This document shows positions 1 to 38,771 of a stretch of 38,771 bases of DNA, in pieces (the first letter of the stretch is position 1; each line of letters starts with the position of its first letter). Origin of the DNA: a virus (lineage: Duplodnaviria; Caudoviricetes); IMG/VR virus record IMGVR_UViG_3300016263_000482, positions 1 to 38,771 of that record, one strand, 5' to 3'. The notes beneath the pieces are model-generated. The model had not been told where the DNA came from. It searched no databases and saw only the letters and a list, made by a program, of their open reading frames with translations. The position numbers and the translations under genes are program-made.

Positions 1-1395
1 ACTGGTAATATTCTATATAATGGTCCAGCCTATAACTGCAATACAGTAGTTGGAGCATATTATAAGTTTAAGCTAAAGGTCACAGGACTTACTCAGGGAA
101 GCATCTTCATTAATGATCAGATCATCGCTGCTGGAGCGACATATACTGATCCAGTCTCTTATCTTTTGGAAATAACCAAAGATGGAGTATATGAAGTTTA
201 TTCGTCTGTGAATTATTTCATGGGCATCAGTATATATTTTTCTGATGATTCAAATGGTACCATAAGTGATCTGGAACTGATTCAATATGGCAACTACTAT
301 AACGTCATACTAAAGAATACAGTCAATCTTATCACTTATAATCTGACCAGTAGCCTTGACTACTACGAGGATTGGATTACTTTGAAGTACCCATTAACGG
401 GCAAGAGTGCAGGCTGTTATGAGTTGATTATAACTGATGCCTGTGGATATGTCCTAGACCAATCTATTACAACAGATCCCACATTCAGCCAACCATTAGG
501 GGCTTCTAATTGGGATTATGTCTATGTATTTGGTAATGTAGCTTCAGCTACAAATACAAGTGGCAAGTTTGTTATAACTGCCGGAGATACTTCCGGATAC
601 CTTCAATGGAGGCTCAAGGATGATGTCATGAATAGTTACACTCCTCCAAGTCCTATAAATTCGGCCACATTCACATGGTCTATGACTACTGGAGTAGTAG
701 ATAAGAGCTTCCTTGTCCAATTGGCGATACCTGGAGCGGTTCAATTTTATACTTTGGCTCAGAACGTACAATCCAATACGACTTATGGCGGTACTGTTAC
801 TGTTCAATTTTCTGCTGGTTCTTGGTCATCTTCATATTATGAGTTGAACTTCGTGACGGCATCGGTTGTCAATGGAAACAAAATAGAGATAAGCGACTTT
901 GAACTGAAATTGCAATCCTACTATCCAGGACAGTCCACTGAATATACATCTGAATGTATTACGATTACCACAGATGATGACTGTCTAAAATGGGTGGCTG
1001 GTATTAATGGCGAGGATTCGTATGGTTTCCACTTCGATCCTGCTGATCCTACTGCCTTCCAACTGGGTGCAAGGGTTAAGTCGATGCTTATAAATCCCAA
1101 ATACTCTGGAGAAATTAAGAGATACGAGGATGCTGAAGGCAATATCGTAGTCACAAAAGGAAAGACTGGTAAAGTATATACTCTATTTATAGATTATACG
1201 GATGAGCATTCACACGATTGGTTGAGAATAGCTACTTTAAGCGATACTATCGATATCGATGGAAAGTATTATGTCGGTACTGAAGGTGACTACGAACCTG
1301 AATGGCCTGATAATCTGGGTAACTGGAACTATGCACAGGCACGGGTAGAAGTACAGAAGAAGGTTGACGTATTATACAACAATAATGCAGGATAA
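1..1395 (+). CDS. C-terminal part of a ~669 aa structural (tail tip/baseplate-like) protein that begins at 38157 and wraps the circular junction
   Basis: Frame 1 is open from base 1 (TGNILYNGPAYNCN...) to TAA at 1395 and is in frame with the open ORF at the window end. Composition is S/T/G/Y-rich and beta-like, and it follows the tape-measure/distal-tail genes. Confidence 0.75.
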   Translation, partial: TGNILYNGPAYNCNTVVGAYYKFKLKVTGLTQGSIFINDQIIAAGATYTDPVSYLLEITKDGVYEVYSSVNYFMGISIYFSDDSNGTISDLELIQYGNYYNVILKNTVNLITYNLTSSLDYYEDWITLKYPLTGKSAGCYELIITDACGYVLDQSITTDPTFSQPLGASNWDYVYVFGNVASATNTSGKFVITAGDTSGYLQWRLKDDVMNSYTPPSPINSATFTWSMTTGVVDKSFLVQLAIPGAVQFYTLAQNVQSNTTYGGTVTVQFSAGSWSSSYYELNFVTASVVNGNKIEISDFELKLQSYYPGQSTEYTSECITITTDDDCLKWVAGINGEDSYGFHFDPADPTAFQLGARVKSMLINPKYSGEIKRYEDAEGNIVVTKGKTGKVYTLFIDYTDEHSHDWLRIATLSDTIDIDGKYYVGTEGDYEPEWPDNLGNWNYAQARVEVQKKVDVLYNNNAG

Positions 1396-2221
1396 ACGGG
1401 GCATACTCCTTCTCGCTATGGGTCACCCGTATTATGCTCGGATGGCTTATAACCTACTTGTGAGCCTACGCTATCATGAGCCTGATATTGCCGTAGCGAT
1501 AGGAGTCAATGGTGAAGGATTTGAGATGCTTTCTAAGGATCAGCAGAAGCAGTTCAGCAAGGTCATCAAGCTGGATGACTATGCTGATCCATATCGAGCC
1601 AAGTTGGATGTAGATAAGATCACTCCCTTCAAGCAGACGCTTTTCTTGGATGTGGACATGGTCTGGAATAACTTCAAAAGCCCGACAGAACTGCTTGATG
1701 AACTCAATGGGAAAGATTTCGCCATCATCAATCGGGTGAGGGTATCCACACAGAATAGCATTCTATCGGCTTGGATTGACCTTCCAAAGGTCAAGGAAGC
1801 GTATGGATTCGATGAAGTCTATGATATCAGTTCTGAGCTTATGTACTGGGAAAAGGGTACTGATGTCTATAAGGTGGCTCGTAAGTATTACAAGAACATG
1901 AAGGTCGATGTGAAAGCTTTCGGTAATGGCTTACCGGATGAGGCTTACCTTATGATGGCTATCGAAGACTTGGGCATACGACTGCACCAGACCCCTTGGG
2001 AGCCTACTTATTGGCAACCAAGATGGAACCCCAAGGTTCACAATGCCGAGCATATCGCTGGGTTCTATGCCCTTTCTGTCGGTGGTGCCTATACTCTTCC
2101 ATTCATCAAGAAACTATATGACCGTCAGGTCGAACATACACACTATTCAACGGGGATGCCGGGTTCGCCATTCCAACTGATACCTAAATACCGTATATTC
2201 AAAGAACGCCGCAAAATCTAA
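1385..2221 (+). CDS. GT-A fold glycosyltransferase-like protein (GT8/nucleotide-diphospho-sugar transferase type)
   Basis: N-terminal GILLLAMG beta strand, K...TPF..TLFLDVD with a DxD motif, and a later PDE motif. ATG 1385 overlaps the upstream stop. Confidence 0.7.
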   Translation: MQDKRGILLLAMGHPYYARMAYNLLVSLRYHEPDIAVAIGVNGEGFEMLSKDQQKQFSKVIKLDDYADPYRAKLDVDKITPFKQTLFLDVDMVWNNFKSPTELLDELNGKDFAIINRVRVSTQNSILSAWIDLPKVKEAYGFDEVYDISSELMYWEKGTDVYKVARKYYKNMKVDVKAFGNGLPDEAYLMMAIEDLGIRLHQTPWEPTYWQPRWNPKVHNAEHIAGFYALSVGGAYTLPFIKKLYDRQVEHTHYSTGMPGSPFQLIPKYRIFKERRKI

Positions 2222-3957
2222 TGGCCATTATCGACATCAGTCAGTATCATCAGGGAGGAAAGAGGCACCAATTCTATGCTCCTTCCGTGAAGCAATTCCA
2301 AGACATCAAGACCCATGCGATGGGTGAATTTCCCCGTGAGTTGATTTCGGAACGTAGACCGGGAGAATCGGATACCATTAAGAGATATCGTGAGAAGATA
2401 TATGTCCCCAAGACTCAGGCTGCAGTATCAAAAATCTTTAATAGCTTACAGAAAATCCGTAAGAGTACTGACTATGTGATCCAATTTGATGAGATGGCAG
2501 TACCTCCGATAATCGCATCAGAGGAGCGTCCTTCGGAATATCTGATGTCTGACTTTCCCAAGTACACATCCATTGATAACTGGTTCTGGTCAGTATGCTT
2601 CAATCAATATCTGATGGATGCCAATGGGGTGGTAATAATCATGCCATTGAATCCTGAGAAGGCTGAAAATGAATATAGTAAGCCATATCCGTTCCTATTC
2701 AACAGTACTCAGATTTTGGATTATTCATATGGTGAATATTGTGTGGTCCTAAGTAATGAAAAGAGCCAGTATCAGAGCGGTAACCGCAAGTATCCAGGTG
2801 CTGTGTATTATAGCGTTGACAATGAGTCTATAGTAAAATACGAGCAGATCAATGCTAAAGGTGACTTCAGAGCTACCGAATACTTCCATGGTCTTTGCTG
2901 TATGCCAGTTATCAAGCTCAATGGTATAATCCTGCAAGATGGGGTTAGTGATATCCTCTATACTAGTAGAATCCATAGCATCGTGCCAAGTCTTAACGAG
3001 GCGGCCCGTGAATGGAGCGATCTGCAGGCAGAAGTGGTGCAACATATCCACTCAACCATGTGGGCTATTCAGGGTAAAGAATGTCGGACTTGTGCCGGTA
3101 CTGGTATTATCCCCAAGGCTGGCCAGTCTCCTATACAATGTGATGAGTGTAACGGTAAAGGTTTCTTTCCATTCAATCCTTACGAGCATATTACGATAAA
3201 GCCACCGACAATGGGTGAGGCTATGCCTCCAACTCCTCCGGCTGGCTATTTGACTAAACCTATCGATATCGCCAAGCTCCAGGATGCTCGTGTTCATGAC
3301 CATATCTATCATGCGCTGTCATCCTTGAATATGGAGTTCTTGGCTGCTGTTCCACTTAGTCAATCAGGGGTTGCCAAAGAAATCGACAGGGCTGAACTTA
3401 ATAACTTCGTCTATTCCATTGCAGAAGATTGCGTTAGGATTCTCGATGAACTTTGTGAGATAATAATCGACTATCGTTATGGTGGTCTTGTTCCTGATTA
3501 CGAAGAGAGGGAGAAGCTGGAGCCTATGATCACGGTTCCTGAGAAGTATGACATCCTTCCAGAGGGATATCTTGTCGATGAGATCAAGAAACTTCGTGAC
3601 AGCAGGGTCAACCCTACCATCATCAATGCTGCTGAGATGGAATACGCCAACAAGAAGTTTAATACCAATAAGAAGATCAAGCAGAAGCTACAGGATATGT
3701 ACGAGCTGGACCCTCTTGCTGGTATGTCATTGGATGAGATGATGGTAGCTTATTCCAATCAGGCGATCAATAAGAAGACCATGGTTATCCATAGTAACAT
3801 CCGTGAGTTCGTGGATGTGGCTCATGAGATGAATCCTGACTTCTTTATGATGGACATGATGGATAAGAAGGCTATCATTGGAGACATCGCAGATGCTTGG
3901 ATGACTGCTAACCGCCCGACTGAGATCGGCCAAATGAGTATCAGTGCGTCCGTCTGA
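2221..3957 (+). CDS. Portal protein with inserted DnaJ-type CxxCxGxG zinc-finger pair
   Basis: 578 aa, directly before the gpF-like and scaffold/capsid genes. Carries an SPP1-portal-like QSGVAKEIDR motif plus CRTCAGTG and CDECNGKG. Confidence 0.8.
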   Translation: MAIIDISQYHQGGKRHQFYAPSVKQFQDIKTHAMGEFPRELISERRPGESDTIKRYREKIYVPKTQAAVSKIFNSLQKIRKSTDYVIQFDEMAVPPIIASEERPSEYLMSDFPKYTSIDNWFWSVCFNQYLMDANGVVIIMPLNPEKAENEYSKPYPFLFNSTQILDYSYGEYCVVLSNEKSQYQSGNRKYPGAVYYSVDNESIVKYEQINAKGDFRATEYFHGLCCMPVIKLNGIILQDGVSDILYTSRIHSIVPSLNEAAREWSDLQAEVVQHIHSTMWAIQGKECRTCAGTGIIPKAGQSPIQCDECNGKGFFPFNPYEHITIKPPTMGEAMPPTPPAGYLTKPIDIAKLQDARVHDHIYHALSSLNMEFLAAVPLSQSGVAKEIDRAELNNFVYSIAEDCVRILDELCEIIIDYRYGGLVPDYEEREKLEPMITVPEKYDILPEGYLVDEIKKLRDSRVNPTIINAAEMEYANKKFNTNKKIKQKLQDMYELDPLAGMSLDEMMVAYSNQAINKKTMVIHSNIREFVDVAHEMNPDFFMMDMMDKKAIIGDIADAWMTANRPTEIGQMSISASV

Positions 3958-4837
3958 TATAATAGATGAGATTGATGGAGCCGTCAATAAGTTCGTTGAC
4001 GGTCTCCCTGCTACCCAGCGTCAGATATACGATAGGGTCCTCAATCTATTGCGTAAGTTGGATGTATCCTCTGATGGAAACATCAAGAATACGGTAGCCA
4101 ATATCCGTATCCTGCAGGATATCAATAAGGAGATTCTTGATACGGTCATGACTGACCAGTACAAGAAGAAGATTGAGGACTTTACACAGACCTATCAAAA
4201 GGTCGCATCCTTGCAGAATCAATATTTGGGTACGGTTTTCTCGACCTTCAAGCCCGGTCCTGTGCTGAAGGAACTGACCAAGGCTAGCATCGATATCACC
4301 TATGATCAGCTTGGTGAGTCAGGTCTAAGTAATGATCTGGCCAATGAAATCAAAGGCATCCTCAATACCAATATCCAGACAGGGGCTTCGTATTCCCAGA
4401 TGACCGATCAATTAAGAACGGCTATAATTGGTAACGATGAGGTGGATGGTGCATTGCTAAGGTATGCCAAGACCTACACCACTGACAGCATCAATCAATT
4501 CTCAGCTGTATATAATCGTCAAGTTACAGCGGACTTCGGGGCTGAATGGTTCCGTTATGTAGGATCAAATAGGGAGACCACAAGGCCCTTCTGTGAGCAT
4601 CTGACAGAAAAGGATGGGGGATACTTCCATATCGATGAAGTACCAGGATTCTTAGAGGGTCAAGTGGGAGACCAGACGGTTGAACTTTATGACAAGACAG
4701 GACTACCTCAAGGGATGAAAGAAGGCACCAACGAGGATACCTTTTTCACGCTTCGAGGAGGCTGGAACTGCAACCATCAGATAGTTCCGGTATCACGGCT
4801 GTCTGTGCCTAAATCACTCAGGGATAAGTTTGCCTGA
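3944..4837 (+). CDS. Minor head / head morphogenesis protein (Mu gpF / SPP1 gp7-like)
   Basis: Follows portal; helical N-half, C-terminal YVGS...TRPFC and GGWNCNHQIVPV motifs. Confidence 0.75.
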   Translation: MRPSDIIDEIDGAVNKFVDGLPATQRQIYDRVLNLLRKLDVSSDGNIKNTVANIRILQDINKEILDTVMTDQYKKKIEDFTQTYQKVASLQNQYLGTVFSTFKPGPVLKELTKASIDITYDQLGESGLSNDLANEIKGILNTNIQTGASYSQMTDQLRTAIIGNDEVDGALLRYAKTYTTDSINQFSAVYNRQVTADFGAEWFRYVGSNRETTRPFCEHLTEKDGGYFHIDEVPGFLEGQVGDQTVELYDKTGLPQGMKEGTNEDTFFTLRGGWNCNHQIVPVSRLSVPKSLRDKFA

Positions 4838-4995
4838 CGGAAGCGGATGATCATCAGGTCGATGATTCTGTTGCGACCTATGAAACGTCCTTTGGCAATG
4901 AATTTAGCCTGTTCATGGTTGACGATATCGGCAACCTCATCGCACATCTGATACTGGAATTTACGACAAGAATCAATCGGATTGTTTCGACTCAT
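4777..4995 (-). CDS. Small protein, possibly ribbon-helix-helix DNA-binding
   Basis: ATG 4995 overlaps the upstream minus-strand ORF. KFQYQM strand, helix, then GRNRIIDLMI helix. 3' end overlaps the gpF-like gene convergently. Confidence 0.45.
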   Translation of the reverse strand: MSRNNPIDSCRKFQYQMCDEVADIVNHEQAKFIAKGRFIGRNRIIDLMIIRFRQANLSLSDLGTDSRDTGTI

Positions 4996-5182
4996 TTTCT
5001 TTGATGTATTGTTCAAGTTCTTCTTTGGTCTTTTCAATGGCTGACTGTCTTCCAAGTTCAAAGGCTTGAGCCAATAATTCAACCTCGTATTCTTTGGCCT
5101 TCTTAGCCATCATGATATGGTGATGGTTCCTTCTTGGGTCGGTATTGAGCCACTCTATATATTGGTCAAAAGCTGTCTTCAT
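4973..5182 (-). CDS. Small hypothetical protein (KTA..EWL...AKE.E family-like)
   Basis: Translationally coupled minus-strand operon; motif similarity to the 23470-24116 paralogs. Confidence 0.65.
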   Translation of the reverse strand: MKTAFDQYIEWLNTDPRRNHHHIMMAKKAKEYEVELLAQAFELGRQSAIEKTKEELEQYIKENESKQSD

Positions 5183-5382
5183 ATGAGTTCTTTAAGGAGT
5201 TGTGCTTCGATGTATTCCTTGTCATCATCATGAACATCCATTGGGGCATCCGTAAAAGGGTCCAAGTATTCATAAATCTCGAAAGACCACGAGGGACTGG
5301 TGTCGTAGTCACCCTTATCATAGGAGTATTCATAGATGACCTTGACATCCCATCCTCCGGCATCGATGATCTTACTTTCCAT
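5179..5382 (-). CDS. Small acidic hypothetical protein
   Basis: Coupled overlaps with neighbours; YSYDKGDYDTSPS motif typical of small phage early proteins. Confidence 0.65.
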   Translation of the reverse strand: MESKIIDAGGWDVKVIYEYSYDKGDYDTSPSWSFEIYEYLDPFTDAPMDVHDDDKEYIEAQLLKELI

Positions 5383-5578
5383 AGCTTTCCTCCTTGAGAT
5401 TATTCAAGAATTGCTCTGCATACTTTTCCTCGTAGTTCATGGCATTGGCTCTGATCCATCCGCTGAAGTAAGCATTCTTTAGTTGCTCGTGTTCCATCTT
5501 CAGATATTTATCGAAGACGCTGGATTCAATCTGACACATCTGTCTGAGATCGTCAATCATTTGTTGGACTGTTGTCAT
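5372..5578 (-). CDS. Small hypothetical protein (MEHEQLKNAY...AEQF family)
   Basis: ATG 5578 after an A-rich leader and TATATTTG promoter; resembles the EKEQIIDA...EQYY family. Confidence 0.65.
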   Translation of the reverse strand: MTTVQQMIDDLRQMCQIESSVFDKYLKMEHEQLKNAYFSGWIRANAMNYEEKYAEQFLNNLKEESYGK

Positions 5579-5606
5579 GGCTTTTGTCTTGTTTGTACTA
5601 ATGATA

Positions 5607-5614
5607 CAAATATA
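5607..5614 (-). promoter_or_regulatory. Bacteroidota sigma70 -7 box (TATATTTG) driving the minus-strand small-gene operon
   Basis: Reverse complement of caaatata matches the TAnnTTTG consensus, ~30 nt upstream of ATG 5578. Confidence 0.6.
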
Positions 5615-5675
5615 AGTTATTGAAAGTGAATAACTATAGTGGAATACCCCGTTTTTTGCATAAACAAAAAGGCTT

Positions 5676-6572
5676 ATGGCAACTACTACAGGCGAATTTA
5701 TCGCAAAATTAGCGTCCATGGCTGGTATGTCACCGACTGATCCAGACTTGGTAAGTATTCTCTCATCTTCCGAATTTTCTAACTACAAGCTACCCGAAGG
5801 GCTGACCTCCAAGATCAACCAGTCCCTGTTGACCGTTGATTCGGCTCGTAACAACGAAGGCTTGAGAAGGCATTATCATGCCGAGATTCTTAACGGGTTG
5901 GACAACAACTTGGAAAACACCCTTGAGCGGTATTCCATCGATGGAGACATCGCAGAATCCATCCGTTCAGAGAAGAAGACCACAGAGAAGTACAACAAAC
6001 TTATCGAGAAATTGAACGATGTTTATGCTAAGAAAGCATCAGCGACCAATTCAACCGATAAGGCAGACCTTGAGAAAGAGATCAGCCGATTGAACGGCCA
6101 GATCAAGGAACTCAATGACAAGGTCAAGACCGCCCCTGTAGAAAGAGATGCCTTCTGGACAGAGAAGCTTAAGAGCAAGGCTATCCAGAATATGCTCCAG
6201 TCGTACAAATTCGCTGGAGAAAACAATATCCCCAAGGATGTCCTCATTGAGACGGCATCCGTCCTGCTTAACCGCAAGCTCAACGAAGCTAAGGTCAAGC
6301 TGGAATACAATGCAGAATCTGATAATATCGGTCTGAAGACTGAATCAGGTATGGACTTTTACAAGGATAACTCGCCCGTGTCCTTCAAGAGTTTCGCTGA
6401 TGCAGTTCTTGCGGAATCTAAATTGCTTGATATCACGGGTGCAACCGCACCAACTAGTACAGCGGCACAACCAACCCCGGCACCACGCCAAACCATCATC
6501 AGTGGAGCCGGTAAGACTCAAGATGCTTCCAAGTTCTTCGCCGCATTGGATGACATTGCATCTGGTCGCTAA
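5676..6572 (+). CDS. Capsid scaffolding protein
   Basis: Coiled-coil, charged, with a P/T/A-rich linker and short C-terminal helix; directly before the capsid gene. Confidence 0.7.
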   Translation: MATTTGEFIAKLASMAGMSPTDPDLVSILSSSEFSNYKLPEGLTSKINQSLLTVDSARNNEGLRRHYHAEILNGLDNNLENTLERYSIDGDIAESIRSEKKTTEKYNKLIEKLNDVYAKKASATNSTDKADLEKEISRLNGQIKELNDKVKTAPVERDAFWTEKLKSKAIQNMLQSYKFAGENNIPKDVLIETASVLLNRKLNEAKVKLEYNAESDNIGLKTESGMDFYKDNSPVSFKSFADAVLAESKLLDITGATAPTSTAAQPTPAPRQTIISGAGKTQDASKFFAALDDIASGR

Positions 6573-6587
6573 TCATTCACAAAAACA

Positions 6588-7703
6588 ATGGCTAACGGTT
6601 TAGCTCCCTATTTGTTGAATGACCTCAAGACGTTGGTAAGCGGTGCTTACCCCGGTCAAAAGGTCGATCTCAAAGGATTCCTCGCTATGCTCACCTCTGG
6701 TGCTGGCGCAAATCCTATCCAAACTTCTACGCTCGCAGGACACAAGAAAGAAGTCCGCTTCTGGTATCGCCAACGCAATACCAAGGCTCAGACAGACACT
6801 TCTGCTTCTTGCGATAACGTATTGACTCCTGCCCGTAAAGAATACACTGTTTCTGTGGGTAACACCCGCCAGATCGCATGGCATCTGCCTGACGAGCTGG
6901 TAGCTACCTACATGGAAGAGGCTTCTCAGCGTGTATCTGTTCCTGGAGGCCCTATCGCTGGTGCTTCTGCTGAACTGTTCGACATCATCATGAGTGGTGC
7001 TAACGGCATCCTCGAAGGTGTCAACGATGACCTGATCGGTCTGCTCACATGGGGTCGTAACAAGGTATCTGGTAGCAACGCTGCTGTGACCTTGAATATC
7101 TCTGCTGATAGCGGTGTCCAGAAGCTCACCACTGGTATGCCTAAGCTGTTGGGAGACTACAAGAAGAACAACCTCTCCGGTGTTCCTAACATCGTTGGAG
7201 CTGGCCTGTTCTACAACTACATCCTCTCTCAAGGCTTCAAAGGTATCGACCAGAGTGGAATGAACTCTCAGATCGCTGCAGCTGGTGTGAATTTCTTCGC
7301 TGACCAAGACTTCGCTGATACGGTCGGTGCAGATCACATCGGTGTGTTCGAGCCAGGTGCTGTTCAACTCGTTGAGTACCTTGAGTACACCGGCTTCAAG
7401 GCTGGTCAGAAGCCTGGTGCTTCCGAGTTCGGTGTCATCGCTCTGCCTGCTGTTTCTTCTGATGGCACTCTGTTGCCTGTGAAGTTCGACTGGCAGTTGA
7501 AGTACATCGATTGCCCTACCACTCTTACGGATGCATACAGCGGTTCTACCGCAACGTATCAGAAGGGCTGGAGCTTCATCATGAAGAAGGACTTCGGTCT
7601 GTTCCAGATCCCATCTGATTCTTACCGTAATGAGGACGGCAATATCGCTGTCAACGGAGCATTGCGCTATAGCGTGACCAACGCTTGCGATACCTGTTCC
7701 TAA
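6588..7703 (+). CDS. Major capsid protein
   Basis: 371 aa, A/G-rich, strongly biased codons, after scaffold; ends in ACDTCS. Confidence 0.8.
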   Translation: MANGLAPYLLNDLKTLVSGAYPGQKVDLKGFLAMLTSGAGANPIQTSTLAGHKKEVRFWYRQRNTKAQTDTSASCDNVLTPARKEYTVSVGNTRQIAWHLPDELVATYMEEASQRVSVPGGPIAGASAELFDIIMSGANGILEGVNDDLIGLLTWGRNKVSGSNAAVTLNISADSGVQKLTTGMPKLLGDYKKNNLSGVPNIVGAGLFYNYILSQGFKGIDQSGMNSQIAAAGVNFFADQDFADTVGADHIGVFEPGAVQLVEYLEYTGFKAGQKPGASEFGVIALPAVSSDGTLLPVKFDWQLKYIDCPTTLTDAYSGSTATYQKGWSFIMKKDFGLFQIPSDSYRNEDGNIAVNGALRYSVTNACDTCS

Positions 7704-7716
7704 TCGCTAATTAACG

Positions 7717-8652
7717 ATGGATTGTCTCATTGACTACATCGGACTTACCGGATGCGGGACCTCAAGTCCCGTATCCGGTTTGTTCATTAATTCCTTACCG
7801 GGGATATCCCTGAAGAGCATCGCCCAGATCGCTGATGCTGAACAACAGACCTACCTTGGAGTATGGGATGACGTTCAACTAAGAGCCACCAAGAAGCTCC
7901 AGTTGATGCTCAATGCCATGCTTTCCAAGCAGTATAAGGTCAAGACGGCTCGCTATAGCATCCGTACCAAAGAAGAGGCTCAGTCAATCAATACGGGGGC
8001 TTATTCTGCTCCAGCCTATAAATTTGAATCATACTGCTCAAGTCCTTTGAGCTATCATCATATCGAGTCTATTACCTGTAGAAAGGTAAATAATAACTCT
8101 ACCATTGGGGTAACGGTCTACAATGCTGAAGATAATGTTATCCTCTATAATGCCTCCTTCGCAACCAATGGGGATACCAATCAAACGGTAAACCTAAACG
8201 AGGACTTCTACTATCCAGAAATCATTGTTAAGGTGACCATAAGTGGTGGCACTTATTATCTTGATGAATTTAAGTCCATAGACTTTGGTGGTGGTAATAT
8301 CAAGGCCGGAGTCTTTTCATCTAATACATTTACCCAGTATAACTATTCATTCGGTATCTCCATCAATTACGGATTACGTTGTTCCTTGGATAACCTAGCC
8401 TGCGATAGTAAGGACCTCTTTGCCCTTCCTCTATGGTACATCCTCGGTTCGGAGTTGATGATGGAGCGTATTGTATCGGAGCGTATCAATAAGTGGACTG
8501 TTGACCGTAAACAGGCTGAGGAGCTGAAGGCTTATTATGATGCAGAAGCCGAGAAGGCATTGGGTCAAGCCATTGCAGGTATCAGCATCAGCGACTATGA
8601 CTGTTGTATCCAGTGTGACCCAACCATCGGAGTTAAGGAGGCTTATCTGTGA
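7717..8652 (+). CDS. Head-tail adaptor/connector-like structural protein
   Basis: Position after capsid; helical N- and C-terminal parts around a beta insert; Cys clusters at both ends. Confidence 0.55.
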   Translation: MDCLIDYIGLTGCGTSSPVSGLFINSLPGISLKSIAQIADAEQQTYLGVWDDVQLRATKKLQLMLNAMLSKQYKVKTARYSIRTKEEAQSINTGAYSAPAYKFESYCSSPLSYHHIESITCRKVNNNSTIGVTVYNAEDNVILYNASFATNGDTNQTVNLNEDFYYPEIIVKVTISGGTYYLDEFKSIDFGGGNIKAGVFSSNTFTQYNYSFGISINYGLRCSLDNLACDSKDLFALPLWYILGSELMMERIVSERINKWTVDRKQAEELKAYYDAEAEKALGQAIAGISISDYDCCIQCDPTIGVKEAYL

Positions 8653-9128
8653 TATCCATATCAAGTAATCTGAACGAAGTAACTACCCGATTGGTGGCGA
8701 AGTTGGAATCCGTCAAGGACCCCAATGGAGCCGCTCAGGATCGTATGCTTCGTCAGGTGGCTTCAGATACCTTGGCTCAGGTCAAATACCGTATCCATAC
8801 AGATGGAAAAAACAGCGAGGGTACGCCCATCGGTGAGTATTCCAATGCCTATTTGAAGGTCAGGAAAAGCCGTAAATACAACCGAGGCGAATCCACGAAA
8901 GTAATCCTTTCACTCACGGGTCAGATGGAGAATGATTTCAGTATAGTCTCCAATACGGCTGGTCGTTATGGTCTTGGATTTAAGAATACTCTCAATGCTG
9001 AAAAAGCTGAGTGGTTGCAAGCTCGTTCTGATTATGGTCGCATCTACGACCTGACAGAAGCCGAGAAGGAACACGCTAATCTTGTCGCTAACGATTTCAT
9101 AGCTCAATATCTCAATGAACCTTCTTGA
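8649..9128 (+). CDS. Virion morphogenesis / neck protein (tail completion type)
   Basis: RIHTDGK..G..IG.YS..Y...R and L.LTGQM motifs typical of this family. Confidence 0.6.
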   Translation: MISISSNLNEVTTRLVAKLESVKDPNGAAQDRMLRQVASDTLAQVKYRIHTDGKNSEGTPIGEYSNAYLKVRKSRKYNRGESTKVILSLTGQMENDFSIVSNTAGRYGLGFKNTLNAEKAEWLQARSDYGRIYDLTEAEKEHANLVANDFIAQYLNEPS

Positions 9129-9696
9129 TAAGATAGTCGATATCATCAATGGCCGACTCATGGACGGTGCCTTGGAAGAGCAAGCCTTCCAGGAATCAGC
9201 TATCTATGGCCTATCCTATCTATCTGCTCCAAAGGATGACTCCGTACAGCGACCCTATACCTTCGATGGTGACAATGTGGTTGGTATTGAGGTTAATGAT
9301 ATCTATGAGTTCAGCATCTATCACAGATGTCTTGGGATGACATTTAGAGAATCACCTAGTTTTGGAGACGGCAATGGTCCAGTGACCATGGTATGTGATA
9401 TGTTCTGTGTGGTCTATGCAGACCGGTATAAGAGCGGATATACTCAAGAAGACCTTATATTGAAAGTATCAGCAGGACTGATGGGTCAGCTCACACCTAC
9501 CGAGCTGGGTAACTCAGGACTGCAGAAAGTAAAGATAACTGTGCAAAGGGCGAATAATAATTCCGCACAGGTATTTCAGGGCGAATATGGGAACGAGGCT
9601 AATTGCCCCTTCCAATTAAACACTGTCTATTTTGGTATCGGTTACCAGATAGAAATTACCGCACACAGCGCTTGCTTAGTCTGCGCTGAATGTTAA
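9115..9696 (+). CDS. Putative tail terminator/neck protein
   Basis: Position immediately before the tail tube gene; ends in ACLVCAEC. Confidence 0.5.
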   Translation: MNLLDKIVDIINGRLMDGALEEQAFQESAIYGLSYLSAPKDDSVQRPYTFDGDNVVGIEVNDIYEFSIYHRCLGMTFRESPSFGDGNGPVTMVCDMFCVVYADRYKSGYTQEDLILKVSAGLMGQLTPTELGNSGLQKVKITVQRANNNSAQVFQGEYGNEANCPFQLNTVYFGIGYQIEITAHSACLVCAEC

Positions 9697-9711
9697 TCGA
9701 CAAAAAAAACC

Positions 9712-10281
9712 ATGTCAGTTTATTATCCTTCCTCCAACTGTGGCGGTGGTTCAATTCCTGATTACTACTGTAATCCGTGTCTTGACAGTTCTACCATCGA
9801 GTATGGTCGTATCCGTTCCATCGCCCTCATCAAGAATACCTACATCAATACGTTGATGGCCAACCCGACATCATCATCTGTATGGTCAACCGGTATCTCT
9901 AACGCTAACATCATCGTCATCTACCTTACCCAAGGATCTTATGACGGCGGCACCACTGGCGAATTGACCGGATTCGGTGACTCTGCTACCTACAACGGTA
10001 ACACCACCCACACCCTGACCTATAAGGATCCGTTCAGTGCTGATAACTGCGATTTCTATAACGCTATCCGTAACTCTACGGACTACACGATCGCATTCCG
10101 CACAAGCTCCAAAGTTTGGTTTGCTGAAGAGCCTTGTACCTTCACCCCGAAGAACGCTGTTGCTGATGATATCAACTCAGCTATGGCTTGGGAAGTAGGT
10201 GTCAAATGGACCAACTCAGACAGCCCTTGTGGCTATGAGACTCCAGCTGGTATCTTCGATAGCTGTTACATCCATTCCTAA
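9712..10281 (+). CDS. Putative major tail tube protein
   Basis: 189 aa, T/S/G-rich, high-expression codon bias like the capsid gene, A-rich leader, followed by a strong hairpin. Confidence 0.65.
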   Translation: MSVYYPSSNCGGGSIPDYYCNPCLDSSTIEYGRIRSIALIKNTYINTLMANPTSSSVWSTGISNANIIVIYLTQGSYDGGTTGELTGFGDSATYNGNTTHTLTYKDPFSADNCDFYNAIRNSTDYTIAFRTSSKVWFAEEPCTFTPKNAVADDINSAMAWEVGVKWTNSDSPCGYETPAGIFDSCYIHS

Positions 10282-10287
10282 TCAACT

Positions 10288-10320
10288 AGGGCGGGCCTTC
10301 GGGTCCGCCCTTAATTAATT
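10288..10320 (+). terminator. Intrinsic terminator / stabilising hairpin
   Basis: AGGGCGGGCC-TTCG-GGTCCGCCCT stem with cUUCGg tetraloop, then an A/T run. Confidence 0.75.
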
Positions 10321-10324
10321 CATC

Positions 10325-10720
10325 ATGGCTCAGTATTGGTTACAGATTCCGATTGAGAATGCCAAGGAAATGGTGCAACGAATCATTCAGAATAGCGGTG
10401 ATCCTGTCCTAGCATCTAAAACTGTTACATATTCATCCGATTCTGAAATCGTATTTTATAATATGAATGATGAATCAGTCTCTAATGATCCTTATACTTT
10501 TTATTTTGGTAGTCTCTATGTCTTATCGCATCTGCATGAGACAGGATTACATTTGGCTTGTGTAGATAGTTCTACCGTAACATTTAAGACAGTTGTCAAC
10601 GCTTCAGCAAAATCAATTACAGCAGGCAAGTATGATTATTTGATATGGAATGCTGTTCTCAGTTCCTCTACCTCAGATCCTAATATGTATTTCGTAGGCT
10701 ATAAATTCAATCTTATCTAA
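10325..10720 (+). CDS. Structural protein, paralog 1 of 3 (QYWLQ.P.ENA.E ... YFVGYKF)
   Basis: Shared N- and C-terminal motifs with the next two ORFs. Confidence 0.7.
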   Translation: MAQYWLQIPIENAKEMVQRIIQNSGDPVLASKTVTYSSDSEIVFYNMNDESVSNDPYTFYFGSLYVLSHLHETGLHLACVDSSTVTFKTVVNASAKSITAGKYDYLIWNAVLSSSTSDPNMYFVGYKFNLI

Positions 10721-11109
10721 TGGCTCAGTATTGGTTACAGACCCCCATCGAGAATGCCAAAGAGGTAGTCCAACGATTTATTGATAATAATCCAGGATTG
10801 ACATATTGGGCTGGTAAGAAGGTAGAATATGATCTTGAGACCGAGGTGATATTTTATGACTTCGCCAGTAATTATCCGGCAGTTGATCCTGATATCATAT
10901 ATTTTGGAAGCCTTATAATGGCTTGCATAGATTCATCTGTCCAATTAAGGCTTTATGATTCTACTGCAACCATTGATACATTTACTGTTGTTAATAATGC
11001 AGGACTACCACTTGATTCTGGAGTATATCCTTATATAATCTGGAATAACGTAGCATCTCCTTGCAATAGTACCGCCTACTTTGTAGGTTATAAGTTTAGA
11101 GTAGTATGA
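10720..11109 (+). CDS. Structural protein, paralog 2 of 3
   Basis: MAQYWLQTPIENAKE...YFVGYKF; TAATG coupling. Confidence 0.7.
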   Translation: MAQYWLQTPIENAKEVVQRFIDNNPGLTYWAGKKVEYDLETEVIFYDFASNYPAVDPDIIYFGSLIMACIDSSVQLRLYDSTATIDTFTVVNNAGLPLDSGVYPYIIWNNVASPCNSTAYFVGYKFRVV

Positions 11110-11561
11110 TTCAATACTGGATTCAGATACCAGTAGAGAATGCAAGAGAGATAACCGAGCGGTTCATCTATGATAACCTTTCGGCTTATGACGGTTATGA
11201 GCTGACATATAAGATTGATACTGAATCAGTTGTCATCAATTTGGCTGATGACTTTACCTACGATTTTAAGGCCATTTATTTCGGTGATGTTATCCTATCC
11301 ACTATCGATACCCAGATGGTTCTGGCGGTAAGCGATAATATAACATCCGTAACGACATTGACAACCCTTTCAAATACCATAGAATCAGGCAGATATCCTT
11401 ATGTGATATTCAATGAGGTTAACTCAAAACCCGATTCAAATGCGTATTTTGTGGGCTATAAGTTCACCATTGCTGCCATTGAGCCAGATGTATCGTATCT
11501 GCTCACGGAAGCTGGCGAAATCTTTGAAACTGAGGACGGTATAGATTTGATTCAAATATAA
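11106..11561 (+). CDS. Structural protein, paralog 3 of 3, with C-terminal YLLTEAG...EDG extension
   Basis: MIQYWIQIPVENARE...YFVGYKF plus an acidic tail peptide. Confidence 0.7.
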   Translation: MIQYWIQIPVENAREITERFIYDNLSAYDGYELTYKIDTESVVINLADDFTYDFKAIYFGDVILSTIDTQMVLAVSDNITSVTTLTTLSNTIESGRYPYVIFNEVNSKPDSNAYFVGYKFTIAAIEPDVSYLLTEAGEIFETEDGIDLIQI

Positions 11562-13291
11562 TGGCTAACAAGAAGATATCGCAACTCAATGCGGTCACTA
11601 CGTTATCCAATAATGATGTCTTTCCGGTTGTTCAAGGAACCGAGACCAAGAAGGCTAAGATCAGCGATATTAAAAGCTATCTGCCTACTGCAAGCTCCTT
11701 GCTGACGGGTCTATTGTCCAATACCGATTGGGTCACTTTCAATAACAAACAGAACGCCCTGACCTTGGGCAATCTGACCGAATCAACAAGTTCTGTACTG
11801 ACCATTACGGGTGGCACTGGTTCTATTATAGGATCAGGTTTGACCATCCAAGTCAAGCAGGCTAACGGATCCCAGAGTGGTTTCCTTTCTTCTACGGATT
11901 GGTCCACTTTTAATGGTAAGATGAGTAGCTTGACACTGACTACTACGGGTACAAGTGGAGCGGCTACCCTTGTAGGTTCTACGCTTAATATCCCTCAATA
12001 CCTCGGGTCAGCTATTACCAGTCTCGGTGGTCAGACCGGGGCTACGCAGACCTTCAGCACGGATACGACTGGCTCTGATTTTACCATTGCATCAGTATCC
12101 AATAACCATAAATTCAGTATTCCTAATGCTTCCGGATCAGCAAGGGGTCTATTAACTTCTTCTGATTGGACTGCCTTCAATAACAAAGAAGCCGCAGTCA
12201 GTTGGGGAAGTCTTACAGAGACTACTTCATCGATTCTTACTATCACTGGAGGATCATCAGCTGTGAGGGGTAATGTGACCGTAGCTGTTAAGCAAGTAGG
12301 TCCAACTCAAGATGGATACTTGGGAAAAGGAGACTTTAGCACATTCTTAGGTAAACAGGACGCTATCACCCTGACAACCACAGGCTCATCAGGGGCTTCT
12401 ACATTTATCAATAATGTTCTTAATATACCTCAGTATGCCTCTGGTATCACTAGTCTGAATGCTCTGACTTCTGGTACACAGACCTTTGCTACAGGATCAT
12501 CTGGAAGTGATTTCAATATAAGCTCATCGACAAGTACACATACCTTCAATATTCCTACTGCATCAGCTTCTAAAAGGGGATTATTGAGTACTACTGATTG
12601 GTCCACCTTCAATGGAAAACAAGGTGCATTGACACTTACTACTACCGGAACAAGTGGGGCATCTACGCTTGTTGGTAATACATTGAATATTCCTCAATAT
12701 TCAGGCGGAGGAGGTGGAACATCTGTTAATTTTCAAGTTGCATTTAATAATTTGGGAAGTGCAATGATAGGATATAACATTGCAAATCCTTATCAAATGA
12801 CAGTAGCAAACGAGGGAATGGGTAGTCAGCAAATTTATTTTATTGCATACCACTTACCTTCATCTGCTACCATAACTGGAGTAAAATGGTATCAAGGAAT
12901 AAAAGGAAATTATACAGCTAGTAATTATAATGGAGTTGGGCTGTATTCATATTCTTCAGGAACACTTACACTAGTCGCATCATCAACTAATGACGGTTCT
13001 ACATGGTCAACTCCAACTAGCGGCACTTTTGGAATTAAAGCATTCAGTTCAAGTTATTCAGCATCAGCAGGAACTTATTATATTGCTCTATTGTATTCAA
13101 GTTCAGCAGTAGTTACCGGACCTCAAATCGGAAGGACAACATCATATATAAGTAGCAATTCAACTGCTATTGATTTTACTAATAGCGCAGGAATAGGATT
13201 TATCTCATTATCACAAACTGCATTACCTTCATCTATTGCAGCATCTTCATTATTTAGAAACAATAGTATTTACTCTACATTTCTATACTAA
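11561..13291 (+). CDS. Tail fibre / receptor-binding protein with internal repeats
   Basis: MANKKISQL N-terminus; five G.LS.TDW..FN.K-type repeats; GGGGG linker then an AT-rich C-terminal domain. Confidence 0.75.
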   Translation: MANKKISQLNAVTTLSNNDVFPVVQGTETKKAKISDIKSYLPTASSLLTGLLSNTDWVTFNNKQNALTLGNLTESTSSVLTITGGTGSIIGSGLTIQVKQANGSQSGFLSSTDWSTFNGKMSSLTLTTTGTSGAATLVGSTLNIPQYLGSAITSLGGQTGATQTFSTDTTGSDFTIASVSNNHKFSIPNASGSARGLLTSSDWTAFNNKEAAVSWGSLTETTSSILTITGGSSAVRGNVTVAVKQVGPTQDGYLGKGDFSTFLGKQDAITLTTTGSSGASTFINNVLNIPQYASGITSLNALTSGTQTFATGSSGSDFNISSSTSTHTFNIPTASASKRGLLSTTDWSTFNGKQGALTLTTTGTSGASTLVGNTLNIPQYSGGGGGTSVNFQVAFNNLGSAMIGYNIANPYQMTVANEGMGSQQIYFIAYHLPSSATITGVKWYQGIKGNYTASNYNGVGLYSYSSGTLTLVASSTNDGSTWSTPTSGTFGIKAFSSSYSASAGTYYIALLYSSSAVVTGPQIGRTTSYISSNSTAIDFTNSAGIGFISLSQTALPSSIAASSLFRNNSIYSTFLY

Positions 13292-13573
13292 ATGAATTAC
13301 ATAAATATCCAACCCATCCAATTCGGTGAACTTCAAGAGAAGACGGCTAATGCTATTATATGGCAGGTAGATGGATTGATGCGAGGTGCTACTGAAGCTA
13401 TCGCTCAATGTTCACTAATATATGTTAAACCTGATGGTGGTAGTGAGTATGTATCTTCATTCAATGTTATCATAGACAATGCTACCCTCCAATTGTGGGG
13501 TGCTGATGATTCTGTTATTGATAATGTAGTACTTGCTTACTCTCCTTTATTCATTAAAGACACAACCATATGA
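13292..13573 (+). CDS. Small protein downstream of fibre (possible fibre chaperone)
   Basis: Abuts the fibre gene; same low-GC composition; WGADDS motif. Confidence 0.6.
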   Translation: MNYINIQPIQFGELQEKTANAIIWQVDGLMRGATEAIAQCSLIYVKPDGGSEYVSSFNVIIDNATLQLWGADDSVIDNVVLAYSPLFIKDTTI

Positions 13574-13710
13574 ACACAACCGAAATCAAAGCACGCATCT
13601 ACGACCTTCTAGTATTGATTGAACAAGCCAAAGCAGAAATCAGTCAGCTCCAATCCGCTATGGAGGCTGAATCTAAAGAGTCAGCAAATGTTCAATCTGT
13701 AGAATCCTAA
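13570..13710 (+). CDS. 46 aa coiled-coil protein (MNTTEIKARIYDLLVLIEQ...)
   Basis: Not in the ORF track; ATGA and TAATG overlaps with both neighbours. Confidence 0.6.
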   Translation: MNTTEIKARIYDLLVLIEQAKAEISQLQSAMEAESKESANVQSVES

Positions 13711-14306
13711 TGAAAAAAATCTTTGGTGCAATCCTATTCCTTTCCATCGCCCTCACAGGTACCTTCATAGCCTGTGAAAAATCTGAAGTACAACCAACCG
13801 CAACAGCACTATCAAAAAGGGGAGGACGTAACAACACCGGAGGATCAACCAATCCAGTCAGTCCTGGTGACTCTATCCTCAATGCTTGTGGCATCGTCCT
13901 ATCGGATACCGGACAATCATATCCATCCGTACAGCTGACCAATCTTAGGTATCGTAAGCAGACCGCCTACAGCTTCGACCCTGCTACTGGTGGATATACC
14001 TACCCGTATGAAGTCCTCATCATCGAGTTCGACAATGCAGTCATCGCAGGAAAGACCGTCAACTGCTATATGCTTTTTGCTGACCAGTGTCAGACTCGTG
14101 TGGTATGTAGCAGAATGAACGGTCTTGCCGTATCTCAGGTCACCACCTGTACCAATACCAACCGCATTATACTTCCCATAGGCACGTCATGGCTTAACCC
14201 GAACGTAGCATCTTATACAGGATATATCTATGTAGGCACTACAGACGGCTGTTCTGCATTGTCTCAACGATTCACCTTTGAACCTCCTAGAATACTCTCT
14301 CTGTAA
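13710..14306 (+). CDS. Lipoprotein of unknown function
   Basis: MKK, hydrophobic core, then FIA-C lipobox followed by EKSE; several further Cys. Confidence 0.7.
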   Translation: MKKIFGAILFLSIALTGTFIACEKSEVQPTATALSKRGGRNNTGGSTNPVSPGDSILNACGIVLSDTGQSYPSVQLTNLRYRKQTAYSFDPATGGYTYPYEVLIIEFDNAVIAGKTVNCYMLFADQCQTRVVCSRMNGLAVSQVTTCTNTNRIILPIGTSWLNPNVASYTGYIYVGTTDGCSALSQRFTFEPPRILSL

Positions 14307-14309
14307 GTT

Positions 14310-14597
14310 ATGAATGAAGATGACGTACTTGGCGTTCTCTATAAGTTTAGCAACCCTGTCCTACTGCTTATTGTGGGTTATTTCTTGCGTTCAATTCTAC
14401 AAACTATCAAGAAACTTCAAGAAGATTTCTCACAGTTTCGAGTGGACAATGCCGGACATGGAATCATCATGCAAGAACACAAAGAGCGACTTGAAAAAAT
14501 CGAAAAAAAGCTCGACCAGTACGACCATGACTTCAAGTTATTCTTTATGGACTACGGCTCGACACTTAAAAAAGCAAAGAAACAATTTGAATCCTAA
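14310..14597 (+). CDS. Single-TM + coiled-coil protein (holin/antiholin-like)
   Basis: N-terminal TM (PVLLLIVGYFL), LEKIEKKLD coil, at the start of the lysis cluster. Confidence 0.55.
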   Translation: MNEDDVLGVLYKFSNPVLLLIVGYFLRSILQTIKKLQEDFSQFRVDNAGHGIIMQEHKERLEKIEKKLDQYDHDFKLFFMDYGSTLKKAKKQFES

Positions 14598-14609
14598 AAC
14601 CATAAGCAA

Positions 14610-14978
14610 ATGAAAAACAAGACACTACTCTGGCAAGTATGCTCATTGATCATCGTTCTACTCGGAATCTATGGTCAACAATTTGGAGAAACCGGACAGA
14701 AATGGATAGGCATAGTATCGTTCTCCATTACTGCCTTCCTGAATTCCAAGATCATGTCAACTGGTGAGTGGCCAAAGGGATGGTCAACAGCCATGTGGGC
14801 CACCCAGATCTTCGGACTCTTGGTTCAGGTGGTCAACTTCATGGTTGAAAAGGCTATCCTTGATCCTCATGTGGTCAACGTGATGATCATGACCATTAAC
14901 GTATTCTTGGCAGCCTTCGTTAAAGATTACGGCTCAGGATCAGTCGCTATTGATACCGCTGTCCAACGGAAAAAGTAA
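14610..14978 (+). CDS. Multi-pass membrane protein, putative holin
   Basis: About 4 hydrophobic segments, basic C-terminus, upstream of spanin and endolysin. Confidence 0.55.
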   Translation: MKNKTLLWQVCSLIIVLLGIYGQQFGETGQKWIGIVSFSITAFLNSKIMSTGEWPKGWSTAMWATQIFGLLVQVVNFMVEKAILDPHVVNVMIMTINVFLAAFVKDYGSGSVAIDTAVQRKK

Positions 14979-14996
14979 TTCTCGGTTGCTGTTGAT

Positions 14997-15035
14997 AGGG
15001 GGCGGTTTTTGATGTTTGTCCGCCCCCTTATTTTC
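14997..15035 (+). terminator. Terminator-like hairpin
   Basis: AGGGGGCGG / CCGCCCCCT stem followed by TATTTTC. Confidence 0.6.
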
Positions 15036-15048
15036 TTAAATTAAGACC

Positions 15049-15576
15049 ATGAAGAAGACCATAGCCATACTCCTTATTGCATACCTGATGACATCCTGTA
15101 GGCTCCTAAAGCCACAGACCATCTATATTACCAAGGATTCCCTAGTTACCAAGACCGAGACAATCATCAAGGATAGCATCATACGTCTTCCGGGTGATAC
15201 TATCAGATTCACCATACCCATCCACGATACCGTCTTCATCGTCAAATCAGCAAGGTCTTCTTCCACAGTCCAAGTCAAAAGCGGTAAGATATCCGTGACC
15301 AATGCCTGTGATGAAAAGGATATCATCATCAGCAAACTCCGCTCTGAGATTCTCAAGTACGAGACCAGTTCATCCGATTCCGTCCAGACCATAACTCAGA
15401 AGGTCAAGTACGTCCCAACAGCTTACAAAGTCTTTACATACGGCTTTTGGGCCTTGGCTCTCCTATTAGTCGGTCTTTTCTTAGCCAATAAGAACATATG
15501 GGTACTGGTAGCCACTACTGCAGCCAGTGCTATCAAATCCATCAGCAAGAAGAAAAGTGGCAAGGACTCTGTATGA
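15049..15576 (+). CDS. Putative unimolecular spanin
   Basis: N-terminal lipobox (LMTS-C), beta-rich middle, C-terminal TM followed by a Lys-rich tail. Confidence 0.7.
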   Translation: MKKTIAILLIAYLMTSCRLLKPQTIYITKDSLVTKTETIIKDSIIRLPGDTIRFTIPIHDTVFIVKSARSSSTVQVKSGKISVTNACDEKDIIISKLRSEILKYETSSSDSVQTITQKVKYVPTAYKVFTYGFWALALLLVGLFLANKNIWVLVATTAASAIKSISKKKSGKDSV

Positions 15577-16039
15577 TAAGCTTTTTGACCGCTATGGTAA
15601 CCCCATGGAGGACCCCAAAGGATTCCAAGCCGATTGGATGATCTTTTGGAACGTACCTATGTGGATTGATACCCATATACCGGCACTACCCAATCGACTC
15701 TATATCAATAAAGACCTAATTCCTGTCATCGAGGATACATTGAATAGGCTCATCAGTCTTGGAGCCTATAAGGAGATTCATACCTTCGATGGCCTTTTTA
15801 ATATCCGATATATCCGAGGTAGTAAGACCCGTCTATCCATCCATTCTTGGGGATTGGCTATCGATCTGAATGCCTCCAATAACCCTCTTGGGTTGACCAA
15901 ACAGCAGGCTATCGCAAAAGGTCTATGCCCATTTAGTAACCTATTTGATGAAGTATGGAAGGATGCCGGATGGACTCCAGGCATCAACTGGAAGCGTCCC
16001 GATGGGATGCACTTTGAATTTACCAGCCATCTCAAATGA
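15557..16039 (+). CDS. Endolysin, peptidase M15 family
   Basis: R..RG...SIHSWGLAIDLN and DGMHFE zinc-binding motifs; GTG 15557 is the likely start. Confidence 0.9.
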   Translation: MARTLYDKLFDRYGNPMEDPKGFQADWMIFWNVPMWIDTHIPALPNRLYINKDLIPVIEDTLNRLISLGAYKEIHTFDGLFNIRYIRGSKTRLSIHSWGLAIDLNASNNPLGLTKQQAIAKGLCPFSNLFDEVWKDAGWTPGINWKRPDGMHFEFTSHLK

Positions 16040-16341
16040 TCATATCCTGTAATCGGATAATCTTTCCTCAAATGATCGATGAGGATGATGAAATATTACG
16101 GGATGCCAAGTTCAAACAGGCCTCAAAGAACATTCGAAAGAGGAAAGTTACTTTTCACCTAGGTGATGTTGAAAAGTTCGGAGAGCATGAAGATACCCGT
16201 TTCGTCACAGTATGGTTCTTTACCAACGAACCCATCGTCATTGAGTACGACTACCATAAGATGTTAGAACAATACCTCGATCTCTATGCAGAAGAGGATG
16301 AGGATGACCATAAGATGTACTTCTGGATACCACAGAATTGA
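16036..16341 (+). CDS. Hypothetical acidic protein
   Basis: ATGA coupling, plausible composition. Confidence 0.6.
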   Translation: MIISCNRIIFPQMIDEDDEILRDAKFKQASKNIRKRKVTFHLGDVEKFGEHEDTRFVTVWFFTNEPIVIEYDYHKMLEQYLDLYAEEDEDDHKMYFWIPQN

Positions 16342-17354
16342 ATATAAATAGTCAAAAATTAACCAAAGAATACATTATAAAGTACGGAGGGCTTAGTCAT
16401 GCCCATATCGCTAGGAAATTATTCCAGGATTATCCAACCGTATATTCTTCCATTGAAAACGCCAGAAGCCTAGTCCGTTATTATGCCGGAAAACATGGCA
16501 ACGCTAGCAGAAAAAGACTTAACGACAAGGATATCATGAACAGCGGAATAGCCAAACAGAATAAGGACCTTCTACAAAAATGGGGTTTAATCAAATCAAA
16601 CTCTCCTAAGAAGGAAACCTATAAGGTCCCATCAGAATACAATCGTATCCTATGGGTCTCAGATATTCACTTCCCTAACCATGACGAGATAGCCCTTAGC
16701 ACAGCCCTCAACTATGGCTATGAGAATAAGGCTAACTGCATCATCATCGGTGGTGATCTATTGGATAACAGCCCCTTCACCCGATTCCTGACCCCTCCTA
16801 ATAAACTAGCCGCCCGTGAGTACTTCGAGATGGCTATAAGCTTCCTCAAATCCCTACGGGCTAACTTCCCCGATGCCCTGATTATCTACATGGAAGGTAA
16901 CCATGACCGATGGTACACCGACTGGCTTATCAAGCATTGTGCTGTAGTCTTCGATGATCCGTACTACCAACTTGAGGCACGTCTTGGCCTTGATTCCCTC
17001 AATATCAAATTCCTTCGTGAGAATGTCATGGTCAAGGCTGGCAAGCTCCCCATGCTCCATGGTCATACTATCGTCCGTGGGGTCTTCGCTCCGGTCAATG
17101 CGGCCCGTGGTGCTTACATCCGTTCCAAGTCCAACTTACTCATAGGCCATACCCATCAGGTATCCATGCACTCTGAGAAAGACATCAACGGCAAGGCCAC
17201 TAAGACATGGTCCACAGGATGCCTCTGTACTCTCTCGCCCGGTTATGATCCCCATAATACCAAGCACAGCCATGGGTTCGCTTTCATTACCACAGAGGCC
17301 AACGGAGACTTCACAGTCAATAACTTTGAGATTCTTAATGGGCAAATACGATAA
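16338..17354 (+). CDS. Calcineurin-like metallophosphoesterase with N-terminal HTH-like region
   Basis: SDIH, GGDLLD, GNHD, HGH and GHTH motifs. Confidence 0.9.
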   Translation: MNINSQKLTKEYIIKYGGLSHAHIARKLFQDYPTVYSSIENARSLVRYYAGKHGNASRKRLNDKDIMNSGIAKQNKDLLQKWGLIKSNSPKKETYKVPSEYNRILWVSDIHFPNHDEIALSTALNYGYENKANCIIIGGDLLDNSPFTRFLTPPNKLAAREYFEMAISFLKSLRANFPDALIIYMEGNHDRWYTDWLIKHCAVVFDDPYYQLEARLGLDSLNIKFLRENVMVKAGKLPMLHGHTIVRGVFAPVNAARGAYIRSKSNLLIGHTHQVSMHSEKDINGKATKTWSTGCLCTLSPGYDPHNTKHSHGFAFITTEANGDFTVNNFEILNGQIR

Positions 17355-17356
17355 TC

Positions 17357-17620
17357 ATGGCTTTCCAAATCACACGCTCCGACAGAGAGGGCAAGAAGTA
17401 CAAGGTAACAGTCAATGGCAAGGAGATTCACTTCGGAGCCACAGGATACCGAATCAAACCGGGTACTCCAGCCGGAGATTCCTATTGTGCCAGATCGGCT
17501 GGCATCAAAGGTGCCGAGGATGTGAATAGTCCCAATCACTGGGCAAGAAAACTATGGTCATGTCGAGGGTCCAAGTCCGTATCCGACCAACCCTTCTTTG
17601 GTCGCAGAGACTTACCCTGA
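17357..17620 (+). CDS. Small basic protein (KKY.V...IHFG..GY, DUF5754-like)
   Basis: KKYKV...IHFGATGY...YCARS.GIK...SPNHWAR.LW motif set, recognised from memory. Confidence 0.6.
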   Translation: MAFQITRSDREGKKYKVTVNGKEIHFGATGYRIKPGTPAGDSYCARSAGIKGAEDVNSPNHWARKLWSCRGSKSVSDQPFFGRRDLP

Positions 17621-18151
17621 CCGCTTGAGCTTGTCAAGCCTCTTCATCCAACCCTTGTAGAATACGCTATTTTCAGGGTACTTATCCTTTCGGTAATTCC
17701 AGATAAGTCCGTGAATCACAATAGGATTAAGCTTGTTTATCGCATCTACTAGATCCTTTGCTGTCATCACTTTTGATAGTACTGGACCACCGCCATGCTT
17801 AATGCCATACTTCATTGCCTCACGAGCAGTACCCACTCCCTGATTGACAGCACAGTCATAGATAAGCGTAGCCAGTTCTTGGTCTAACATATCACCCAAT
17901 CTCAGACTATCCCAGAACTTGGTCTTATAAATCTCAATGGCTTCATCATAGGTCAGCTTCTCCATCTCCTTCCTTGTCACCGGCCGATTACGATAGCCGG
18001 ATAGGAAAGCAGCCGATATGCCAAAATTAGTACCCGCCAGAATACCCGTATCAATCTTGCCTCCAGTCCAGTTACCACGATCACGAGGATCTATCTGAAA
18101 CCCACCCTCTGCCTTGTGTACGAATCCTTGAGATAATTTGAAATCAGCCAT
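17612..18151 (-). CDS. Second peptidoglycan hydrolase, glycoside hydrolase family 108
   Basis: EGG....P.D.G...G.T.FGI, IYK..FWD, D.AVN.G and F.KGW..R motifs; start at MADF. Confidence 0.9.
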   Translation of the reverse strand: MADFKLSQGFVHKAEGGFQIDPRDRGNWTGGKIDTGILAGTNFGISAAFLSGYRNRPVTRKEMEKLTYDEAIEIYKTKFWDSLRLGDMLDQELATLIYDCAVNQGVGTAREAMKYGIKHGGGPVLSKVMTAKDLVDAINKLNPIVIHGLIWNYRKDKYPENSVFYKGWMKRLDKLKRSG

Positions 18152-18163
18152 AGGAATGAAATA

Positions 18164-18196
18164 AGCGGCCACCGCATGAACCGGACGATGACCGCT
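18164..18196 (-). promoter_or_regulatory. 11-bp hairpin in the 5' leader of the GH108 gene
   Basis: AGCGGTCATCG / CGGTGGCCGCT with G-U pairs valid on the minus strand; ends 12 nt before ATG. Confidence 0.55.
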
Positions 18197-18225
18197 AGAA
18201 ATTGAAAACCCGATGCAATATAAGC

Positions 18226-18265
18226 AAAAAAACCCGGCCAGAGCAATAACCAAACTCCGACCGGG
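18226..18265 (-). terminator. Intrinsic terminator on minus strand
   Basis: CCCGGTCGGAG / CTCTGGCCGGG stem followed by T7. Confidence 0.7.
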
Positions 18266-18368
18266 ACGAACAAGACCAAGCATCATAAATATAGGGGTAT
18301 TTACCGATTTTAAAATGAAGTGTAACCATTTATATTGTGCCTCGTTGAAATTCCAAAAACGAGAAACC

Positions 18369-18539
18369 ATGAACAAGACTGACAAACGTATTTCTTTAAT
18401 TTTCTTAGCTATGTTCTTCATCGCTATGGTTGGATTAGGTGCTAACATCGAGTGGCTTTTCTATGCCCCAATGTTCGTCAATATGATATTGGTGTACATA
18501 GTGGTGTGCCACCAATTTATGTTTACCAAGAAAAAATAG
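18369..18539 (+). CDS. Small two-TM membrane protein
   Basis: ATG 18369 after an A-rich leader; two hydrophobic helices, KKK end. Confidence 0.55.
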   Translation: MNKTDKRISLIFLAMFFIAMVGLGANIEWLFYAPMFVNMILVYIVVCHQFMFTKKK

Positions 18540-18587
18540 GGGTTCCCCCGTTTGGTACATCATAACCATGACCATACCTTCACAGCC

Positions 18588-18824
18588 ATGAACTACGCAG
18601 AAGAACAAGCACAAGAAATCATCGAACGCTTCAACAAAGCCTTCGATAAGTCACTCCAACTCCAAGCTAGAAAGGATGCCTACAAAGTAAAAGATAGGAA
18701 CTACTGGGAGCTGATGGACAAACTCGATAAGGCACAGACCCGGTGCCGTTACATCGATACACAACTCAAGGATCATCTTCTTAAAATAAAACCCAACTTC
18801 TATGAACAAGTCAGAATCTATTAA
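18588..18824 (+). CDS. Hypothetical coiled-coil protein
   Basis: Overlaps the ERF start; charged helical composition. Confidence 0.55.
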   Translation: MNYAEEQAQEIIERFNKAFDKSLQLQARKDAYKVKDRNYWELMDKLDKAQTRCRYIDTQLKDHLLKIKPNFYEQVRIY

Positions 18825-19377
18825 TGAACTGGCGATGGCCCTGAGCAAGGCTCAGGCTTCCATCCGTGGTGCAGTCGAAGACTCCACCAACCCACACTTC
18901 CGTAGCAAGTACGCATCGCTACAATCCTATCTTGATGCGGCCAGAGATCCCCTCTCAAAGAACGGTCTTGCAGTCACTCAACTGCTCTCAGATCTTAACT
19001 GTGAGGAGATGAAGATGGTCACCATAGAGACCGTCCTGATGCACTCCTCCGGTCAATGGATATCATCAGTCTTCAGCGTCCCAGTCTCTAAGAGTGACGC
19101 TCAAGGCTTCGGATCAGCCGTTACCTACGCCAGACGCTACAGCTTCGCAGCCATAGTAGGCATCGCCCCGATGGATGATGATGGTCATCAGGCTACAGAA
19201 GCCGCCCCATCAGCACCGGTGGCTAAAAGTGACTCACTGCCCGTAACAATTACCAAAGGCATCCAAGAAGCCAAAAGCCTCCAAGACCTTATGGATTACG
19301 CTGGTAAGCAGACCAAATACCACAAGCATCCGCAGTTTCGTAGCATGGTACAGGCAAGGAAGGAGGAACTGGCATGA
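18802..19377 (+). CDS. erf: ERF-family single-strand annealing protein
   Basis: NPHFRSKYASL, T.LMHSSGQW and QGFGSAVTYARRYS...DDDG motifs. Confidence 0.92.
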   Translation: MNKSESINELAMALSKAQASIRGAVEDSTNPHFRSKYASLQSYLDAARDPLSKNGLAVTQLLSDLNCEEMKMVTIETVLMHSSGQWISSVFSVPVSKSDAQGFGSAVTYARRYSFAAIVGIAPMDDDGHQATEAAPSAPVAKSDSLPVTITKGIQEAKSLQDLMDYAGKQTKYHKHPQFRSMVQARKEELA

Positions 19378-20150
19378 GCATCCTAACCGCCGAGAAGGTC
19401 TATCCAGTCTCCAACTCACGCCTCACCGCCTTCAAACGATCCCCGAAGCATCTCATTCATTACCTATTGCATAAGCCAGAGCCAACGCCAGCCATGGCGT
19501 TCGGCTCCGCTTTCCACGCTCGTCTCCTTCAGCCACATCTCTTTGATACCATCTATGCCGTAGCCCCCGATGTGGACCGCCGAACCAAAGATGGCAAATT
19601 GGAATACGATAAGTTCGTCTATGAGTCCGATGGTAAGACCGTCTTGTTACATTCTGACTTGTCAAAAATTGACAATATGATCGATTCAGTCATGTCAAAT
19701 ACCGTAGCCATGGAACTCATTGACGCATCCATCCATCGGGAATATCTTATCGAGTGGACCAATGAAGAGACCGGTATTCCCATGAAGGGTATCGTTGATG
19801 GAATCGGAACCGAGTATATGTTTGATATCAAGACCTGTGCCGATGCTGATCCTTCCAAGTTCGGTCGGGATGCCTTCTATTCCAACTATCACCGCCAAGC
19901 CTCCATTTATATGGATGCCTTCAAGGATCAGAAGATGACCGAGTTTTACTTCATCGCAATAGAAAAGGATGCCCCTTATGGCGTATCCGTCCACCGCTGT
20001 AGCGATTATATCCTTGAGCTGGGTAAGAAACAATATCTTGACCTTATCATCGAATACCGCAATTGGGTCGAGGGGGGTATGCTTGACATCGGATACGATT
20101 ATTGGCACTACTCCGGTATCCACGAACTTGAAACACCCCTAACCAAATGA
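19374..20150 (+). CDS. PD-(D/E)XK exonuclease (RecE/exonuclease VIII, DUF3799-like)
   Basis: S.S.L..F..SP, GSAFH..LL.P, PDVDRRTK.GK, D...DIKT and YH.QA..Y motifs. Confidence 0.88.
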   Translation: MSILTAEKVYPVSNSRLTAFKRSPKHLIHYLLHKPEPTPAMAFGSAFHARLLQPHLFDTIYAVAPDVDRRTKDGKLEYDKFVYESDGKTVLLHSDLSKIDNMIDSVMSNTVAMELIDASIHREYLIEWTNEETGIPMKGIVDGIGTEYMFDIKTCADADPSKFGRDAFYSNYHRQASIYMDAFKDQKMTEFYFIAIEKDAPYGVSVHRCSDYILELGKKQYLDLIIEYRNWVEGGMLDIGYDYWHYSGIHELETPLTK

Positions 20151-20290
20151 AGAAGAACAGACTTGCCCTTTGGCTCACCGTCCTTCTTATCTTAGCATAC
20201 TTCTACACACTATCTATCTATCTGAAACACACTAACTATCATGAAAGAGAAACTCCGAGCCATTATGATCCTCAACGAGGTGACCGTTGA
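20147..20290 (+). CDS. 47 aa single-TM peptide (MKKNRLALWLTVLLILAYFY...)
   Basis: ATGA overlap with the exonuclease stop; below the ORF-track cutoff. Confidence 0.5.
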   Translation: MKKNRLALWLTVLLILAYFYTLSIYLKHTNYHERETPSHYDPQRGDR

Positions 20291-20441
20291 ATGTGCTAGG
20301 TCCTTGGCTGGCGAAAAATTCCTACCTATACAGGAACGACTTAACGAGGTCAAAGACATCCTTATCGAAGAGATGTATCCTACCACTCCAGAAGCAACCA
20401 TCGATTATCAGATTCAATGGGGACAAACGACCAACAGCTGA
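20241..20441 (+). CDS. Hypothetical protein
   Basis: TGATG coupling to the next gene. Confidence 0.55.
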   Translation: MKEKLRAIMILNEVTVECARSLAGEKFLPIQERLNEVKDILIEEMYPTTPEATIDYQIQWGQTTNS

Positions 20442-20620
20442 TGCTATTCACAAGACAAGACTGCCTCGATTATGTATTCCATAAGCTCCAGGAAGGAGAT
20501 ACCGAGATGCTTGTCCTGTTTGAAATCATCGCCCAACGACACGAATGGATCAGCATCGATGTCTATAAGGAAGTGGCTGAAATATTCTACCAACGCCTAA
20601 AACAAGAACGCAATGGCTAA
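20441..20620 (+). CDS. Hypothetical protein
   Basis: ATG overlaps the previous stop; overlaps the next start. Confidence 0.55.
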   Translation: MLFTRQDCLDYVFHKLQEGDTEMLVLFEIIAQRHEWISIDVYKEVAEIFYQRLKQERNG

Positions 20621-20930
20621 AAAAGTATCATTTGACTATGACGGTATCCTGACCACTAAGAAAGGTCGTGATACCCTCGATGAGTGGCTTCAGCTCGGTG
20701 ATACCATATACATCATCACAGCCCGTAACGAAGGCCAGATGCAATCCGTATATGACTTCGCCCAAGAGCATGGTATCCTTAAAAGCCGTGTAATCCGTGT
20801 ATCCAGAGGCTCTAAATGGGAGGCAGTCAAACGGCTTGGAATCGACAAGCACGTTGACAATAATCCCGATGAGCTTGATCTAATCCGTAAGAACACTAAC
20901 GCACTAGCGTGGTCGCTAGCAAAACTTTAA
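20613..20930 (+). CDS. Minimal HAD-superfamily phosphatase-like protein
   Basis: SFDYDG motif I, IITAR motif II, K and HVDNN motifs III/IV. Confidence 0.75.
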   Translation: MAKKVSFDYDGILTTKKGRDTLDEWLQLGDTIYIITARNEGQMQSVYDFAQEHGILKSRVIRVSRGSKWEAVKRLGIDKHVDNNPDELDLIRKNTNALAWSLAKL

Positions 20931-20933
20931 ATC

Positions 20934-21656
20934 ATGACACAGACAACAAACCAAGTATTCACAACAGACGAGTACGACAACTTCAAAACATTATCAGGAA
21001 ATCGAAATGTAAATCAATTACATCTAAAAAGACTTGAGAAATCTATATTGAAAAATCCATTATTCACCGTTATCATGGTGAATGAAAGATTTGAGATAAT
21101 TGATGGACAGCATAGGTATGAGATTATTAAAAGACATAAGCTTCCTCTTAATTATATCGTATGCAAAGGTTACGGAATCAATGAGGTCCATATTCTAAAT
21201 GCCAATCAAAAAAAGTTTGATGCGATAGACTATCTGGACGGATACGTTAAACAAGGCATTCCTGAGTATATAAAATTCAAAAATTTCATGGACAGGTATA
21301 AATTTGGAATCAATACCTCCATTTCACTATGGCGTGGCGGTGTCCAGAATGATGGAAAAACCCGACACTTTTATAGCGGGAACTTCAAGTGCGATAACTA
21401 TCAAGAGGCTGAAAAGTTGGCTATTGGGCTTGTTAAAATAAAAGCGCATTTTCCTGAAGCCGAACGTCAAACATTCGTCTGTGCTTATCTTACGGTTTCA
21501 AAAAGCAGTAACTGGGATGTCGATGAATTTGTTGAAAAACTTAAATACCAAAAAGGTAAACTTCTGCCGGGTCTCAAGGCGAGAGATTTGATCACAATCA
21601 TTGAAGACATATACAACTTCAAGAGAAGAGAGAAGGTTTCACTTAAGTATTCTTAG
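20934..21656 (+). CDS. ParB/Srx N-terminal-like domain protein
   Basis: GNR.VN..H..RL..S and IIDGQHR motifs; locally lower GC. Confidence 0.75.
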   Translation: MTQTTNQVFTTDEYDNFKTLSGNRNVNQLHLKRLEKSILKNPLFTVIMVNERFEIIDGQHRYEIIKRHKLPLNYIVCKGYGINEVHILNANQKKFDAIDYLDGYVKQGIPEYIKFKNFMDRYKFGINTSISLWRGGVQNDGKTRHFYSGNFKCDNYQEAEKLAIGLVKIKAHFPEAERQTFVCAYLTVSKSSNWDVDEFVEKLKYQKGKLLPGLKARDLITIIEDIYNFKRREKVSLKYS

Positions 21657-21659
21657 ACT

Positions 21660-21905
21660 ATGAGAAAACAACTCACCGGAGACTTCAACCAACGTAAGCT
21701 CGGAAGGCTGGTAACTATCATGCAGTTGCTTTCTTCTCAGTCTGGTGCCTCTGTTAATGATCTAATGAAAGCCATAGGAATAACCCAACGATCCATATAC
21801 CGATATCTCAATATGTTCGACTCATCTGGTTATACAATAACGAAATCACATAATAAGTTCAAATTCACTAACCTATCTCTAACAACATCAAACAATGGAA
21901 TCTAA
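21660..21905 (+). CDS. Stand-alone winged HTH protein (HTH_11, like N-domain of WYL regulators)
   Basis: RL..IMQLL...SV.DL...GIT.RSIYRYL. Confidence 0.75.
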   Translation: MRKQLTGDFNQRKLGRLVTIMQLLSSQSGASVNDLMKAIGITQRSIYRYLNMFDSSGYTITKSHNKFKFTNLSLTTSNNGI

Positions 21906-22146
21906 AGAAAAAAAGGTCTATCTGTCAAACCTCAAACAAATCGGACAGACTACAGGGCTGAAAGGCCGTATCTACGCTGACAAGACATCCGAACACTGGC
22001 AGACCGATGAGAAAGGCCGTAAGTACCTTCCCTTCAGCATATGGGAAAACAAAGAACCAGATCAGTACGGTAATACCCACGCCATGGTCCTTGACACGTG
22101 GAAGCCGGACCCGGCCAAAAAGAACACTTCCGACTTACCTTTCTAA
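21895..22146 (+). CDS. Putative single-stranded DNA-binding protein
   Basis: GRKYL...PDQYGNTH...DTWKP and C-terminal SDLPF tail. Confidence 0.7.
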   Translation: MESKEKKVYLSNLKQIGQTTGLKGRIYADKTSEHWQTDEKGRKYLPFSIWENKEPDQYGNTHAMVLDTWKPDPAKKNTSDLPF

Positions 22147-22156
22147 CTGAATACAT

Positions 22157-22195
22157 AAGGGCTGGCAATAATTATCTTGACCAGCCTTTCATTCA
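22157..22195 (+). terminator. Hairpin after SSB gene
   Basis: AAGGGCTGG / CCAGCCTTT stem, weak U tail. Confidence 0.45.
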
Positions 22196-22202
22196 TTAAA
22201 GG

Positions 22203-22261
22203 CCCCAAAGGGGGATAATGAGTGATATATCAGACAAAATCATGCCCGATTGGGTGTTAAA
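22203..22261. repeat. 59-bp direct repeat, copy 1
   Basis: Ungapped match to 24135-24193, 50/59 identical by manual count; two CCC-N-GGG palindromes. Confidence 0.85.
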
Positions 22262-22275
22262 AGACACAATATGAC

Positions 22276-22370
22276 AGTCAGGTGGCGGAATGGTAGACGC
22301 AAGAAACGTAATCTGAGCTTCAACGGCAATGCTATTACAGCTCATACAGGTTCGAGTCCTGTCCTGACTA
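22276..22370 (+). ncRNA. tRNA-like RNA (Leu-type body, non-canonical anticodon/variable region)
   Basis: Acceptor AGTCAGG/CCTGACT plus discriminator A; D-arm GCG-GAATGGTAGA-CGC; T-arm ACAGG-TTCGAGT-CCTGT; no 5-bp anticodon stem. Confidence 0.75.
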
Positions 22371-22403
22371 CAAAGTAACACTAATAACATTGATATAAAA
22401 TTT

Positions 22404-22661
22404 ATGAGTAAATCAATCTTAATTAACACAATAGCTGCCTGTATAATGTGTCTTGGAATTGGTTATTTGTTTGGGTTTATCGTATTTGGTATGCCTAAAC
22501 TACCACAAAAAGAATACGCACTTGTAGCTCACTTATGCTATGAACGAGCAGGATACTATTCATTACCTGACATTAAATGTGACTCAGTAAAAGGAGATAC
22601 TATTTGGAGAGATGGGTTGCAAGTAATCAATAAACATATTGTAAGCGTAGAATACAAATGA
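22404..22661 (+). CDS. Small protein with N-terminal TM
   Basis: Hydrophobic N-terminus; ATGA coupling. Confidence 0.6.
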   Translation: MSKSILINTIAACIMCLGIGYLFGFIVFGMPKLPQKEYALVAHLCYERAGYYSLPDIKCDSVKGDTIWRDGLQVINKHIVSVEYK

Positions 22662-22879
22662 TACCAAAAGAAAAAGCTGAAGCGTTAGTCAGCAGTTATA
22701 GAAAAGAAATATTAAAAGGAAAGTATAGTATCAGCGGTTTGGTAATTGAAGAGTTAGCTGAAAAATGCGCTTTAATTTCAGTAGAAGAGGTACTACATTC
22801 ATTAAGCTATAAGGTGAGTACAAATTTTGAAGAGATTAAGTATTACATAGAATTCAAACAAGAAATAGAAAAACTATGA
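22658..22879 (+). CDS. Small hypothetical (PKEKA..L...CALI.V.E...KQEIEKL family)
   Basis: Motif pattern common in Bacteroidota phages (from memory); coupled overlaps. Confidence 0.65.
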   Translation: MIPKEKAEALVSSYRKEILKGKYSISGLVIEELAEKCALISVEEVLHSLSYKVSTNFEEIKYYIEFKQEIEKL

Positions 22880-23217
22880 ACACAGCAGCAGAAATACTAC
22901 AAAAACACGAGGATGCTAATGAGATGCACCTACATCATGTAGATAGAAAGTGGGTTATCCAAGCAATGGAAGAGTATGCAGAACAGCAAGTTCAAGCAGT
23001 TGTAAAATACTACAATGGAGAATCTACGAAGGAGTACGCCAAAGAAAAATCGGAAATTCCGATTATTCCTGAAATATCAGATGTGGAGATAGAAAAATAC
23101 ATCAATTCATTTCCTTACACCGAACATCTTGATGATGGACAATATAATGACGGTGTTATAGCAGGCGTTGAATTAGGTATCGAATGGTACAGAGAACAAC
23201 TTAAACACAAACTATAA
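22876..23217 (+). CDS. Hypothetical protein, apparent fusion of AMEEYA and EISD.EIEK...WYREQLK modules
   Basis: Two recognisable small-protein motifs. Confidence 0.6.
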   Translation: MNTAAEILQKHEDANEMHLHHVDRKWVIQAMEEYAEQQVQAVVKYYNGESTKEYAKEKSEIPIIPEISDVEIEKYINSFPYTEHLDDGQYNDGVIAGVELGIEWYREQLKHKL

Positions 23218-23235
23218 CCTTAAAACTAAATTAAA

Positions 23236-23466
23236 ATGCAACTACCTGTAACTAATGAATCAGCACAAACTATCGAAAGACCTTCTAACACCTACTTCCT
23301 ACAAGAGTACGAGCTGCATATCAAATTCATGGCTCGTGGATGTGTAGTTAAGGTAGGATGTAAAGAGATTCCTTTTGAGTCAGTAGAAGTAGCTATGGCA
23401 GCAGTAAATGAGTATGTTAAAAATCCTTATGAGAGCCAAGAGTTCTGGCGTAAAGAACTTAAATAA
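23236..23466 (+). CDS. Hypothetical protein (GCVVKVGCK motif)
   Basis: Strong TAAA/A-rich start context. Confidence 0.65.
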   Translation: MQLPVTNESAQTIERPSNTYFLQEYELHIKFMARGCVVKVGCKEIPFESVEVAMAAVNEYVKNPYESQEFWRKELK

Positions 23467-23469
23467 CCT

Positions 23470-23700
23470 ATGGAAAATAAACAGACCGCAGTTGAATGGC
23501 TTGCTGAACAATTATTAGGAATAGGCATAAAAGATTGTCCTAATGGAATAATTGAACAAGCCAAAGAGATGGAGAAGGAACAGATTATTGATGCTCATGG
23601 AGATGAACAATCACATTTAGAAGATGATGGTAGTTGGAGAACTGTAACAGTAGAACAATACTATAATGAAACCTATGGAAAACAAACAGACCGCAGTTGA
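23470..23700 (+). CDS. KQTAVEWL-family protein, copy 1
   Basis: Tandem paralog. Confidence 0.7.
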   Translation: MENKQTAVEWLAEQLLGIGIKDCPNGIIEQAKEMEKEQIIDAHGDEQSHLEDDGSWRTVTVEQYYNETYGKQTDRS

Positions 23701-23905
23701 TTGGCTTGTAGATAAACTTATGAAAGGTGAATTTATTAACTCTACGGATGAACTTATTGAACAAGCCAAAGCATTAGAAAAAAGTCAGATGATGAAGGCT
23801 CAAGGTTATGCTATCTCTCATGCTGATATGACTAATAACAAAGGTGAATTTGATTGTGAACAATACTACAAAGAAACCTATGGAAAAGAAACAGACCGCA
23901 GTTGA
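23675..23905 (+). CDS. KQTAVEWL-family protein, copy 2
   Basis: ATG 205 nt after copy 1, inside the junction repeat. Confidence 0.7.
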   Translation: MENKQTAVDWLVDKLMKGEFINSTDELIEQAKALEKSQMMKAQGYAISHADMTNNKGEFDCEQYYKETYGKETDRS

Positions 23906-24116
23906 TTGGTACTTTGATAAAATCAAAAGTCATTTTGAACACGATGGAGATTTGTTTGAAGTGGCATGTTTTACCTATGCTATTGCTAAACAAAAAGAAA
24001 AGGAACAGATTATTGATGCTCATATTGAAGGGCAAAGAGTGTTTGATAAACACCAACATACTCAATGGACCAATGACCAAGCTGAACAATACTATAACCA
24101 AACCTATGGTGACTGA
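23880..24116 (+). CDS. KQTAVEWL-family protein, copy 3
   Basis: ATG 205 nt after copy 2, inside the junction repeat. Confidence 0.7.
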   Translation: MEKKQTAVDWYFDKIKSHFEHDGDLFEVACFTYAIAKQKEKEQIIDAHIEGQRVFDKHQHTQWTNDQAEQYYNQTYGD

Positions 24117-24134
24117 CAAGTCACTCACTAACGC

Positions 24135-24193
24135 CCCCGATGGGGTATAATGAGTGGTATATCGGACAAAAACATACCCTATTGGGTGCTAAA
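24135..24193. repeat. 59-bp direct repeat, copy 2
   Basis: Matches 22203-22261 at offset 1932. Confidence 0.85.
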
Positions 24194-24195
24194 TG

Positions 24196-24203
24196 TATCT
24201 TTG
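24196..24203 (+). promoter_or_regulatory. Bacteroidota -7 box TATCTTTG
   Basis: Exact TAnnTTTG, 5 nt before ATG 24209. Confidence 0.6.
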
Positions 24204-24208
24204 CCCTT

Positions 24209-24634
24209 ATGCCTCGATACAACCCAGCCCAACTAGACTTCCTGTCAAAGTACAAAGACCAACACAAAGACAAGTATCCATCCGTCCCAGACTACGCAAG
24301 ACCTAAAGCCAAACTGCCTGGAACAGATGCCAACTCCCTAACACAAGCCATCATCAAGTTCATCGATATGTCCGGAGGTTGGGCCACCCGTATCAGCACA
24401 GAAGGACGATACATCGAATCACTCGGTAAGCGTATACCCTCATCCGTCAAGAAAGGTACCGCCGATATCCACGCCGTCTATAAGGGTCGCCACCTATCCA
24501 TCGAAGTCAAGATCGACAAGGATAAACAGTCTGAAGTTCAAAAGTCAGTACAAGAACAAATCGAGAAAGCTGGAGGACTCTACTACATTGCCAAAGATTT
24601 CACCTCCTTCCATCATTGGATAACCCAACTATGA
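24209..24634 (+). CDS. VRR-NUC domain nuclease (putative Holliday junction resolvase)
   Basis: AN.LT.AI, G.ADI, IEVK..KD.QS..QK...GG.Y motifs. Confidence 0.85.
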   Translation: MPRYNPAQLDFLSKYKDQHKDKYPSVPDYARPKAKLPGTDANSLTQAIIKFIDMSGGWATRISTEGRYIESLGKRIPSSVKKGTADIHAVYKGRHLSIEVKIDKDKQSEVQKSVQEQIEKAGGLYYIAKDFTSFHHWITQL

Positions 24635-24714
24635 ACCGCTACAACATCTATTACCCTCCGCCTAAGAAGCGTATTAGAACAATTAGGATTAACCCACCTA
24701 AATAAACCAACCTT

Positions 24715-27270
24715 ATGAACTACGATTTCATCCTCACCGCTGGTGACTACATCAGCAACGGACTCTCCGTCACCCTTACCGATGATCGCAAGGCCTCCAT
24801 CGGTCCTTGGAAAGACTTCCAAACCCGATTCATCTCAGACGATGAACTCTATGCCAAAGCCAACTACGCCAAAGGCCTAGCCATCATCTGTGGCAAAGTA
24901 TCCGGTAACCTAGAAGTCATCGATATCGACCTAAAGTACGACCTCTCCGGTGACCTCTTCGAGCGACTCGTCAACCTAATCCCTGACCTCTTGACCCGTC
25001 TAACCATAGCCAAGACCGTATCCAACGGATACCATCTATACTATCGCTCAACGTCAGTACAGCCCAACCAGAAGCTCGCTCGCCGATCAGCAACCGATGA
25101 GGAGATAGCCAAGAACCCTCACTTGTCAGCCTTTGTACTCATTGAGACCCGTGGTGAAGCCGGATATGTTGTTGCTCCACCATCCAACGGATACGAGTGG
25201 ATACAAGGAAACCATAAGACTATCCCAACCATCACAGCGGACGAACGGGATAACCTCCTATCCGCCTGCCGTTCCCTCAATGAATACCTGGAAGAACCTG
25301 CCCATGCCGAAGTAGTCACCCGTAATGACTACGGCATCTCCCCCATCGATGACTACAACCAACGTGGTGATGTCCTCGCACTCCTTCAAAAGCATGGCTG
25401 GAAGATCCTCTATGAACGCAACGGAAGAACCTACCTCCGCCGTCCCGGTAAAGATGAAGGGCAGTCCGGGGACTTCTGGCACGAGAGACGATGGTTCTCC
25501 GTGTTCACCTCCTCCTCCCAGTTTGAACCTAACAAAGCCTACTCTCCATCAGCAGTCTACTGCCTGCTCGAAGCAAAGAATAATTGGACAAAATGTGTCC
25601 AAAAATTAGCATCAGATGGATTCGGTCAGGACATCCGATCCTATAACCGTGAATATGGTATCCACAAGTTCATCAATAAGCTCTTCCGTGAAGGACATGA
25701 TGCCGATTCCGTCATCACAACCCTCATCCGTGAGCGTGACTATAAAACCAAAGATGCTCAACGGGTCGTGGAAAACGCCCTCAAAGCAGAAGCAGGTCCC
25801 TCCGATTTCTGGGAAGAAGACCACAAAGGCCGTCTCCTTGTCAACAAAGACCGTATCATCGACTTCCTAACTAAGAACGGATTCTATCTCATGCCATTCG
25901 ATGACGCTGGCAAAGACATGAGAGTGGTCCAAGTCAAAGACTTCATCATCGAAGAATCATCCATCGAGAAAGCCAAGAAGTGTGTCTATAACTACGCCAA
26001 AAGCAAAGACCCCAGAGTCGCTGAATATGTCGTTGACAAGCACTCCTTCTTCACCAAGTCCTTCCTGGAATACCTCCCTAACCTCAATCCAGAGTTCCTC
26101 AATGATACCGCCGACTCTGCATTCTATCCCTTCATCAATGGCATCGTTAAAGTAACAGCCGAAGGCTCAACCTTACTTGACTACGGCTCCATCGATAAAT
26201 ACATCTGGAAGTCCGCCCTCATTAACCACCACATTATCCTACAAGACATCTTCGACTCTGAAGGTAACTTCGACCCTACCCTTAACCCAAACACCGATGT
26301 CTTCGCCAACTTCTTATGGCTTATCTCCGGTCAGGATGCCTCCCGTTTCATAGGTACCATGTCAATCATCGGATACCTACTCCATCGTCATAAGGATGCC
26401 ACTCGTTCCTTCGCTGTATCCCTAGCCGAAGAAACCGATGACGAATCCAAAGGAGGCGGAACCGGCAAAGGTATCCTCGTAACAGCTCTCTCCTATCTCT
26501 CCAAGACCGAACAGATAGACGGTAAGAACTTCCGCCATGACAAATCCTTCGTCTGGCAACGTATCAACCTGGACACCCGGCTGATTGCTATCCAAGACAT
26601 ACGCCGGAACGTGGACTTCGAAGGCTTCTACTCCATCATTACCGATGGGATAACCGTGGAACGTAAGAACCAACAGGAAATCCGTATCCCCAAGGAAAAC
26701 TCCCCCAAGATCCTCTTTACCACGAATTACATGATCCCAGAAGTCGGTAACCACGCTCGAAGAAGACTCCGGGTCATACCCTTCGCAGAGTTCTTCTCAC
26801 CCGACTACACACCCCTTGACCATTATAAAGAGCAACTCTTCTACGACTGGGATGCCCCAAAATGGTCTATCTTCTATAATTTCCTATTCGGTTGCGTCCA
26901 GTTCTACCTCAAGAACGGAGTCCTCTCCATCGAGCGGACCGATACCATGAAGTACAAAGCAGTGGCCACCTCCTTCGGAGATGACTTCCGACATTGGTTC
27001 CAAGACTTCCGTGAGTCTAACCCTGATATGTTACCATTCAAGGACATCTATGGTAAGTTCCTTCTGGACACCGACCTGTCCGAAAAGGACTTCAGTAAGA
27101 AAAGATTCAAGAAAGCCTTGACCTCATCAGCTAAAATCTTCGGGGACAAGGCAGAAGATGTCAATCGAGGAGTAAACGGTGGGCGTTGTTTGATCTATCG
27201 CTCAAATAAAATGAGTTTAAGTGAAAACGAGGAAATTGAATCAGAATCGAAGAAAACAACAGGTGCATAA
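24715..27270 (+). CDS. Bifunctional primase-polymerase fused to SF3/D5-like helicase
   Basis: N-terminal CG.VSG..VIDID, GYHLYY and ETRGE.GYVV.PPS; C-terminal Walker A GGTGKG, IQD and FTTNY. Confidence 0.9.
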   Translation: MNYDFILTAGDYISNGLSVTLTDDRKASIGPWKDFQTRFISDDELYAKANYAKGLAIICGKVSGNLEVIDIDLKYDLSGDLFERLVNLIPDLLTRLTIAKTVSNGYHLYYRSTSVQPNQKLARRSATDEEIAKNPHLSAFVLIETRGEAGYVVAPPSNGYEWIQGNHKTIPTITADERDNLLSACRSLNEYLEEPAHAEVVTRNDYGISPIDDYNQRGDVLALLQKHGWKILYERNGRTYLRRPGKDEGQSGDFWHERRWFSVFTSSSQFEPNKAYSPSAVYCLLEAKNNWTKCVQKLASDGFGQDIRSYNREYGIHKFINKLFREGHDADSVITTLIRERDYKTKDAQRVVENALKAEAGPSDFWEEDHKGRLLVNKDRIIDFLTKNGFYLMPFDDAGKDMRVVQVKDFIIEESSIEKAKKCVYNYAKSKDPRVAEYVVDKHSFFTKSFLEYLPNLNPEFLNDTADSAFYPFINGIVKVTAEGSTLLDYGSIDKYIWKSALINHHIILQDIFDSEGNFDPTLNPNTDVFANFLWLISGQDASRFIGTMSIIGYLLHRHKDATRSFAVSLAEETDDESKGGGTGKGILVTALSYLSKTEQIDGKNFRHDKSFVWQRINLDTRLIAIQDIRRNVDFEGFYSIITDGITVERKNQQEIRIPKENSPKILFTTNYMIPEVGNHARRRLRVIPFAEFFSPDYTPLDHYKEQLFYDWDAPKWSIFYNFLFGCVQFYLKNGVLSIERTDTMKYKAVATSFGDDFRHWFQDFRESNPDMLPFKDIYGKFLLDTDLSEKDFSKKRFKKALTSSAKIFGDKAEDVNRGVNGGRCLIYRSNKMSLSENEEIESESKKTTGA

Positions 27271-27445
27271 CAGATATAACCGATTTTTAACCGTTTCCTA
27301 TTTCTCTATATACTTTTTTTATATTTCTTACCGGATTTTAAGATTGAAAGTATAAGAATCTGTTAATCGGTTTAAATGTTGGAAAACAAGCCAAAAACGC
27401 ACAAAATCTTAAACATATAAAAATAATCCAACCGTTAATCAGTTA
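27268..27445. other. Putative replication origin with convergent 8-mer iterons around an AT-rich core
   Basis: TAACAGAT, TAACCGAT and TAACCGTT on +; ATCTGTTA, ATCGGTTT and ATCAGTTA (same motif on -); directly after primase-helicase; C/G skew flips here. Confidence 0.65.
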
Positions 27446-27451
27446 CAACCA

Positions 27452-27736
27452 ATGAGAATCAAGCAGTTACAAAATCTACTATCTTTTACTGGGGTAACCT
27501 ACCTCGGAGAAATCCAAGACATCCATGTCTGGGCGTTACCCCCATCTGGGAGACTCCTTGCCGTATATGACGGCACCCCGTTTGAGGCTATTAGAGCCTC
27601 TCTGGACTCACTTCGGGAGACGGGTAGTATCGTACTACCACTTGAGGATAGTTCGTCTTTTATAGCGGACCTAATAGCTTCGCTGAATATGGAGGAACAC
27701 GAACGGCTGGCGGAAGCCTTGCTTGAGAAGATTTGA
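27452..27736 (+). CDS. Hypothetical protein
   Basis: 94 aa ORF, globular-looking composition; start uncertain. Confidence 0.45.
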   Translation: MRIKQLQNLLSFTGVTYLGEIQDIHVWALPPSGRLLAVYDGTPFEAIRASLDSLRETGSIVLPLEDSSSFIADLIASLNMEEHERLAEALLEKI

Positions 27737-27831
27737 CTACCTTTGGCGATATCGTTTGTACTTCTTGTACTATGGGTTTTCATTTAACATAATAACAAAT
27801 ATAGGACAGTCAATTCTTGTACTATTCTAAG

Positions 27832-28491
27832 ATGCGTTGCATAATCAACTATTCATCAGGCAGATACGTCCCCTCCGCTATCCGCCAAGCTGGTAAAATA
27901 AGGGAGGTTGGATACCTGGGCGAGTACATCCAATACCTCAATACCCTGCCTCCCAACTGCTATCCGCACCACGAAATACCATACCACTTCAAACCGATGG
28001 CGTTCTTGGATGCTTATAATCAAGGATATAGGCAGATATTATGGATGGATGCACCGGTTTACCCTGCCAAACCACTTGACCCCCTCTTTGAGACCATCGA
28101 ACGTGATGGCTACCTGATCCTTCTAAATGGATGGAGTAATGGGGAGTGGACATCGGACCGGGCCTTGCTTCCGCTTGGCATGAGCCGGGAGGCGAGCTTC
28201 AGTCAGCCCCACGCCATGGCTTGCGTCATGGGCTTTGATCTGAGCCGGACCGATGTGTTGATGGTATTCAACAAGTGGATGCTATCAGCCATGGATGCCT
28301 ATCCGGGTCCATGGAAAAACGAGAACGGTAACTGCTCCAATGATGACCGTGTCTTGGGTCATCGGCACGATCAGAGTGCTATCAGTGCCTTCGCCTATCA
28401 GGCAGGATGGCACTTCACACCGACCAGTGACGGAAAGATTTTGACATACGGGAACGAAGAAGGATATTTGTTGTATTCAAAACCAGTATAA
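27832..28491 (+). CDS. Glycosyltransferase-like protein (WMDA ... HRHDQS)
   Basis: FKP.A..A...GY..ILWMDA and GHRHDQS motifs of GT-A-like families. Confidence 0.65.
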   Translation: MRCIINYSSGRYVPSAIRQAGKIREVGYLGEYIQYLNTLPPNCYPHHEIPYHFKPMAFLDAYNQGYRQILWMDAPVYPAKPLDPLFETIERDGYLILLNGWSNGEWTSDRALLPLGMSREASFSQPHAMACVMGFDLSRTDVLMVFNKWMLSAMDAYPGPWKNENGNCSNDDRVLGHRHDQSAISAFAYQAGWHFTPTSDGKILTYGNEEGYLLYSKPV

Positions 28492-29090
28492 TGTATAGCC
28501 AGAACCAAGAAGAGGATGTAATCATCAACAACCTACCAAAGACCGGGACGGTCTTGGACATCGGAGCCTACGATGGGGTAGTCTTTTCCAACAGCAGAGC
28601 CTTGGTTGAGCAGGGATGGAAGGCTATTCTTGTCGAGCCGAGTCCGATTGTGTTTAGTCAATTACTGAAGAATACCGAGGACTACAAGGATCAGTTGACG
28701 CTGGTGAACTGTGCTGTGACGGCTGGTCCCTCAGGCTTTGAGACCTTCTATGATTCGATGGGTGACGCTATCAGTGGCTATGATCCTGCCCATCTGACCA
28801 AGTGGAACGGTCATCTGACATGGAGGCCGATGATCATTCAGACGGTTAACATCAAGGCACTGCTTGGTCATATTGGTATGGACTATGACTTTGTGACAAT
28901 CGATGTGGAGGGTACGAATCTTGAGATACTGATGGCAATGCCATGGGGTGATATGCCCAAGGTACAGATGGTATGTGTGGAGTATGATAACAAGGCTCCA
29001 CAGATGACGGACTTCATGGCGCAGTTTGGTTTCTACCTGGTCCATCGTAACGGGGAGAACCTTATATTCAAACGGAAAATTGATGCCTAA
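28491..29090 (+). CDS. FkbM-family SAM-dependent methyltransferase
   Basis: YSQN.E, LDIGAYDG...SNS, LVEP and IDVEG motifs. Confidence 0.9.
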   Translation: MYSQNQEEDVIINNLPKTGTVLDIGAYDGVVFSNSRALVEQGWKAILVEPSPIVFSQLLKNTEDYKDQLTLVNCAVTAGPSGFETFYDSMGDAISGYDPAHLTKWNGHLTWRPMIIQTVNIKALLGHIGMDYDFVTIDVEGTNLEILMAMPWGDMPKVQMVCVEYDNKAPQMTDFMAQFGFYLVHRNGENLIFKRKIDA

Positions 29091-29370
29091 GAGCAAGAAG
29101 AAAGAAGGTTTTGAGAGTTTCTTGGAGTTCCTGATGGATCGGGGAGCTGCCAAGGCGGAGCGGATAATGATGACCATGGACGATGACGAGTTCATGAAGT
29201 ATTATGCAACGATGATGGAGTTTGCGGCTCCTAAGAAGCAGAGGATAGAACAGGAAACCAAACAGGATACGGTCCATCGGATCGTTGTCAACTGGGATGA
29301 TAATAGATTACCCGATAGCCCTACAACGCCCCCACTTCAATCAGGACAAGGTCCTGAAGACGGCTGCTAG
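29083..29370 (+). CDS. Putative terminase small subunit
   Basis: Directly upstream of and overlapping TerL; EF..PK.QR.E...I.V.W C-terminal pattern. Confidence 0.55.
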   Translation: MPKSKKKEGFESFLEFLMDRGAAKAERIMMTMDDDEFMKYYATMMEFAAPKKQRIEQETKQDTVHRIVVNWDDNRLPDSPTTPPLQSGQGPEDGC

Positions 29371-30520
29371 GTTCAACGTACTCAAATGTGGGAGGCGGTT
29401 CGGGAAGTCCACGCTTTCGATATACAATGCCACACGGGCGTTGATGGATGGGAAGACCTGCGCTTATTTCGCTCCGACCTACAAGGATGCCAGTGAATGG
29501 TGGAACGAAATCTCCGCAAGGCTTGCGTCCATAATCTCCGCAAAGGATGCCACGGTCAAACAAATCAAAACTATCACGGGTGGTAAGCTGGATGTGTGGT
29601 CGTTTGATAACCCCGATAGCGGTAGGGGTCGCAAGTACCACATGGTACAGATTGATGAGTGTGAGAAGGGTATGAACTTCGAGAAGGCATGGAAGCAGAG
29701 TATCCGTCCGACACTGACGGACTATCAAGGATCAGCATGGTTCTATAGCACCCCCCAGTTCGGTAAGACTTTCTTCAAGGAGCTGTTCGGGTATCAAGAA
29801 AAGCTTGATGATTGGCGGTCGTGGAAGTTTACGACCTACGACAATCCTTACATCAAGAAGGAGGAGGTGGATGCGGCCAAGGCGGAACTGGACCCTCTGA
29901 CCTTTGCTTGCGAGTATCTGGCGGAGGATGTGGACCTGAGCCATAAGCCATTCGCCTACTGCTTCGACAAGACCCGGCACATCAGGCCAGTGCAGTATGA
30001 CAACGGTCACTATCTGCATCTGTCGTTCGACTTCAACGTGGACCCGATTACCTGTGTTGCTAGTCAGTTTATCAATGGCGAGATACGCTTCATCAAGGAG
30101 TTCAGGCTATCCAATAGTAATATCTACGAGTTATGTGACCGGATCAATGTGACCTATCCTGGAGCGGCGTTGCTGGTTACGGGTGATGCCAGCGGTCAGG
30201 CTCGGTCGGCTTTGACTGTGGGTAATCTGAACTACTACTCAGTGATCCGTGAGAAGCTAAGGCTCAATGTCAATCAGCTCAAGGTTCCATCTATCAATCC
30301 GGCTATCTCGGATAGTCAGGTTCTATGCAACAGCCTGCTTCAGAACTATAACGTAGCCTTCGACCCCTCTATGGTTTACACGATTGAGGACTTGATGTAC
30401 GTTGAGATGACGGATGGGGGCGAGATAGACAAGAGCAAGGACAAGCACAGGAGCCACTTGCTTGATGCTGTACGATATACATTCAACACATTCCATAAAC
30501 ACTTACTGCATATCCGATGA
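29297..30520 (+). CDS. terL: Terminase large subunit
   Basis: CGRRFGKS Walker A, RGR...QIDE Walker B, STP, nuclease SFDFNVDP, GDASG and H.LDA.RY. Confidence 0.95.
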   Translation: MIIDYPIALQRPHFNQDKVLKTAARFNVLKCGRRFGKSTLSIYNATRALMDGKTCAYFAPTYKDASEWWNEISARLASIISAKDATVKQIKTITGGKLDVWSFDNPDSGRGRKYHMVQIDECEKGMNFEKAWKQSIRPTLTDYQGSAWFYSTPQFGKTFFKELFGYQEKLDDWRSWKFTTYDNPYIKKEEVDAAKAELDPLTFACEYLAEDVDLSHKPFAYCFDKTRHIRPVQYDNGHYLHLSFDFNVDPITCVASQFINGEIRFIKEFRLSNSNIYELCDRINVTYPGAALLVTGDASGQARSALTVGNLNYYSVIREKLRLNVNQLKVPSINPAISDSQVLCNSLLQNYNVAFDPSMVYTIEDLMYVEMTDGGEIDKSKDKHRSHLLDAVRYTFNTFHKHLLHIR

Positions 30521-31338
30521 AGATTCTAGTACAATTCCCGACCAGAGGACGGCCTGAGAAATTCGCCAAGACCCTGCATACCTATCAAACGACACGGACA
30601 ACCAATATGGTCACGTTCATGATTACTATCGATAGGGACGATGAGCGGATGAATAATCCAAGGACGATGGCTCAGTTGCGTATGTGGTCTAACTTGACAA
30701 TCAATCTCATTGAGCCGAAGGGTAAGATAGGGGCTATTAATGCCGGGGTCGGTGAGGTTTCCAAAGATTACGACATCATTCTGTTGGCATCGGATGACAT
30801 GATACCTACTGGCAAGGGATGGGATCAGCGAATCATAGACGATATGACAAGGCTTTATCCCGATACAGATGGGGTGCTTTGGTACAACGATGGATATGTG
30901 GGTAAGAAGCTTAATACGCTGTGCATCTTAGGCACTAAGTATTACCGCCGATTCAATTACATATACCATCCTGATTATAAGGCTTTATGGTGCGATAATG
31001 AGTTCATGGATGTGGCCAATCATTTGAACAAGCAGACATACATCAACGATATAATCATCAGGCATGAACACCCAACACACGGACATGGAAAGAACGACAG
31101 ACTCAATATCAGAGACAACCAACTCTACTATATCGACAAGGCCATATATGAAAGAAGAAAATCAGAAGGATTCGGCCTTGCTGTCGATTCTTATTCCTAC
31201 CCTACCGGAACGGTCGGCGATGCTGGAGAGGTTGTTAAGGCAGATCAACAGCCAGCTGGAAAACCTAAACGCAAGAGAAAAGGTACAGGTGTGCATCTTG
31301 TCGGACAATCGGGAGCTGACAATCGGAGCCAAGCGTAA
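30517..31338 (+). CDS. Glycosyltransferase family 2-like
   Basis: FPTRGRP, ID.DD, A.N, ASDDM, WCDNE and H.HP motifs. Confidence 0.85.
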   Translation: MKILVQFPTRGRPEKFAKTLHTYQTTRTTNMVTFMITIDRDDERMNNPRTMAQLRMWSNLTINLIEPKGKIGAINAGVGEVSKDYDIILLASDDMIPTGKGWDQRIIDDMTRLYPDTDGVLWYNDGYVGKKLNTLCILGTKYYRRFNYIYHPDYKALWCDNEFMDVANHLNKQTYINDIIIRHEHPTHGHGKNDRLNIRDNQLYYIDKAIYERRKSEGFGLAVDSYSYPTGTVGDAGEVVKADQQPAGKPKRKRKGTGVHLVGQSGADNRSQA

Positions 31339-31768
31339 TCAGTTAATGAATAATGCAAAGGGCAAGTATGTAGCTTTTGTCGATGATGATGACGAGATAG
31401 GCAATGACTATCTGGCTAGTATCCTTAATGCTATTGAGACTGAACAACCCGATGTGATTGGAATGACTGGTATTATGAGGTGGCAGAGGACACGAAAGAT
31501 GAGGACGGATCATCGGTTCACCCATTCCATTGAGCATAAACGATGGTGGGATAGGGGATCAGGTATAAGGACTGAGTACTTTAGACCTCCCAATCACTTA
31601 AATCCTATGAAAAGGGAGATAGCGGTGCAATTTCCGTTCCTTGAGGTATCCTTTGGTGAGGATAGGGACTGGAGTGAGAGGATATCGGCTTCCGGGATGC
31701 TGAAGAAGGAGGTAAAGATTCCTGCTGTTATTTATTACTACAACTTCAATCCATATAAAAATAGTTGA
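31148..31768 (+). CDS. Glycosyltransferase family 2
   Basis: LSILIPT, GAKRN....AKGKYVAFVDDDD and GED.DW motifs. Confidence 0.9.
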   Translation: MKEENQKDSALLSILIPTLPERSAMLERLLRQINSQLENLNAREKVQVCILSDNRELTIGAKRNQLMNNAKGKYVAFVDDDDEIGNDYLASILNAIETEQPDVIGMTGIMRWQRTRKMRTDHRFTHSIEHKRWWDRGSGIRTEYFRPPNHLNPMKREIAVQFPFLEVSFGEDRDWSERISASGMLKKEVKIPAVIYYYNFNPYKNS

Positions 31769-31776
31769 TACTTTTG
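31769..31776 (+). promoter_or_regulatory. Bacteroidota -7 box TACTTTTG ahead of the CxxC gene trio
   Basis: Exact TAnnTTTG, 4 nt before ATG 31781. Confidence 0.5.
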
Positions 31777-31780
31777 TGAT

Positions 31781-32137
31781 ATGAGCATCAATATCTGTGA
31801 GTTATGTCATGTAATTGAGGTACCGGCTTGTCAATCAAGTTATTCTATAGACATTGGCTTATCGCATACCATATTCAGATGGATGTTTTTGGAGGATGAG
31901 AATGGTAATGTCTTTGTCCAGAAGGGCAAGACGCTGAGTACGGGTAACAATCCATGGGTCATTGATACGACTGATTATCCTGAAGGTATGTTCAATCCTT
32001 ATTCAGGTAGTTATACTCTGACATGGTCTAATAGTAATGATATCAATAGTCAGATTAACCTCACTATCAATGGACAACAGTATCCATGCGTGATATTGGT
32101 ATTCAAAGACATCGAGCAATTGGTTGATATGGTATGA
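31781..32137 (+). CDS. Small beta-rich protein with N-terminal CELC motif
   Basis: ICELC...AC and YPC; ATGA coupling. Confidence 0.65.
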   Translation: MSINICELCHVIEVPACQSSYSIDIGLSHTIFRWMFLEDENGNVFVQKGKTLSTGNNPWVIDTTDYPEGMFNPYSGSYTLTWSNSNDINSQINLTINGQQYPCVILVFKDIEQLVDMV

Positions 32138-32493
32138 TGGAGTGGCTAGAGCTATTCTGTTTGTTGATTGCGAACTCATTGGTTATCTTCGGGATAAACA
32201 AGGCAACGTACTTCGAGTACTGCCACCCGGATGAGGACCGAGCATTCTGCACAGATGAAGGCGTAGATAAAGACAGCCGGATGGTCCTGTATAAGCTCCG
32301 GCTATGGTCGCTCCAGGTACTTGGAGACTTCTGGTCCAAGCCTTTGTTCGTCTGTCCTCCATGCATGGCATCGGTATGGGGTACCGCATTCTATATTTTT
32401 ACAGGCTATCCATTATGGATGTGGCCAGTATATATCTTAATGTTATCAGGGTTAGTCACACTAATCAACTCAAAAGTCAATGGAGGTTCTTAA
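32134..32493 (+). CDS. Three-TM membrane protein with loop Cys pair and CPPC (DUF1360-like; VKOR/DsbB-like arrangement)
   Basis: TM1, then C30-x8-C39 loop, KPLFVCPPCMASVWG, TM2, TM3. Confidence 0.7.
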   Translation: MMEWLELFCLLIANSLVIFGINKATYFEYCHPDEDRAFCTDEGVDKDSRMVLYKLRLWSLQVLGDFWSKPLFVCPPCMASVWGTAFYIFTGYPLWMWPVYILMLSGLVTLINSKVNGGS

Positions 32494-32770
32494 AGAAGCG
32501 TTATTAAGGAACGGATTCGAGTACATCGGTCCATGCAAGGTCTGTGGTGGCAGGGGTTTTCTATATCGTAGAGGCCGAGCAGAGGCTAAGATCAAGAAGG
32601 ATCAGAATATGAACGAGGTCCATATCACGTTGACCGGCTATCGTGATGATGGGATGCGGATAGTGCAGACGCTGATTCAACGCAAGAACGACCTCCATAT
32701 GGGGAATATCGATAATATCATACAATCTAATCTAGGACTCAATGTCAACTCCACAGCAGACAACCAGTGA
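32480..32770 (+). CDS. Small basic protein with CKVCGG motif
   Basis: Overlaps both neighbours; single CxxC. Confidence 0.6.
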   Translation: MEVLKEALLRNGFEYIGPCKVCGGRGFLYRRGRAEAKIKKDQNMNEVHITLTGYRDDGMRIVQTLIQRKNDLHMGNIDNIIQSNLGLNVNSTADNQ

Positions 32771-33353
32771 ACCGCTACCATGGGTGGTGGATGAAGGTCA
32801 TGTAATAGTACCGGCATTCGTATCGGAGGGGGTACAGTATTACATGATGAAGGATATCTTCAACAGCTTTGCTGGGAGGGCATTGGATGCCATGGCCATC
32901 TACGAGAAGTGGTCGCTGAGATCGTCTCCCGATTTCATGAGGGGCTGGCTGAGTGCATTGGAGAATACGATCAATAGCAACCCCATCAAGATTACCGAGG
33001 TGGCCGAGATGCTGAAGATCATGAGGGAGCGGTTGGACTTTGCCTTGCCTACGGAGGGGTTGATATGGGAGTTGGCTGCGGTGGCGTTCTTTGATCGTAA
33101 CGAGTCACCGTATCGGTACGATCCTGAGTATGCGAAGGACAAGATAGCTCGCTGGAAGAAGGATATGGGCCTGCCTGATTTTTTTTTCAGATGCCCGTTA
33201 AAGGATATAGTGAGCTTACCCGACTTATCGGAGGAAGGTTTAGCGAATTATTTGATGGTTACATCGGCGGTCGATCAGAAACATATCGAGACGGTGCTAT
33301 CAAAGCTCTCGTCACAACAGCAGAGAGCCGTTTCTTCATTGGTGTTAGAATAA
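32742..33353 (+). CDS. Putative tail assembly chaperone (gpG-like)
   Basis: Upstream of tape measure; contains a T9 slippery run. Confidence 0.6.
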   Translation: MSTPQQTTSEPLPWVVDEGHVIVPAFVSEGVQYYMMKDIFNSFAGRALDAMAIYEKWSLRSSPDFMRGWLSALENTINSNPIKITEVAEMLKIMRERLDFALPTEGLIWELAAVAFFDRNESPYRYDPEYAKDKIARWKKDMGLPDFFFRCPLKDIVSLPDLSEEGLANYLMVTSAVDQKHIETVLSKLSSQQQRAVSSLVLE

Positions 33354-33463
33354 GGACCGAGTTCGGTCTTGATGCTAACAAACTGAATCTATATGAATAC
33401 TATCTGCTTATCGAGCAGTTAGATAAAATGAGCCGTACCAGTGGCAGAAACAGTCGTAATTAA
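33179..33463 (+). CDS. -1 frameshift extension of tail chaperone (gpGT-like)
   Basis: T9 at 33179-33187; -1 frame open to 33463, ending KLNLYEYYLLIEQL and overlapping the TMP start. Confidence 0.55.
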   Translation, partial: FFFQMPVKGYSELTRLIGGRFSELFDGYIGGRSETYRDGAIKALVTTAESRFFIGVRIRTEFGLDANKLNLYEYYLLIEQLDKMSRTSGRNSRN

Positions 33464-36161
33464 TATCGAGGCGAATACTCAGGGGTTACAGTCAACCATT
33501 GACTTGCTTGTCAAATTGGGGCAAGTGGAGAAGAAGGTTGCGGATGATTTTAGGAAGACCAATGAGGCAAATGTCAAGTCCCTTCAGCAGGGTGTGACTC
33601 AGGCTACAGGTCAATTCCAGAAGCTTGATACGGCCATTAGCAATATCGGTACTGATAATAAGTTGGCAGAGAGTCTTGATGCTACGGCTCCGATAGTCAA
33701 GACAACCAATAGCATTAAGTCGTTCAAGCAAGAATTAAAAGATGCTACTGCTGAAGCTCTTTCTTTGGCTGCTCAATTTGGAGAATTGGATCCACGGGCA
33801 GTAGCTGCTGCTAAAAAGGTTTCAGAATTAAGACAAACTGTTGAGGATACCAATCGAACCATTAAGGCTCTTGATCCTGGTGAGAAATTTAGGACAATCC
33901 AGAATCTTGGAGGTGCTATAGCTGGAGCATTTCAGGTGGCTACTGGTGCCTTGCAGGCATTCGGTGTGGAATCTGAGACAGCTACTAAACTAGCTCAACA
34001 ATTCCAAGGAGCATTGAATATTGTAGGTGGATTACAGCAGTTAGCAGATCTGAAGGATCAGTTGGGTGCTGTAAGGGCGGCACTTGGTTTGACAACAGTG
34101 GCTAAGGAGGCTGATGCTGTGGCTAGTACAGTGGCTACGAATGCTAATAGGGCTTTCGCTGCATCATTATCAGCAACAGGTATCGGGGCTGCCATAGTAG
34201 TACTTGGAGCTTTGGCATATGCCATATCTCAAATAGGAGTAGCTTCAAAACAAAGCAAGGAGGATACTGATAATCTTACAAATAGCACTAAGAAATTAGC
34301 TGATGCTAGAAAGGCATTACAAGAATCCAAGAATGCTGAGTTGGATGCTGATTTGAAGCTGAAAGTAATTAGGAAAGAAATAACACAAGCAGAAGCTGAT
34401 CGTATTCAATTATCAAGGAAATCAAGTGAAGTTTACGTTGAGAATCAAAAAACTCTTTCAAAGGCTAATCAAGACTTAGCAAAGACAACTAAAGAAATTG
34501 CAGCAATTGAAAGTGAGTTGGCAATTCAACGAAAAAATGTAGATGATGCGCCAGTTCTACAGAGATTTATCAAAATAAACGAGGACCGCCTTGCTGTATT
34601 AAAGAAAACATCAGATCAACAAACAGCTATTGTTAAAGCTACTAATGATAAATTAATATCTGACGATAATAGATACCGTACTGAGTTTGCTGTATCAAAG
34701 GAGGGGGAAGCCAATGATGCCAAGAAGGCTGAAGAAGAAAAGAGAAAGGCAGCCGCAGAAGCTAATCAGAATCGTCTAAAAGATGTAAAGAAGACGGCTG
34801 AAGAGATAGCCAAAGAAGAAAAGGATGTACGAGACCGATTGTTCAAGGAATCTCTGGCTCAAGACTTAGCCAATTTGGATAATTATCTGACAGATTCTTT
34901 GCAGTTGATTACCAATAACTATAATGAGCGTGATAAGATAGCCAAGGAATCTCTCAATAAAGAGTTAATGGCTAATCTTGAGAATCTGCAAAAAGGTCTG
35001 ATAACCTTTGAGCAATACGAGGCCGAAAAATCAAGAATATCTCAGAGCCAACCTGATCTTACTTTTGAGCGTCAGAAGGCTATCGCTGATCAAGAGTTGG
35101 CTGGTCTTGAATTACGCAAGATGAATCTGGAAGACTATGGCCAGAGTACGGTTGATGTGGAGAATGCCATAGCTAAAAAGAAGGAAGAGATCAATGTACT
35201 TGTCACTAATAATCAATTGGCAGAGGATGCCAAGAGATTGAAATCGGCAGAAGATACTGCGAAGGCCAAATTGGAAGCCGAGAAGAAGGTTGCTGATCTT
35301 ACCAATGAACTTAATAAGAAGATAGGTGAGGAAGCGGAGGCTCTTTTATTCCAAGGCCTTAATGATGCTTTTGAGACACAGTTACAGAACATCAATGATC
35401 TCAAGGATGAGCAGTTGCAAGCGATAGATGATGAGAATAAGAAGATAGAGGAGGCTTATGCGAATAGGTTGATAGGTAAGAGGCAGTTCGAGCTGGAGCA
35501 GGAGCGATTAACCAAGGAGAGGATAAAGGCTGAAGAACAAGCTGAAAAAAAGCTCAATAGTATCCGTAAGAAGCAAGATATTGCTAACAAGGCTAAGGCT
35601 CTCTTTGAGATATATCTTAATACCAGAAGATCAGTGACAGCTATTCAGGCTGATCCAACCATTCCAACGGTAGCCAAGCCCCCTTTGATTAGTGCTAGCA
35701 TCATCTTTGGTGGCATTCAAGCGGCCTCTGTATTGGCTCAACCTCTTCCCAAGTACAAGAAGGGTACACTTGCTGTCATGGGTAAGTCAGAAGACATCTC
35801 ATATGAGGGTGGTAGAGGTACTATGAGGGTGGTAGGATCAGGTTCAGAGGACACAGAATTGGCCCTCCTACAGCCTGGAGAAGCGGTTATCCCTACGGAT
35901 ACCAACCGAAAGTACCATCCGGCTATCAAGGCTATCTATGAGAATAAGATAAAGCCTCAAGACATCAATCAATTCGTCACTATGAGGCTCAGGGGAGACA
36001 TCAGCCGTGATACTAAGGCAGAAGGCCCTGTCATGGCCAAGATGGATATTGCAGATTTATATGCCTTGGGACGCATTATGAAGAAGAATGATGGTGTAAC
36101 GGTCAAGAATATCAAGGAATTAGCGAGTATATTTGCAGATAGTTATAATCCACGCCGATAG
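33441..36161 (+). CDS. Tail tape measure protein
   Basis: 906 aa Ala/Gln/Lys-rich helical protein with TM-like segment; C-terminal KY.KG...G.G.ED...LLQPGEAVIP. Confidence 0.85.
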   Translation: MAETVVINIEANTQGLQSTIDLLVKLGQVEKKVADDFRKTNEANVKSLQQGVTQATGQFQKLDTAISNIGTDNKLAESLDATAPIVKTTNSIKSFKQELKDATAEALSLAAQFGELDPRAVAAAKKVSELRQTVEDTNRTIKALDPGEKFRTIQNLGGAIAGAFQVATGALQAFGVESETATKLAQQFQGALNIVGGLQQLADLKDQLGAVRAALGLTTVAKEADAVASTVATNANRAFAASLSATGIGAAIVVLGALAYAISQIGVASKQSKEDTDNLTNSTKKLADARKALQESKNAELDADLKLKVIRKEITQAEADRIQLSRKSSEVYVENQKTLSKANQDLAKTTKEIAAIESELAIQRKNVDDAPVLQRFIKINEDRLAVLKKTSDQQTAIVKATNDKLISDDNRYRTEFAVSKEGEANDAKKAEEEKRKAAAEANQNRLKDVKKTAEEIAKEEKDVRDRLFKESLAQDLANLDNYLTDSLQLITNNYNERDKIAKESLNKELMANLENLQKGLITFEQYEAEKSRISQSQPDLTFERQKAIADQELAGLELRKMNLEDYGQSTVDVENAIAKKKEEINVLVTNNQLAEDAKRLKSAEDTAKAKLEAEKKVADLTNELNKKIGEEAEALLFQGLNDAFETQLQNINDLKDEQLQAIDDENKKIEEAYANRLIGKRQFELEQERLTKERIKAEEQAEKKLNSIRKKQDIANKAKALFEIYLNTRRSVTAIQADPTIPTVAKPPLISASIIFGGIQAASVLAQPLPKYKKGTLAVMGKSEDISYEGGRGTMRVVGSGSEDTELALLQPGEAVIPTDTNRKYHPAIKAIYENKIKPQDINQFVTMRLRGDISRDTKAEGPVMAKMDIADLYALGRIMKKNDGVTVKNIKELASIFADSYNPRR

Positions 36162-38179
36162 TGTTCAAATATTACCTTAATGGTATTGAGATTCAGGATG
36201 GACCCGATAAATGGGATGCCATTGATACGTCCATTAAGAGGGATGAACTGACGGGTATCTTGCTGTATGACAGCAATATGCGCTTCACTACCTACGGCGG
36301 TCAGGATTTATACATAGCATTAGATTCGGCTTGGAATGCCAACCGATTCGGGGAATCAACCTTCGATATTTATCAGCGTTCTGGCAGTATTGGGTACGTT
36401 TTGGTACACGCTGGTACCATCTTCCACAGCGATATTGAGTTCAATCTGATAAATAGGGCTATCAACTTCCGCACAGAAGACCGTGGCTACTATGCGATGA
36501 TCAATAATAATAAGAGCATCGAGGTCAATTTAGACCAGAGTAGTAGTAAGAACGAGGTCACTATCGGGGTATGTCCGAGCTTCATGCTTGATATGCACAA
36601 GGTGTCTGATGGGACGATATATCCTGATCAAAGGGTAGCCTATAGGATATACGATGTGCTGGAGTGGCTGATACGCTTCATGTCGGATGACCGTATCGGC
36701 TTTGAGTCTGAGACATTCGGCACAGATGGCATCTACGAGGGATATTGCTTGGTTGCCGGCCATGAGATGATAGAGGCGGACGGGACTATTAGTCCAAGGG
36801 TCTCATGGGGTAAACTTAGTGAGGACTTACAGAAGCGGTTCAACGTCCGTTTTGCTATCATCGGGACGATGGATAGGCCTATTCTCAAGTGTGAGTCTTA
36901 TGAGCGATTCTATACGGGGGATGTATCTTATACTATTCCGACCATCCCTGACGAGGTAGTGATGAAGATTGATACCAACGTCATTTATAGTGGTGTGAAT
37001 GTAGGCTCTGAGGATTACGAGACGACCAGTTCCTTGACCTTTCCTGATGTTCAGTATCTGATATCGTTCAAGACTGAGAATCTTTACTTCAAGGGTACCA
37101 ATAATATTGATAGGACTTTGGATTTAGTTGGGTCTTATGTGATATCTAATAGTTCTATTGAGGTTGTATTGGAGCAGTTGAGTGGGTACGAGAATTATGA
37201 TGACAAGCAGTTCATTATTCATTATGATACAGCAACAGACACGACCATATCTACTAACTGGACGGCTACTTCTGGATATTTATACAACGAGCCGTTAACA
37301 AATATCAATATCCTGAGTCGTTGGGCTATTGCTTTCCCTAACGAGGTGACTGCTAACTTCTTCGATGCTGATGCTAATAGATTCAAGGCTGTTGCCAAAG
37401 GGTATCTTCTTGATCAGACCATTAATAATATTGAAGTAACTGATGATGATTTTCTTAATACTAATAATGGTTTCGAATCATCTATTGTAAGGTTCAATGA
37501 TGACTTCACCTTAGGTTATGATCCTGGAGGAAATTATGGTGATACAACTCCACAAGGAACCAATGTAGGTCAATCAGCTAGTTATTATACTGCTCCAACT
37601 AATGGTCTTTATACATTTTCAGCCGAATTGAATATGTCCATTTATAAAGGAACTACTGGGGCTACTTTGATTGGTAAAAGAAAAAATTATTTTCGTATTA
37701 GATTTATGAAGTCAACTGGACAATATATTGATGGTCCAGCTTTTGAAGGACCAAGAGATAATGTACAAGACTATAGATTCACATTAACCCATTCTATCGC
37801 TACCTATATGAATACAGGTGAGACGATGGAGGTTAGACTTTTTGTAGATATTGAAAATGCTAATACATATAGTGCAAACAGATATCTATGGTTTGTTGTA
37901 AGGGATTTCAGCTACTTCATGTCCAACGGCATTAATATAGGTGGTGGTACTCTGACCCCTGCTGATCCAGAGCAATATAAGTCAGTTAAAATAAAGTGCA
38001 GTTATCCTATCACCCTTGCTGACTATTTCACAATCCGTGAGAGCAAAGAGGGTCTTATAAAAGTTCCAATCTCGTCCACTAAGGCTATTAATGGCTGGGT
38101 GGAAAATATCAAATTCGACCACAGTAGCGGTGAGGCTACATTCGAGCTAGTAAGCGATGGCAATACAATTTATCGATAA
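36161..38179 (+). CDS. Tail tip / distal tail structural protein
   Basis: Follows TMP; beta-rich; YYTAPTNGLYTFS C1q-like motif in an AT-richer insert. Confidence 0.65.
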   Translation: MFKYYLNGIEIQDGPDKWDAIDTSIKRDELTGILLYDSNMRFTTYGGQDLYIALDSAWNANRFGESTFDIYQRSGSIGYVLVHAGTIFHSDIEFNLINRAINFRTEDRGYYAMINNNKSIEVNLDQSSSKNEVTIGVCPSFMLDMHKVSDGTIYPDQRVAYRIYDVLEWLIRFMSDDRIGFESETFGTDGIYEGYCLVAGHEMIEADGTISPRVSWGKLSEDLQKRFNVRFAIIGTMDRPILKCESYERFYTGDVSYTIPTIPDEVVMKIDTNVIYSGVNVGSEDYETTSSLTFPDVQYLISFKTENLYFKGTNNIDRTLDLVGSYVISNSSIEVVLEQLSGYENYDDKQFIIHYDTATDTTISTNWTATSGYLYNEPLTNINILSRWAIAFPNEVTANFFDADANRFKAVAKGYLLDQTINNIEVTDDDFLNTNNGFESSIVRFNDDFTLGYDPGGNYGDTTPQGTNVGQSASYYTAPTNGLYTFSAELNMSIYKGTTGATLIGKRKNYFRIRFMKSTGQYIDGPAFEGPRDNVQDYRFTLTHSIATYMNTGETMEVRLFVDIENANTYSANRYLWFVVRDFSYFMSNGINIGGGTLTPADPEQYKSVKIKCSYPITLADYFTIRESKEGLIKVPISSTKAINGWVENIKFDHSSGEATFELVSDGNTIYR

Positions 38180-38771
38180 TCAGCCTATCATATTTGATAG
38201 TCAATTAGATACATATAGCCCATGCAAGGCTGATAACAGTATCCAATGTGCATATTATACGGCTGATGATACTCTTTATGCTCAATGGAAGCAGACATCT
38301 TGTACTGGTACGAATGAGATATGTAATCCAACCTTTGAAAATACAAATGCCGAGCTTATAACCAACGGCGGATTCCCTAGTAATACAACTGGATGGACCT
38401 TAGCCAGTGGTGCTGTTTATGATTCTGTTAATGATAGGGTAGTTTTAAATGCTGGCACTTTAACACAATCAGGTCTAGGAATAACTGGTGGAGATGTTTA
38501 TGTTTTAAGTTTTTCCTATGGTGGTGGGATTTTGACTAATCCACTGGCTGTATCACTTGGGGGTACGTTGATTGATACTTTTTATGGTTCAGGTACAATT
38601 AATCTTGTAGTGACTGCAGGAGGTGTAAATACATCCATAGTATTTGGAGGTGGTTTCGATGGTTGGGTGGATAATATCGCTCTAAAATATCATGGAGCTG
38701 ATGATTGGTATATTCGGTATAATCCATCTGATATGGAATTTATATCCGGCTCTGCCACACACATAGCTGGA
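38157..38771 (+). CDS. N-terminal 205 codons of the structural protein continuing at base 1
   Basis: MAIQFIDNQPIIF...; no stop to the window end; ELITNGGF...GW...VDNI carbohydrate-binding-module-like motif. Confidence 0.75.
   Translation, partial: MAIQFIDNQPIIFDSQLDTYSPCKADNSIQCAYYTADDTLYAQWKQTSCTGTNEICNPTFENTNAELITNGGFPSNTTGWTLASGAVYDSVNDRVVLNAGTLTQSGLGITGGDVYVLSFSYGGGILTNPLAVSLGGTLIDTFYGSGTINLVVTAGGVNTSIVFGGGFDGWVDNIALKYHGADDWYIRYNPSDMEFISGSATHIAG

Follow-up and report, generated by a model that had tools for sequence, protein, structure and literature searches.

A conserved DUF1360-like membrane protein of a tailed phage as a candidate cytoplasm-facing thiol oxidase for virion proteins

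The best single explanation of the small membrane protein encoded by ORF2 is that it works as a cytoplasm-facing thiol oxidase for virion proteins. This is a tentative reading, which we place somewhat below an even chance; most of the remainder is divided among the handling of a metal, a function as anchor or sensor, and a reductase. As judged from the sequences compared here, the firm core appears real: one conserved, predicted inward-facing CxxC membrane protein together with a small partner carrying a Cys pair. The window, namely the whole stretch of DNA that was analysed, is a virus record of 38,771 bases with an estimated completeness of 76%.

The sequence-only reading had singled out three consecutive, overlapping genes on the + strand, each with a CxxC, and these are confirmed as ORF1 (31781-32137; 118 amino acids, C6-E-L-C9), ORF2 (32134-32493; 119 amino acids, with Cys at positions 9, 30, 39, 74, and 77), and ORF3 (32480-32770; 96 amino acids, basic, C19-K-V-C22). 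Their placement in the morphogenesis region also holds: they lie between the gene of the terminase large subunit, the upstream anchor of the module (29285-30520, + strand; phrog_2, E 5e-31), and a long, Cys-free, tape-measure-like ORF downstream (33441-36161). Between the module and the tape measure, a conserved gene on the + strand (32742..33353) probably encodes a tail assembly chaperone, according to its position. The order terminase, ORF1, ORF2, ORF3, chaperone-like gene, and tape measure recurs among the relatives. The record further encodes a portal protein and a head morphogenesis gene, and position and length suggest that the major capsid, connector, and tail tube genes correspond to 6588..10281 (+ strand); Pfam and PHROGs gave no family match backing these last labels. 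A run of three CxxC genes is by itself not rare in this window, where 9 of the 56 ORFs carry the motif, so that approximately 0.2 three-gene runs are expected by chance (hand estimate).

The box described ahead of the trio, TACTTTTG (31769..31776, + strand), is present and matches TAnnTTTG, which we take to be the -7 promoter element of Bacteroidota; in 10 of 21 relatives, a copy of the pattern lies no more than 46 nt ahead of ORF1. However, the box alone is unremarkable, because there are 25 matches across both strands of the window (13 on the + strand and 12 on the - strand). The box and the link to crAss-like phages would together suggest a host among the Bacteroidota. A scan of bacterial genomes found no copy of the ORF2 family.

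ORF2 behaves as a core gene of this phage group. All 33 near-complete relatives picked by their terminase have it, a count that stands apart from two fragments (13% and 24% complete). Thirty of these relatives are newly found records of at least 28 kb (30 of 30 positive, 23 by the genome search and 7 by local HMM). The other three are complete records from which the gene first seemed absent; each (3 of 3) has a divergent copy, relocated to where the head-tail block ends. The genome-level search is too insensitive for absence, since crAss001 and ten true positives escaped it, and absence calls therefore relied on local HMM searches. No related phage without ORF2 was found among the relatives checked, and therefore the group provides no internal contrast for virion Cys.

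The profile search with ORF2 gathered 757 representatives at an E value of 0.001 or better, and 150 sequences were aligned. Every one of these (150 of 150) has C74, C77, and M78, and G20, P70, and S80 are nearly invariant; the residues between C74 and C77 are highly variable, with 55 motif variants. The earlier description of a three-TM protein with the CxxC starting TM2 is consistent with the AlphaFold model (pLDDT 92), with helices at residues 2-24, 75-90, and 94-115 and a helical segment at 53-73. With three-helix boundaries set by the analyst, the Lys/Arg bias puts the loop and the C-terminus inside in 150 of 150 relatives (mean +6.9). This predicts an N-out, loop-in topology in which the CxxC faces the cytoplasm, the side already proposed for it. 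The seven Lys or Arg reported for the Cys loop are indeed found between residues 23 and 69, although nine Asp or Glu are also found there. A four-helix subfamily with an extra N-terminal helix was observed as well (loci L260-L271 and L112-L173; G006-G021); several of its members have a Lys-rich N-terminus, by which the loop would stay on the same side of the membrane.

A four-cysteine, VKOR-like design, as first imagined, fails because the loop Cys pair is specific to a clade. C30 is present in 13 of 150 relatives and C39 in 17, the loop Cys are absent in 87 of 150, and the pair is kept in only 6 of 65 viral loci; judging from the alignment, it is a clade-specific insertion, and it would represent an optional add-on outside the core chemistry. 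Hence, the ORF2 family does not conserve the Cys pair that VKOR has in the loop after TM1. The VKOR fold has four helices with the CxxC at TM4, whereas in the ORF2 model the CxxC is at the second of three TM helices, and the VKOR fold is absent among the matches listed. In DsbB, the CxxC starts TM2, a conserved Arg comes after it, and a second Cys pair is found in a later loop. In ORF2, the CxxC likewise opens TM2, on the opposite predicted side of the membrane, but the motif is followed by M-A-S-V-H/W and by no conserved later Cys, so neither the Arg nor the second pair is found. The likeness to DsbB and VKOR consists of a CxxC that starts a membrane helix, whereas their core of four helices differs from the three helices of ORF2, which has no conserved second Cys pair. 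Foldseek PDB and VIA searches with ORF2 gave nothing above background among the matches listed (best Z 5.7), and VKOR and DsbB are absent among the best 50 listed. Also, the module proteins had no match to Erv or thioredoxin folds among the matches listed, a profile search of solved structures gave 0 matches, and tblastn of ORF2 against cultured phages gave none. As for the predicted cytoplasm-facing orientation, the available part of a report on an inward-facing archaeal VKOR, ApVKORi, offers a precedent (10.64898/2026.03.26.714578).

The relationship with DUF1360 suggested for ORF2 is supported by profile-level homology over a three-helix core that includes the CxxC. Common to DUF1360 (PF07098; for example crAss001 gp97, Rosebush gp11, and cluster B1 gp7) and ORF2 are TM1, a helical loop, a CxxC-x3-W/H that starts TM2, and TM3; the ORF2 group differs in its own KPLxxCxxCMAS motif and, in this clade, in the added C30/C39 loop. 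Atlas language-model features assign ORF2 to DUF1360 (0.91, 10/10 family agreement), and an ORF2 family HMM built without crAss001 gp97, a protein of 139 amino acids annotated as DUF1360, finds it with E 7.5e-6. HHalign gave 96% (E 2e-9) between the ORF2 group and a CPWC-type viral profile, and also 87% (E 4e-6); the CPWC-type profile matches Rosebush gp11 with E 1.6e-25. The motif scan yielded 120 viral loci, 111 of them with a small hydrophobic CPWC protein, and because the comparison set was chosen by motif, the match at the CxxC is partly circular. Foldseek of ORF2 against viral models listed DUF1360-labelled proteins at E above 1 and a crAss001 protein of 139 amino acids, the length of gp97. 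Pfam gave no match to ORF2: the best relative reaches 17.2 bits against PF07098, below its cut-off of 21 bits, and 1 of 150 relatives has a Pfam match at E 0.005. Given the Atlas, HMM, and HHalign links, ORF2 is therefore described as DUF1360-like but below the Pfam cut-off. In Bacillus, yjcA, a bacilli-specific sporulation gene, is presumably linked both to DUF1360 and to Cys-rich crust genes. The literature naming the family, in the portions available, describes no function for it.

The neighbors of ORF2 were counted in 66 terminase-picked loci with ORF2 and its flanks, which were not dereplicated. ORF3 adjoins ORF2 in 64 of them (CxC in 49, CxxC in 15), and C19 and C22 are invariant in 25 of 25 sequences. 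Its predicted structure follows an alpha-beta5-alpha pattern, in which a turn between strands holds the two Cys. A weak match to phrog_1004 (E 0.012) is the sole Pfam or PHROGs match across the three ORFs, and fold searches with ORF3 gave generic matches only, with no Erv or thioredoxin among those listed. The prediction of an ORF2-ORF3 complex scored 0.00, which carries no weight for or against pairing. ORF1 adjoins ORF2 in 53 of the 66 loci, has no family match in Pfam or PHROGs, and its Atlas model is of low confidence. All 22 sequences compared keep C6 and C17, whereas C9 is variable, and by eye C103 varies alongside it; such a pattern fits structural disulfides better than it fits a redox motif. 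ORF1 is likely a beta-rich virion component or substrate and not a CxxC redox carrier. Small proteins that start with a CxC include Rosebush gp14 (DUF7196) and Milano gp5, but of 32 CPWC lineages only 8 had an ORF with a loose CxC pattern nearby, and 4 of 16 negative mycobacteriophages had one too.

These counts indicate that the CxxC trio is not fixed as a unit, and the idea of a poxvirus-like relay of three CxxC proteins is not supported: the three redox-motif proteins do not always occur together, C9 of ORF1 varies, and ORF3 mostly has a CxC. Poxvirus relays of the E10/A2.5/G4 type employ FAD-linked Erv and thioredoxin folds, unlike the alpha-beta5-alpha ORF3 and the substrate-like ORF1. 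Poxviruses and other large DNA viruses do encode a route to cytoplasmic disulfides in their virions, according to the available part of PMC13576161.

If ORF2 is a thiol oxidase, its CxxC, at the cytoplasmic start of the second helix, would put disulfides into virion proteins during assembly. The motif would cycle between dithiol and disulfide, and an acceptor in the membrane, for example quinone, could take up the electrons. With three helices, fewer than DsbB or VKOR, the protein is possibly oligomeric. ORF3 may be a soluble shuttle or a small cross-linker, and ORF1 and the connector and tube proteins would be substrates. A wider proposal is that DUF1360 constitutes a third class of membrane thiol oxidase, distinct from both DsbB and VKOR and directed toward the cytoplasm, which from crAss-like to Rosebush-like tailed phages, with a small CxC partner, cross-links virions inside the reducing cell; we regard this as rather doubtful.

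The capsid and tail proteins had been portrayed as Cys-rich, which is true of only some. Cys amounts to 1.07% overall in the window and to 2.9-3.7% in ORFs 7717, 9115, and 9712, which makes these Cys-enriched ORFs candidate substrates, but the putative major capsid protein has 4 Cys in 371 residues and the tape measure 0 in 906. In this phage group, the putative capsid proteins have 4-11 Cys, and the genes after the tape measure have 1.1-3.7% Cys in 16 relatives (no tape measure was called in 4 of 20). Tail genes downstream of the tape measure in loci L093, L096, L135, and L143 have 3.1-3.7% Cys, with up to 33 Cys in 976 amino acids, which places them among the genes richest in Cys in this analysis.

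Co-occurrence of the family with Cys-rich virions gives a mixed picture, with crAss001 and Rosebush in favor. In crAss001, which encodes gp97, the available part of PMC10172136 describes solved disulfides in the tail and portal vertex, so a family member does occur in a phage with solved virion disulfides; its DUF1360 gene is on the opposite strand to the virion block and far from it. Besides its DUF1360 gene, this phage has another gene of redox type, gp5 (L069:2271-2468; 65 amino acids, 7 Cys), whose annotation is putative ferredoxin-thioredoxin reductase. Rosebush has the family gene and, like Jabs, two major capsid proteins; its hexamer capsid protein has 8 Cys in 675 residues, the first gene after the tape measure 15 in 478, and its structural arm has the highest Cys content among 17 phages (1.04% versus 0.30-0.94%). 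The 16 other mycobacteriophages, chosen by the analyst to span clusters, have no detectable copy in the ranges searched locally (Omega, 1-60 kb only; for Rosebush, 1-40 kb). In family-negative mycobacteriophages, none of 14 major head proteins labelled by PHROG exceeds 2 Cys (range 0-2; 7 in 5,420 residues, hand sum), and four family-negative phages have phrog_4971 tail tube proteins with 2-3 Cys; three positive loci contain partial head proteins of phrog_777, with 2, 2, and 6 Cys. A position-matched comparison of Cys content, with only 3 positive loci, was not significant (p = 0.15). An unmatched test (p = 3e-6) was void, because non-structural genes already average 1.2% Cys and confound it. 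The positives represent about three lineages, and since phrog_777 or phrog_779 is shared by 9 of 31 positive viral lineages, these are not independent.

On the other side, local HMM searches detected no family member in Milano, Pam3, or NBD2, the last being, we assume, the source of the cross-linked gp39 tail tube. In the accessible part of the literature, Milano has a disulfide-linked virion, the most disulfide-rich of those examined, and the Jabs preprint, in the part available, cites virion disulfides for Pam3. Moreover, the accessible part of PMC13576161 describes disulfides that form in purified tail tubes, engineered Cys pairs included, so that an enzyme may not be needed. The link between the family and disulfide-rich virions is then suggestive only. 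The virions of Jabs, Milano, crAss001, Pam3, and the gp39 tail tube are possible products of such an enzyme; virion disulfides in the phage reported here are putative. Directly upstream of the Milano terminase, gp4 is a membrane protein with a CPCC, and gp5 is small, virion-associated, and carries MGCGC (L066:3913-4287). As an analogue, gp4, with its CPCC before one TM helix, scored no higher than shuffles and was discarded; the pair is possibly analogous to the module and not detectably homologous.

Among the alternatives to a thiol oxidase, the Cys pairs of ORF2 and ORF3 could serve to hold a metal (Zn, Cu, or Fe-S) or pass it on at the inner face of the membrane, the virion disulfides then arising from air oxidation at or after lysis. 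The CxxC with the invariant Met78 and His/Trp82 as potential ligands, the CxC/CxxC turn between strands in ORF3, and the disulfide-linked virions in phages without a detectable family copy would all fit. Nonetheless, each chain has only two invariant Cys, the residues between them vary widely (the 55 variants), and no metal-binding family was matched consistently, which makes this explanation unlikely. We also give a low probability, of a similar order, to ORF2 being a membrane anchor or a factor for the timing of assembly or lysis, whose CxxC would be structural or a redox sensor with no catalysis on virion proteins. In its favor, ORF2 is a small membrane gene adjoining terminase and tail genes, the crAss001 copy sits outside the virion block, and the Jabs authors, in the part of their preprint available, propose that the bonds form during or after lysis. 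Against it, small genes of membrane or lysis type appear to be present elsewhere in the window, near 14310-16039, and among distant phage groups no feature is better conserved than the Cys pair.

Less probable still is the same chemistry in reverse, with a reductase or isomerase by which Cys-rich virion subunits would stay reduced, or retain the right pairing, until they are assembled. It accounts equally for the conservation, topology, and co-occurrence, and the CxC of ORF3 recalls isomerase-like CGC motifs. However, host thioredoxin and glutaredoxin systems already keep the cytoplasm reducing, so a membrane enzyme working in that direction would be less needed.

The statement that no such pathway is known in tailed phages agrees with the available part of PMC13576161, according to which disulfide-forming machinery has not been described in phages, and with that of the Jabs preprint, which treats the source of approximately 1,700 virion disulfides, and hence the catalyst, as an open question. 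No report of a phage-encoded thiol oxidase was found in the literature searched, which included few subscription papers. A candidate of 100-140 amino acids in cultured phages (crAss001, Rosebush, and cluster B) makes the Jabs question directly testable. If the thiol oxidase reading is true, DUF1360 gains a function and could provide a minimal tool with which disulfides are formed in the cytoplasm of bacteria.

Finally, other features of the window were observed. Two overlapping glycosyltransferase-like ORFs adjoin the terminase gene (30517-31768), the second with a start later than 31064 as relatives suggest, and an FkbM methyltransferase gene is located nearby (28491-29090); these are possibly genes for virion or DNA modification. 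Directly before the tape measure, the chaperone-like ORF is followed by an overlapping ORF of 90 amino acids (32742-33463), and a long T run near 33178-33187 gives the two a likeness to a programmed frameshift pair. Also, the portal protein (2221-3957) has an insertion at residues 288-315, a zinc-finger segment of DnaJ-like type (CxxC...CxxC).
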